Positions 1 to 43,233 of a stretch of 43,233 nucleotides of DNA are shown here, one piece after another. Source of the DNA: Ruminococcaceae bacterium UBA737 (GTDB lineage: Bacteria > Bacillota > Clostridia > Oscillospirales > Acutalibacteraceae). Where the stretch lies: NCBI GenBank assembly GCA_002297415.1, contig DBKZ01000057.1, positions 33,351-76,583 on the forward strand. The letters run 5' to 3'. Made by a program: the position numbers and the translations under genes. The notes under the pieces are model-generated. The model searched no databases, had not been told where the DNA came from, and saw only the letters and a program-made list of their open reading frames with translations. Numbering within the stretch: the first letter of the stretch is position 1; each line of letters begins with the position of its first letter.

Positions 1-946
1 GTATCTGTCCGTATGACATTCTGTCGGGTCCTAAAATTCCTATTTTACCGCAATGCTTATTATCTGTATAATAATCGGCTACGACAAAAGCTTTATTATA
101 GAGAGCCTTAAAAGGCATATCGCTGCCGAAAACAACATTTGATTTGGAATTCACCGCATCTAACGGGTCGGTTGTGGAAAAAAGCTTCTGAATTTCAACC
201 GCTTCGTTTTCCGGAAACAGATTATATAAGCTTTCCGTTCCGAAAATTTCCGTTCCTGCGCAAAATCCCGAAGCTATCATATCGAAAAGCTCGCTTAAAA
301 CAGGTATCAATGAAATTTCATCGGCATTTAAACACGCTATGAAATTCTGAAGTCCCGCTTTTGAAAATTCCGAAAGCCTTTTATTCTTAAGCTTTTCTTC
401 AAAAAGCTTTCTGTATAAAAGCTCCGTATGGCCCTTATTCCCTGCGGTTATTCTTATAACCCTGCTTATAAATCTTCCGTCAGAAGAAACAGCGATTATC
501 GCCGCGGCTTTTTTCGAAAGCATAAACAGTTTTGAGGTTTTAAGATATGCACTCTCATCGGAAATGAAGGAATATACAGCCGGCAGACCGAATATTCTGT
601 TAAGCGCCTTTGAGGCGGCTGACAAAACAGAGCTTGAATCGCATGCCGTGAAGCTCAGGGCATTATCAAGATACAGCTTGGTTCTTTCGTCTATAACCGA
701 AGCTTGCATTATAGAAGAAACATAAACCTTAAAGCCTAAGCTTGTCGGAACTCTTCCTGCCGAAACATGCGGCTGAAACAACAGCCCCAAGGAGCAAAGC
801 TCATTCATTTCATTTCTGATGGTTGCCGATGACGGCGAATTTTCGATAGCGGACGCCAAAGCCTTAGAGCCGACGGGCTCGCCTGTTAAAACATAAGAAT
901 TTACAACCGCTTCTAAAATTGCCTTTTTCCGCGGTGTCAGCTCCAT
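1..946 (-). CDS. hrcA: Heat-inducible transcription repressor HrcA. Partial: the C-terminus runs off the window start. Absent from the supplied ORF track.
   Basis: Reverse-strand translation from the ATG at 944-946 gives MELTPRKKAILEAVVNSYVLTGEPVGSKALASAIENSPSSATIRNEMNELCSLGLL..., a typical HrcA winged-helix N-terminus. I checked that the frame stays open through the first 60 nt down to position 1. A CIRCE operator lies about 20 nt upstream. Confidence 0.85.
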   Translation of the reverse strand, partial: MELTPRKKAILEAVVNSYVLTGEPVGSKALASAIENSPSSATIRNEMNELCSLGLLFQPHVSAGRVPTSLGFKVYVSSIMQASVIDERTKLYLDNALSFTACDSSSVLSAASKALNRIFGLPAVYSFISDESAYLKTSKLFMLSKKAAAIIAVSSDGRFISRVIRITAGNKGHTELLYRKLFEEKLKNKRLSEFSKAGLQNFIACLNADEISLIPVLSELFDMIASGFCAGTEIFGTESLYNLFPENEAVEIQKLFSTTDPLDAVNSKSNVVFGSDMPFKALYNKAFVVADYYTDNKHCGKIGILGPDRMSYGQI

Positions 947-967
947 AATCTCACCACCGAAATCTTT

Positions 968-994
968 TTAGCACTCTAAGCTTTCGAGTGCCAA
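968..994 (-). promoter_or_regulatory. CIRCE operator (HrcA binding site)
   Basis: TTAGCACTC-N9-GAGTGCCAA differs from the CIRCE consensus TTAGCACTC-N9-GAGTGCTAA at one position. It sits between the predicted -10 box and the hrcA start codon. Confidence 0.85.
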
Positions 995-1001
995 CAATTA
1001 T

Positions 1002-1029
1002 ATTATAGCCTTTGTTTTTCATTTGTCAA
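1002..1029 (-). promoter_or_regulatory. SigA-type promoter for hrcA
   Basis: On the minus strand: TTGACA (1029-1024), a 16-nt spacer, then TATAAT (1007-1002). A second overlapping TATAAT lies at 1002-997. CIRCE follows immediately downstream. Confidence 0.5.
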
Positions 1030-1086
1030 CACTTTTTTGAAAAATATTTTTGACTTTCTTTGACTTTTACAATTTGTTAATAATTT

Positions 1087-1134
1087 CAAAAAAATCGCTC
1101 CCCTGTATTCCGAACAAACGGAATACAGGGGAGC
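1087..1134 (-). terminator. Rho-independent terminator downstream of the phosphoribosyltransferase gene
   Basis: A perfect 16-bp stem, GCTCCCCTGTATTCCG / CGGAATACAGGGGAGC (1097-1112 / 1119-1134), with a 6-nt loop. On the minus strand it is followed by GATTTTTTTG. A weaker T-run also follows on the plus strand. Confidence 0.75.
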
Positions 1135-1164
1135 ATAATTTTTATTTCATTTTTTTATTTCATT

Positions 1165-1704
1165 TTACTTAAAGAAAAGCGGGAGCTTTTCAAGGAAAAT
1201 AATATCCTTTCTGTCCGCCGCGTCTCCCTCAGCGAGGAAAGCGCATGCTGCGGCTTCTGTTCCGCCTGCCTCCTTAACAAGCTCTCTTACCGCCGCCAAG
1301 GATTCACCCGTCGAAATAACATCGTCGATTATAAGCACTCTTTTGCCCTTAATAAGCGCGGTTTCAGACTCGCCTAAGAAAAGGTGCTGTTCATGCTGAG
1401 TTGTAATAGAGGTTACATTGACCTCTAACGGATTTCTCATATAAACCTTTAAGCCTTTTCTTGCGATAATATAAGGCTTATTTGTCTGTCTTGCCATTTC
1501 ATAGGCAATAGGAATGCTCTTAGCCTCAGGAGTTAATATAACATCAAACTCAGGCAGTTTTTTTCTTAATTCCTCGCAGCCTTTAACAGTAAGCTCGACA
1601 TCGCCGAAAATTATAAAAGCGGCGATATCCATTTTTTCATTTACAGGAAACTTTTCAAGCTTTCTTTCAAGCCCAGCGATTTTCATAGTATAATACTCTG
1701 ACAT
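1165..1704 (-). CDS. Purine (adenine/xanthine-type) phosphoribosyltransferase family protein
   Basis: 179-aa ORF with the PRPP-binding motif VLIIDDVISTGES. A GGGAGAG ribosome-binding site lies upstream of the ATG. Confidence 0.8.
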   Translation of the reverse strand: MSEYYTMKIAGLERKLEKFPVNEKMDIAAFIIFGDVELTVKGCEELRKKLPEFDVILTPEAKSIPIAYEMARQTNKPYIIARKGLKVYMRNPLEVNVTSITTQHEQHLFLGESETALIKGKRVLIIDDVISTGESLAAVRELVKEAGGTEAAACAFLAEGDAADRKDIIFLEKLPLFFK

Positions 1705-1726
1705 TTTTATCTCTCCCGATTATATT

Positions 1727-2068
1727 TCAGCCCGGAGGCCAAGCAAGATTTCTGCGCGCAAGCAGGTGAAAATGGATATGGTGAACGGTCTGTCCGCCGT
1801 CCTCGCCGCAGTTATTTACAACGCGGTAGCCCTTTTCGAGATTTTCCTGCTTTGAAATTTTAGCAATAGCCTCAAAAACCCTTGCGACGGCTTCGCTGTT
1901 TGATGAATTTATCTCATCAGCCGAGCCGATATGCTTTTTGGGAATTACTATCGCATGAAAGGGCGCCTTAGGGTCGATATCCTTAAAGGCATAGACAAAT
2001 TCGTCCTCATAAATCTTCGTGCTTGGAATTTCGCCTTTTACTATTTTACAAAATAAACAGTCTTCCAT
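1727..2068 (-). CDS. HIT (histidine triad) family nucleotide hydrolase
   Basis: 113-aa ORF with the histidine triad HHIHFHLL and N-terminal CLFCKIVKGEIP. Its start overlaps the alaS stop by 1 nt (TAATG). Confidence 0.9.
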   Translation of the reverse strand: MEDCLFCKIVKGEIPSTKIYEDEFVYAFKDIDPKAPFHAIVIPKKHIGSADEINSSNSEAVARVFEAIAKISKQENLEKGYRVVNNCGEDGGQTVHHIHFHLLARRNLAWPPG

Positions 2069-4698
2069 TAACGGTTCACCTCTGTCTGAGCGGCTATTAT
2101 TCCGACCGCTTTTTCCATTGCCTCGTCAAGCTTTGTAACATCTTTTCCGCCTGCCATTGCAAGATCGGGCTTTCCGCCGCCGTTACCGCCTGCAATTTTT
2201 GCGATTTCACGAACCGCATTTCCTGCATGCGCTCCCTGCTTTACAGCCGCTTTGCCGCAGCCTACGCAGAATGTAATCTTATCTCCGCTTACGCTTGCGA
2301 ATACCGCTACTGTATCTTCATTATCGGCCTTAACCGTATCCGCCATTTTCTTAAGCTCATCGGCATTTGCGTTAAGCACTGCCGTTGCAACCTTTAAATT
2401 ATTAACCGCAACCGTATTTTTAAGAATATCGTTAAGCTTACCCGACGCTATTTTGGCCTCAAGGCTTTCAACCTTCTTCTCGGTCTCTTTAAGTGCGGCT
2501 GTCAGCTGAGCCGCCTTCTGAGGAACATCAGCGGTATTATTGCACTTTAAGACTTCGGCGGTTTTTAAAAGCGAATTTTTATATCCCTCAATAAGCTTTA
2601 AAACCTCAAAACCGGTTACTGCCTCAATTCGTCTTACTCCTGCGGCAACGCTTGCCTCGGAAACAATTTTGAAAAGTCCGAGCTTAGCCGTATTCGCGGC
2701 ATGAGTTCCTCCGCAAAGCTCTACAGAGCGTCCGGGGATATTTACTACTCTTACGATATTTCCGTATTTCTCGCCGAAGAGCGCCATAGCGCCTAATTTC
2801 TTAGCCTCTTCTATAGGCATTTCGGTGTTTTCAATATCTATTCCGTCAAGAATTGCTTTGTTTACAAACTCCTCGACCTGCGCCGTTTCTTCTGCGGAAA
2901 GCGCCGAGAAATGTGTGAAATCGAAACGGACCGCAAATTCGTTTACAAGCTGACCCGCCTGCTCGACATGAGTGCCTAAAACCTTTCTTAAAGCCGCCTG
3001 CAAAAGATGCGCCGCAGTATGATTGCGCCTTATTGCCTCGCGCCTTGCGGTGTTAATCTCCGCAATAACAGTATCGCCAACACTGAGAGTTCCGTTATCT
3101 AAAGCTCCGAAGTGTGTAAACACTCCGCCTGCGGTCTTTTTGGTATCGCTTACGGTAAACATTTTATCCTTGCCGACAAGCGCGCCGTTATCGCCGACCT
3201 GACCGCCCGACTCGCCGTAGAAAACAGTTCTGTCAAGCACGACTATCGCCTTTTGTCCCGCCGTTATGCTCTCGGTATGCTCGCCGTCGCAAACAATATC
3301 CAAAACCTTTGCGGAGCAGTTATTTTCGGTATATCCCAAAAAGTCGGTTTTTGAGACATCGTCAAAGGTAATGCCGTCGCTCTTCCAGCTTTCGGCGTCT
3401 GCCGCTTTTCTCGATGTTCTCGCAAGCTCGCGCTGTTTTTCCATAAGCTCGGTAAACCTTTTCTCGTCCACCGTCATATTCTTTTCCGAAAGAATATCCT
3501 TAGTAAGGTCAAGCGGGAAACCGAAGGTGTCATAAAGCCTGAATGCGTCATCACCCGAAAGCACTCCGCCCTCTTTTATAAGAGAATTAAGCAGGTTAAG
3601 ACCCTGATCAATCGTTTTATTGAAATTCGACTCCTCGTTTGAAATAACCTTTTTTATAAGCTGTTCCTTTTCGACAAGCTCGGGATAGCCTGCCTTGTTT
3701 TCGGCGATTACCGCGTCGCAAAGTCCGCAAAGGAAGGGCTTATCAATTCCAATAAGCTTTCCGTGACGGGCGGCTCTTCTTATGAGCCTTCTAAGAACAT
3801 ATCCTCTTCCCTCGTTTGAAGGAATTATTCCGTCGCTTATCATAAATACGGATGCTCTTATATGGTCTGTTATAGCCCTTATTGAAATATCGGCCTTTTC
3901 GTCCTCACCGTAGACCTTGCCTGACAGCTTGCAGACCTCATTTAAAATATTTCTTATTGTATCGACCTCGAACATATTGTCGACGCCCTGCATAACGCAC
4001 GCAAGTCTTTCAAGACCCATACCTGTATCAATATTCTTATGCTCAAGCTCGGTATAAGTGCCGTCTCCCATATTATTGAACTGAGAGAAAACATTGTTCC
4101 ATATTTCCATATAACGGTCGCAGTCGCACCCGGGTTTACAATCGGGGCTTGTGCAGCCGTATTTCTCGCCGCGGTCAAAATATATTTCACTGCACGGACC
4201 GCACGGACCTGTTCCGTGCTCCCAGAAGTTGTCCTCTTTTCCGAGTCTTACGATATGGCTTTCATCAACGCCTATCTTATCTCTCCAGATAGCATAAGCC
4301 TCATCGTCCTCCTCATAAACAGAGGGCCATAAAAGCTCTTTGGGTATTTCAAGAGTTTCGGTTAAAAACTCCCATGCCCATTCTATTGCCTGCTCCTTAA
4401 AATAATCTCCGAAAGAGAAATTTCCGAGCATTTCAAAATATGTACCGTGGCGCGCGGTATGACCGACGCGCTCAAGGTCGGGCGTTCTGATACATTTCTG
4501 ACAGGTGGTTACCCTCTTTGACGGGGGAACAACCTCTCCTGTAAAATACTTTTTCATCGGTGCCATACCCGAATTGATAAGAAGAAGAGACTTATCATTA
4601 TTCGGCACCAAAGAAAAGCTTCCGAGCCTTAAATGTCCCTTTGACTCAAAAAAGGACAGATATTTTTCTCTTAAATCGTTAAGCGAAGTCCATTTCAT
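2068..4698 (-). CDS. alaS: Alanine--tRNA ligase
   Basis: 876-aa ORF. It has the N-terminus MKWTSLNDLREKYLSFFESKGH, the editing-domain zinc motifs HTAAHLL and CGGTH, and is full length for bacterial AlaRS. Confidence 0.97.
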   Translation of the reverse strand: MKWTSLNDLREKYLSFFESKGHLRLGSFSLVPNNDKSLLLINSGMAPMKKYFTGEVVPPSKRVTTCQKCIRTPDLERVGHTARHGTYFEMLGNFSFGDYFKEQAIEWAWEFLTETLEIPKELLWPSVYEEDDEAYAIWRDKIGVDESHIVRLGKEDNFWEHGTGPCGPCSEIYFDRGEKYGCTSPDCKPGCDCDRYMEIWNNVFSQFNNMGDGTYTELEHKNIDTGMGLERLACVMQGVDNMFEVDTIRNILNEVCKLSGKVYGEDEKADISIRAITDHIRASVFMISDGIIPSNEGRGYVLRRLIRRAARHGKLIGIDKPFLCGLCDAVIAENKAGYPELVEKEQLIKKVISNEESNFNKTIDQGLNLLNSLIKEGGVLSGDDAFRLYDTFGFPLDLTKDILSEKNMTVDEKRFTELMEKQRELARTSRKAADAESWKSDGITFDDVSKTDFLGYTENNCSAKVLDIVCDGEHTESITAGQKAIVVLDRTVFYGESGGQVGDNGALVGKDKMFTVSDTKKTAGGVFTHFGALDNGTLSVGDTVIAEINTARREAIRRNHTAAHLLQAALRKVLGTHVEQAGQLVNEFAVRFDFTHFSALSAEETAQVEEFVNKAILDGIDIENTEMPIEEAKKLGAMALFGEKYGNIVRVVNIPGRSVELCGGTHAANTAKLGLFKIVSEASVAAGVRRIEAVTGFEVLKLIEGYKNSLLKTAEVLKCNNTADVPQKAAQLTAALKETEKKVESLEAKIASGKLNDILKNTVAVNNLKVATAVLNANADELKKMADTVKADNEDTVAVFASVSGDKITFCVGCGKAAVKQGAHAGNAVREIAKIAGGNGGGKPDLAMAGGKDVTKLDEAMEKAVGIIAAQTEVNR

Positions 4699-4767
4699 TT
4701 TTTATGACCGTTCCTTTCCGCTTCGGTTGCCGCAAAATCGGCAGATAAACCTTTAAAACACCTACTA

Positions 4768-4796
4768 ATTATATACATTCTTATTGCTTTTGTCAA
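4768..4796 (-). promoter_or_regulatory. SigA-type promoter for alaS
   Basis: On the minus strand: TTGACA (4796-4791), a 17-nt spacer, then TATAAT (4773-4768). It lies about 70 nt upstream of the alaS ATG. Confidence 0.55.
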
Positions 4797-4812
4797 TGCC
4801 GCGGACAATAAT

Positions 4813-6555
4813 TCAGCTTTCGAACTGACTGTTATAAAGATTATAGTAAAACCCTTTCTTTTTAAGCAGCTGTTCGTGATTTCCGGTTTCGATAATATTT
4901 CCGTCCTTCATAACTAAAATTATATCGGCTTCTCTTATTGTCGAAAGCCTGTGAGCGACAATAAAGCTTGTTCTTCCCTGCATCATTTTATTAAACGCGC
5001 TCTGAATTCTAAGCTCGGTACGGGTATCTATTGACGAGGTCGCCTCGTCTAAAATCAGCATGGGCGGAATGCAGAGCATAACCCTTGCAATGCTTATCAG
5101 CTGCCTTTGCCCCAACGACAGCGAGCCCTCGTCCGAAATCACGGTGTCATATCCGTTTTTAAGCCTTGTTATAAACCCGTGGGCATGGGCGGCTTTGGCG
5201 GCGGCAATTATTTCTTCCTTTGAAGCTTCCGTGTTTCCTACCGAAATATTTTCATAAACCGTGCCGTTTTTAATAAATGTATCCTGCAAAACAAGACCGA
5301 AGTTTTTTCTTAATGATTTTCTTGTAACATCTTTTGTGTTAACACCGTCAACATAAATTGCGCCGCTGTCAACATCATAAAACCGCATAAGAAGGTTTAT
5401 AACGGTTGTTTTTCCGCAGCCCGTGGGACCGACAATCGCTACCCTGCTTCCCTTTTTCACGCTTAAATTGAAATCCTTTATAAGCGGCTTTTCAGGGCTG
5501 TAAGAAAAGCTGACATCTTTAATTTCGACATCGCCCCTGACCTCGCCGAGCTCAAGGCTTTTGCTATCATCGGGAATACTTTCGGCATCAAGAAAATCAA
5601 AAACTCTGTTTGCGCAGGCAATGGCGTTTTGCAACTCGGTTATAACTCCCGAAATTTCATTAAAGGGCTTTGTATACTGATTTGCATAGTTTAAAAAGCT
5701 TGAGAGAATTCCGACTGTTATACTGCTTCCGCCAAGAACCCCTATTACCGACAGCGCACCGAAAGCGCCTACGGCGGCATAGACAAAGTTATTTATAAGT
5801 CTTGTCGAGGGGTTTACAAGCGAGGAAAAGAATATCGCTTTAACCGAGGCTTTTTTAAGATCGTCGCTTACGGCATTATACCTTTCAAGCATTTTATCCT
5901 CATATCCGAAAGCCTTTAAAACCTTTGCTCCGGTTACGGTTTCTTCAATAACCGTCGTCTGCTTTCCCCTTAAAATCGACTGATTGTTAAACATCGAATA
6001 GGTCTTGCCCGAAATAAATTTTGCGACAAAAAGCGAAACGGGGGTTATCACAACAACCGCAAGCGCAATATAAAAATTCAGTGCAAACATAAATATCAGC
6101 GTGCCGAGTATCGTCATGACGCCTGTAAAGAACTGTGTAAAGCCCATTAAAAGACCGTCGGCAAAGGTGTCAATATCAGAAATCATTCTGTTTACGATAT
6201 CGCCGTGAGGATGAGAGTCTATATAAGAAACGGGAAGCTTCTGAAGCTTACCAAACACCGTTTCCCTCATTCTTTTAACTGTTTTAAAGGTTATCTTATT
6301 ATTGAAGGTTGACATAAGCCACTGGAACGCGGCATTTAAAACAACACAAAGGCAAGCCTTTAAAAGATATCCTTTAAGGCTTATAAAATCGACCTCGCCT
6401 TTTTTTACAATGCAGTCTATCGCCCTGCCGATAAGGATAGGAAAATAAAGCGTAAGCCCTACCGTAACAAGAGACAGCACCGCCGAAAAGACAATATATT
6501 TAATATCCGGCTTAATAAATACGGCAATTCTCTTTAAAGAAGAAGGCTTTTTCAT
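4813..6555 (-). CDS. ABC exporter, fused permease/ATPase subunit carrying the consensus ATPase site of a heterodimer
   Basis: 580 aa with an N-terminal 6-TM domain. Walker A is GPTGCGKTT, Walker B is MLILDE with the catalytic Glu, and the H-loop is VAHRLST. The signature motif LSLGQ is non-canonical. Confidence 0.9.
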   Translation of the reverse strand: MKKPSSLKRIAVFIKPDIKYIVFSAVLSLVTVGLTLYFPILIGRAIDCIVKKGEVDFISLKGYLLKACLCVVLNAAFQWLMSTFNNKITFKTVKRMRETVFGKLQKLPVSYIDSHPHGDIVNRMISDIDTFADGLLMGFTQFFTGVMTILGTLIFMFALNFYIALAVVVITPVSLFVAKFISGKTYSMFNNQSILRGKQTTVIEETVTGAKVLKAFGYEDKMLERYNAVSDDLKKASVKAIFFSSLVNPSTRLINNFVYAAVGAFGALSVIGVLGGSSITVGILSSFLNYANQYTKPFNEISGVITELQNAIACANRVFDFLDAESIPDDSKSLELGEVRGDVEIKDVSFSYSPEKPLIKDFNLSVKKGSRVAIVGPTGCGKTTVINLLMRFYDVDSGAIYVDGVNTKDVTRKSLRKNFGLVLQDTFIKNGTVYENISVGNTEASKEEIIAAAKAAHAHGFITRLKNGYDTVISDEGSLSLGQRQLISIARVMLCIPPMLILDEATSSIDTRTELRIQSAFNKMMQGRTSFIVAHRLSTIREADIILVMKDGNIIETGNHEQLLKKKGFYYNLYNSQFES

Positions 6556-8273
6556 TTTTCGTCCTCCTTTTTAAACTGTGAATCGTAAATTTCTTTGTAT
6601 TCGCCGCAATTTTCAAGCAGATAATCATGACTGCCCATTCCTACGCACTTTCCGTCGTCAAGCACGATTATTTTATCGCAGTCCTTTATACTTGATGTAC
6701 GCTGGGAAACAATAAAAACAGTAGTTTTGAAATCAAGTGCGGAAATTGCCTTACGGAGCTTTAAATCCGTCGCAAAATCAAGAGCGCTCGCGGAATCGTC
6801 AAGGATTAAAACCTCGGGCTTTTTAACCAAGGCTCTTGCAATCGTAAGCCTTTGGCGCTGTCCGCCCGAAAAGTTTTTTCCGCCCTGCTCGACCTTAAAA
6901 TCAAGTCCCTTTTCATTCACAAAATCTATTGCCTGAGCGGCTGTAAGAGCGTATTTGATATCCTCATCGCTTGCATATCGGTTACCGATAAGCATATTAT
7001 CTCTTATAGTGCCTGCAAAGAGCATTGCTTTTTGCGGAACCGTTCCGATTTTCCTGCAAAGCTCGTCCTTAGGATAAGAATTTACATTCTCGCCGTTTAA
7101 CAAAACCTCGCCCGAGGTTGCGTCATAAAATCTCGGAATTAAGCTTACAAGGCTTGACTTTCCGCTGCCCGTAGCCCCGATAATTCCTATCTTTTCTCCC
7201 CTTTTCGCACAAAAGCTTATTCCGCTTAGGCTGTTTGCGGAATCGGGCGAATATTTAAGGCTGACATTTTTGAATTCAACGGCATTTTCGCTTATTTTAT
7301 CGCCTACAGGTTCTTTTTCAAAGCTCTGAGAAACAGGCATATTTATTATACTTTCAATTCTGTTTTCGCATGCCGCGGACTTTGTCATAGTTATAATTAG
7401 GTTAGCAAGCTTTATAAGCTCAACCAAAATTAAAAGCATATAATTATAAAGAGATACTACCTGACCCTGAGTGAGCGCTCCGCTGTTTACCCTGAAAGCG
7501 CCTATATAAATCAGCGCCGCAACGGCAAAATTTATCAGCACATAGGTAAGCGGATTCATAAGCGCGGAAATTTTTCCGACAAGGGTCTGTCTGTTAAAAA
7601 GCAGCTCGGTTTTATCCCTGAATTCTTCCGCTTCCCTATCCTGATTATTAAAAGCTCTTATTACTCTTACACCCTTAAGATTTTCAAGCGAAGAAGAGGT
7701 AAGCCCGTCGAGAGCGGATTGCACCTTTTTATAAAGAGGAATGCAGATAAGCATTATTCCGAATACAACTATACTTAAAAGCGGAATAACCACCGCAAAG
7801 GTAACCGCGGCTTTAGCGTCGACAGTGAAAGCCATTATCATTGCCCCGAAAACGATAAACGGGGAACGGATAAAAAGCCTTAAGGTAAGGTTAATTCCCG
7901 TAAGCACCTGATTTGCGTCGCTTGTAAGTCGGGTGATAAGCGAGGAAGTACCGATATTATCAATATCGGAATAGGAAAAGGACTGAATTTTTTCGAACAT
8001 ATCCCTCTTTATTCCGTCTACAATTCTGACGCTCGCCGCCGCCGAAAAATACTGCGCGCATACAGTTGCGGCAAAGCCTAAAATTCCTAAGATTATAAGA
8101 ATTCCCGCCATTTTAAGAATATATCCCGTGTTATTCTGCTTAATACCGACATCAATAATTTTACTCATAACAAGCGGAACGCAAAGCTCAAAGGTTGCTT
8201 CAAGTGCCTTAAAGGCAGGTCCGCAGATACAGTAAGCCTTATTCTCGGCTGCATGTTTAAATAATACTTTCAT
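6552..8273 (-). CDS. ABC exporter, fused permease/ATPase subunit carrying the degenerate ATPase site of a heterodimer
   Basis: 573 aa. Walker A is GATGSGKSS and the signature is FSGGQ. Walker B is LILDD, with Asp replacing the catalytic Glu. The H-loop is VSQRTSS, with His replaced by Gln. There is a 4-nt overlap with the downstream partner. Confidence 0.9.
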   Translation of the reverse strand: MKVLFKHAAENKAYCICGPAFKALEATFELCVPLVMSKIIDVGIKQNNTGYILKMAGILIILGILGFAATVCAQYFSAAASVRIVDGIKRDMFEKIQSFSYSDIDNIGTSSLITRLTSDANQVLTGINLTLRLFIRSPFIVFGAMIMAFTVDAKAAVTFAVVIPLLSIVVFGIMLICIPLYKKVQSALDGLTSSSLENLKGVRVIRAFNNQDREAEEFRDKTELLFNRQTLVGKISALMNPLTYVLINFAVAALIYIGAFRVNSGALTQGQVVSLYNYMLLILVELIKLANLIITMTKSAACENRIESIINMPVSQSFEKEPVGDKISENAVEFKNVSLKYSPDSANSLSGISFCAKRGEKIGIIGATGSGKSSLVSLIPRFYDATSGEVLLNGENVNSYPKDELCRKIGTVPQKAMLFAGTIRDNMLIGNRYASDEDIKYALTAAQAIDFVNEKGLDFKVEQGGKNFSGGQRQRLTIARALVKKPEVLILDDSASALDFATDLKLRKAISALDFKTTVFIVSQRTSSIKDCDKIIVLDDGKCVGMGSHDYLLENCGEYKEIYDSQFKKEDEK

Positions 8274-8288
8274 AAATTACCCCGAAAA

Positions 8289-9359
8289 TTAAATAATAAT
8301 AAGCTCTTTTTTACTCTTTGTTATATCAAAGCAACCGTTATCGGTAACAAAAACCGTGTCCTCTATTCTTACCCCGAATTTATCCTCAATATAAATCCCG
8401 GGTTCAACAGTCACGGCATTTCCCGTTTCAAGCTCGCTGAGACTTTTAGGCGAAAGCGTCGGGAACTCGTGAATTTCAATTCCGAGGCTGTGTCCGAGAG
8501 CATGTCCGAAGCAGTTTTTATATCCCGCGTTTTCTATAATATCCCTTGCCACCTTATCAATATCCGAGCAGACCGCTCCTGCTTTTATTTCTCTTAAAGC
8601 GGCAAGCTGTGCCGAAAGCACGGTATTATAAACCTGTTTCATTTCATCCGTCGCATAGCCCACGGCGACCGTTCTTGTCATATCGGAATGATATCCGTTC
8701 ACAACGGCGCCGAAATCCATGGTGACAAAATCGCCGTTTTCTATTTTTTTATTTGTAGGCACTCCGTGCGGCAAAGAAGAGTTTTTGCCTGAAACCACGA
8801 TAAAATCAAAGGAGACTCCCTCGCTTCCGTGCTTTCTTATATAAAACTCCATATCGAGCATTATTTCTTTTTCTGTTTTACCGACCTTAATTCTGTCAAT
8901 AATATAATTAAAGGTATCGTCGGTAAGCTTCTGAGCGAGGATAATATTTTCCTGTTCTTCCTTTGATTTTACGGCGCGCATCTGATTTAACAAAGCGTCA
9001 AATCTGTCGCTGTCGCAGATATCGAATTCCGTAAAATATCCTTTAAAAGCCCTGAACTCATTGACAGAGGTATGATTCGCTTCTAAATAAACCGTTTTTA
9101 CATTCTGCTTAAAAAGCATTTCCTTTATTTGCGAATAAAGCTTAACGGTCATTTCGGTCTCGCATACGCTTATCGCCTTTTTTGCCTTTTCGAAATAGCG
9201 AAAATCAATAAAGAATTTCGCAAGCTTTTTTGTTATAACAAGAGTTCCCGTATCAGACTGATAGCCGGTAAGATAGAAACGGTTTGCGTCAGAGGTTATA
9301 ATAACCGCTTCATTTTGAGTTAAAATATTCTGTATAACGCTTAGTCTGTCTTTTTGCAT
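8289..9359 (-). CDS. M24 family Xaa-Pro aminopeptidase/dipeptidase
   Basis: 356 aa. The pita-bread-fold metal-ligand context is present: DFGAVVNGYHSDMTRT, GHSLGIEIHE and VEPGIY...RIED. Confidence 0.85.
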   Translation of the reverse strand: MQKDRLSVIQNILTQNEAVIITSDANRFYLTGYQSDTGTLVITKKLAKFFIDFRYFEKAKKAISVCETEMTVKLYSQIKEMLFKQNVKTVYLEANHTSVNEFRAFKGYFTEFDICDSDRFDALLNQMRAVKSKEEQENIILAQKLTDDTFNYIIDRIKVGKTEKEIMLDMEFYIRKHGSEGVSFDFIVVSGKNSSLPHGVPTNKKIENGDFVTMDFGAVVNGYHSDMTRTVAVGYATDEMKQVYNTVLSAQLAALREIKAGAVCSDIDKVARDIIENAGYKNCFGHALGHSLGIEIHEFPTLSPKSLSELETGNAVTVEPGIYIEDKFGVRIEDTVFVTDNGCFDITKSKKELIII

Positions 9360-9415
9360 AAGTGACGCACCTCTTGAATTATTAAATAATATGTGTTAAA
9401 ATAGCCCCAAAGGGG

Positions 9416-10108
9416 ATGATACATCTGTCGGCTCTTAAAATAGCAGGAACCGTTCTCGGCATTGCAGTAGCTTTGATTTTTATTATTCTTATTCTCCCCG
9501 TAAGCGCGAGTATTACTTCTTCGGACGAAAAAAAAACCGAGTTTAAAATAAAAATTCTTTTTTTCACTGTATTTTCTTCTTTAAAATCGGAAAAAAAGAA
9601 AAAATCCGAGAATAAATCAGAGCCTGCAGAGGAAAAACAAGAAAGCACCGAAAAAAATCAGAATTCCGATAAATACAAAAGAATTAAGCATGTTTTAGGC
9701 ATTGACCGTTTCGATTCCTTTGAAAAGCTTTACAACAATGTTAAAAAAGGCGGAATTGACGGAACCTTTTCGAAAACCTTAGGCATAATTAAATTCGTAT
9801 TAAAACAGCTTAAAGATGTTTTAAATCATATTAAGCTTAAAAAGCTCAATATCACCTATATCAGCGGCGGCGACAGCGCTTCATCAGCCGCTTTCGGTTA
9901 CGGAATAGCATGCTCGGCGGTCTTCCCCGTTTCAGGCTATATTCAGGCTGTAACAAGCGGGAAGGACAATGTTTTATTAGATGTTAAATGCGATTTTGAC
10001 GCGGACAAGCCCCGATTCAATATTGAAGCAAAAGCAAGCATAAGGGTTTATTTCATGCTTAAAACCGCAATAAATCTTATAAAAAGATATTTAGAAGAAA
10101 GCAAATAA
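9416..10108 (+). CDS. YtfI-like (DUF2953-type) sporulation membrane protein. The assignment is tentative.
   Basis: 230 aa with an N-terminal hydrophobic segment followed by PV and a Lys/Glu-rich linker. It sits directly upstream of a ytfJ/gerW-family gene, as in the Bacillus ytfI-ytfJ pair. The ribosome-binding-site spacing is poor. Confidence 0.5.
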   Translation: MIHLSALKIAGTVLGIAVALIFIILILPVSASITSSDEKKTEFKIKILFFTVFSSLKSEKKKKSENKSEPAEEKQESTEKNQNSDKYKRIKHVLGIDRFDSFEKLYNNVKKGGIDGTFSKTLGIIKFVLKQLKDVLNHIKLKKLNITYISGGDSASSAAFGYGIACSAVFPVSGYIQAVTSGKDNVLLDVKCDFDADKPRFNIEAKASIRVYFMLKTAINLIKRYLEESK

Positions 10109-10129
10109 CTTTTAAAAGGAGGTTATGAA

Positions 10130-10513
10130 ATGGGAAAGCATTCTGAGTCAAGACCCATTGGAAATCTTATAGATGTTATGAATATTACAACCCAGAAGGT
10201 TTTAGAGCTGACTAACTCAAAATCCGTTTTCGGCGCTCCTTATTCGGCGGACGGAATAACGGTTATTCCCGTTTCAAAGCTTTCTGTCGGCTTTGCAGGA
10301 GGCGGAGCCGATATAAACGACGGCAAAAAGAAAAAAATCAATTCCCCCGCGGGAGCCGGAGCCAAGGTAGATATCGTCCCTGTAAATTATATTGTAATAA
10401 GCGAGGGAAAAGCAAGGCTTATTACTATAGAGCAGGCTTCTCAGAATTCAACCGCCGGAATTACAGAGGTTATAAAAAAGATAATTAAAACTGTTAAAAA
10501 TAAAAAGAAATGA
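10130..10513 (+). CDS. ytfJ: GerW/YtfJ family sporulation protein
   Basis: 127 aa with the motif FGAPYSADGITVIPVSKLSVGFAGGGAD typical of YtfJ/GerW. GGAGG lies 7 nt upstream of the ATG. Confidence 0.8.
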   Translation: MGKHSESRPIGNLIDVMNITTQKVLELTNSKSVFGAPYSADGITVIPVSKLSVGFAGGGADINDGKKKKINSPAGAGAKVDIVPVNYIVISEGKARLITIEQASQNSTAGITEVIKKIIKTVKNKKK

Positions 10514-10519
10514 TTATAA

Positions 10520-10548
10520 AAACGGAGCTTTTAAATAAAGCTCCGTTT
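10520..10548 (+). repeat. Direct repeat copy 1 of a 29-nt hairpin (AAACGGAGCTTTTAAATAAAGCTCCGTTT)
   Basis: Identical to 10782-10810, an offset of 262 nt. Stem AAACGGAGCTT/AAGCTCCGTTT. On the minus strand it is followed by TTTTTATAAT; on the plus strand only TTT follows. Confidence 0.9.
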
Positions 10549-10656
10549 GAGAGTGTCGACAAAGTCGCCACTCTCTTGGACGGGAATGCCGTTCGCTCGA
10601 AAATCAGAGATTTTCGGACTGCACTCTATCCCCGCCAATACCACCCCAGTATTCTT

Positions 10657-10684
10657 GAAAAACCGCTTGATTTAGCGGTTTTTC
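10657..10684. terminator. Terminator-like hairpin flanked by A/T runs on both sides (bidirectional)
   Basis: AAACCGCT (10660-10667) pairs with AGCGGTTT (10674-10681) around a 6-nt loop. An A-run precedes it and a T-run follows it. Confidence 0.45.
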
Positions 10685-10718
10685 GCTTATAAGGTGTTTT
10701 TCCGCCGCGCATGTCGCC

Positions 10719-10747
10719 GAAAAAACAAAATGCGGCGTAAACGCCGC
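10719..10747 (-). terminator. Rho-independent terminator, minus strand, probably serving pfkA
   Basis: A GC-only 6-bp stem, GCGGCG-TTTA-CGCCGC in the minus orientation (10747-10732), is followed by ATTTTGTTTTTTC. Confidence 0.55.
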
Positions 10748-10781
10748 GACACGACCTGATTTATAGTTTGTCTACAGTCTG

Positions 10782-10816
10782 AAACGGAGCTTTTAAATAA
10801 AGCTCCGTTTTTTATC
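10782..10816 (+). terminator. Direct repeat copy 2 of the 29-nt hairpin. It acts as a rho-independent terminator for the ytfI-ytfJ transcript.
   Basis: The same 29 nt as 10520-10548, here followed by TTTTTTATC on the plus strand. Confidence 0.7.
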
Positions 10817-10872
10817 TTAAGCAAAGCCGAAAATTTGACCCGTAAAATCGGGTTCGAACTTGTCGGCTTTGC

Positions 10873-11844
10873 TTAGATTGATGTTTCGCTTGCAATCCTC
10901 AAAAGCTCGGGATCAAGCGATTTTTTCATCTGCAGAGCCTCAAAGATATCATAATCGACAATATCTCCGCCCTTATAGCAAACAACCCTGTTTCCTATTC
11001 CCTTATTTAAAAGATGAACGGCGGCATTACCCATAATAGTAGCTCTGACACGGTCTCTAAGCGTCGGAGAACCGCCGCGCTGAACATGGCCGAGAACAGT
11101 AGCTCTGGTTTCAATGCCTGTCTTTTCTTCTATCTTCTTTGCAATCTCGAAAACTCCGCCGGTTTGCTTATCAACACCCTCGGCAACAACGATTATAAAG
11201 TGCTGTTTTCCGGTTTTTCTCGCATCTTCGATTTTTTCGATGGTTTTATTTACATCGGGAGTAACCTCAGGGATAAGAATATCCGTGGCTCCGACAGCAA
11301 TACCTGTATTTATTGCAATATATCCGGCATTTCTTCCCATAACCTCGATAACGCTGCAGCGGTCATGCGACTGAGCAGTATCGCGGATTTTATCAATCAT
11401 TTCAATGGCTGTATTCATAGCGGTATCATAACCGATAGTATAATCTGTAGAAGAAATATCGTTATCAATAGTCCCCGGAACGCCTACGCATAAAACTCCG
11501 CGCTCGGAAAGGTCTCTCGCACCTCTGTAGGAGCCGTCTCCTCCGATAACAACGATACCCTCGATACCGTGCTTCTTACATGTTTCAATAGCCGCCTGCA
11601 TGCCCTCTTCTGTTTTGAATTTGGGGCTTCTTGCGGTATAAAGAAGGGTTCCTCCTCTATGAATTATATCGGATACCGAACGGACATCCATATCGACAAT
11701 ATCGCCTTCGATAAGTCCGTTATATCCGCGCATAATTCCCTTTACATTCATTCCGAGAGAAACACCTGTACGGACAACGGCACGGATTGCCGCGTTCATT
11801 CCCGGGGCGTCTCCGCCGCTTGTTAAAACACCAATAGTTTTCAT
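10873..11844 (-). CDS. pfkA: ATP-dependent 6-phosphofructokinase
   Basis: 323 aa. Motifs MKTIGVLTSGGDAPGMNAAIRAVVR, IGGDGS and PGTIDND are present. Confidence 0.95.
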   Translation of the reverse strand: MKTIGVLTSGGDAPGMNAAIRAVVRTGVSLGMNVKGIMRGYNGLIEGDIVDMDVRSVSDIIHRGGTLLYTARSPKFKTEEGMQAAIETCKKHGIEGIVVIGGDGSYRGARDLSERGVLCVGVPGTIDNDISSTDYTIGYDTAMNTAIEMIDKIRDTAQSHDRCSVIEVMGRNAGYIAINTGIAVGATDILIPEVTPDVNKTIEKIEDARKTGKQHFIIVVAEGVDKQTGGVFEIAKKIEEKTGIETRATVLGHVQRGGSPTLRDRVRATIMGNAAVHLLNKGIGNRVVCYKGGDIVDYDIFEALQMKKSLDPELLRIASETSI

Positions 11845-11873
11845 AATATTATCATCTCCATATACATTTTGTT

Positions 11874-11902
11874 ATTATATACCATTTAAAAGCTTTTGGC
11901 AA
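11874..11902 (-). promoter_or_regulatory. SigA-type promoter for pfkA
   Basis: On the minus strand: TTGCCA (11902-11897), a 17-nt spacer, then TATAAT (11879-11874). Confidence 0.45.
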
Positions 11903-11918
11903 CAAAAAAATTAAAACT

Positions 11919-14900
11919 TCACACTTTTTTTACACATTCTTTGCCGAGAAGAAATTCAAGCTCCTTTATCGCCGCTTCGCTGCCGTCAAATTTTAGGCTT
12001 TCGGGGGCTTTGAGCTTTTTGCCGGTTTCGGTGCAGTAAATATAGACATCCTCATTTCCGCGGTTTTTCATTAGAATATCCTTTACCGCCTTCATTTCCT
12101 CGCAATCGGTATTTTTCACCTTAAGGTAAAGTCCCTTAAGGATATTTTTGCCTCCCGATGTAAAATTCATTGCACCGTCGGGCAGAGGGGAAACACCGTC
12201 TAATAATATTTCGGGGTCTCTGTCCTCTCTTTCGGAAATCTTTCCGCTTATTATTATAACCGAATTGTCCGATAAAAAGCTTTTATATTTATTATATACC
12301 GAGGAAAACGCGGTGACATCGGTTCTTCCGCTTTTATCCTCACAGACGGCGGTCATCATAATATTTCCGTTTTTAAGCTCTCTTACCTTTATACCGTCAA
12401 TAACCGCAACCGCTCTGATTCGCTGACCGTCGGGATATTTTCTAAGGTTTATATCGCCTAAGGAGACATAATTTCCTTTTTTGATAAAGCTCTTACAGCC
12501 GTCAAGCGGGTGACCCGAAAGATATAGCCCCGAAACCTCTTTTTCCATGGAAAGAAGCTTTAATTTATCAAGCTCCTCTACTTCTTCCAGCTCAGGCTCC
12601 GGCTTTTGCTCTTCGAAACCGAACAAATCAAGCTGATCCGTTCCCCTGTATCTTCTCTGCTCTTCGACAATTCCCAAAACCTTATCCGCATTATAAAGCA
12701 TTGTTCTGCGGTTTTTCTCAAGCCCGTCAAGCGCGCCGCTTTTAATAAGGCTTTCAAGCGCCCTGCGGTTGAATTCTCGTGAAGAATTTCTTAAAATCAA
12801 GTCGTACATGCTTTTGTACGGACCGTTTTCTTTTCTTTCTGAAATTATTTTATCAATAACCGCATTTCCCAAGTTTTTAACCGCGCAAAGCCCGAAACGA
12901 ATACCCTCATCGCAGGGCGTGAAGCTTTCAAGGCTTTCGTTTACACTTGGGGTCAGCACCTTAATGCCAAGTCTTTTGCATTCGCCCGTATACAAAGAAA
13001 TCTTTCCTGCGCTGTCAAGCACGCTTGTCAGAAGAGACGCAAAATATTCTTTTTTATAATGAACCTTAAGATAAGCGGTTCTGTAAGAAACAACGGCATA
13101 AGCCGCCGCGTGGGACTTATTAAAGGCATAGGAGCTGAAAGCCGACATTTCGTCGAATATCTTCTTTGCGGTTTCCTCGCTGACGCCTCTGTTTACCGCG
13201 CCCTCGCAAACGACATTGCCCGATTCGTCCTTTTCGCCGTAAATAAAAGCCTTCCTTTCCTTTTGCATAACCTCATGCTTTTTCTTTGCCATAGCCCGTC
13301 TTACAATATCCGCCCTGCCTAAGGAATAACCCGCAAGACTTCTGAATATCTGCATTACCTGCTCCTGATAAACTATACAGCCGTAGGTGACCTTTAAAAT
13401 CGGCTCTAAAAGCGGAGTATCGTATTTAACATCCTGCGGATTGTGGCGGTTATGGATATATCTCGGAATCGAATCCATAGGTCCGGGGCGGTAAAGCGAA
13501 ATAATAGCGATAAGATCCTCTATGCTTTCGGGCTTAAATTTTCTCAGCACATTTTTCATGCCCTCGGATTCAAACTGAAATACGCCGTCGGTCTGACCCT
13601 CGCCCATCATTTCAAGAGTCGCCTTATCGTTCATAGGAATAGCTTCAATATTAAAATCTGGCTTGAATTTGCGGATGAATTTTTCGGTATCGTCAATAAC
13701 GGTAAGGTTTCTGAGTCCCAAAAAATCCATTTTCAAAAGTCCCAATTCTTCAAGGGCTGTCATTGTATACTGCGTTACCACCGCGCCGTCATTCAAAGAA
13801 AGCGGAACATATTCGCTTACGGGCTTATCCGAAATAACAACGCCTGCCGCATGGGTCGAAGCATGCCTCGGCATACCCTCAAGCTTAATAGCCATATCAA
13901 TAAGCTCTTTTATCCGTTCGTCATTATCATAAAGCTCCTTTAATTCCCTTGAAGAGGAAAGCGCTTTATTTATAGTCATACCTATTGCCTGAGGAATAAG
14001 CTTTGCGGTTTTATCGCAAAGGGCATAAGGAATATCCATAACCCTGCCGACATCTCTTACCGCCGCTCTTGCCGCCATTGTTCCGAAGGTTACTATCTGC
14101 GCTACCCTGTCCGAGCCATACTTATTTATAACATAATCAATTACCTTTTGCCTTTTTACATAGCAAAAATCTATATCGAAATCTGGCATTGAGACTCTTT
14201 CGGGGTTTAAAAACCGCTCGAAAAGCAGGTCGTATCTTAACGGGTCTATACCCGTTATTCCTATACAGTAAGCCGCGAGACTTCCTGCTCCCGAGCCTCT
14301 TCCGGGGCCTACGGGGATATCATGGGTTTTTGCGAAATTTACAAAGTCCCAGACTATAAGATAATAGTCGGTATAACCCATTTTGTTTATTACGGAAAGC
14401 TCATAATTCAGCCTGTCCGTAACCTGTTTTTCGGGATTTTGCCCATAAATCCTGTACATTCCCTCAAAGCATTTTCTTTTAAAGAATTCGAAATGATCCT
14501 CGTCTCCGGTATCGAAATACGGAAGCTTAATTTTTCCGAATTCAAAGCTTACATTGCACATCTCGGCAATTTTCGCGGTATTCGAAATCGCCTCGGGAAC
14601 ATCTTTAAAAAGCTCCGCCATTTCTTCGGTCGATTTTAAATAGAATTCGTCCGTCTTAAATTCAAGAGGAAGCTTTTCGGTTATTTTCGTACCCGTTTGA
14701 ATACAGAGTAAAACCTTGTGCATAAGTCTGTCCTCTTTATTTATATAATGTGCGTCATTAGTAGCGATAAGCGGAATATCAAGCTGTTTTGAAAGCTTTA
14801 TTAAAAAAGGATTTATCCTTTTTTGCTCGGCAAGCCCATGGTCCTGCAGTTCTAAATAAAAGTTATCCTTTCCGAAAAGCTCCTTAAAATAAAGAGCAGA

Positions 14901-15377
14901 AGAAGCGGCGGCTTCCATATCGCCCTTTAAAAGCGCTTTCGGAATTTCCCCCGCTAAGCAGGCGGAGCTTGCAATAAGACCATCGTGATACTTTTCAAGT
15001 AGCTCTTTATCTATTCTCGGCTTATTATAAAAGCCCTCAGTGAAAGAAAGGGAAACCATTTTAATAAGATTCTGATAACCCGTATTGTTTTTACAAAGCA
15101 ATACAAGGTGGGTATACTCGCTGTCGGGACCTTTCAGCTTGTCCGTGCGCTTCCTCGGGGCGACATATACCTCACAGCCGATAATCGGCTTAATTCCTTT
15201 TTTTATTGCTTTTTTATAAAATTCAACCGCGCCGTACATAACGCCGTGGTCGGTAACTGCGACCGCCTTCTGACCGTTATTATACGCCTTATCGACAAGC
15301 TGTCCGATACGGCAGCAGCCGTCCAACAAGCTGTATTCCGAGTGAACATGAAGATGAACAAAATCCGTAGCGAACAC
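11919..15377 (-). CDS. dnaE: DNA polymerase III alpha subunit (DnaE type)
   Basis: 1152 aa with the N-terminal PHP motif FVHLHVHSEYSLLDG. The length and layout match DnaE. The start is GTG, and the only Shine-Dalgarno-like sequence (AAGAGG) abuts it, so the exact start is uncertain. Confidence 0.95.
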   Translation of the reverse strand: MFATDFVHLHVHSEYSLLDGCCRIGQLVDKAYNNGQKAVAVTDHGVMYGAVEFYKKAIKKGIKPIIGCEVYVAPRKRTDKLKGPDSEYTHLVLLCKNNTGYQNLIKMVSLSFTEGFYNKPRIDKELLEKYHDGLIASSACLAGEIPKALLKGDMEAAASSALYFKELFGKDNFYLELQDHGLAEQKRINPFLIKLSKQLDIPLIATNDAHYINKEDRLMHKVLLCIQTGTKITEKLPLEFKTDEFYLKSTEEMAELFKDVPEAISNTAKIAEMCNVSFEFGKIKLPYFDTGDEDHFEFFKRKCFEGMYRIYGQNPEKQVTDRLNYELSVINKMGYTDYYLIVWDFVNFAKTHDIPVGPGRGSGAGSLAAYCIGITGIDPLRYDLLFERFLNPERVSMPDFDIDFCYVKRQKVIDYVINKYGSDRVAQIVTFGTMAARAAVRDVGRVMDIPYALCDKTAKLIPQAIGMTINKALSSSRELKELYDNDERIKELIDMAIKLEGMPRHASTHAAGVVISDKPVSEYVPLSLNDGAVVTQYTMTALEELGLLKMDFLGLRNLTVIDDTEKFIRKFKPDFNIEAIPMNDKATLEMMGEGQTDGVFQFESEGMKNVLRKFKPESIEDLIAIISLYRPGPMDSIPRYIHNRHNPQDVKYDTPLLEPILKVTYGCIVYQEQVMQIFRSLAGYSLGRADIVRRAMAKKKHEVMQKERKAFIYGEKDESGNVVCEGAVNRGVSEETAKKIFDEMSAFSSYAFNKSHAAAYAVVSYRTAYLKVHYKKEYFASLLTSVLDSAGKISLYTGECKRLGIKVLTPSVNESLESFTPCDEGIRFGLCAVKNLGNAVIDKIISERKENGPYKSMYDLILRNSSREFNRRALESLIKSGALDGLEKNRRTMLYNADKVLGIVEEQRRYRGTDQLDLFGFEEQKPEPELEEVEELDKLKLLSMEKEVSGLYLSGHPLDGCKSFIKKGNYVSLGDINLRKYPDGQRIRAVAVIDGIKVRELKNGNIMMTAVCEDKSGRTDVTAFSSVYNKYKSFLSDNSVIIISGKISEREDRDPEILLDGVSPLPDGAMNFTSGGKNILKGLYLKVKNTDCEEMKAVKDILMKNRGNEDVYIYCTETGKKLKAPESLKFDGSEAAIKELEFLLGKECVKKV

Positions 15378-15383
15378 CTCTTT

Positions 15384-16277
15384 TTATTTTATTTTTTCTT
15401 CATAAATTTCAATTATTCTTTTAAGCCTATGGTTAAGCCCCGACACGGAGATATCCTCATTACTTAATTTGCAAAGCTCCTTTAAGGACGCTTCGGGAGC
15501 GGAAAGTCTTAAATTCGCGGCGCTTTGCAGCTTTAGAGGAAGACTTTCTAACATATCATGGCTTTTTAAATATTCAATGGCTCTTCTTTGCGCTATCGAC
15601 GCCTCAACGGTTTTTCCTATATTTGCGCTGTCGCAGTTTCTTGCCCTGTTGATATTGTTTTTAACGCTTTTAAGAATTGCCGTCTCGATAAGCTCAAGGC
15701 TTCTTGAAGAAGCACCCATTAAAGCAAGCAGATCGCCTATTGTTTCATTCCGTTTTATGTAAACCACAAAGCCCTTGCCCCGCGTTGAAATATTAGCGGA
15801 AATTCCGTGCTCAAAAAGAAGACCCTTAAGCTCCTCGGCAAGCGCCCTTTCCCTTACGGGGAAATCCACTCTATAACCCTTATCGGGGTCGCACAAATGA
15901 CCGCAGGCAAGAAAAGCGCCTCTTATAAAGCTTGCACAGCAACAGTCTCTCGCAAAGCTTTCCCTGTTTATTCTTCCCTCATATATTCCGAAATCCACCG
16001 AGGCTAAGACCTTGAGCCTGTCCGCCTCGTCGGGCACCTCGACCCTGTATGTAGTTCTTATTCCGCCGCCCTTATAAAGCGCGGTTTCTACCGAATAAGC
16101 TTCCTTTAAAAGCCTTGCATAAAAGACTGCGGTATTTTCGTTTTCAGTCTGCATGCAAATCTTTTTTATTGAAAAAGACCGGCTAAAGAGCAAAAATCCG
16201 TAAACCAGCGGTTGTTTGCAGCATTCAGACGGTCTTATATGCGAAAGCTCATTTTTTATGTCGGTATTAAACGACAT
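15384..16277 (-). CDS. whiA: DNA-binding protein WhiA
   Basis: 297 aa with the N-terminus MSFNTDIKNELS and a C-terminal helix-turn-helix region (SVSGLNHRLKRI). It lies directly downstream of rapZ. Confidence 0.9.
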   Translation of the reverse strand: MSFNTDIKNELSHIRPSECCKQPLVYGFLLFSRSFSIKKICMQTENENTAVFYARLLKEAYSVETALYKGGGIRTTYRVEVPDEADRLKVLASVDFGIYEGRINRESFARDCCCASFIRGAFLACGHLCDPDKGYRVDFPVRERALAEELKGLLFEHGISANISTRGKGFVVYIKRNETIGDLLALMGASSRSLELIETAILKSVKNNINRARNCDSANIGKTVEASIAQRRAIEYLKSHDMLESLPLKLQSAANLRLSAPEASLKELCKLSNEDISVSGLNHRLKRIIEIYEEKIK

Positions 16278-16279
16278 AA

Positions 16280-17143
16280 TTATGCCCCCTTATAGATATC
16301 TCTGTGCAAAGACGACGCAACATAGCCGTTTTCAATGAGGTGCTTATAAATAAGCTCCGCGAATGTTACCGACCTATGCTTACCGCCCGTACAGCCGAAG
16401 GATATTACAAGCTGGCTTTTGCCCTCTTTTGAATAAAGAGGAAGAGAATAATCTATAAAGTCCTTTATTTTTTCAAAAAGCTTTTGGCTTTCCTCAAAGC
16501 CCATTACATAATCCCTGACCTCTTTGTCAAGACCCGTCTTATTTTTAAGGCTTTCAATATAAAACGGATTAGGAAGACACCTTACATCAAGCACTATATC
16601 CGCGTCCTCGTCTATTCCGTACTTAAACCCGAAGGAACGGCACTGAATGTGCATTCCTTTTTTCGCGTCGTTTAAGAAAATTTCGGTGAGCTGTTTTTTA
16701 AGCTGAGCGATAGACAGATTTGTGGTATCAATAAGATAATCCGACTGAAATCTGAGCCTTTTAAGCATTTCGCGCTCTGCCTTTACGGCGTCCGAAACGG
16801 AATAATTATCCTTTTCGCAAAGCGGATGCTTTCTTCTGTTTTCCTTAAATCTTCTTACTAAAACCTTATCGTCGCAGTCCAAGAAAAGAATTTTATAATT
16901 CACATTATCCTTTTTAAGGGTATCGAGCACATTTCCGATTTCCGCAAACATATCGCCTGTTCTTATATCGGTTACGATTGCGATTTTTTCAAGCTCGTTA
17001 TTCCCTCTTGCGGAAAGATTTATAAAAGCGGGAATTATCGCAGGCGGAATATTATCGACGCAATAAAATCCCAAGTCCTCAAGAGTATTAGCCGCCTGAG
17101 TTTTTCCTGCTCCCGACATGCCTGTAACAATTAACAGATTCAT
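16280..17143 (-). CDS. rapZ: RNase adapter / nucleotide-binding protein RapZ (YvcJ)
   Basis: 287 aa with the N-terminal P-loop LIVTGMSGAGKT and the C-terminal motif CTGGKHRS. Confidence 0.92.
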   Translation of the reverse strand: MNLLIVTGMSGAGKTQAANTLEDLGFYCVDNIPPAIIPAFINLSARGNNELEKIAIVTDIRTGDMFAEIGNVLDTLKKDNVNYKILFLDCDDKVLVRRFKENRRKHPLCEKDNYSVSDAVKAEREMLKRLRFQSDYLIDTTNLSIAQLKKQLTEIFLNDAKKGMHIQCRSFGFKYGIDEDADIVLDVRCLPNPFYIESLKNKTGLDKEVRDYVMGFEESQKLFEKIKDFIDYSLPLYSKEGKSQLVISFGCTGGKHRSVTFAELIYKHLIENGYVASSLHRDIYKGA

Positions 17144-18061
17144 TTATCCTTCCTCTTTTCTTCCTATGAAAATAACCTCCGGTTCAAGCAAAACATTATC
17201 GTTTTTTAAAACCGTTTCTTTAATATCGCTGATAAGATTTTTAACATCCGTTGCGCTTGCACTGTCTTTATTTATTATAAAGCCCGCATGCTTTTCGCTG
17301 ACCTGTGCGCCGCCGCACATTTTGCCCTTAAAGCCGTTTTTTTCTATAAGCGCGCCTGCAAAATATCCCTCGGGTCTTTTAAATGTGCTTCCCGCACTCG
17401 GATATTCAAGCGGCTGTTTTTGCTTTCTTCTTTCCATAAATCCGTTCATTTTTTCTTTTGTTTCGGATTTATCTCCCTTTGAAAGCTCAAATTCCGCGCT
17501 TAATACAATTAAGCCCTTTTCTTTAAAAACGCTGGTTCTGTAGCCTAAAGCCATATCCTTCTTTAAAAGAGTTAAAGCATTTCCGTCTCGGTCTATGCAC
17601 ATACAGCTTTTTATCACATCGGAAATCTCGCCGCCGTAAGCCCCCGCGTTCATAACCGCCGCTCCGCCTACGCTCCCCGGAATTCCGAAAGCAAATTCAA
17701 GCCCAGAAAGCGAATTTTCAAGAGCAAAATTGCAAAGCCTTATAAGCGATACTCCGCATTCGCAATAAATTACATTTTCGCTTTTAAGCTCTGTTTTATT
17801 AAGCTTTGAGGTGTCTATAACAGCCCCTTCAATTCCGAAATCCGAAACAAGGAGGTTTGAACCCTTGCCGATTATGAAAAAAGGAACATTAAACTCTTTG
17901 CAAAGCTTAATAACCTTGACAAGCTCATCTGAACAGGACGGATAAATATAAAAATCCGCCGCTCCGCCGATTTTAAAGCTTGTATGAGCGCTCATCATTT
18001 CGTTTTTCTTAAACTCTGCTCCTGTTTTTTCAAGCTCTCTTATAAACTCATAATTTTCCAT
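17144..18061 (-). CDS. murB: UDP-N-acetylenolpyruvoylglucosamine reductase
   Basis: 305 aa. FAD-binding domain motifs are present (FKIGGAADFYIYP, GKGSNLLV), along with the C-terminal GSTFKRP and AGFIIN. Confidence 0.92.
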   Translation of the reverse strand: MENYEFIRELEKTGAEFKKNEMMSAHTSFKIGGAADFYIYPSCSDELVKVIKLCKEFNVPFFIIGKGSNLLVSDFGIEGAVIDTSKLNKTELKSENVIYCECGVSLIRLCNFALENSLSGLEFAFGIPGSVGGAAVMNAGAYGGEISDVIKSCMCIDRDGNALTLLKKDMALGYRTSVFKEKGLIVLSAEFELSKGDKSETKEKMNGFMERRKQKQPLEYPSAGSTFKRPEGYFAGALIEKNGFKGKMCGGAQVSEKHAGFIINKDSASATDVKNLISDIKETVLKNDNVLLEPEVIFIGRKEEG

Positions 18062-18063
18062 AA

Positions 18064-19020
18064 TTATTTATAGAGCCTGTCAAGGAAAGCCGCGCCGATA
18101 ATTCCCGCGTCGTTTCCGAGGTCCGCCGCTTTGATAACGGTTTTTGCGGGGATATTTCTCGCATAGTTTTCGCCGCTTATTATTTCTCTTATCGGGGCAA
18201 TAAGCGTTTCGCCCTCTTTTGAAATTCCTCCGCCGATACAGATAACATCAGGCTGGAAGGTGTTTATAATATTAGCTAAACCTACGGCTACATAGCCTAT
18301 ATAATTATCGACAACCGCTTTTCCTGCCTCGTCGCCGTTTCTCATTGCGTTAAAGGCGGTTTTTCCGCTCGCATTGTCAAGCTTTCCGTCGCATAACTGC
18401 CACATGGAACTTTCGGGGAATCTTATCATTGCCTGCTTTGTCTGTCTGATAAGAGCGGTAGCAGAAGCATAAGCCTCATAACAGCCGAGTCTTCCGCAGG
18501 TGCATGCCTCGCCGTTCATTTGAATAACGGTGTGTCCGAGCTCTCCGCCTGCATAGTTAGAGCCTGAATAAAGCTTGCCGTCGATAATAATTCCTCCGCC
18601 GACGCCCGTTCCTAAGGTTACGGCGATAAAGTTTTTTGTACCTCTGCCTGCGCCCGCGATATATTCGCCGTAAGCCGCGGCATTCGCGTCATTTTCAAGG
18701 AAAAGGTCAACCCCGAGCCTCTCTTTTAACATATCTCCAAGCGGAAGATCATAAAATCCCAAATTGTTTGAATAGGTGACAATTCCTGTTTTCGGGTTTA
18801 TTGACCCGGGAGTTCCTATTCCCACCGCCGCTATATCCTTAATTTCTACGCCTGCGGCTTTTGCCGCTTCGATACTTACTTTAGCTATATCGTCAACTAT
18901 TTCTTCCGAGGGTCTCGGCAAATTAGTCTTAACCTTATTAGTTGCAATGATTTTATAATCCTCATCCACAACACCTGCAACGATATTTGTTCCGCCTAAA
19001 TCAATTCCGAGTCTTAACAT
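18064..19020 (-). CDS. glcK: ROK family glucokinase
   Basis: 318 aa with the ATP-binding motif LGIDLGGTNI and the ROK zinc motif GHTVIQMNGEACTCGRLGCYEAYAS. Confidence 0.85.
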   Translation of the reverse strand: MLRLGIDLGGTNIVAGVVDEDYKIIATNKVKTNLPRPSEEIVDDIAKVSIEAAKAAGVEIKDIAAVGIGTPGSINPKTGIVTYSNNLGFYDLPLGDMLKERLGVDLFLENDANAAAYGEYIAGAGRGTKNFIAVTLGTGVGGGIIIDGKLYSGSNYAGGELGHTVIQMNGEACTCGRLGCYEAYASATALIRQTKQAMIRFPESSMWQLCDGKLDNASGKTAFNAMRNGDEAGKAVVDNYIGYVAVGLANIINTFQPDVICIGGGISKEGETLIAPIREIISGENYARNIPAKTVIKAADLGNDAGIIGAAFLDRLYK

Positions 19021-19038
19021 ATATTTTCCTCCGATAAA

Positions 19039-19983
19039 TCAGTTTTTGCTGTCTTTAAAATCGTCCGTCATACCAAGCCTGCTTAAAAGGTCCTCAGCCG
19101 CATTATAGCCGAGCTTTTTCTGACGGTTGTTCATAGCGGCGATTTCTATAATTACCGCAAGGTTACGCCCGGGTCTTACAGGCACCGTAAGCGACGGGAC
19201 GGTAAGTCCTAAAATTTCTGTCGTCTGGTTTTCGAGACCCATTCTGTCATAGACCTTATTAACATCCCACTGCTCGAGATTAACTACAAGGTCTATCTTC
19301 TCTGTAAGCTTTACCGCTCCGACACCGAATATTCTGCTTGCATTTATTATACCTATTCCGCGAAGCTCTATAAAATGACGGATATTTTCGGGAGCCGAGC
19401 CAACAAGCGATTTGCTTGACACTCTTCTTATTTCCACCGCGTCGTCCGCAATAAGACGGTGGCCTCGCTTTACAAGCTCTATAGCGGTTTCGCTTTTTCC
19501 TACTCCGCTTTCGCCGAGCAGCAAAATTCCCTCGCCGTAAACCTCAACCAAAACTCCGTGCCTTGTAATTCTCGGAGCTAAATTAAGGCTCAAAAAAGCG
19601 ATAAGAGCCGCTGAAAAGCCGGATGTTGTATCCTTAGTTCTAAGCAGCGGAACGCCGAATTCCTTTGCCTCTTCTATAAAATATTCAGGCATTTCAAGCT
19701 CTCTTGAAAGCACTACGGCTACAGGCTTTCTTGAGAAAAATTCCTTTGCCCTGCCTATAGCCTTTTCGGGCACAAAGCATTCTATAAAGCTCATTTCGCT
19801 CAGACCGAAAATCTGAATACGGTCCGCGTCAAAATAATTGAAAAATCCCGCTATCTGAAGTCCGGGGCGGTTGATTTCGGTGCTTGATATCAAAATATTC
19901 TCCGGATTTTCGGGAAGATAAAATTCTTCAAGGTTAAATTCATCAATAATTTTTTTCAGAGATACGGTATAATTTGTCTTCAT
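19039..19983 (-). CDS. hprK: HPr kinase/phosphorylase
   Basis: Walker A is GESGVGKSE and the signature is ELRGIGIIN. The ORF track starts at GTG 19989. I prefer the ATG at 19983 because it lies 7 nt after GGGAG. Confidence 0.92.
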   Translation of the reverse strand: MKTNYTVSLKKIIDEFNLEEFYLPENPENILISSTEINRPGLQIAGFFNYFDADRIQIFGLSEMSFIECFVPEKAIGRAKEFFSRKPVAVVLSRELEMPEYFIEEAKEFGVPLLRTKDTTSGFSAALIAFLSLNLAPRITRHGVLVEVYGEGILLLGESGVGKSETAIELVKRGHRLIADDAVEIRRVSSKSLVGSAPENIRHFIELRGIGIINASRIFGVGAVKLTEKIDLVVNLEQWDVNKVYDRMGLENQTTEILGLTVPSLTVPVRPGRNLAVIIEIAAMNNRQKKLGYNAAEDLLSRLGMTDDFKDSKN

Positions 19984-20069
19984 ACGCACGCTCCCATATA
20001 TATTTTAAATATATTATACTATACTTTTCCTTAATTTGGAATGATTTTTTTAAAATTTATTATTTTTTC

Positions 20070-20098
20070 TTGATATGGGGACGGTTTGAATGTATAAT
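20070..20098 (+). promoter_or_regulatory. SigA-type promoter for the ychF operon
   Basis: TTGATA (20070-20075), a 17-nt spacer, then TATAAT (20093-20098). Confidence 0.5.
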
Positions 20099-20131
20099 TA
20101 TATTGATTTATTGTATTTTGGAGGCATATAT

Positions 20132-21235
20132 ATGAAACTCGGAATGGTAGGACTTCCGAATGTCGGAAAGTCAACCCTGTTTAATGCTATAACGAATGCC
20201 GGAGCGCAGTCGGCTAACTATCCTTTCTGCACTATTGAGCCTAATGTGGGCGTAGTAAGCGTTCCCGATGAAAGGCTCGAAAAATTAAAGGAAATTTATA
20301 ATCCCGACAAGTTCACGCCGGCTGTAATAGAATTTGTGGATATCGCGGGTCTTGTTAAGGGCGCCTCAAAGGGTGAAGGCTTAGGAAACAAATTTTTAAG
20401 CAATATAAGAGAGGTCGACGCGATAGTTCATGTTGTCCGCTGCTTTGAAAGCACCGATATAATTCATGTCGAAGGCTCTGTTGACCCTGCAAGGGATATT
20501 GAAACCATAAATTTAGAGCTTATCTTTTCGGATATGGAAATCGTTGCAAGAAGGCTTGATAAGGCGCAGAAAGCGGCTAAGGGCGACAAATCGGCTTTAA
20601 AAGAGGTTGATTTCTTAAAAAGGCTCAATGCCCATCTTGAATCGGGACTTCCCGCGCGCTCTATGGAGACTGAGGACGATAATGAATACGAAATTCTTCA
20701 TTCGACCGCTCTTCTTTCCTTAAAGCCCGTAATTTACGCATGCAATATGAGCGAAGAGGACTTCACATCGGGAATTGAGGATAATAAGAACTATCTTACC
20801 GTAAAAGAAATCGCCGAGCGTGAAAAGGCGGAAATTCTTCCGATATGCGCTTCCCTCGAGGCCGAGATTTCAGAGCTTTCGGACGAGGAAAAAATGATGT
20901 TCTTGGAAGAAATAGGACTTGAAAGGTCGGGACTTGACCGAATGATTCAAAAATGCTATCACCTTTTAGGGCTTATTTCCTATCTTACGGCAGGAAAGCC
21001 CGAGGTAAGAGCATGGACCATAACAAAGGGCACAAAAGCGCCTCAGGCGGCAGGAAAAATCCACTCCGATTTTGAGCGCGGATTTATCAGAGCCGAGGTT
21101 ATCGCTTATGATGATTTTATAAACAAGTGCGGCGGAAATATGGTAACCGCAAAGGAAAAGGGCTTAGTCAGAAGCGAGGGCAAGGACTATGTCATGAATG
21201 ACGGAGATATCGTTCTTTTCAGATTTAATGTCTGA
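20132..21235 (+). CDS. ychF: Ribosome-binding ATPase YchF
   Basis: [19 protein letters not shown], with the C-terminal TGS-like end [11 protein letters not shown]. The ATG at 20132 is preceded by GGAGG. The ORF-track start at 20090 lies inside the predicted -10 box. Confidence 0.93.
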
Positions 21236-21262
21236 TATTCTTAATTTCCGGAGGGACAGGCT

Positions 21263-22429
21263 ATGCTGCGAAAAACCTATGCTGAAATAAATGAAGAAAC
21301 CCTTAAAAACAACATAAAAAACATAAGGCTCAATTACAGCGAATATAAATATTATTTCGGCGTTGTAAAGGGCAATGCCTACGGGCACGGCTTTCACACC
21401 GTAAACGCGCTGATTGATGGCGGAATAAACTACCTTGCCGTGGCAACGCCCGACGAGGCTTTAAAAGTAAGAGAATTTAACGGAGAAATACCGATTTTAT
21501 GCTTGGAGCCCGCAGACCTTTCGGCGGTAAATGCTATGCTTGACAATAACATCACCTTAACGGTCGACAGCTTAGATACCTTAGACTCGGTTTTAAAGGC
21601 TGAAAAAAGCAAAAATATAAAGGTTCACCTTAAAATCGACAGCGGAATGAACCGCCTCGGCTTTAAGGACCCTAATGAGCTGAAAGAAGCCTTTAAAGCG
21701 ATTAAGGAAAGCGAAAATATTACGCTTGAAGGAATTTTTACACATCTTGCAACCTCAGGGCTTAACGATTCTTATTATGACCGACAGATAGATAATTTTT
21801 ACGGCATAATAAATATTGCGGGACTAAACTTAAACGAAATCCCCATAATTCACATTGACCGCTCGCTTACTTTGGTGCATCACAAAAAACAGCCGTTTGT
21901 AAACGGAGTGAGACTCGGTATCTGTATGTACGGATTTGCCCAGAGCCTTAACGAGCCGACGGGACTCAGAAAAATCAAGAGAGATTTTTATGTTAAAAAG
22001 TCAGGTATAAGCGATGTTATATTCAAAAACCAATTAGATGTTAAAACCGCTATGTCGCTTTATACCGAGGTTATTGCCGTAAAGCAGGTTAAAAAGGGTG
22101 AATTCGCGGGCTACGGCGCCGAATATGCTTTCGAAGAGAACGGCTATGCCGCGACCTTGGCGATAGGCTATTATGACGGAATACCCGACGGACTTAAAAC
22201 CGTTAACATAAACGGAAAGAATTATAAGATAATCGGCGAGCATTGCATGGATATGATAAGCATTAAGGCGGACGCAAGCGTTAAAGCGGGAGACAAAGCA
22301 GAGATTTTCGGCGATAAGGTTTCGGTAAAATCGGCGGCGGCGCAGAGCGGTATCAGCTCCTACAAGCTTTTATGCTCGGTATCTTCAAGAGTGCCGAGGG
22401 TTTACGGCGAGGAAGAATTATATATTTAA
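21263..22429 (+). CDS. Alanine racemase family (fold type III PLP) racemase, divergent paralog
   Basis: 388 aa. The PLP-lysine motif is VVKGNAYGHG and the catalytic Tyr context is GEFAGYGAEY. It carries roughly 20 extra residues after MYGF compared with the canonical copy at 27141. Confidence 0.8.
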   Translation: MLRKTYAEINEETLKNNIKNIRLNYSEYKYYFGVVKGNAYGHGFHTVNALIDGGINYLAVATPDEALKVREFNGEIPILCLEPADLSAVNAMLDNNITLTVDSLDTLDSVLKAEKSKNIKVHLKIDSGMNRLGFKDPNELKEAFKAIKESENITLEGIFTHLATSGLNDSYYDRQIDNFYGIINIAGLNLNEIPIIHIDRSLTLVHHKKQPFVNGVRLGICMYGFAQSLNEPTGLRKIKRDFYVKKSGISDVIFKNQLDVKTAMSLYTEVIAVKQVKKGEFAGYGAEYAFEENGYAATLAIGYYDGIPDGLKTVNINGKNYKIIGEHCMDMISIKADASVKAGDKAEIFGDKVSVKSAAAQSGISSYKLLCSVSSRVPRVYGEEELYI

Positions 22430-22442
22430 AAAGAGGTCGGCT

Positions 22443-23663
22443 ATGGAATTTGATATACTTATTATCGGCACCGACGCAAACGCCTATTATATGGCGCGGT
22501 GCTATTATGAAAAATACGGCAAAAAGGCCGCTTTGCTCGGTCACTCTCCTCTTCCCTACACTACCTATACCGATATTCTGACAGTTATTTACGATGAAAG
22601 CATTTGGACGGAGGAAGGCTTTTTAAAAGCGCTCAGCGTTTATAAAAAGACTGCTCCCGACAAAAAAATAATTCTTATAAGTTCAAACGAGACCTATGCG
22701 GAATTTATTTCTAAGAACAAAGAAAAGCTAAACTCTTTGGGTTATGTTTTCAATTATCCCGATATCGGGCTTTTACATTCCTTTATGTATAAAGAGTCTT
22801 TTTACAAGACATACGAAAACAGCATTTTAAATCTTCCGAAAACGGAATATTTCGATTGCTCGAAGGACGGTAAACTAAGCGGAGATTTTACCTATCCCGT
22901 TATTTTAAAGCCGAGCAATGTTATCGAGTACAATCATTTATCCTTTGCGGGGAAAAACAAGATTTATAAGATAAATTCAAAAGAGGAGCTTGAAAGCACA
23001 GTTTCGCTTATAAAAAACAGCGGATATTCGGACAGGCTTATTATTCAGGATTTTATCCCGGGCGACGACAGCTGTCTTTTCGACGCTGTAGCCTATTGCT
23101 CATCAGATAAAAAATTAAGGCTTCTTTCCTTTGCGCAAATAGGGCTTCAGGAGCATACGAAAAATATGGTCGGCAACGCGGCTGTTTTGATTAACGGCTA
23201 CAATCAGTTCGGCAACACCGAGCAGATATGCGGGGAATTAAAAAGCTTTCTTGAAGAAGTCGGATACACTGGCTTTGCGGAATTCGATTTGAAGTATGAC
23301 AAGCGCGACGGCAAATTCAAGGTGCTTGAAATAAACGCAAGGCAAGGCAGAAGCAGTTATTATATTGACGCGTTAGGCTACAATCCTATAGAAATTTTAA
23401 AAGAGGATTTAATTGATAACAAGAAAAAAAGCTACGGACTTATAAAGGAAGAAATTCTTTTGTCATTCGTTCCGAAAGGCATTATTAAAAAGTATATTGT
23501 GAACAAGGAATACGCAAAAAAAGCGCTTACACTTTGGAAAAAGGGGCATGTAAACCCCCTGTATTTTAAAGAGGACAAAAATTTCAAGCGAAAGCTTTAT
23601 CTTACTAAAAAAGCTTTAAGATATTTTAAAGAGTATAAAAACGGATACTGGAAGGTTGATTGA
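22443..23663 (+). CDS. ATP-grasp carboxylate--amine ligase, resembling D-aspartate ligase (Aslfm/AslA-type) enzymes
   Basis: 406 aa. The N-terminus ILIIGTDANAYYMARCYYEKYG is the pattern I associate with the COG3919/Asl-type ATP-grasp group. The ATP-grasp core includes VILKP, IIQDFIPG and EINAR. The family call is from memory and is not a search result. Confidence 0.6.
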   Translation: MEFDILIIGTDANAYYMARCYYEKYGKKAALLGHSPLPYTTYTDILTVIYDESIWTEEGFLKALSVYKKTAPDKKIILISSNETYAEFISKNKEKLNSLGYVFNYPDIGLLHSFMYKESFYKTYENSILNLPKTEYFDCSKDGKLSGDFTYPVILKPSNVIEYNHLSFAGKNKIYKINSKEELESTVSLIKNSGYSDRLIIQDFIPGDDSCLFDAVAYCSSDKKLRLLSFAQIGLQEHTKNMVGNAAVLINGYNQFGNTEQICGELKSFLEEVGYTGFAEFDLKYDKRDGKFKVLEINARQGRSSYYIDALGYNPIEILKEDLIDNKKKSYGLIKEEILLSFVPKGIIKKYIVNKEYAKKALTLWKKGHVNPLYFKEDKNFKRKLYLTKKALRYFKEYKNGYWKVD

Positions 23664-25516
23664 ACATGTGCGGTTTTATAGGCTTTACCGATTTAAGACC
23701 TAAGGAAGAAAAGAAAATAATCGCCGAAAATATGGCTGACAGAATAATTCACCGCGGACCCGACAGCGACGGGTATTTTACCGACGATACAGTCGCTCTC
23801 GGCTTCAGGAGACTCTCAATTGTAGACTTAGCGGGCGGAGACCAGCCTATTTTCAACGAGGATAAAACAAAGGTAATAGTTTTTAACGGCGAGATTTATA
23901 ATCATAAGGAATTAAGAAGCGAGCTTGAAAAAAAGGGACATATCTTTTCAAGCAACGCCGACACCGAGGCTATTCTTCACGGCTACGAGGAATACGGCGA
24001 CGAGCTTTTTAACAAGCTTCGCGGAATGTTCGCATTTGTTATTTACGATTTAAAGACAAAAGAGCTTGTAGGTGCGAGAGACCCGTTCGGCATAAAGCCG
24101 TTTTATTATTACAGAAAAAATGACAGCTTTATGTTTGCCTCCGAAATCAAGGCCATGCTTGCGCACCCCGATTTTGAAAAGGAAGTAAACAGAAGCGCTC
24201 TTAAAATGTTCCTTTTATTCCAGTACTCGGTATTTGAAGAAACATTTTTTAAAAATGTCTATAAGCTAAACCCCGGACATTGTTTTAAATATAAAGACGG
24301 GAATTTAGAAATCAAACAGTATTTCGAGGTAAAATATAACAAGGTTGACAAGGGCTACGAGGAATATAAAAAGGAAATCAAGGAAGCTCTTGAAAACTCC
24401 GTAAGCTGTCATAAGCTGTCGGCTGATGTTGAGGTAGGGTCATATCTTTCGGGCGGCGTTGATTCCTCTTATGTGGTAAGCGTCGCAAAACCCGACAAAA
24501 CCTTTACGGTAGGCTTTGATGTAAACGGGTTTGACGAAACAAAAATGGCTCACGATTTTTCGGAAAGCTGCGGAATTCATAATTTCAGCAAATATATTTC
24601 AAAGGACGAATTTTTTGACGCGCTGCCTAAGGTGCAATACCATACCGACGAGCCCGAAGCTAACCTTTCGGCAGTTCCCCTGCTTTTTCTTTCAAAGCTT
24701 GCAAGCGAAAAGGTAAAGGTTGTTTTATCGGGCGAGGGGTCCGACGAAATGTTCGGCGGATATAACGAATATCCCGAAACCTTAGGGGTTAAGGCATATA
24801 TGGCGCTTCCGTCGGGAATTAAAAACACCGCTTCGAAAATCGCGAAAAAGCTCCCCCACTTCCCCGGCAAAAACACAATTATAAAATATGCCAAGCCTTT
24901 TTGCGAGAGATACATGGGTCACGCTCAGATAATGGACGAGGACGAGGCAAACGAAATTTTGTGCGAGGATTTAAGGGACAATTCCACCACAACCGAGGTT
25001 TTAAAGCCTTTTTACGATAAGGTTAAAAATGAGGACGACTGCCTGCAAAAAATGTATATAGATATGCACTTCTGGCTCCCGCAGGACATCCTATTAAAAG
25101 CGGATAAAATGACAATGGCAAATTCCCTTGAGCTGAGAGTCCCCTTCCTTGACAAAGAGGTTTGGCAAGTTGCTTCCGCAATTCCCACAAAGTATTTAAT
25201 AAAGGGCAAAAAGACAAAGGCAATATTCCGCGATGTTGCGGAAGAAAAAATGCCCGAGGAATGGAGCAAGAGAAGAAAATTAGGCTTCCCTGTTCCCTTT
25301 TCAAAATGGGTTAAGGAAGATAAATACTATAACCGTGTAAAAGAAATGTTTGAAAAAGACGCCACATCGCTTTTTTTTGATAAAAACGCGATATTAAAGC
25401 TGTTAGAGGAGCATAAAAACGGCATTAAGAACAACGGCAGAAAAATCTACAACATCTATACTTTCCTTATCTGGTACGATGTTTATTTCGGGGAGAACAG
25501 TAAATGGGTAAGCTGA
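23660..25516 (+). CDS. asnB: Asparagine synthase (glutamine-hydrolysing) family amidotransferase
   Basis: 618 aa with the N-terminal MCGF Ntn-cysteine and the PP-loop SGGVDSS. There is a 4-nt overlap with the upstream ATP-grasp gene. Confidence 0.9.
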   Translation: MNMCGFIGFTDLRPKEEKKIIAENMADRIIHRGPDSDGYFTDDTVALGFRRLSIVDLAGGDQPIFNEDKTKVIVFNGEIYNHKELRSELEKKGHIFSSNADTEAILHGYEEYGDELFNKLRGMFAFVIYDLKTKELVGARDPFGIKPFYYYRKNDSFMFASEIKAMLAHPDFEKEVNRSALKMFLLFQYSVFEETFFKNVYKLNPGHCFKYKDGNLEIKQYFEVKYNKVDKGYEEYKKEIKEALENSVSCHKLSADVEVGSYLSGGVDSSYVVSVAKPDKTFTVGFDVNGFDETKMAHDFSESCGIHNFSKYISKDEFFDALPKVQYHTDEPEANLSAVPLLFLSKLASEKVKVVLSGEGSDEMFGGYNEYPETLGVKAYMALPSGIKNTASKIAKKLPHFPGKNTIIKYAKPFCERYMGHAQIMDEDEANEILCEDLRDNSTTTEVLKPFYDKVKNEDDCLQKMYIDMHFWLPQDILLKADKMTMANSLELRVPFLDKEVWQVASAIPTKYLIKGKKTKAIFRDVAEEKMPEEWSKRRKLGFPVPFSKWVKEDKYYNRVKEMFEKDATSLFFDKNAILKLLEEHKNGIKNNGRKIYNIYTFLIWYDVYFGENSKWVS

Positions 25517-27120
25517 AAAAATCCTCATTTTTAGAGGGCGCTTTTATTGCTACCGTTTGTATTTTCATAAGTAAAATATTAGGTATTATCTATGTTATTC
25601 CCTTTAAAAAGATTATCGGGGACGACGGCGGCGCGCTTTACGGCTACGCTTATAACATTTATAATATTTTTCTTACGATTTCAAGCGTAGGAATACCCTT
25701 TGCCATCTGCAAGCTCGCAAGCGAATATGACGCGCTCGGGCTTACCGAAAAAAAGGTCAGAATGTACAGGCTGGCAACAAGGATAATCGCGGCGTTCTCT
25801 GTAATTTCGTTTTTAATCTGCTTTTTCTTTGCAGGTCCGCTTTCAAAGCTTATTATAGGCGATATCGAGGGCGGAAACACCTTTGAGGATGTTAAGTTCG
25901 TTATCCGCTGTATTGCGTTCACCCTGCTAATCGTGCCGCTTTTAAGCATAAAAAGAGGATATCTGCAAGGGCACAAATTTATAAGCCAGCCTTCGATAAG
26001 TCAGGTTATAGAACAGCTTGTAAGAATAATAGTTATTTTAATAGGCAGTTATCTTTTCGTTTTCGTTTTTAAGCTTCCGATAAGATTTGCCGTAGGAATT
26101 TCTGTTTTTGCGGCGGCCGTAGGCGGATTTATAGCTTATCTTTATTTATCGAAAACCGTCCGCAGGAACAAAGAGGATTTAAGCCTTAACACAAAAGCTC
26201 TTGATTCGTCTAATGACAAAACGATAATAAAGGATATTGTCCTTTGCTCAATTCCGTTTATAATAATAAATCTTGCAAACACGCTGTATACAAGCACCGA
26301 TATGATTTTGGTGCTTCACACACTTCCCCGCCTCGGCTTTACAGGCAAGGAAACGGAATTTATAAGCAGTGTTTTCACAACATGGGGAACCAAATTCAAC
26401 GCTATTATAACAGCGGTTTCAACAGGTCTTATTGTAAGCCTTATTCCGAATATAGTTCACGATTACACCTGTAAGGATTTTGAGCTTGTAAACACAAATT
26501 TCAATAAGTGCCTTAAAATAATTCTTCTGATAATCGCCCCGCTTTCGCTTTTTATAAGTCTTGAAGCGGACAACTTCTGGACTGTTTTTTACGGGCAGAA
26601 TAAAACCGGCTCTTCGATAATAAAATTTACAATAATAGTAACTATTTTCGACTGCCTTTATATGGTGCTTAATTCCCTGCTCCAGAGCCTTAACAAAAAG
26701 CATATAATTTACAGGAGCGTTATAACGGGACTTGTTATCAACCTTATTTTAGATGTTCCTTTTATGTATCTGTTCAAATTCTTAGGGCTTAAAGCTTTTT
26801 ACGGCGCTATAACCGCAACTCTTGCAGGTTTCCTTGTTTCTAATACCATGAGTCTGCTTTATCTTAAAAAGAACATGGAAATAAACTTTACGGAAACCTT
26901 AAAGGCAATGCCCAGAGCACTGCTTTCTTACGCCGTTCTTATTCTGCTTTGTACCGTTTTCAACAGGTTTGCAATAAGCGGAGGTTCAAGAATAAAGAGT
27001 ATGCTTTTTATAGTTGTTTCGGGAATTATCATAGGAGGAATTTATATCCTTATAAATTTAAAACAGCTTAAAACAATTCTTCCCGAAAAGCTTTTAAGAA
27101 AGCTTAAATTGATAAAATAA
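25504..27120 (+). CDS. MOP-superfamily flippase (MurJ/SpoVB/YtgP-like polysaccharide or lipid II flippase)
   Basis: 538 aa, hydrophobic throughout with about 14 predicted TM segments. The N-terminus, SFLEGAFIATVCIFISKILGIIYVIPF, is typical of the SpoVB/YtgP group. It overlaps the asnB end by 13 nt. Confidence 0.75.
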   Translation: MGKLKKSSFLEGAFIATVCIFISKILGIIYVIPFKKIIGDDGGALYGYAYNIYNIFLTISSVGIPFAICKLASEYDALGLTEKKVRMYRLATRIIAAFSVISFLICFFFAGPLSKLIIGDIEGGNTFEDVKFVIRCIAFTLLIVPLLSIKRGYLQGHKFISQPSISQVIEQLVRIIVILIGSYLFVFVFKLPIRFAVGISVFAAAVGGFIAYLYLSKTVRRNKEDLSLNTKALDSSNDKTIIKDIVLCSIPFIIINLANTLYTSTDMILVLHTLPRLGFTGKETEFISSVFTTWGTKFNAIITAVSTGLIVSLIPNIVHDYTCKDFELVNTNFNKCLKIILLIIAPLSLFISLEADNFWTVFYGQNKTGSSIIKFTIIVTIFDCLYMVLNSLLQSLNKKHIIYRSVITGLVINLILDVPFMYLFKFLGLKAFYGAITATLAGFLVSNTMSLLYLKKNMEINFTETLKAMPRALLSYAVLILLCTVFNRFAISGGSRIKSMLFIVVSGIIIGGIYILINLKQLKTILPEKLLRKLKLIK

Positions 27121-27140
27121 TCGAAAGAGGGTAAATTCAA

Positions 27141-28265
27141 ATGGATTTTTTAAGGCGGACTTGGGCTGAAATAGACCTGAATGCTCTTAAAAACAATTTT
27201 GATATTATCAGAAAAAAAGCAGGAGATACAAAAATCGCGGCGGTTGTCAAGGCGGACGCTTACGGCCACGGTGCAAAAATAATCGCACCTGTGCTTGAGA
27301 AACTTGGCGCTGACGCATTCGCGGTTTCAAACATAGAAGAGGCTTTAGAGCTTAGAAGCTGCAAAATTACAAAGCCTATTCTTATTTTAGGCTACACTCC
27401 TACCGACCACTGCGACGCGCTCATTGAAAACGATATTTCTCAGTGCGTTTATTCGCTTGATTATGCAAAAGAGCTTTCGAAAGCCGCCCGCGCCTTAGGA
27501 AAGACCCTTAAAATTCATTTAAAGCTGGATTCGGGAATGGGCAGAATAGGATTTGATTGCAGAAGCGACTCTCTTTCGGGGCTAAATGACGCTTATGCTG
27601 CCGCAACTCTACCTTGCTTTGACTGCGAGGGAATTTTCACGCATTTTGCGGTTTCGGACCGCACTCCCGACTCTGAGGACGGATTTACAGACGAGCAATA
27701 TAACAGATTTATAAAAGCGGTGGATATTCTTAAATCCAAGGGGCTTACGCCTGAAGTTATTCATTGCTCGAACTCTGCGGCTATATGCAGGGACTCTGAA
27801 AAAAAACTTGATATGGTAAGACCGGGGATTATTCTTTACGGACTTTCTCCCGAGCCGAAGCTTAAAGATATCGGAGATTTTATACCTGTTATGACTTTAA
27901 AATCCACCGTTTCGATGGTTAAGGAAATAGGAGCGGGAGAAACCGTCAGCTACGGAAGGACATTTACGGCAGACAAAAAAATGCGCCTTGCCACGGTTGC
28001 GATAGGCTATGCCGACGGATACCCGAGACAGCTTTCAAACAAAGGGAGCGTTCTTATTAACGGAAAAAGAGCAAAAATTACGGGAAGAATCTGCATGGAC
28101 CAGATGTTAGTCGATGTTTCGGACATAGAAGATGTACATATAGGAACAGAGGTTATTCTTTTCGGAAAGGAGCTTTCGGTAAACGAATTAGCCGAGCTTG
28201 TCGGAACGATAAATTATGAAATTCTCTGCGGAATTTCAAAAAGGGTTATAAGGACGGTTGTTTAA
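27141..28265 (+). CDS. alr: Alanine racemase (canonical)
   Basis: 374 aa with RRTWAEIDLNAL, the PLP-lysine motif VVKADAYGHG and the catalytic Tyr motif VSYGRTF. Confidence 0.92.
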   Translation: MDFLRRTWAEIDLNALKNNFDIIRKKAGDTKIAAVVKADAYGHGAKIIAPVLEKLGADAFAVSNIEEALELRSCKITKPILILGYTPTDHCDALIENDISQCVYSLDYAKELSKAARALGKTLKIHLKLDSGMGRIGFDCRSDSLSGLNDAYAAATLPCFDCEGIFTHFAVSDRTPDSEDGFTDEQYNRFIKAVDILKSKGLTPEVIHCSNSAAICRDSEKKLDMVRPGIILYGLSPEPKLKDIGDFIPVMTLKSTVSMVKEIGAGETVSYGRTFTADKKMRLATVAIGYADGYPRQLSNKGSVLINGKRAKITGRICMDQMLVDVSDIEDVHIGTEVILFGKELSVNELAELVGTINYEILCGISKRVIRTVV

Positions 28266-28337
28266 TTTCTAAAAACGGGCAATATAAAATCAAGACGGTA
28301 AAATGCGGTTCAAACTAAAATAAAAAGGAGAATTTTT

Positions 28338-29252
28338 ATGGATTTCGAAATCAAATCGGTAAAGGTGAAATCAAGCGACGGAATTCACACCTTAAGAGGC
28401 AAAATCTTTATCCCCTCAGGCGAAATCAAGGGCATACTTCATCTTGTCCACGGTATGACCGAGCACATAAACCGCTATGATTCGTTTTTTGCCGAATTTG
28501 CAAAAAACGGTTATGTCTGCTGCGGTTATGATAACTTGGGCCACGGCAAAACCGTTGACGGTAAGGATGAATTGGGCTTTATCGCGCATAAAAAGGGATA
28601 TGATTATCTTATGCGCGATGTTAAAATATTCTCCGATAAAATAAGGAAAAATTATCCTAAGGTTCCCTATATTTTAATGGGTCACAGCATGGGCTCTTTC
28701 ATAGTAAGAGGAACTGCCGTTAATTATGTAACCGACCTCGATAAGCTGATAATCTGCGGAACCGGAGGACCCAATCCGTTTTCCGCCGCAGGACTTTTAA
28801 TTACGGATATTTTAAAGCTGTTTAAAGGCGAAAAATATATTTCAAAAACAGTCGATAAAATTGCATTCGGAACATTTAACAAGCGCTTCGAGGGCGATTC
28901 GGAATACAACTGGCTGACTAAAGACCCCGAGGTTATCGGAGTTTATTCAAAAGACGAGCTTTGCACCTTTAAATTCACTGTAAGCGCAATGCACGATCTG
29001 GTTAAATTAAACCGCATTGCAAACAGTAAAAAATTCTTTAAAAAGCTTGACAAGTCTATCCCCGTACTGATTGTTTCGGGCGACAGCGACCCTGTAGGAG
29101 ACTATTCAAAGGGTGTAAAAAAGGTTTATAACAGGCTTAAAGGCGGAAGAGACGTTACCTTAAAGCTTTATGAAAACTGCAGGCATGAAATCCATAACGA
29201 TACCTGCAAAAACGAAATGATTGAGGATATTCTTGAATTTTTAGAAAAATAA
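28338..29252 (+). CDS. Alpha/beta hydrolase (lysophospholipase / monoacylglycerol lipase-like)
   Basis: 304 aa. It has the oxyanion motif HLVHGMTEH, the nucleophile elbow GHSMGS, and later SGDSDPV and CRHEIHND, which would complete a Ser-Asp-His triad. Confidence 0.8.
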   Translation: MDFEIKSVKVKSSDGIHTLRGKIFIPSGEIKGILHLVHGMTEHINRYDSFFAEFAKNGYVCCGYDNLGHGKTVDGKDELGFIAHKKGYDYLMRDVKIFSDKIRKNYPKVPYILMGHSMGSFIVRGTAVNYVTDLDKLIICGTGGPNPFSAAGLLITDILKLFKGEKYISKTVDKIAFGTFNKRFEGDSEYNWLTKDPEVIGVYSKDELCTFKFTVSAMHDLVKLNRIANSKKFFKKLDKSIPVLIVSGDSDPVGDYSKGVKKVYNRLKGGRDVTLKLYENCRHEIHNDTCKNEMIEDILEFLEK

Positions 29253-29281
29253 AAGCCCATAATAGCCTTTGAGGCGATATT

Positions 29282-29866
29282 ATGAGACTTAAAGAAAAAA
29301 CCAAGGATATTTTAAGGGTTGTTTTTTCAACCGCAATAAGCGCATGCGTATTTTTGCTGTTTGTTATAGGTTTTATAAAGCTTTGTGAAAAAACCGGTGC
29401 TATAGATTATAAATCTGCCGAAACAAAGCAAAGTAAAATTCCTTACAGTAAGGAAATCCCAGAAAACATTACTGTTTCTATCCGTTTTTTTGACGGAAGC
29501 GTGACTTTGGCTGAGTTTGACTTTAAAAATTCAAGACTTATTTTAAAAGAGGATGACAGCAAGACTAAAACCGACAGATATCTAATCGTCAGCGAAAATT
29601 CCGCCGCAGAAATTATAGACAGTATCGGCGGAATAGAAATTGAGGGAATGCGGCTGACAGGCGTTCAGGCGGTACAGAATTACAGTCAGGGAATTTTAAA
29701 TAAAAAGCAGGTAATATGCGGATTTTTTAAAAAAGCGCCCGACAATCTGACGGGAGAAAAGATTTCCGATATTCTTAACTTTTGCGAAACGGATATTACC
29801 GCTCTGGACGCTTATTATTGGAGCGATTATATTTCGAATCTTTGCAAAAACGCAAGCTATAACTGA
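29282..29866 (+). CDS. Membrane-anchored hypothetical protein with a weak LCP (LytR-CpsA-Psr)-like C-terminal motif
   Basis: 194 aa with an N-terminal TM segment (VVFSTAISACVFLLFVIGFI). IIDSIGGIEIEGMRLTGVQAVQNY resembles the LCP DxxGG...LxGxxAL motif, but the N-terminal catalytic half of an LCP domain is absent. Confidence 0.55.
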   Translation: MRLKEKTKDILRVVFSTAISACVFLLFVIGFIKLCEKTGAIDYKSAETKQSKIPYSKEIPENITVSIRFFDGSVTLAEFDFKNSRLILKEDDSKTKTDRYLIVSENSAAEIIDSIGGIEIEGMRLTGVQAVQNYSQGILNKKQVICGFFKKAPDNLTGEKISDILNFCETDITALDAYYWSDYISNLCKNASYN

Positions 29867-29880
29867 AACGGAGAAAATTT

Positions 29881-31223
29881 ATGAAAAAAAGCGGCAAAAT
29901 TTTTCGGCATATTCTTATCCTTAACGGTAGTATTATCACTTTGCTCCTGCAAGAAAAAAGCACTTGATAATTCAGATTATTCTTCTTATTTTGTATTTGG
30001 AGACAATTCCCTCTCTTCGGATCAAATCTTCGAATCGGGGGAGCCAAAATCAGAAATTACCGAAAAAACTTCCGAAAAGACCACACACGCCTGTCCCCTC
30101 TTCGGGCGGAGCCGTTATTGAAACGGTTATCAAGGACAAGGAAATAAAAAGGGTTCCGTCCGACGGAATAAGAATAAAAAGCGACAGGCTGACGGTTTTT
30201 TCGTCTCTCGGCACCGCAAGGCAGGAAATTTATAAAAAGCTTCTTGCGGCAACAGAGGAATTCACAACCGGCTGGATAGATTTAGGAAAGCTTGACGGCA
30301 ATTTTAAAAGCGACATTTCAGCGGCTTTTCAGGCATTATGCGACGATTACCCCGAAATGTTCTGGCTGCCATCAAGCTATATGTTAAGCCGCACGGAATC
30401 GGGCGAAATAGCTGTTATGTTTGATGGAAAGGCTGAGTCATATACCCTTTCTTACCTTGCCTCAAAATCCGAGGCAAAAGAGATGAAAGCGAGACTTAAC
30501 GGGGTGCTTAATTCGGTTGCGGCGGCGACCGAGAATTTAAGCTCGCAATTTGAAGCCGAGCTTTATATTCATGATTTTATCTGCAGCAATACAACCTACA
30601 ATACGAACGGAAAATATATCTATTCGGCTTATGGCGCGCTTGTAGATAAGAATGCCGTTTGCGAGGGCTATTCAAGAGCCTTTGCGCTTCTTTGCTCAAA
30701 GGCAGGAATAAACTCATTCCTTGTAAGAGGTGTGAGCAGAGGGCAAAACCACATGTGGAACACCGTAAGCATTGATAACGCTTGGTATAACATAGATGTC
30801 ACTTGGGACGATCAGAACATACAGGGAAATCCGACCTACAGCTATTTTAATTTAACCGACGCTGAATTAAACATTGACCACACCCCTGCCTCCCACATCA
30901 ATCCGAAATCGGGAGCGGCAGACGAAAGCGGATTATTTAACCTTACAAAGAACAGCTGTACTGCTGCTGAAGTGAACTATTTTGTTCATGAAAAGCTTAT
31001 TTTAAACAGCGAAAGCGAAATCGGAGAACTATCCTTTTATATTAAATGGCAGCTTGACCGAGGTAAGCATTTTGCCCAGATAAAGGTTACAAATCAAAGT
31101 CTTTTAGCGGACGCCTCGGAGCTTAGGGGAAAAATTGCCGACGCAATGCAGAGAAACTTTTCTGTGGCGCTTACGGGAATGAATTTAATACAGAATACTA
31201 ATTATATTATTGTTTACTTTTAA
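29881..31223 (+). pseudogene. Transglutaminase-like (Cys-His-Asp core) lipoprotein gene disrupted by two +1 frameshifts
   Basis: The ATG at 29881 has a GGAG ribosome-binding site, but the frame stops after 28 codons. The +1 frame from the A7 tract (29884-29890) reads KKAAKFFGIFLSLTVVLSLCSC, a signal peptide with a lipobox, and stops at 30119-30121. The third frame (track ORF 29964-31223) carries the core CEGYSRAF...HMWN...DVTWDD. Confidence 0.7.
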
Positions 31224-31232
31224 ATTTTTAAG

Positions 31233-31279
31233 CCTCTGCTTATTTTATTAGGTTAAAATCAGCAGAGGTTTATTTTTTT
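31233..31279 (+). terminator. Rho-independent terminator ending the ychF-to-transglutaminase operon
   Basis: CCTCTGCT (31233-31240) pairs with AGCAGAGG (31261-31268), followed by TTTATTTTTTT. Confidence 0.75.
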
Positions 31280-31327
31280 AAGTATTTTCTTCTTTTACAT
31301 TAAAAATTAAGAGAAATCCGGCTTTTG

Positions 31328-31356
31328 TTGACTTTATTTTAAGAATAAACTATAAT
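31328..31356 (+). promoter_or_regulatory. SigA-type promoter for the glutamine synthetase gene
   Basis: TTGACT (31328-31333), a 17-nt spacer, then TATAAT (31351-31356). Confidence 0.55.
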
Positions 31357-31404
31357 AATATTAACTTGTCAATTTTTCTTTTTTTTAATTTCGGAGGGTG
31401 TATT

Positions 31405-33489
31405 TTGACTAAAATCGAGAAATTATTCGGAAGTATGGTTTTTAATGACAGCGTGATGAAAGAGCGTCTGCCCGATACTACCTACAATTCAATAAAACAG
31501 GCAATAAAAAGAGGCGTCGGCATTGACAGCCGCATTGCGGATACTGTCGCAAATGTCATGAAGGACTGGGCTATAGAAAAGGGTGCAACACATTTTACGC
31601 ACTGGTTTCAGCCTCTTACAGGCATTACCGCCGAAAAGCATGACAGCTTTATCGCTCCTGCCTCGGACGGAACGGTTATAATGGAATTTTCGGGAAAGGA
31701 GCTTATCAAGGGCGAGCCCGACGCATCGTCATTCCCCTCGGGAGGAATAAGAGCAACCTTTGAAGCAAGAGGATATACGGCTTGGGACCCGAGCTCTTAT
31801 GCCTTTGTAAAAGATAACACGCTTTGCATTCCCACCGCGTTTTGTTCCTACGGCGGCGAGGCGCTCGACCAGAAGACTCCGCTTCTTCGCAGTATGGACG
31901 CTTTAAACAAGCAGGTTATGCGAATAATAAGGCTGTTTAAAATTCCCGATGTTGAGCATATTGATACCACCGTCGGACCCGAGCAGGAATATTTCCTTAT
32001 CGACCGTGAGCTTTTCAAAAAGCGCCCCGATTTAATGTTTTGCGGAAGAACGCTTATAGGAGCGCTTCCGCCTAAGGGACAGGAAATGGACGACCATTAT
32101 TTCGGCGTTATAAAGCCGAGGGTTGCCGCATTTATGCGCGAGCTTGACGAGGAGCTTTGGAAGCTCGGAGTGCTTGCAAAAACAGAGCATAACGAGGTCG
32201 CCCCCGCTCAGCATGAGCTGGCCCCGATTTTCACCACCACCAATATTGCGGCAGACCACAATCAGCTCACCATGGAGCTTATGAAAAAGCTTGCCGACAA
32301 GCACGGACTTGTCTGCCTGCTTCATGAAAAGCCATTTGCGGGGGTAAACGGTTCAGGCAAGCACAACAACTGGTCGCTTTCTACCGACACGGGAATAAAT
32401 CTTTTAAAGCCCGGGAAAAATCCGAGCGAAAACAAGCTGTTTTTGCTCACGCTTTGCGCTGTTATTAAAGCGGTTGACGATCATCAAGACCTTTTAAGGA
32501 TTTCCGTAGCCTCAGCAGGAAATGATCATAGATTAGGTGCCTCCGAGGCTCCCCCCGCAATTGTTTCCATGTACTTAGGCGAAGAGCTTACGGCGCTTTT
32601 AAGAGATATTGACCGCGGCGCTCATCATAACGACGCAGGCAAGGTTAAAATGACAATAGGAACCGACACAATTCCTTACATAAGAAAGGACAACACCGAC
32701 AGGAACAGAACATCTCCTTTCGCCTTTACGGGCAATAAGTTCGAATTCCGCATGCTCGGCTCCTCCGCCTCGGTTTCGGATACAAACATTATGATAAACA
32801 CCATGGTAGCGGATGTTTTCATGCAGTTTGCAGACAGGCTTGAAATGACCGACGATTTTGAAAGCGAGGTTGCGGCTATAATAAAAGAAACCATCTCGTC
32901 GCACAAAAGAATTCTGTTCGACGGAGACGGTTATTCTAAAACATGGGAAGCTGAGGCTAAAAGCAGGGGGCTTTTAAATCTTAAAAGCACTGTCGACGCA
33001 GTCCCCTATCTTTGCAGTACCGCTAATATTGAATTATTCAAACGCCACGGCGTTTTAAACAAAACGGAGCTTACCTGCCGAGCCGACACAATGCTCGAAA
33101 AATACAGCAAAATTCTGCACATAGAGGCGCTTACGCTTTGTGAAATGATAAAGCGCGATGTTATGCCGGCAATTATTAAATATACCGATAAGCTAAGCTT
33201 TACCGCCGCAAACAAGGCAAATATCGGAATAAGCGCAACTGTCGAAAAGGACCTTGCTTTCAGACTTTCGGATATTTCCTCGAAGCTTTATTCATTGACT
33301 CTTGAGCTTGAAAACGCGGTTAAAAAAGCCTCATGCGAAACAGGAATACTTGAAACCGCGCTCCTTTACAACAAAGAGGTTCTTCCCTTAATGGAAAAGA
33401 TAAGATATCTTGCCGACCGTGCGGAAAGCATCACAGCCAGAGAATACTGGCCTTATCCTACCTACGGAGACTTGCTGTTTAAGATTTAA
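31405..33489 (+). CDS. glnA: Glutamine synthetase, type III
   Basis: About 694 aa. The N-terminus (L)[22 protein letters not shown]...[12 protein letters not shown] and the overall length are typical of GS type III. I place the start at TTG 31405, which lies 7 nt after GGAGGG. The ORF-track start at 31366 falls just after the predicted -10 box. Confidence 0.9.
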
Positions 33490-33497
33490 TCAAAAAT

Positions 33498-33695
33498 CGG
33501 CTCCCTTCTTATTGACGAATGTCAATACAGAGGGGAGCTGTCGTTCTAGATGCTAGACATTAGATTTTAGATATTAGACCATTGTGTACCTGTCGGCACT
33601 TGAATAAACCTAAACCCTATCGGCTCAGCCTTTCAGGCTGACCCACTTCCCCTTTCGTCTAAAGGGGAAGCTTAAGACTCTGCGAAATCTAAAGC
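33498..33695 (+). repeat. Tandem unit 1 of a ~190-nt multi-hairpin element (candidate structured ncRNA / glnA 3' UTR element)
   Basis: Hairpins lie at 33500-33538, 33584-33599, 33625-33641 and 33646-33670. There are five TAGA motifs at 33547, 33554, 33561, 33568 and 33575. The unit is collinear with 33696-33886. Confidence 0.85.
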
Positions 33696-33886
33696 AAGGC
33701 TCCCTTCTTATGCGCCAGCATATAGAGGGGAGCTGTCGTTCTAGATGCTAGACATTAGATTTTAGACATTAGACCATTGTGCGCCTAACGGCACCTGAAT
33801 AAACCTAAACCCTTCCGTCAAAGCTTCGCTTTGCCACTTCCCCTGTAGTCTTTAGGGGAGGCTTGGGTTCGTGCTGAATCTAAAGC
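33696..33886 (+). repeat. Tandem unit 2 of the same element
   Basis: Hairpins lie at 33699-33733, 33779-33794, 33819-33833 and 33837-33861. TAGA motifs lie at 33742, 33749, 33756, 33763 and 33770. The stems differ from unit 1 by compensatory changes, while the single-stranded stretches are almost identical (single T/C differences at 33572/33767 and 33600/33795). Confidence 0.85.
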
Positions 33887-34429
33887 TTACACATCTTGCC
33901 TGAACGGCAAATCAAAATAATCGGCAAGGGACAAAACAACATTTCTTGCGATTTCATCAATATTATCTCTTATCCAAACCGCGTCGTCATAATTATCATG
34001 ATACGCAAATTCTATCAAAACGCTCGGCGCTCTGGTTCTTCTCACCTCGCCGAGTGTTTTTGTTTCGACAGTCCTGACATTTTCGGGAATAGGATATATC
34101 ATTTGAAGATTATTGGCAATTATATCCGCCGCCCGCCTGCCGTTTATGCTTGTCGGGTAATAATACACCTCACTGCCCCTTACATCGCCTTTTCCGCTCG
34201 CTGTTGCGTTTGAATGAAGAGCCAAATGCAAATCATATCTTCCCGCATTCGAAGCCGCTATTGAGGACGCGGCGGTCATATCGGGAGTATTTCTGTTGAA
34301 TTCAATTCCCGTAGCGTATAAATAAGGCTCCATTGCGTCGGCAATCAAATTCATATAGTATTCTTCCGTTCCGCCTATTATATAAGGGTTAAACTCCTGT
34401 GTAGACGGACTCAAATAAATTCTGGGCAT
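33887..34429 (-). CDS. N-acetylmuramoyl-L-alanine amidase (Amidase_3-type, LSPSxQ subgroup)
   Basis: 180 aa with no signal peptide. Motifs IYLSPSTQEFNPY, DLHLALHSNA, RGSEVYYY and VLIEFAYHDN are present. Confidence 0.75.
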   Translation of the reverse strand: MPRIYLSPSTQEFNPYIIGGTEEYYMNLIADAMEPYLYATGIEFNRNTPDMTAASSIAASNAGRYDLHLALHSNATASGKGDVRGSEVYYYPTSINGRRAADIIANNLQMIYPIPENVRTVETKTLGEVRRTRAPSVLIEFAYHDNYDDAVWIRDNIDEIARNVVLSLADYFDLPFRQDV

Positions 34430-34476
34430 AAAAATATCCTCCTTTTATATCAATTTATTAAAAGGAGGATATTTTT
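34430..34476 (-). terminator. 17-bp perfect hairpin with a U-tract: a terminator of the upstream gene whose 3' arm contains the amidase Shine-Dalgarno sequence
   Basis: AAAAATATCCTCCTTTT (34430-34446) pairs with AAAAGGAGGATATTTTT (34460-34476) around a 13-nt loop. On the minus strand the second arm, AAAAGGAGGAUAUUUUU, runs directly into the AUG at 34429. Confidence 0.5.
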
Positions 34477-34477
34477 A

Positions 34478-34999
34478 TTACTCGAATTCTTCCGAGATTA
34501 TTTTTTTGACTTCTGCGGAAAACCAGCAGTACATCGCCTCGCCCAGCTCCTGAAAAATCGGGTCGCCGTCATGCGAGCAGAGCATGGCAAAGGTTTGTCC
34601 CATTCTGCGCTCTACCTCGTTATGCCTGCGGTATGCAAGATAATAAAACGAAAATGCGCCCGTATCGACAGCGGTATCGTAAATCTCTTTTTCATTTGTT
34701 TTAAGATAGCTTAAAAAACTCCGATGTGCCTTTTCGCTGAGCGCCGGATTTTTTATAAACCGCTCGAAGCAGATATTTGCGGTAAACGACAGCAAAAGCC
34801 TTCTTTGAATAAGAAGCTCGTAGTCATTATTTTCTCCCTCTTCGTTAGACCTTACTGCGTCAACAAAGCAGACCGCAACCTTTTGTCCGCATGACTTAGC
34901 GCGGCTTAGCTCCTCCGAATCAGGCTCCGGCAAATCTGTTACGGAAGAAACAGCAACCGGCTTTTTCCCGAATATTTTTATGTCCTTATCCTGACACAC
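34478..34999 (-). CDS. Hypothetical protein
   Basis: 173 aa. The GTG start lies 7 nt after GAGGTG. I recognise no motif. Confidence 0.6.
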   Translation of the reverse strand: MCQDKDIKIFGKKPVAVSSVTDLPEPDSEELSRAKSCGQKVAVCFVDAVRSNEEGENNDYELLIQRRLLLSFTANICFERFIKNPALSEKAHRSFLSYLKTNEKEIYDTAVDTGAFSFYYLAYRRHNEVERRMGQTFAMLCSHDGDPIFQELGEAMYCWFSAEVKKIISEEFE

Positions 35000-35005
35000 T
35001 GTTTT

Positions 35006-35260
35006 TCACCTCGCGGTAGATTTATATTCCCTTAAAGCTTCTGCCAGCTGATCGGGACATGATGTCCCCTTAAAACCGCATTTTATTCCGCTGAGCTTTT
35101 TTATAACATCATCGACCTCCATGCCCTCTACAAGGCTTCCTATGCCTTGTAGATTGCCGTTACAGCCGCCTGTAAAACGAACGGATTTAACCCGTCCGTC
35201 ATCAATTTCAAGTTCAATTGATGAAGAACAAACCCCTTTAGTTTTATATGTAAATTTCAT
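35006..35260 (-). CDS. TSCPD-domain small protein (TIGR03905-like)
   Basis: 84 aa with GGCNGNLQGIGSLVEGM...GTSCPDQL, the TSCPD motif. It lies immediately downstream of rpoD. Confidence 0.75.
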   Translation of the reverse strand: MKFTYKTKGVCSSSIELEIDDGRVKSVRFTGGCNGNLQGIGSLVEGMEVDDVIKKLSGIKCGFKGTSCPDQLAEALREYKSTAR

Positions 35261-35274
35261 TGCCTTTATTCCTC

Positions 35275-36339
35275 TTATTTTTCTTTGAATTTATTGCTTC
35301 TTACAGGATGGCGGAGCTTTCTTAAAGCCTTTGCCTCTATCTGACGGATTCGCTCACGGGTTACATTGAACTCTGTTCCGACCTCTTCTAAGGTGTGGCA
35401 TCTGCCGTCCTGCAGACCGAAGCGCAGACGGATTACAGCCTCCTCCCTTGGAGTAAGGGTATGAAGAACGCTGTCAATATCCTCATTAGTGATGGTTTTA
35501 AGCGCAGCGTCGTCAGGCGCCAATGCCTCCTCGTCACGGATAAAGTCCATAAGTCTCGAATCCTCCTCGGGGCCTATAGGAGTTTCCATAGAAACAGGCT
35601 CCTGAGCTATTCTCATTATCTCACGGACTCTTTCAACCGGAAGATCCATTTTTTGCGCTATAAGCTCCTCGCTCGGCTCGTAACCGTTTTCATGGAGAAG
35701 CTGGCTCTGTACCTTTTTAAGCCTGTTTATGGTTTCAACCATGTGAACGGGAATTCTTATGGTTCTCGCCTGATCCGCAATGGCTCTTGTAATAGCCTGT
35801 CTTATCCACCATGTTGCATAGGTTGAGAATTTAAAGCCCTTGGTATAATCAAACTTATCAACAGCCTTTATAAGACCGACATTGCCCTCCTGAATAAGGT
35901 CAAGGAAATACATTCCTCTGCCGACATATTTCTTTGCGATACTTACAACAAGCCTTAAGTTAGCCTCGGTAAGGCGCTTTTTGGCATATTCGTCTCCCTC
36001 GCTTATCTTAACTGCAAGCTCTATTTCCTCATCATAGCTTAAAAGCGGAACTCTTCCTATTTCGCGAAGATAAACCTTAACGGGATCGTCAAGAGAAATA
36101 TTATCGATAAAGCTGTCGTCATCAAGATTGTCAATGTTCATTTCTTCGAGCTCTAACTCATCCTCGGTAGGCTCTTCATCAAAATCACGCTCTAAAATCG
36201 GAGGCTCGGCATAAAGCTCGGTTTCCTCTTCGGGGGCGTTTTCGATTTCGTCAATCGAAGCGTCCTTTTCCTCAAAGCCCTCTTCCTCTATGCTGTTTTT
36301 AACCTCTTCATTAAGCTTTTTATTTTCCTGATTTTCCAT
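35275..36339 (-). CDS. rpoD: RNA polymerase primary sigma factor
   Basis: 354 aa with an acidic N-terminus, region 2 [30 protein letters not shown], and region 4.2 [28 protein letters not shown]. Confidence 0.96.
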
Positions 36340-36341
36340 AT

Positions 36342-38114
36342 TCAGTTCCCCTTTTTCTTTTCTTCAATTATTTTTTTCATGTTTGAAGCCCAATCGTCAA
36401 CCGACATATCCTTGACATTTGCCGACGAAAGTCTTGCCTTTTCATCCTTTAAGACCCTTATGCTGTCATTTAAAACAGTAAGCGGATTTTTTTCGCATTT
36501 GTCGCTGTTGAAAAGCATTGCGACATAGCCCGATTCGGCAGGACTTAAAATATCTCCGAAGGACGATACATCCGTAGGATTTCCTTCCTCATATCTTTCC
36601 TTTATTCTTCCGAAGATCTTTCTGTTAAGCGCCGTTATAAATTCCTCAGGCTCAATCTCATTTAATGCATGGCCGCAAAGATCGGGGTGCTGTAGAACAG
36701 CGGCTATAACCGTTTCTTCGGCGTTTGTGCCGTATGGCGAGAGACGGCGCTGAGGATTTATATCGTCAAAGCTGTATTTCGGATGAATGATATTGTTTAT
36801 TTCTTTTTTCTTTTCATAACGGACATTTCTTTTTCTTAGCTCGTTTACCTTTGTTTCAAGAGCCGTTCTCGAAACCGAAAACTTCTCGCAAAGGCGGCTG
36901 ATATATAGGTCTCTTTCGACTATATCCGTTGTGTTAGCTATTATTTCCGCCGCGGCGTTTAAATATTTTATCTTGCCGTTATCGTCGGTCGCGTCGATAT
37001 TTCCTGCCGCGGCAAGAAGATCGTATTCAATAAGCGGAACGGCATTTTCGATTACCTTTTTAAACTTATCCGCGCCGTTTTTCTTTATATATCCGTCTGG
37101 GTCCTTCCCGTCGGGAACCACGGCAACCTTTATTTCAAGCCCTGTGCTTTTAAGGATTTCAGCGGCTTTTTTTACAGCCTTCTGCCCTGCCTCATCCGCG
37201 TCCATAGTTAGAATTACTTCTTTTGTGTACCTCGACATCAGCTTTGCCTGCTGGGGCGTAAAAGCGGTTCCGAGCGCCGCAACGGTATTTTGCAGACCTG
37301 CCTGATGAACGCTTATAACATCCATATTGCCCTCAACCAAAATTATCTGCTCGGAGCAATAGTTTTTTGCGAAATTCATTCCGAAAAGATTTTCGCTTTT
37401 TTTATAAACGGGCGTGTCGGCGGTGTTTACATACTTTCCGCCCTGCTTTTCGTTTTCGGGTCTTGCCCTTCCGCTGAAGCCTATTACTTTTCCTCTTATA
37501 TTTATAATCGGGAATACCGTTCTGTTTCTGAATCTGTCATAATATCCGCCGTTTTTTCCCTTAACTATAACATTTGCCTGAAGCATTTCGTTATCCGAAA
37601 AGCCCTTTGCCCTTAAATGCTTTAAAAGCGAATCCCAGCTGTCCGGAGCAGCTCCGAGCCCGAAATGCTTAATAGTTGACATCTTAAGCCCTCGGGAAAA
37701 ATAATAATCAAGCGCCCATTTTCCCTCGGGAGAAATTAAATATTTATAATAAAAAAGGGCGGTTTCCTGATTTATTTCATAAATTTTCGATTTTAATTTC
37801 TGCATGGAATCGGAAAATCCGTCCGAAACAATGCTTATTCCGCTTCTCTCTGCTAGAAGTCTTACAGCGTCAATATAATCGACCTTATCCATCAGCCTTA
37901 CAAAGCTGAAAACATCTCCGCCTGCTCCGCAGCCGAAGCAATAAAATGAGCCGTTTTGCGGATAGACCGTAAAAGAGGGGGTCTTTTCGTTGTGAAAAGG
38001 GCAAAGTCCTACCATATTCTTTCCGCGGTGCTTTAAATTCACATACTGCGAAATTACAGACTCAATGGGATTTTTATATTTTATCTCATTTATAACCTCT
38101 TCGGGAATAGGCAT
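36342..38114 (-). CDS. dnaG: DNA primase
   Basis: 590 aa with the zinc finger [11 protein letters not shown]...CFGCG and the TOPRIM motifs ILVEGNMDV and [10 protein letters not shown]. Confidence 0.95.
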
Positions 38115-38139
38115 TTAATTCCCCCCCTTTCTTTGCTTT

Positions 38140-39150
38140 TTACATTCCCCACGATTTCGGAATGCAGATATCGGTATAGGTTAAAACCGCGAAATGGTCG
38201 GTCATTCCTGCAATATAGTCGACCGCCGCGCGCTCCTTTCCCTCTTTTCCATATATAAGACGGTATTCATCGGTAAGCTTGTCCGGATTTGAAATATAAT
38301 ATCCGTAAAGCTTTTCGATAAGCCCCTTAACCTTGCTTTCCTCCGACTTAGCCTTCGGGTTAAGATAAACCGCCTCAAAAAGGAAATCGTGAAGCATATT
38401 ATAGTATTTCTCGATTTCTCCGTCAAATTTTATGTTTTTATGCTCGCTCGAATTGACAAGCGATTTTACAAGACTTGTAATTCTCTTGCTCTTTGTATCG
38501 CCCAAATACTTACTAACGCTTTCGGGAATATCCGAAGCCTTAATCACTCCTGCCCTTACCGCGTCGTCAATATCATGATTCATATAAGCGATATGGTCGG
38601 CAATTCTGACTATTTTCCCCTCGGCGGTCTTTGCCCATTCGCCTCTCGTGTGGGTTAAAATTCCGTCTAAAACCTCGTATGTAAGATTAAGTCCTTTTCC
38701 GTTTTTTTCAAGCTTTTCGCAAACTCTCACGCTCTGCTCAAAATGAGTAAAACCGTTGCTGTAAAGCTCGTTTAGCGCCCGCTCTCCCGCATGGCCGAAC
38801 GGCGTGTGACCTAAGTCATGCCCTAAGGCGATAGCCTCGGTCAAGTCCTCATTTAATCTTAATGCGCGCGCGACAGTTCTTGCAATCTGGGCTACCTCTA
38901 AGGTGTGTGTAAGACGGGTTCTGTAATGGTCGGACTCCGGAGAGAGGAAAACCTGCGTTTTATGCTTAAGTCTCCTGAATGCCTTGCAGTGAATAATTCT
39001 GTCACGGTCTCTTTGGAAATCGGTTCTTAAGTCGCACTGCTCTTCCTTTATTTTTCTGCCCTTGCTTTCATCGCTGAAAGCCGCGTCCGAGCAAAGAATG
39101 AGATGCTCGTTTTTTTCGCTTCTGAGCCTTATGTTTTCCGTTTTTACCAC
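38140..39150 (-). CDS. dgt: dGTP triphosphohydrolase-like HD-domain protein
   Basis: 336 aa with FQRDRDRIIHCKAFRRLKHKTQVF and the HD motif GHDLGHTPFGH. The start is GTG. Confidence 0.88.
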   Translation of the reverse strand: MVKTENIRLRSEKNEHLILCSDAAFSDESKGRKIKEEQCDLRTDFQRDRDRIIHCKAFRRLKHKTQVFLSPESDHYRTRLTHTLEVAQIARTVARALRLNEDLTEAIALGHDLGHTPFGHAGERALNELYSNGFTHFEQSVRVCEKLEKNGKGLNLTYEVLDGILTHTRGEWAKTAEGKIVRIADHIAYMNHDIDDAVRAGVIKASDIPESVSKYLGDTKSKRITSLVKSLVNSSEHKNIKFDGEIEKYYNMLHDFLFEAVYLNPKAKSEESKVKGLIEKLYGYYISNPDKLTDEYRLIYGKEGKERAAVDYIAGMTDHFAVLTYTDICIPKSWGM

Positions 39151-39207
39151 CCCTTAAAAATTACTCTCTATTAAGATTATTAGACAAAAAATTCCTTTTT
39201 CCTCTTT

Positions 39208-39825
39208 TTAAAGCGAAAAAAATTTTTCTTTGCCCACATTTACCGAAATTTTGTTATAAAATTTTTCGTTTAAGGAATGCTCAAAGGTTTTAAAAGCCTC
39301 TTTTTTTACGGCAAAATCAATTTCGACAAATTCCCCGTAATTTATGTCAGTTACTACAGCGCCGCAATCGGATAAAAGCCTTTTTATTTCGTTTGCCTGC
39401 GCATAATCGCAACGGACAGAGCATTCTGTCATAAGCGTCAGCGTAACAAATTCCGCGCTATAAAGCGCATTTTTAGCCGCCTGCTGATAAGCGCGCATAA
39501 GTCCCCCGGGGCCTAAAAGCACGCCGCCGAAATACCTTGTCACCGTTATCACAACATCGCATAAACCTGCTCCGCTTATGATATCGCTTACAGGCTTGCC
39601 GGCGGTTCCGTGCGGCTCGCCGTCGTCAGAATATTTAGCCGTGCCGTCGCTCAGAGTAAAGGCGAAAACATTATGCTTTGCGTCATGATACCTCGCTTTG
39701 ACGGCGGATATGGTTTCTAATGCCTCTTCCTCGGTTTTAACAGGGCAAATCTGCGCTATAAATCTTGACCGCTTTTCGGAATACTCTCCGAATGCCTTTT
39801 CTTTAACTGTTTTAATTTCCGGCAT
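39208..39825 (-). CDS. yigZ: YigZ / IMPACT family protein
   Basis: 205 aa with SRFIAQI...HNVFAF...SDDGEPHGTAGKP, typical of UPF0029/YigZ. Confidence 0.85.
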   Translation of the reverse strand: MPEIKTVKEKAFGEYSEKRSRFIAQICPVKTEEEALETISAVKARYHDAKHNVFAFTLSDGTAKYSDDGEPHGTAGKPVSDIISGAGLCDVVITVTRYFGGVLLGPGGLMRAYQQAAKNALYSAEFVTLTLMTECSVRCDYAQANEIKRLLSDCGAVVTDINYGEFVEIDFAVKKEAFKTFEHSLNEKFYNKISVNVGKEKFFSL

Positions 39826-39883
39826 AAATTGCTCCCAACAAATTAAAATTGAAAATTGACAATTGAAAATTTAAAATTAAATT

Positions 39884-39913
39884 CAAAAATAGCCGTCTGC
39901 AAAACAGACGGCT
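39884..39913 (-). terminator. Rho-independent terminator of rpmE
   Basis: AGCCGTCTG-CAAAA-CAGACGGCT (39891-39913), followed on the minus strand by ATTTTTGAA. Confidence 0.75.
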
Positions 39914-39927
39914 TAAATTTTAGGCAA

Positions 39928-40131
39928 TTATTTATCCATGTTAAAGCGCTTTTTAAATCTGTCAACACGACCGCCGGTATCTACCAGCTTCTGCTTACCT
40001 GTAAAAAACGGATGACATTTAGAACAAATATCCAAACGAATGTCCTTCTTTGTTGAGCGTGTTTCAAATTCTGCACCGCAGGCACATTTAATAGTTACCT
40101 TTTCATACTGCGGATGTATTCCTTCCTTCAT
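39928..40131 (-). CDS. rpmE: 50S ribosomal protein L31 (Cys-containing type A)
   Basis: [22 protein letters not shown]...[13 protein letters not shown]. The start is the ATG at 40129-40131. The longer track ORF adds 18 non-conserved residues. Confidence 0.93.
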
Positions 40132-40175
40132 TCCGGTCACCCCTTTCAACATTCTATAATCAATATAACATTGAT

Positions 40176-40204
40176 ATTTTAACACACATTATCTCAAAAT
40201 GCAA
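40176..40204 (-). promoter_or_regulatory. SigA-type promoter for rpmE with an extended -10
   Basis: On the minus strand: TTGCAT (40204-40199), a 17-nt spacer ending in TGT, then TAAAAT (40181-40176). Confidence 0.45.
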
Positions 40205-40221
40205 GCATATTTTAAATTAAA

Positions 40222-40830
40222 TTAAGAAATTTTTTTCCTGATTGCTTCATACCACTCAACGGTTTTAAATTTCATAACATATTTTTGCGGATTTTCAGCC
40301 ATTTCGCTCGCACTCTTGCTTGCGCTGTCGGAAAGCTTTCCTTTTGCGGCGGACGGAATACAAACCGACGGGAAAACCACGCACCACCAATTATGCCCCT
40401 TTGCCTTTCCGAGCCTGACTATCAGTGCGGGATATTTTCCTGCGGGAAGAGTAAAGCTGTCATAAACCCTTGTGTCAAAATAGCTTTCTCCTACGCTTAC
40501 CTCGGCTTTATAATCATATCCGTTTTCTTTTATTACCCTTTCGGCAATTTCCTTTATCTCTTCCGTTTCACAGCTCGATTTATCAATCGCGTCCTCTAAG
40601 CTGCCGCAGTCCGAAAGCTTTAAGGAGCATTCCTTAAGTATTGCGTCCCTGACCTTTAGCTTCAGCGCCTGATCCTCTTTAGAATCCGAATTTGCAAGAA
40701 TATGGAGCCTTAAAACATTTTCTCTTAAATTGTCGCACTTGGCGTTAAAATCCGTAAAGCTTAACAGCACCGACGCTATAAGCCCGAAAAGAATTCCGAA
40801 ATGTATGCTTTTTTCTTTTATGTTTTTCAT
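40222..40830 (-). CDS. spoIIR: Stage II sporulation protein R
   Basis: 202 aa with an N-terminal signal/anchor. LRLHILANSDSKEDQALKLKVRDAIL is the SpoIIR signature, and NWWCVVFP is also present. Confidence 0.88.
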   Translation of the reverse strand: MKNIKEKSIHFGILFGLIASVLLSFTDFNAKCDNLRENVLRLHILANSDSKEDQALKLKVRDAILKECSLKLSDCGSLEDAIDKSSCETEEIKEIAERVIKENGYDYKAEVSVGESYFDTRVYDSFTLPAGKYPALIVRLGKAKGHNWWCVVFPSVCIPSAAKGKLSDSASKSASEMAENPQKYVMKFKTVEWYEAIRKKIS

Positions 40831-40889
40831 TTTTATTTCCTGCTTTCATTGAACTTATTCCAATTATTGGCAGAAATAAAAATTTTTAA

Positions 40890-41723
40890 TCAGCTTATTC
40901 CGCTTTCGCAAAATTCGGCAATGTATGCTTCATATTCTTTTTGCTTTAGAATTTCTTCCTTTGCCTTTTGCGCCCCGTCAAGCGAAGTAAAAATTCCGAA
41001 AACAAAAGGTCCGCTGCCAGAAAGCCCCGCGCCCGATGCCCCGAATTTTTTTAAAAGCTCAAAGGTTCCGTTATGCAAGCCCTCAAAAGCAAAATCGTTT
41101 TTTAAATATTTAAAGGGATTTTCATTTCCTCTGTTAAGTGCGCTTAAAAAAAGCTCCGTTCCCCTTTCTTTAATAAAACCTAAGTCCGCTTTTTTATACA
41201 TTTCGGCGGTGGACTTTTTTTCTCCGTCCCTTAAAAGCAGGGTATAAAAATTTTTGAGGGGGCTGATTTTTTCTATTTTTTCTCCTATTCCCCTTGCTCT
41301 CGCCGTTCCTCCGAAGAGGCAAAACGGCACATCCGCTCCGACACTTAAGCCTATATTTATCAAGGCTTCTTTGCTTAAATTTGTTTCATAAAGCCTGTCA
41401 AGTCCTATTATTACAGCCGCCGCGTCGGCGCTCGGTCCGCCGAGTCCGGCTCTTAGAGGAATATGCTTTTTTATCTGTATTTTCGCTCCGCCTTTAATTT
41501 TTGTAAATTCAAAAAAGCGCTTTGCCGCAACAAAGGCGGTATTATCCTCGGAGCAAAGCTCCTTTAAATCGGCGCAAACGGAAATACTGTCGCTTTTTTC
41601 AATAAAAACCTCATCAAAAAGCGAAACCGACTGCATAACCGAATCAATATTATGATATCCGTCATCCCGTCTGTTTAAAATATCAAGGGTTAAATTTATC
41701 TTGGCATTTGCTTTGATATACAT
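40890..41723 (-). CDS. ispE: 4-diphosphocytidyl-2-C-methyl-D-erythritol kinase
   Basis: 277 aa with KINLTLDI at the N-terminus and the GHMP kinase motif PLRAGLGGPSADAAA. Confidence 0.9.
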   Translation of the reverse strand: MYIKANAKINLTLDILNRRDDGYHNIDSVMQSVSLFDEVFIEKSDSISVCADLKELCSEDNTAFVAAKRFFEFTKIKGGAKIQIKKHIPLRAGLGGPSADAAAVIIGLDRLYETNLSKEALINIGLSVGADVPFCLFGGTARARGIGEKIEKISPLKNFYTLLLRDGEKKSTAEMYKKADLGFIKERGTELFLSALNRGNENPFKYLKNDFAFEGLHNGTFELLKKFGASGAGLSGSGPFVFGIFTSLDGAQKAKEEILKQKEYEAYIAEFCESGIS

Positions 41724-42422
41724 TTAAAAAACTCCGAATGTGATTTTGTTTAAGCTTTCTTTTATCGGTCTTATTTTAAGAAGATAAAAAGCGATAATTG
41801 CGCCTGAGAAATTTAAAATAAAATCGTCAATATCGCAGGAGCCTGTCATAAATACAAACTGCAAAAGCTCGATTGCGATAATCGCCGATGCGCAAAAAAG
41901 TGCAAATATATAAGCCTTGCGTGCCTTCTTAAAAACAGGCGGCAAGAGCAGAGCAAAGGGCATAAACACCGCTAAATTCCCGATAATATTTATAAAAATA
42001 TCGGAGAATGAAAGCAGACGGTGATTATAGCCGTTTATAAAAATCATAAATGTTTTAAAGGGAATGAAATTTGTTCTGTATTTAATATAATCAATTCTTT
42101 GCTCCCGTGAAGCCGTGAAAAATACCGTTATGTTCCTGCCGAAGGTTCCGTCAAACAGGGTAAGCTCCAAAACCGCGCAAAAATAAACCGCCAGCATAAC
42201 CTTAAAGGTGCAAAGCATGATTTTGCGCGATTCTTCCGTTTTGTGATTTTTACATCTTATATAAGAGCCGATATGAGCAAAAACCATCATCAAAACCGCC
42301 CAAACGGGTCTAACAATGTGGTTTATACCGGTATTTTTAATATTGCTTCCGAAAAAGAAGACTGCAAAAACAAATGATATATAATAAAACAGAGCAGAAT
42401 ATATTCTGTATTTTTTAATCAT
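41724..42422 (-). CDS. VanZ family membrane protein
   Basis: 232 aa, multi-TM, with the C-terminal motif ELLQFVFMTGSCDIDDFILNFSGAIIAF typical of VanZ-like proteins. Confidence 0.75.
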   Translation of the reverse strand: MIKKYRIYSALFYYISFVFAVFFFGSNIKNTGINHIVRPVWAVLMMVFAHIGSYIRCKNHKTEESRKIMLCTFKVMLAVYFCAVLELTLFDGTFGRNITVFFTASREQRIDYIKYRTNFIPFKTFMIFINGYNHRLLSFSDIFINIIGNLAVFMPFALLLPPVFKKARKAYIFALFCASAIIAIELLQFVFMTGSCDIDDFILNFSGAIIAFYLLKIRPIKESLNKITFGVF

Positions 42423-42483
42423 TATATCACCATATATTAAATATTACTTTTTTCTTCCCGACTTGTCAAGAGGGACCGAAAAT

Positions 42484-42512
42484 GTTTAGTTTATTTTTTT
42501 CAGGCAATAATA
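42484..42512 (+). promoter_or_regulatory. Candidate forespore (SigF/SigG-type) promoter for sigG
   Basis: GTTTA (42484-42488), 14 nt, then GGCAATAATA (42503-42512). This fits the SigF-type -10 pattern GGnnAnAHTR. It rests on the match to that pattern only. Confidence 0.35.
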
Positions 42513-42542
42513 AATTAAAACAACGGAGGTGCCTTGAAAGCT

Positions 42543-43233
42543 ATGTATAATAACAAAGTGAACATCTGCGGAGTGGATACTTCAAGTCTCCCGCTTTTAA
42601 AGGAAAAGGAAAAGACAGAGCTTTTAAAACGGGTGAAAAACGGTGATAAATCGGCAAGAGACGAGCTTGTAAACGGGAATTTAAGATTGGTTTTAAGCGT
42701 CGTTCAGCGCTTTTCCGGAAGAGGCGAAGCCCCCGACGACCTTTTTCAGATAGGCTGTATCGGGCTTATGAAATCAATTGACAATTTCGATGTCAATCAG
42801 AATGTTCGGTTTTCGACCTATGCCGTGCCGATGATAATAGGCGAAATAAGAAGATATTTAAGGGACAACAATTCGGTAAGGGTTAGCCGCTCAATAAAGG
42901 ACACCGCCTATAAAGCAATGCAGGCAAAAGAAAAGCTTACGGCAAAATATATGCGCGAGCCGACCGTCAGCGAAATTGCAAAGGAAATTGACATGAAAAG
43001 AGAGGATGTCGTAATAGCACTTGAAAGCATTGTCGACCCTATTTCGCTTTATGACCCTGTTTACAGCGACGGCGGAGACACAATATATGTTCTCGACCAA
43101 ATCGGCGACAATTCCGACGCCGACTGCTGGCTCGACGAGCTTGCTCTTAAGGACTCTATAAAGCATTTGAGCGACCGCGAAAAATCAATTCTTTCTTTAA
43201 GATTTATGCAGGGAAAAACCCAAATGGAGGTTT
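42543..43233 (+). CDS. sigG: Sporulation sigma factor SigG. Partial: the 3' end runs off the window. Absent from the ORF track.
   Basis: Translation from the ATG at 42543 gives MYNNKVNICGVDTSSLPLLKEKEKTELLKRVKNGDKSARDELVNGNLRLVLSVVQRFSGRGEAPDDLFQIGCIGLMKSIDNFDVNQNVRFSTYAVPMIIGEIRRYLRDNNSVRVSRS.... This is near-collinear with Bacillus SigG, including the N-terminal KVxICGVDTSxLP that distinguishes SigG from SigF. Confidence 0.9.
   Translation, partial: MYNNKVNICGVDTSSLPLLKEKEKTELLKRVKNGDKSARDELVNGNLRLVLSVVQRFSGRGEAPDDLFQIGCIGLMKSIDNFDVNQNVRFSTYAVPMIIGEIRRYLRDNNSVRVSRSIKDTAYKAMQAKEKLTAKYMREPTVSEIAKEIDMKREDVVIALESIVDPISLYDPVYSDGGDTIYVLDQIGDNSDADCWLDELALKDSIKHLSDREKSILSLRFMQGKTQMEV

What the first reader, a model, noticed from the sequence alone, without database searches (positions are those of the whole stretch)
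21263..28265. Racemase / ATP-grasp ligase / AsnB amidotransferase / MOP flippase / alanine racemase: a self-contained candidate peptidoglycan side-chain module
Five tightly packed or overlapping plus-strand genes make up the module. Their gaps are 13, -4, -13 and 20 nt.

Known biology supports the reading. In Enterococcus faecium and Lactococcus lactis, an ATP-grasp D-aspartate ligase (Aslfm/AslA) is encoded next to a racemase. It adds D-Asp to the stem-peptide L-Lys. An AsnB-family enzyme (AsnH) then amidates it to D-iso-Asn. AsnB paralogs also amidate mDAP in Lactobacillus plantarum and Clostridioides difficile.

Here all three activities are fused into one operon together with a MurJ/SpoVB-type flippase and the housekeeping alr. 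The partner racemase is an Alr-fold PLP enzyme rather than an Asp/Glu-type racemase. That would imply a different D-amino-acid donor or an unreported route to it.

The downstream genes (hydrolase, LCP-like protein, transglutaminase-like lipoprotein) are also envelope-related.
Basis: partly seen in the sequence, partly recalled or inferred. Interest (0 to 1): 0.6.

Follow-up and report, generated by a model that had tools for sequence, protein, structure and literature searches.

The report
Portable cell-wall side-branch gene cassette
An uncultured gut Clostridia bacterium carries a four-gene cassette, missing from most close relatives, that probably adds an extra D-amino acid (most likely D-alanine) and an amide to its diaminopimelate-type cell-wall peptide; no such wall chemistry has been measured.

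Summary
The five genes are real and lie at the stated coordinates. One correction: asnB starts at ATG 23666.

The unit is four genes, not five: racemase, ATP-grasp ligase, AsnB and MOP flippase. In four same-genus genomes without the ligase, ychF abuts alr, or sits one small gene away. So alr and the downstream genes are resident backbone.

The ligase is a full-length relative (31-37% identity) of proteins that JGI names D-aspartate ligase. That sister clade sits beside Asp/Glu racemases and MurE genes lacking the DNPR motif. The window clade is separate, with 32 differently fixed positions. It is almost always paired with an Alr-type racemase (78 of 80 loci) and usually with AsnB. It recurs inside dcw clusters or beside murE. 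Every linked MurE I read carries DNPR, the mDAP type.

The racemase keeps the alanine-specificity tyrosine pair. It is the only Alr-fold gene in most carrier genomes sampled, so the donor is probably D-Ala.

The peptidoglycan reading is supported; donor and acceptor are inferred. All carriers are uncultured. This scan had already found the module on other DNA. I rate it a new variant of the Asl/AsnH pathway, of moderate interest.

The parts
21263..22429 (+). Cassette gene 1: Alr-clade PLP racemase (388 aa) with a ~22-residue basic insertion after the YGF motif. Predicted alanine racemase that supplies the ligase.
   Evidence: Pfam Ala_racemase_N/C; TIGR00492 264.6 bits against a cut-off of 168. 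33% identical to the resident alr. The equivalents of K39, Y43, K129, R136-L137, H166, S204, R219, Y265', M312' and D313' are kept in 75-78 of 78 family members, and Tyr354 in 71 of 78. Y284' is replaced by V/I/M. It is the only full-length Alr-fold gene in most carrier genomes sampled.
22443..23663 (+). Cassette gene 2: Asl-like ATP-grasp carboxylate-amine ligase (406 aa), the core of the module.
   Evidence: AF2 model pLDDT 90.1. Foldseek gives ATP-grasp folds, with L-amino-acid ligase 3vot and PylC 4ffl near the top. It aligns end to end at 31-37% identity with proteins that JGI names D-aspartate ligase. 54 positions are invariant in both clades and 32 are fixed differently. It forms its own clade. 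More than 2000 homologues were found, all named ones from MAGs.
23666..25516 (+). Cassette gene 3: AsnB-type glutamine amidotransferase (616 aa from the corrected ATG start). Predicted to amidate a free carboxyl of the modified stem peptide.
   Evidence: GATase_6/7 plus Asn_synthase; TIGR01536 526 bits. It follows the ligase in about 67 of 80 loci. The same genome holds a second AsnB paralogue, 50% identical, on contig C16.
25504..27120 (+). Cassette gene 4: MOP-superfamily flippase of the SpoVB/YtgP type (538 aa). Predicted to flip the modified lipid II.
   Evidence: Polysacc_synt 88 bits. Full-length match to TIGR02900 SpoVB at 150 bits, below the 372-bit cut-off. No match to Pfam MurJ PF03023. 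Present in the cassette in about 22 of 80 loci, mostly Clostridia. Unlinked homologues 43-45% identical occur in two small Bacilli-type MAGs. Other MOP paralogues exist in this genome.
27141..28265 (+). Resident housekeeping alr (374 aa). It is the right-hand flank of the insertion site and not part of the cassette.
   Evidence: TIGR00492 401 bits. Orthologues 60-67% identical follow ychF in cassette-free congeners L021-L024, directly in three and after one small ORF in L022.
20090..21235 (+). ychF (redox-regulated ATPase). It is the left-hand flank of the insertion site and the probable source of the operon's promoter.
   Evidence: TIGR00092 500 bits. The best promoter-like site of the region, TTGATA-17-TATAAT, lies at 20070-20098. 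No convincing terminator lies between ychF and alr.

Best explanation
Genes 21263-27120 form a four-gene accessory cassette. It sits between the core genes ychF and alr and tailors the cytoplasmic peptidoglycan precursor of an mDAP-type cell wall.

The proposed steps are all inferred from homology and gene context; none has been shown biochemically.
1. The cassette's own Alr-clade racemase makes a D-amino acid, most likely D-alanine.
2. The Asl-like ATP-grasp ligase activates that amino acid's carboxyl as an acyl phosphate. It joins it to the free (D-centre) amino group of meso-diaminopimelate in the stem peptide. This is what the D-aspartate ligase does with D-Asp on L-Lys.
3. The AsnB-type amidotransferase amidates the neighbouring free carboxyl, most likely the mDAP epsilon-carboxyl, as AsnB1, LtsA and B. 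subtilis AsnB do.
4. The SpoVB/YtgP-like MOP protein flips the branched, amidated lipid II.

My confidence differs by level:
- It is a peptidoglycan stem-peptide tailoring module: about 0.8.
- The donor is D-Ala: about 0.45.
- The attachment point is the mDAP amino group: about 0.4.
For: Family:
- The ligase aligns over its full length (31-37% identity) with a clade that JGI names D-aspartate ligase. That clade sits next to Asp/Glu racemases and MurE.
- Natural fusions in the wider family join the ligase to Asp/Glu racemase (3 representatives) and to FemAB domains (2).

Context:
- The window clade lies inside dcw clusters (mraZ-rsmH-x-[ligase, racemase]-PBP-murE-mraY-ftsW-murG).
- It lies directly after murE in L061, L065 and L071.
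- Its nearest sister clades lie beside FemAB, PcsB/FtsEX, an S11 carboxypeptidase, VanY and murE.

Acceptor:
- The genome's only full-scoring MurE has DNPR, and DapF is present.
- All 10 MurE genes linked to the module also have DNPR.
- The MurE genes beside the Asl-type sister clade lack it.
- DNPR binds the free carboxyl of mDAP (PMC3829189).

Donor:
- The racemase-ligase pair is adjacent in 78 of 80 loci.
- The racemase keeps the Tyr265'/Tyr354 pair (78/78 and 71/78). That pair defines strict alanine specificity and is replaced in the Ser, Lys and broad-spectrum racemases (PMC4542195, PMC3485190).
- The racemase is the only Alr-fold hit in 9 of 10 carrier genomes, and a second, canonical-scoring alr was seen in only about 11 of 50 more. 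Ddl was present in 5 of 5 tested.

Amidation: AsnB paralogues amidate mDAP or the D-Asp bridge in Firmicutes (PMC4155827, PMC8554201).

Cassette nature: see the empty sites and the flank tree.
Against: - No member of this clade, and no carrier organism, has been cultured or assayed. All named hits are MAGs.
- I know of no described chemotype with D-Ala on the mDAP side chain. This rests on my own recollection of Schleifer-Kandler types, not on a search.
- If the racemase is just an alanine racemase, it is unclear why this genome keeps it next to a resident alr.
- The racemase's changed entryway (Y284' to V/I/M, a 22-residue insertion) could mean a wider or different substrate range.
- I had no sequence of the experimentally characterised Aslfm or AslA. 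The link to Asl therefore rests on JGI's name and on gene context.
- The MOP protein scores below the SpoVB cut-off and misses Pfam MurJ.
- Four representatives of the wider ATP-grasp family are fused to DegT-like sugar aminotransferase domains, so the superfamily is not exclusively peptidoglycan-linked.
Confidence: 0.6

Rival explanations
1. It is the same peptidoglycan module, but the racemase is only the donor lineage's ordinary alanine racemase, carried along for D-Ala-D-Ala supply. The ligase would then use a different donor made elsewhere: D-Glu from MurI, D-Asp, glycine or an L-amino acid. That would give, for example, an mDAP-D-Glu (A4-gamma-like) bridge, which AsnB then amidates to D-isoGln.
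For: - The racemase is the sole Alr-fold gene in most carriers sampled, so it must serve housekeeping D-Ala supply there anyway.
- An acidic donor would give AsnB a free alpha-carboxyl to amidate, exactly as in the Asl/AsnH paradigm (PMC4155827).
- Some loci carry two AsnB genes (L061, L065, L071, L093, L102). That would fit two carboxyls to amidate.
Against: - The racemase-ligase adjacency holds in 78 of 80 loci. It holds even where the pair was dropped into a dcw cluster, or into genomes that already have alr. This argues for a functional tie.
- Positions fixed in the Asl-type clade are replaced by neutral or acidic residues in the window clade (H232Q, H246A, N280E, V214D). That does not suggest an acidic donor.
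Confidence: 0.2
2. The polarity of the reaction is reversed. The ligase activates a free carboxyl of the stem peptide (the mDAP epsilon-COOH or the D-Glu alpha-COOH) and attaches the amino group of D-Ala. AsnB then amidates the new C-terminus. The result is a D-alanine-amide substituent rather than a cross-bridge.
For: - All three enzymes get a role on one substituent: racemase, then ligase, then amidation of the added residue's carboxyl.
- D-Glu alpha-carboxyl substituents such as glycine amide and D-alanine amide are listed in the classical chemotype literature. This is my recollection of Schleifer and Kandler 1972 and was not checked here.
- No MurT/GatD signature (PF08353) was found in this genome, which is 79% complete.
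Against: - The characterised relatives (Asl) activate the free amino acid, not the nucleotide precursor (PMC4155827).
- Swapping which substrate carries the carboxyl is a larger change than a change of donor.
- The module is also found without a linked AsnB, in the dcw-embedded pairs.
Confidence: 0.12
3. The cassette is not a peptidoglycan module. It would make and export a small D-amino-acid-containing peptide amide, or decorate another envelope polymer, with the MOP protein acting as exporter. Dapdiamide-type pathways are a comparison: they combine an ATP-grasp ligase, an AsnB-like amidotransferase and an efflux protein.
For: - The top fold matches include L-amino-acid ligases (3vot, RizA 4wd3).
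- Four representatives of the wider family are fused to DegT-like sugar aminotransferase domains.
- The MOP protein is below every curated flippase cut-off.
Against: - There are no glycosyltransferase, NRPS or immunity genes in or near the cassette.
- The pair repeatedly and independently sits in dcw clusters and beside murE, FemAB and PBPs.
- The MOP gene is absent from most loci, so export is not intrinsic to the module.
Confidence: 0.06

Closest known systems
RacD/Racfm - AslA/Aslfm - AsnH pathway of Lactococcus lactis and Enterococcus faecium (D-Asp / D-isoAsn cross-bridge on L-Lys; D-aspartate ligase EC 6.3.1.12)
   Same: - Same logic: a racemase encoded next to an ATP-grasp ligase adds a D-amino acid to the third stem residue of the cytoplasmic precursor, and an AsnB-family enzyme amidates it afterwards (PMC4155827).
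- The ligases are homologous over their whole length, with 54 positions invariant in both clades.
   Different: - The racemase is a PLP Alr-fold enzyme with an alanine-type active site, not an Asp/Glu-type racemase.
- The linked and genomic MurE genes are DNPR (mDAP) type, not Lys type.
- The ligase forms a separate clade at only 31-37% identity, with 32 positions fixed differently.
- AsnB is in the same operon, and a flippase is added in the Clostridia version.
mDAP-amidating AsnB paralogues (AsnB1 of L. plantarum, AsnB of B. subtilis, L. monocytogenes and C. difficile, LtsA of C. glutamicum)
   Same: - A class II glutamine amidotransferase plus Asn-synthase domain protein in an mDAP-type Gram-positive organism.
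- A paralogue of a second AsnB in the same genome.
- Genetically linked to murE in some loci, as asnB1 is (PMC4155827, PMC8554201).
   Different: - Here it is coupled to a branch-adding ligase, and its target carboxyl is unknown.
- The published sequence marks were not informative, because the cassette copy and the second paralogue share the same DILLKADK motif.
Alanine racemase (Alr, TIGR00492) versus VanT, Lyr and Bsr specialised Alr-fold racemases
   Same: The cassette racemase scores above the alr equivalog cut-off. It keeps the PLP lysine, the catalytic Tyr265' and the specificity residue Tyr354 (PMC4542195, PMC3485190).
   Different: It carries a conserved ~22-residue basic insertion at the domain junction. 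It has Y284' replaced by V/I/M and N353 by A/S. It is tied to the ligase gene in 78 of 80 loci.
SpoVB / YtgP(MurJ) lipid II flippases of Firmicutes (MOP superfamily)
   Same: Same Pfam family (Polysacc_synt) and a full-length alignment to the SpoVB model.
   Different: It scores 150 bits against a cut-off of 372. It has no Pfam MurJ match. It is an extra paralogue travelling with a precursor-modifying operon.

Membership tests
D-aspartate ligase (Asl) family, EC 6.3.1.12 | ATP-grasp fold with the ATP/Mg2+ motifs | tested here: met
   AF2 pLDDT 90.1. Foldseek finds 456 PDB matches at E<=0.001, and the 50 listed are all ATP-grasp enzymes. K156, E296 and N298, and the RQGR motif, are invariant in both clades.
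D-aspartate ligase (Asl) family, EC 6.3.1.12 | Sequence membership in the clade of the characterised or annotated D-aspartate ligases | tested here: not met
   Only 31-37% identity to the clade that JGI names D-aspartate ligase. It forms a separate clade in the family tree, with 32 positions fixed differently at >=95%. JGI gives the window-clade members no name.
D-aspartate ligase (Asl) family, EC 6.3.1.12 | Adjacent Asp/Glu-type aspartate racemase (racD/Racfm) | tested here: not met
   The partner is Ala_racemase_N/C in the window and in 78 of 80 related loci. The sister clade does have PF01177 neighbours or fusions.
D-aspartate ligase (Asl) family, EC 6.3.1.12 | Acceptor is an L-Lys (or Orn) stem peptide | tested here: not met
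   The genomic MurE and all 10 linked MurE genes carry DNPR. DapF is present. MurE genes beside the sister clade lack DNPR.
D-aspartate ligase (Asl) family, EC 6.3.1.12 | D-Asp-dependent ATPase and ligation activity on UDP-MurNAc-pentapeptide | not testable with these tools
   This needs an enzyme assay.
Alanine racemase (Alr) | Scores above the curated alr equivalog cut-off; PLP Lys and catalytic Tyr present | tested here: met
   TIGR00492 264.6 bits against 168. K39 and Y265' are present in 78 of 78.
Alanine racemase (Alr) | Inner-layer tyrosine pair (Tyr265'/Tyr354) that restricts the pocket to alanine | tested here: met
   Tyr354 equivalent in 71 of 78 family members, including the window's copy. 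The role of this residue is taken from PMC4542195 and PMC3485190.
Alanine racemase (Alr) | Serves as the cell's D-Ala source | tested here: inconclusive
   It is the only PF01168 hit in 9 of 10 carrier genomes, and a second, canonical-scoring alr was seen in only about 11 of 50 more. Ddl was present in 5 of 5 tested. The completeness of these MAGs was not given, and activity was not measured.
Peptidoglycan-amidating AsnB paralogues (AsnH / AsnB1 / LtsA) | N-terminal Cys nucleophile, GATase class II domain and Asn_synthase domain | tested here: met
   (MCGF start at 23666).
Peptidoglycan-amidating AsnB paralogues (AsnH / AsnB1 / LtsA) | Lacks the Asp-binding D/R residues and has the extra loop of mDAP-amidating enzymes (PMC8554201) | tested here: inconclusive
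   Lys aligns with E. coli R387. The second paralogue on C16 has the same DILLKADK motif, so the mark does not separate the two. The position of the loop is not given in the text that is held.
MurJ/SpoVB-type lipid II flippase | Matches a curated flippase model above its cut-off | tested here: not met
   TIGR02900 150 bits against a cut-off of 372. No PF03023 match at this locus. Only Polysacc_synt (88 bits) and a weak MatE hit.

The most novel reading that the evidence does not exclude
A large group of uncultured gut Firmicutes builds a peptidoglycan chemotype that has not been described. The group includes Acutalibacteraceae, other Clostridia, and small-genome Bacilli/'Tenericutes'-labelled MAGs. 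In this chemotype an mDAP stem would carry a D-alanine (or other small D-amino acid) branch on the D-centre amine, with the neighbouring carboxyl amidated. The branch would be made by a new ligase clade with its own alanine-racemase variant. In the window's genus the trait is a presence/absence polymorphism at one chromosomal site.
Probability: 0.3. Interest if true: 0.7.

Novelty: new variant of a known kind. Interest (0 to 1): 0.5.

Why it matters
Peptidoglycan chemotypes are known almost only from cultured bacteria. This module predicts a branched, amidated mDAP wall in many uncultured gut lineages.

Such a change would alter several things. It would change what host sensors of mDAP-type muropeptides see. 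It would also change sensitivity to lysozyme, endopeptidases and some wall-active antibiotics, and which transpeptidases can cross-link the wall.

The window adds two things to earlier sightings:
- A natural experiment. Sister species carry or lack the cassette at the same site between ychF and alr.
- A concrete, cheap prediction. The donor is D-Ala, so muropeptides should gain +71 Da on mDAP and lose 1 Da from amidation.

The ligase clade is also currently annotated only as 'carboxylate--amine ligase'.

Tried and rejected
1. Search for a cultured carrier with a known wall type. None turned up: the best 80 of 197 GTDB loci and every named hit in three protein searches are MAGs. The one cultured hit (Bacilliculturomica massiliensis) belongs to the Asl-type sister clade.

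2. Direct comparison with the experimentally studied Aslfm and AslA. No tool gave me their sequences, and I did not type them from memory. The link rests on JGI names and gene context.

3. PDB sequence search with the ligase found nothing. The fold search gave only generic ATP-grasp enzymes at TM 0.5-0.6, so no substrate could be inferred.

4. The AsnB specificity marks from PMC8554201 did not discriminate.

5. Recent horizontal transfer judged by composition. The cassette's GC (0.37-0.42) matches its flanks, and I saw no direct repeats at the borders. The flank tree needs at least two gains or losses but cannot tell which.

6. A VanT-like or Ddl-like resistance reading was rejected. The racemase keeps Tyr354, and the ligase is not in the Ddl family.

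7. A polysaccharide-decoration reading was rejected. There are no glycosyltransferases nearby, and the neighbours are dnaE, whiA, rapZ, murB, glucokinase, hprK, ychF, alr and glnA-III.

8. Literature searches found no paper on this clade.

Full report
**Observation.** Their domains are:
- an Alr-fold racemase (TIGR00492 264.6 bits, above its cut-off);
- a 406-aa protein with no Pfam hit and only a weak CPSase-like ATP-grasp hit;
- an AsnB-type glutamine amidotransferase;
- a MOP-superfamily protein (Polysacc_synt, with a full-length but sub-threshold match to SpoVB);
- a canonical alr (401 bits).

An AlphaFold2 model of the 406-aa protein (pLDDT 90.1) matches ATP-grasp enzymes only. An L-amino-acid ligase and PylC are near the top, but at TM 0.5-0.6.

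One correction concerns asnB. The frame reads MNMCGF from the TTG at 23660, and these enzymes need Cys directly after the initiator Met. The true start is therefore ATG 23666, 2 nt after the ligase stop and 10 nt after GGAAGG.

**The unit is four genes, and it is a cassette.** The window is contig C11 of a 1.5-Mb, 79%-complete MAG. Record titles of near-identical loci place it among Acutalibacteraceae and 'uncultured Eubacteriales'.
- Within its genus, only 4 of 25 genomes sampled have the ligase.
- In four high-quality congeners without it, ychF is followed by alr. The two are directly adjacent (12-70 nt) in three, and separated by one small CmpB-like ORF in L022. A fifth congener has ychF without alr nearby.
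- In congeners that have the ligase, the order ychF-racemase-ligase-asnB-MOP-alr is kept.
- In other lineages the same four genes occur without alr (L012; L037-L042).

So alr is resident backbone. So is the downstream alpha/beta hydrolase, which is also found after alr in two cassette-free genomes (L023, L024).

A tree of the flanking genes ychF and alr puts cassette-bearing genomes in two clades, interleaved with cassette-free ones. That needs at least two gains or losses at one site. Base composition gives no sign of recent import. The surrounding genes are core housekeeping: dnaE, whiA, rapZ, murB, glucokinase, hprK, then glnA-III, an amidase, sigA and dnaG.

**What the ligase is related to.**
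- Its close family is large, with more than 2000 hits. Members are 62-76% identical across many Clostridia MAGs, and NCBI names them only 'carboxylate--amine ligase'.
- At 31-37% identity, over the whole length, it aligns with a second clade.
- JGI names that second clade D-aspartate ligase. There the gene is followed by an Asp/Glu racemase and a MurE, sometimes fused to an aspartokinase-like domain.
- This is the published racD-aslA arrangement of L. lactis and E. faecium (PMC4155827).
- In the wider family (239 clusters at E<1e-30) there are natural fusions to Asp/Glu racemase (3 representatives), to FemAB domains (2) and to DegT-like domains (4).
- The two clades share 54 invariant positions but differ at 32 positions fixed at >=95% in each. 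They are separate in the tree.
- In the window's family, 42 of 301 genomes have the Asl-type gene and only 4 have the window type.

**Context of the window clade elsewhere.** All 80 GTDB loci kept are MAGs: Acutalibacteraceae, other Clostridia, and many small genomes labelled Bacilli or Tenericutes.
- The racemase-ligase pair is adjacent in 78 loci.
- AsnB follows in about 67. Some loci have two AsnB genes.
- The MOP gene follows in about 22.
- In about ten loci the pair sits inside the dcw cluster, between rsmH/ftsL and PBP-murE-mraY-ftsW-murG.
- In three loci it directly follows murE.
- The nearest sister clades (42-48% identity) are also Alr-paired. They lie beside FemAB, PcsB/FtsEX, CtpA, an S11 carboxypeptidase, VanY and murE.

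These repeated and independent associations are the main evidence for a peptidoglycan role.

**Acceptor.** The genome's MurE reads VTSDNPRTEDP, and DapF is present. All ten module-linked MurE genes also read DNPR. The three MurE genes beside Asl-type ligases read TEEDPGEE or TEEDAGEE instead. DNPR is the motif that binds the free carboxyl of mDAP (PMC3829189). The module therefore works on an mDAP stem, unlike the Lys-based Asl paradigm.

**Donor.** The cassette racemase is 33% identical to the resident alr. Its family carries a conserved ~22-residue basic insertion. Across 78 family members the active-site residues are conserved as follows:
- Kept in 75-78 of 78: the PLP lysine, Tyr43, the carbamylated-lysine position, Arg136-Leu137, His166, Ser204, Arg219, Tyr265', Met312' and Asp313'.
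- Tyr354 is kept in 71 of 78.
- Tyr284' is always V, I or M.

Tyr354 together with Tyr265' is the published determinant of strict alanine specificity. It is Asn in VanT serine racemases, Thr or Ala in lysine and broad-specificity racemases, and Pro in BsrV (PMC4542195, PMC3485190).

There is independent evidence too. In 9 of 10 carrier genomes the module's racemase is the only Ala_racemase_N match. In a further 50, 34 have a single match, and about 39 show no second canonical-scoring alr. I confirmed by coordinates that the single hit is the module's gene in all 11 cases I checked. Ddl was present in 5 of 5 genomes tested.

The simplest reading is that this racemase is an alanine racemase, so the ligase's partner amino acid would be D-Ala. 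This is an inference. The changed entryway and the retention of the gene beside a resident alr leave room for a wider substrate range.

**Mechanism proposed.**
1. The racemase makes D-Ala.
2. The ligase forms D-alanyl phosphate, the chemistry used by Ddl, and transfers it to the D-centre amine of mDAP in the nucleotide or lipid precursor.
3. AsnB amidates the adjacent mDAP carboxyl, as AsnB1, LtsA and B. subtilis AsnB do (PMC4155827, PMC8554201).
4. The MOP protein flips the modified lipid II.

Amidation would make the mDAP end resemble the Lys side chain that Asl enzymes use. That could explain why AsnB is operon-linked here but not in the Lys systems; this too is inference. The genome has a second AsnB paralogue (50% identity, contig C16) and other MOP paralogues, so the cassette copies are extras. 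No MurT/GatD signature was found (the genome is 79% complete).

**Rivals.**
- The racemase is merely the donor lineage's housekeeping alr, and the ligase uses D-Glu, D-Asp or Gly (0.2).
- The ligase activates a stem carboxyl and adds D-Ala, which AsnB then amidates (0.12).
- The product is not peptidoglycan (0.06).

Each is separable by one in-vitro assay and one muropeptide mass measurement.

**Comparison and novelty.** The system works like the RacD/Asl/AsnH pathway but fails three of that family's defining features: clade membership, the Asp/Glu racemase partner, and the Lys acceptor. I therefore file it as a new variant of a known kind, not as a member. No paper on this clade turned up.

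This scan had already met the same module on other DNA. Earlier follow-ups reached the same general reading with the donor left open. New here are the empty-site evidence for a four-gene cassette, the uniform DNPR linkage, and the evidence that the racemase is an alanine racemase.

Noticed in passing
window 20070-20132: The ychF ORF as listed starts at 20090, but orthologues align only from residue 14-15. The best promoter-like site (TTGATA-17-TATAAT, 20070-20098) overlaps that ATG. The real start is probably the Met near 20132.
   Followed up: partly
G000 contig C16:22884-24735 (outside the window): The second AsnB paralogue (50% identity) aligns in two pieces, 22884-24500 and 24508-24735, which lie in different frames. 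This is either a frameshift near the C-terminus or an assembly error.
   Followed up: no
proteins P0297, P0299, P0308, P0372, P0317 (family representatives): Some relatives of the ligase, 28-32% identical to it, are fused to an N-terminal DegT/DnrJ-like PLP aminotransferase domain and/or to FemAB domains, giving proteins of 743-1235 aa. Their function is unknown.
   Followed up: no
L022:11420-11890 and L031:4437-4835: A small ~132-aa gene (Pfam ABC_trans_CmpB) lies between ychF and the cassette in one clade. In the cassette-free sister genome it lies between ychF and alr. It marks the same insertion point.
   Followed up: partly
L115:4817-11894: A Lachnospiraceae MAG has alr-ligase-asnB-Aminotran_3-murE in one operon, after ftsE/ftsX, a PcsB-like M23 peptidase and an S41 protease. 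It resembles the diaminobutyrate variant noted earlier by the scan.
   Followed up: no
G397:C49:852-1502: One carrier genome has an Alr domain inside a 720-aa open frame, a VanT-like size.
   Followed up: no
It diverges fast: 85% identity in the closest genome, and 25-37% in other congeners.
   Followed up: partly
L015:5209-7578 and L111:8093-10498: The MurE genes next to Asl-type ligases are fused to a C-terminal amino-acid kinase (aspartokinase-like) domain and lack DNPR.
   Followed up: partly

Follow-up and report, generated by a model that had tools for sequence, protein, structure and literature searches.

The gap between the convergent glnA and amidase genes of the window, that is, of the whole 43,233-nt stretch of DNA analysed, most probably consists of two chained units of a multi-copy composite interspersed repeat of the BOX/BIME/MITE kind, persisting at gene 3' ends as selfish or near-neutral DNA (a probability of roughly 0.8). 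In particular, the two units belong to a many-copy, modular family of intergenic repeats from uncultured gut Clostridia, and the number of units at this site is polymorphic between strains. As unit number varies and the family has many copies, the units are not a regulatory RNA specific to glnA, and the region should be annotated as an interspersed repeat array and not as a regulatory RNA of glnA or a candidate for a new riboswitch. The family looks undescribed, although the kind of element to which it belongs is already known.

The glnA/amidase gap and its two units

The gap extends over 397 nt (33490-33886) between a type III glutamine synthetase gene and an amidase gene, whose stop codon directly adjoins the repeat element. 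The start codon of the synthetase is likely the ATG at 31405, because the resulting product of 694 aa has the length of database homologues; one of them, P0001, is 99% identical and 694 aa long. The features of the region are the following.

31366..33489, plus strand: type III glutamine synthetase gene (GS, glnA), upstream neighbour outside the element; Pfam GSIII_N (5e-81), Gln-synt_C-ter and Gln-synt_C
33490..33499, plus strand: left junction spacer TCAAAAATCG, read from the sequence
33500..33538, plus strand: unit 1 P1, with a 10-bp base GCTCCCTTCT/AGAGGGGAGC including a T.G wobble and a variable tip, here TATTGAC-GAAT-GTCAATA
33547..33581, plus strand: unit 1 heptad array, 5 x TAGAnnn (TAGATGC TAGACAT TAGATTT TAGATAT TAGACCA)
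33584..33599, plus strand: unit 1 P2 hairpin GTGTACCTGTCGGCAC, with an A.C mismatch on the plus strand
33600..33624, plus strand: unit 1 unpaired linker, AAACCCT at 33612-33618
33625..33641, plus strand: unit 1 P3 hairpin TCAGCCT-TTC-AGGCTGA, one of at least five stem variants in the family
33646..33670, plus strand: unit 1 P4 hairpin CTTCCCCTTT-CGTCT-AAAGGGGAAG, which folds at -13.5 kcal/mol
33671..33695, plus strand: unit 1 tail CTTAAGACTCTGCGAAATCTAAAGC, which in family arrays runs directly into the following P1 (alignment A2)
33699..33733, plus strand: unit 2 P1, base as in unit 1, tip TATGC-GCCA-GCATA
33742..33776, plus strand: unit 2 heptad array, 5 x TAGAnnn
33779..33794, plus strand: unit 2 P2 hairpin GTGCGCCTAACGGCAC, from the family alignment and folding
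33795..33818, plus strand: unit 2 linker, AAACCCT at 33807-33813
33819..33833, plus strand: unit 2 P3 hairpin CAAAGC-TTC-GCTTTG, a variant seen too in L179, L136, L155 and L211
33837..33861, plus strand: unit 2 P4 hairpin CTTCCCCTG...TAGGGGAGG; the CTGTAGTCTTTAG variant is frequent in the family
33862..33886, plus strand: unit 2 tail, stopping at the right junction CTAAAGC/TTACAC
33887..34429, minus strand: N-acetylmuramoyl-L-alanine amidase gene, convergent neighbour; Pfam Amidase_3

The preliminary description of this DNA had recognised two collinear units of about 190 nt (33498-33695 and 33696-33886) filling the gap, and this architecture is confirmed. Specifically, the units are 86% identical in a MAFFT alignment of 33490-33695 with 33696-33890, a repeat search returns spacings of 195, 191 and 199 nt, and the core 24-26-mers of the units occur twice in the window, where 0 occurrences are expected. 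Each of the hairpins P1 to P4 folds alone as claimed, with energies for units 1 and 2 of -24.7 and -23.4 kcal/mol (P1), -9.0 and -4.0 kcal/mol (P3) and -13.5 and -13.1 kcal/mol (P4). The two units have no long ORF in common, in agreement with the statement that no ORF is conserved between them. Other details call for revision. The single T/C differences at 33572/33767 and 33600/33795 were read correctly, but the stretch regarded as plainly single-stranded carries the five TAGAnnn heptads, and the adenine described as a bulge in P2 of unit 1 forms an A.C mismatch in the family alignment.

A dispersed, modular and strain-variable family

The modules of the family follow one another in the order P1, an optional hairpin X then GAGGGGTATT, five TAGAYNT heptads, P2, AAACCCT linker, P3, P4 and tail. 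In most arrays the units, of about 190-215 nt, chain tail-to-P1, and many copies are terminated by an inverted heptad array; the window copy has none. The strings of modules vary, as X can be present or absent, the heptads number from 3 to 7 and extra hairpins can be nested in P4. The hosts are uncultured Oscillospirales gut bacteria, in records titled Eubacteriales or Acutalibacteraceae. A scan of species-representative genomes with a specific 20-mer detected sites in a small number of Oscillospirales MAGs, about 40 in all, nhmmer retrieved 41 distinct arrays from 26 sources, all genome loci of Oscillospirales MAGs, and the P1 pattern identified 91 distinct sites on 84 stretches of metagenome contigs, dozens of them from single samples. 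The source species alone carries four arrays within about 64 kb. Further copies are found 80 nt past the end of the window, 3' of a sigma-factor gene, and at the orthologous sigma locus the module sets differ among three species.

Concerning genomic context, all 41 arrays are outside long ORFs, no divergent gap contains one, and each adjoins the 3' end of a gene. About 15-17 arrays (roughly 40%) separate convergent genes, while 9 run in the sense and 11-13 in the antisense direction of a flanking gene, counts that use crude ORF calls at loci chosen by the element's own sequence. At several loci P1 starts 3-10 nt 3' of a stop codon, while at others an ordinary terminator of the flanking gene precedes or follows the array. 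In other words, the family shows many unlinked intergenic copies, variable modules and an extragenic, downstream-biased position, as composite interspersed repeats do. The preliminary description had recognised no known riboswitch or sRNA family in the units, and rightly so: Rfam 15 gives zero matches in the whole window at gathering thresholds, noise only at E <= 10 in 33300-34100, and nothing at E <= 0.1 on the elements of L184, L178, L153 and L128. Moreover, no match to the gap was found in plasmids and phages (blastn, distant mode), and string searches of the literature for the family consensus sequences yielded no relevant paper.

The same site was then compared in relatives and strains. 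In the nearest syntenic lineage (L122/L123 and L125/L126; GS 81-83% identical, gene neighbours unchanged) the 3' ends of the glnA and amidase ORFs share 11 nt, leaving zero gap, and family modules are absent throughout these 22-kb loci. The final codons of the window amidase are unlike those of these element-free relatives (junction comparison with L122 and L125). Among contigs encoding an identical GS protein (P0121), three alleles of the locus differ in the number of the same modules: the 397-nt allele of the window, an 89-nt allele with P2, linker, a degenerate remnant and tail but without P1, and an allele with about three units that measures at least 614 nt, a run of N included. Some of these contigs end within the array. 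The right junction CTAAAGC/TTACAC is common to all alleles (L289-L294), whereas the left one is not the same in sister strains, in which TTTTAAAACAA is followed by P2; neither the glnA nor the sigma junctions show a duplicated target site. At this locus the element probably arrived, or grew, at the place of a former overlap between the two stop codons, and the shifts of unit number between strains are most simply explained by unequal recombination or slippage between units, or by exchange with other copies. From a practical point of view, the family breaks short-read assemblies of these gut MAGs, and the strain-level length polymorphisms that it generates could be used as typing markers.

These observations bear directly on the plus-strand structured RNA originally proposed, namely a 3' UTR regulator, or a tandemly duplicated processed sRNA, specific to the 3' region of type III glnA. 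The units do begin 10 nt 3' of the glnA stop and on the same strand, their hairpins are strong with pairing kept, and the plus strand gives the more stable folds for P1 and P4 of unit 2. However, the element is missing from the site in the nearest syntenic lineage, strains with the same GS protein range from a part-unit to about three units, and the same modules recur at dozens of unrelated sites, 3' of genes such as those for a sigma factor or ribosomal protein L7/L12, in both orientations relative to the flanking genes. This distribution largely refutes the link to glnA, and we consider such an RNA scarcely credible. Likewise, the units share with glutamine-related RNA motifs (the glnA RNA/glutamine riboswitch and the Downstream-peptide motif) the association with a glutamine synthetase gene and nothing else: they lie 3' and not 5' of the gene, have no Rfam match at E <= 10 and are not conserved with glnA, most copies following unrelated genes. 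By the criterion set in the preliminary description, a family of MITE/REP type also weakens the case for a new RNA of glnA, though this particular family appears undescribed.

The fact that element-free relatives have zero inter-gene space would also suit a dedicated terminator or insulator serving the convergent glnA and amidase genes. When the minus strand is read, the reverse complement of P1 has T-rich sequence behind it: ATTTTTGA here (TCAAAAATCG reads there as a T-run immediately after it) and TTTTCTTT or TTGTTTTA in many copies. Yet the plus-strand hairpins have no T-run behind them, P1 and P4 are not called by a consensus scan, and the minus-strand P1 contains a C.A mismatch. In addition, arrays at other loci already have ordinary terminators of the flanking gene beside them, and in sister strains the 89-nt remnant without P1 is enough, which makes a dedicated function of this sort quite improbable. 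A consensus promoter scan of the gap revealed no convincing promoter inside the units.

Base pairing and strand

Pairing is conserved in the family through compensatory changes. Paired cells amount to 95.9%, against 80.0% in shuffled alignments, and double-change cells to 53, against 20.4, neither observed value being reached in any of 500 shuffles. P2, P3 and P4 covary across the family, P2 with CG/GC and UA/CG swaps, and all P1 tip variants, 16 X variants and 20 P3 inserts fold. The two parts of P1 behave differently: its base, including the G.U wobble, is identical in 34-35 of 35 copies, with the remainder of the family about 78% identical, whereas its tip exists as several alternative stems, every one of which pairs. 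The columns of the AAACCCT linker are invariant in the 19-copy alignment A2. A pairing of the linker with the tail (AAACCC with GGGTT) was considered and rejected, as it is not in the RNAalifold prediction and the tail variants, inspected by eye, come without consistent covariation of the linker.

A different conclusion holds for the paired differences between the two units of the window, which had been taken as covariation. Pairing is kept family-wide, but the nearest relative of the P2-to-tail half of unit 1 is a copy in another genome (85%) and not unit 2, and that of the corresponding half of unit 2 is again a copy in another genome (78%) and not unit 1. The individual variants are also found elsewhere, as the P3 stem of unit 1 is present in L192, L220, L232, L262 and L264, and the P1 tip of unit 2 occurs unchanged in the metagenome copy L228 and in the L291 allele. 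To judge from these likenesses, the differences between the units are family variants that existed beforehand and came to stand side by side, not the product of local compensatory evolution. Consequently, screens for structured RNAs that exploit covariation between tandem copies are misled by repeat families such as this one.

The fold of the entire gap is beyond chance on both strands, with z = -6.8 on the plus and z = -4.9 on the minus strand, and the T/G or G/T bases reported at 33506/33532, 33705/33727, 33587/33596, 33838/33860 and 33845/33853 are correct. With regard to the strand, the evidence for the family is weak and mixed. In favour of a plus-strand RNA, the 37 arrays tested fold better on this strand by 5.6 kcal/mol (p = 1e-4). 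Against it, P2 is more stable on the minus strand (-7.4 and -9.0 kcal/mol, versus -1.9 and -4.6 on the plus strand), and the arrays have mixed orientation. Furthermore, the A of unit 1 P2, at pair 10/19 of the family alignment, is an A.C mismatch that becomes G.U on the minus strand; therefore, some non-Watson-Crick positions do not favour the plus strand. The asymmetry of wobbles was rejected as a proof of strand, since the counts are near-balanced in the 19-copy module-B alignment, with about 11 plus-strand G-U cells (5 in one pair) versus about 7 C-A/A-C cells.

Under the interspersed-repeat reading, the element would be selfish or near-neutral DNA tolerated only downstream of genes. Its transcription would be passive, the plus strand being read from glnA and the minus strand from the amidase gene, and the hairpins might work as generic 3'-end structures, that is, as barriers to 3'-to-5' exonucleases and as a buffer between convergent transcripts. 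Transcription of the minus strand may be terminated by the reverse complement of P1 together with the T-rich run. Still, a purely selfish reading fails to account for the invariant P1 base, the fixed number of heptads and the better folding of the plus strand. These features suggest that the element may serve the host, or a protein partner, in some specific way. The P1 base and the five-heptad arrays have the appearance of recognition sites for a putative trans-acting protein that would maintain or move the element.

Heptad arrays, possible mobility and related elements

Arrays of five TAGAnnn heptads match the window four times, against 0 expected. In the family the heptad consensus is TAGA-Y-N-T, with an invariant TAGA core and variable spacers, and exactly five heptads are counted in 106 of 178 distinct arrays. 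A search of viral contigs for five TAGAN3 units returned, among the matches listed, mostly perfect 7-nt microsatellites, and none of the viral-contig stretches examined resembles the unit outside the heptads; the specific 20-mer was therefore chosen for the genome scan.

HutP-type RNA sites are made of UAG triplets 4 nt apart which control a terminator, with a hutP gene present. Their spacing matches UAG-N4 heptads, and the unit arrays show it, with UAG repeated five times at period 7. The units could be viewed as RNA platforms for a putative trans-acting protein, distributed across the 3' UTRs of a host regulon and recognised through the UAG-N4 heptads and the P1 base; the element would then be functional and not selfish. 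The prevalence of five heptads, the constancy of the TAGA core amid variable spacers, that of the P1 base with its wobble in an otherwise divergent family and the better plus-strand folding all speak for it. Nevertheless, arrays antisense to the adjacent gene are about as frequent as sense ones, the inverted (TCTA) arrays belong to the same elements and would be unreadable by a UAG-specific RNA-binding protein, copy number varies freely at one locus, and no candidate binding protein was found. A regulon of this type is thus very doubtful.

Another reading is a DNA-level element, in which the direct and inverted heptad arrays would act, on single- or double-stranded DNA, as protein-binding iterons or as terminal repeats. 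They would be the ends of a foldback or MITE transposon, served by a putative transposase, or arrays for cooperative binding of a protein of the ribbon-helix-helix type; the omega repressor, for example, binds 7-bp heptads in either orientation. Neighbouring arrays are in forward-then-inverted order 50 times and in the opposite order 8 times, a [TAGA x5]-core-[TCTA x5] layout is seen in many metagenome copies, presence is patchy between lineages, and assemblies break within the arrays. On the other hand, the test for target-site duplications revealed no flanking direct repeats in 10 complete forward-to-inverted elements. No transposase or mobilising gene was found beside the copies at the fetched loci, and no ORF-bearing element, such as a transposase-bearing parent, between arrays in about 1.5 Mb of these loci; the sole gene recurrently flanked encodes a YpsA/SLOG-like protein, which is not a transposase. 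In the Firmicutes family, the similarity of the forward and inverted arms at spacer positions does not exceed that of random pairs (0.64 vs 0.63), therefore the arms do not form a co-evolving long hairpin. Besides, the window copy lacks the inverted array, and the conserved G.U wobble and GNNA-type loops suit RNA more than duplex DNA. A DNA-level element is a possible, though unlikely, explanation.

Several known systems can be compared with this family. In Streptococcus pneumoniae, BOX, RUP and SPRITE repeats are composite, with modules absent or multiplied, are predicted to form extensive stem-loops if transcribed, and lie preferentially 3' of genes and in convergent gaps (PMC3049150). They are also patchy across related species, and their effects on co-transcribed genes are likely incidental (PMC3049150). 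The present family shares these traits; its units, in contrast, are longer (about 190-215 nt) and chained head-to-tail, contain five-heptad arrays and hairpins with invariant base and hypervariable tip, and are hosted by Oscillospirales. No sequence relationship with BOX, RUP or SPRITE was found or expected.

Enterobacterial BIMEs and REP clusters are similar in being mosaics of palindromic units and linker motifs, extragenic, located at gene 3' ends and variable in number between strains. REP hairpins stabilise upstream mRNA, and a REP near a stop codon can reduce translation; here too, strong hairpins 3-10 nt past the stop codons of housekeeping genes may alter expression. The present family differs from BIMEs in lacking a GTAG-type head and alternating REP orientation, in having several distinct hairpin modules instead of one palindromic unit, and in that no RAYT gene is seen at its loci. 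The P2 hairpin placed after the TAGA repeats bears only a loose resemblance to a REP palindrome with such a head.

MITEs with structured cores, such as Correia and the bcr1 elements of the Bacillus cereus group (PMC2229807, PMC3184786), are equally small, non-coding, multi-copy and highly base-paired, and many members of the present family have inverted repeats at their ends in the form of forward-inverted heptads (50 vs 8). They are distinguished by the lack, in the present family, of target-site duplication and of a matching IS in the fetched loci, and by terminal repeats that are arrays of 7-nt units, not a unique TIR, one end being missing from the window copy.

Finally, intergenic tandem 7-nt units with stop codons have been described as TAACTGA heptamer arrays in Beggiatoaceae, Cyanobacteria and Bacteroidetes, scattered over phyla and often directly 5' of start codons (PMC4679880). 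The heptads considered here are instead imperfect, with a TAGA core and three looser positions, number about five, and in the Firmicutes family sit inside a larger structured element. Taken together with hairpins of invariant base and hypervariable tip, five-heptad arrays and heptads shared between phyla are not typical of bacterial repeats and may indicate a putative protein partner. Given the period of 7, TAG on one strand and TAA/TAG on the other fall in all six frames within three units, so that the arrays could be the ends of foldback elements or protein-binding arrays. A broader proposal is that (T/C)TAGAYN arrays constitute a functional motif of their own across phyla, either foldback mobile-element ends carrying stops or arrays for a putative protein that recognises the P1 base; distinctly unlikely as it is, were it true, the units in the glnA gap would be one local product of a broader unrecognised system. 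In the Bacteroidota, near-identical heptad arrays form perfect hairpins 3' of genes or abut start codons, and TCTA-oriented arrays lie directly upstream of a start codon in 15 of 45 cases at the fetched loci.

The two units and the repeat family to which they belong

The gap downstream of glnA (33490-33886, 397 nt) begins after the end, at 33489, of the ORF for the type III glutamine synthetase (GS) and runs up to the stop codon (33887-33889) of an Amidase_3 ORF that is convergent with it. The division of this gap into two collinear units, made in the preliminary description, is borne out, as the halves align at 86% identity with repeat spacings of 191-199 nt, and all the base pairs and T/C differences quoted there agree with the sequence. 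Within the 43-kb window, the core 24-26-mers are confined to the two units, the expectation being zero. P1, P3 and P4 each fold in isolation (-4 to -25 kcal/mol), and the fold of the whole gap departs from shuffled sequences on both strands (z = -6.8 plus, z = -4.9 minus). The stretch taken for single-stranded is nearly identical between units, T/C differences aside, but it consists of five TAGAnnn heptads that had been missed. The 'bulged A' in P2 of unit 1 is actually an A.C mismatch, which on the minus strand becomes a G.U pair, and P2 folds better there.

Parts of the repeat module (L-numbers are fetched genome or metagenome loci)
33547-33581: five TAGAnnn heptads of unit 1
33742-33776: five TAGAnnn heptads of unit 2
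P1: 10-bp base GCTCCCTTCT/AGAGGGGAGC, unchanged, T.G wobble included, across 34-35 of 35 copies; several alternative tip stems, all able to pair
X: optional hairpin, then TGAGGGGTATT; 16 variants, all pairing; absent from both window units
Heptad array: consensus TAGA-Y-N-T; exactly five heptads in 106 of 178 distinct arrays
P2: hairpin after the heptad array
Linker: after P2, invariant AAACCCT
P3: at least five stem variants
P4: further hairpins nested inside in some copies
Tail: continues into the next P1
P4-nested insertion: L153:3290-3360; also L178, L205, L220, L232, L263
End module GCCTCCCTTGCCTAAAGGGAGGGCGGACCGCGNTCACGCGGTGGAGGGATTTTT(T)CTTT: L128:8885-8945; L184 (about 4770-4830), L216, L263, L268

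Many copies end with an inverted (TCTA) heptad array, some being [TAGA]5-core-[TCTA]5, and neighbouring arrays run forward-then-inverted in 50 cases against 8 for the other order. The P4-nested insertion, about 70 nt with two further hairpins (...CTCCGGAAGACGGGAACCCTTTTGTCCGCTAATGCGGACATTTCCCCTAACAGGGGAATTTCC...), indicates that modules can nest within modules. The end module, two hairpins and a T-run recurring after several arrays, looks like a terminator travelling with the repeat.

The preliminary description had recognized no known RNA family in the gap, and Rfam 15 likewise returned only noise there at E <= 10; at gathering thresholds it gave no match in the whole window, and related copies of the family matched nothing in Rfam. 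The gap had no blastn match in plasmid and phage collections, and among the papers of the literature library searched none contained the family consensus strings. The repeat family is real and strongly structured, and apparently undescribed, while being a member of a well-known kind of element. Its genomic context matches that of the BOX, RUP and SPRITE repeats of the pneumococcus, reported to concentrate between convergent genes and to have extensive predicted folding (PMC3049150).

Maintenance of pairing and the question of strand

The differences between the units had been read as compensatory changes. When the P2-to-tail half of 19 copies was submitted to RNAalifold, P2, P3 and P4 were all recovered; standard pairs filled 95.9% of cells, against 80.0% in 500 shuffles and 37-56% with slid partners, and 53 cells were changed on both sides, against 20.4 in shuffles, the observed values being reached by 0 of the 500. 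Pairing is therefore really maintained across the family. The unit 1/unit 2 differences, in contrast, are existing family variants: their P1 tips, P3 stems and P4 loop recur elsewhere, and in the P2-to-tail half the nearest sequence to each unit is a copy in a different genome (85% for unit 1 and 78% for unit 2). Being closer to other copies than to each other, the units therefore did not arise by local duplication followed by compensatory change.

The evidence for a plus-strand RNA is mixed. Over 37 arrays, which share ancestry and are not 37 independent tests, folding favours the plus strand by 5.6 kcal/mol (Wilcoxon p = 1e-4), and that strand has more G-U pairs (287/2894 versus 188/2773). 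However, the window gap folds equally on both strands (-141.9 versus -141.7 kcal/mol), P2 favours the minus strand, and wobble counts in module B, the P2-to-tail half, are near balance.

Relation to the glutamine synthetase gene

The units are not tied to glnA and are not a regulatory RNA of that gene. The nearest lineage in which both flanks keep this gene order (GS 81-83% identical) has no intergenic space, its glnA and amidase ORFs sharing an 11-nt overlap (L122:12075-12085; L125:12141-12151), and nhmmer found no module anywhere in these 22-kb loci. As the ORFs overlap there, the element has separated genes that once shared their 3' ends; the last amidase codons differ between element-bearing and element-free lineages. 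The contrast within the window's own species-level cluster is stronger still. Among contigs encoding one identical GS protein (P0121), the gap ranges from 89 nt, with only P2, linker, a degenerate remnant and tail, through the window's 397 nt, to at least 614 nt (scaffold gap included) with about three units, and some contigs end inside the array. All alleles have the right junction CTAAAGC|TTACAC in common, with left junctions that vary. Thus the locus is polymorphic in array length, and most of the array can be dispensed with next to glnA.

As for the GS ORF itself, its mechanical start is TTG 31366, and the 694-aa homologues fit ATG 31405 instead. The 200 nt upstream (31200-31400) have a G+C content of only 21-29% and are likely a promoter or leader region.

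Dispersal, genomic context and the heptad arrays

On a same-species contig (L121) whose glnA gap is identical to the window's, a sigma-factor gene that runs off the end of the window is followed closely by a further copy, 80 nt past that end. On L128, a longer contig, the gap after this gene measures 925 nt (L128:8185-9110; minus strand, corresponding to the window's plus strand), beginning about 80 nt beyond window position 43233. It holds other hairpins and three more units, one without P1, one with an extra hairpin and only three heptads, and one followed by an inverted heptad array. Several short metagenome contigs stop about 150 nt past the sigma-factor gene. The 925-nt gap also has two copies of a different hairpin, GACCCCGTACCTTAAAAAGGTACGGGGT (L128:8452-8479 and 8190-8218), of which the window has none; they may represent either a second small family of repeats or a terminator that was duplicated.

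In species-representative genomes, a heptad-region 20-mer found 69 stretches. About 40 of these belong to a small number of Oscillospirales MAGs, one assembly having as many as about 20 sites, and in these loci an nhmmer search seeded with the modules delimited 41 distinct arrays. In metagenomes, the invariant P1 base matched 84 stretches, which contain 91 distinct sites; dozens of the sites come from single samples. Other Acutalibacteraceae MAGs (L139, L147, L176, L185, L188, L201) show a related but different arrangement, in which heptad arrays are adjoined by CCTTCCCCTNNAGGGGAAGG, a hairpin resembling P4, and by the conserved sequence GGTGCCGAGGAACGAGGCGGATGAGGTG; this suggests a wider superfamily sharing heptads and C4/G4 hairpins.

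By crude ORF calls, convergent genes flank about 15-17 arrays, 9 arrays have the sense orientation and 11-13 the antisense orientation relative to flanking genes, and none lies inside a long ORF or in a divergent gap. For heptad-first arrays, the starting point is often the T-run in the terminator of the gene upstream. At the sigma locus, one unit is placed between stop codon and terminator, the element-free relative having the terminator only. Units are gained, lost and exchanged. Around the arrays, neither a mobilising gene, a parent element nor target-site duplications were found, and forward and inverted arms were no likelier to match at spacer positions than random pairs. Arrays would be tolerated only downstream of genes and transcribed passively from both neighbours, and would serve as generic hairpins at 3' ends; read on the minus strand, P1 in reverse complement with a T-rich run after it would resemble a terminator. 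A protein partner is suggested by the invariance of the P1 base and by the heptad number, fixed at five. The heptad arrays may be comparable to HutP sites (UAG-N4) and to omega-type heptad operators.

These arrays are the part of the family most deserving separate attention. Their nearest published analogue is the TAACTGA heptamer repeat (PMC4679880), and their period of 7 places stop codons in all six frames. Near-identical (T/C)TAGAYN arrays occur in Bacteroidota, including Saprospiraceae, Flavobacteriaceae and Pontibacter (L137, L138, L141, L146, L148, L150, L162, L163, L169, L175, L191, L195, L203), some forming perfect array-loop-inverted-array hairpins after genes; in 15 of 45 cases an array in TCTA orientation has, no more than 40 nt downstream, an ATG that opens an ORF of 80 aa or more.

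Finally, four loci (L200:6358-7054; L179:3591-4507; L155:7261-7674; L172:1419-1832), at least two of them on one contig, have a small gene of the YpsA/SLOG family (137-159 aa, Pfam PF06908) between repeat arrays. In L200 and L179, the two of these loci that were examined, a small regulator gene is paired with it in divergent orientation, by eye ribbon-helix-helix-like in L200 and XRE-type-like in L179; the two genes may form a small cassette that is mobile or was duplicated.
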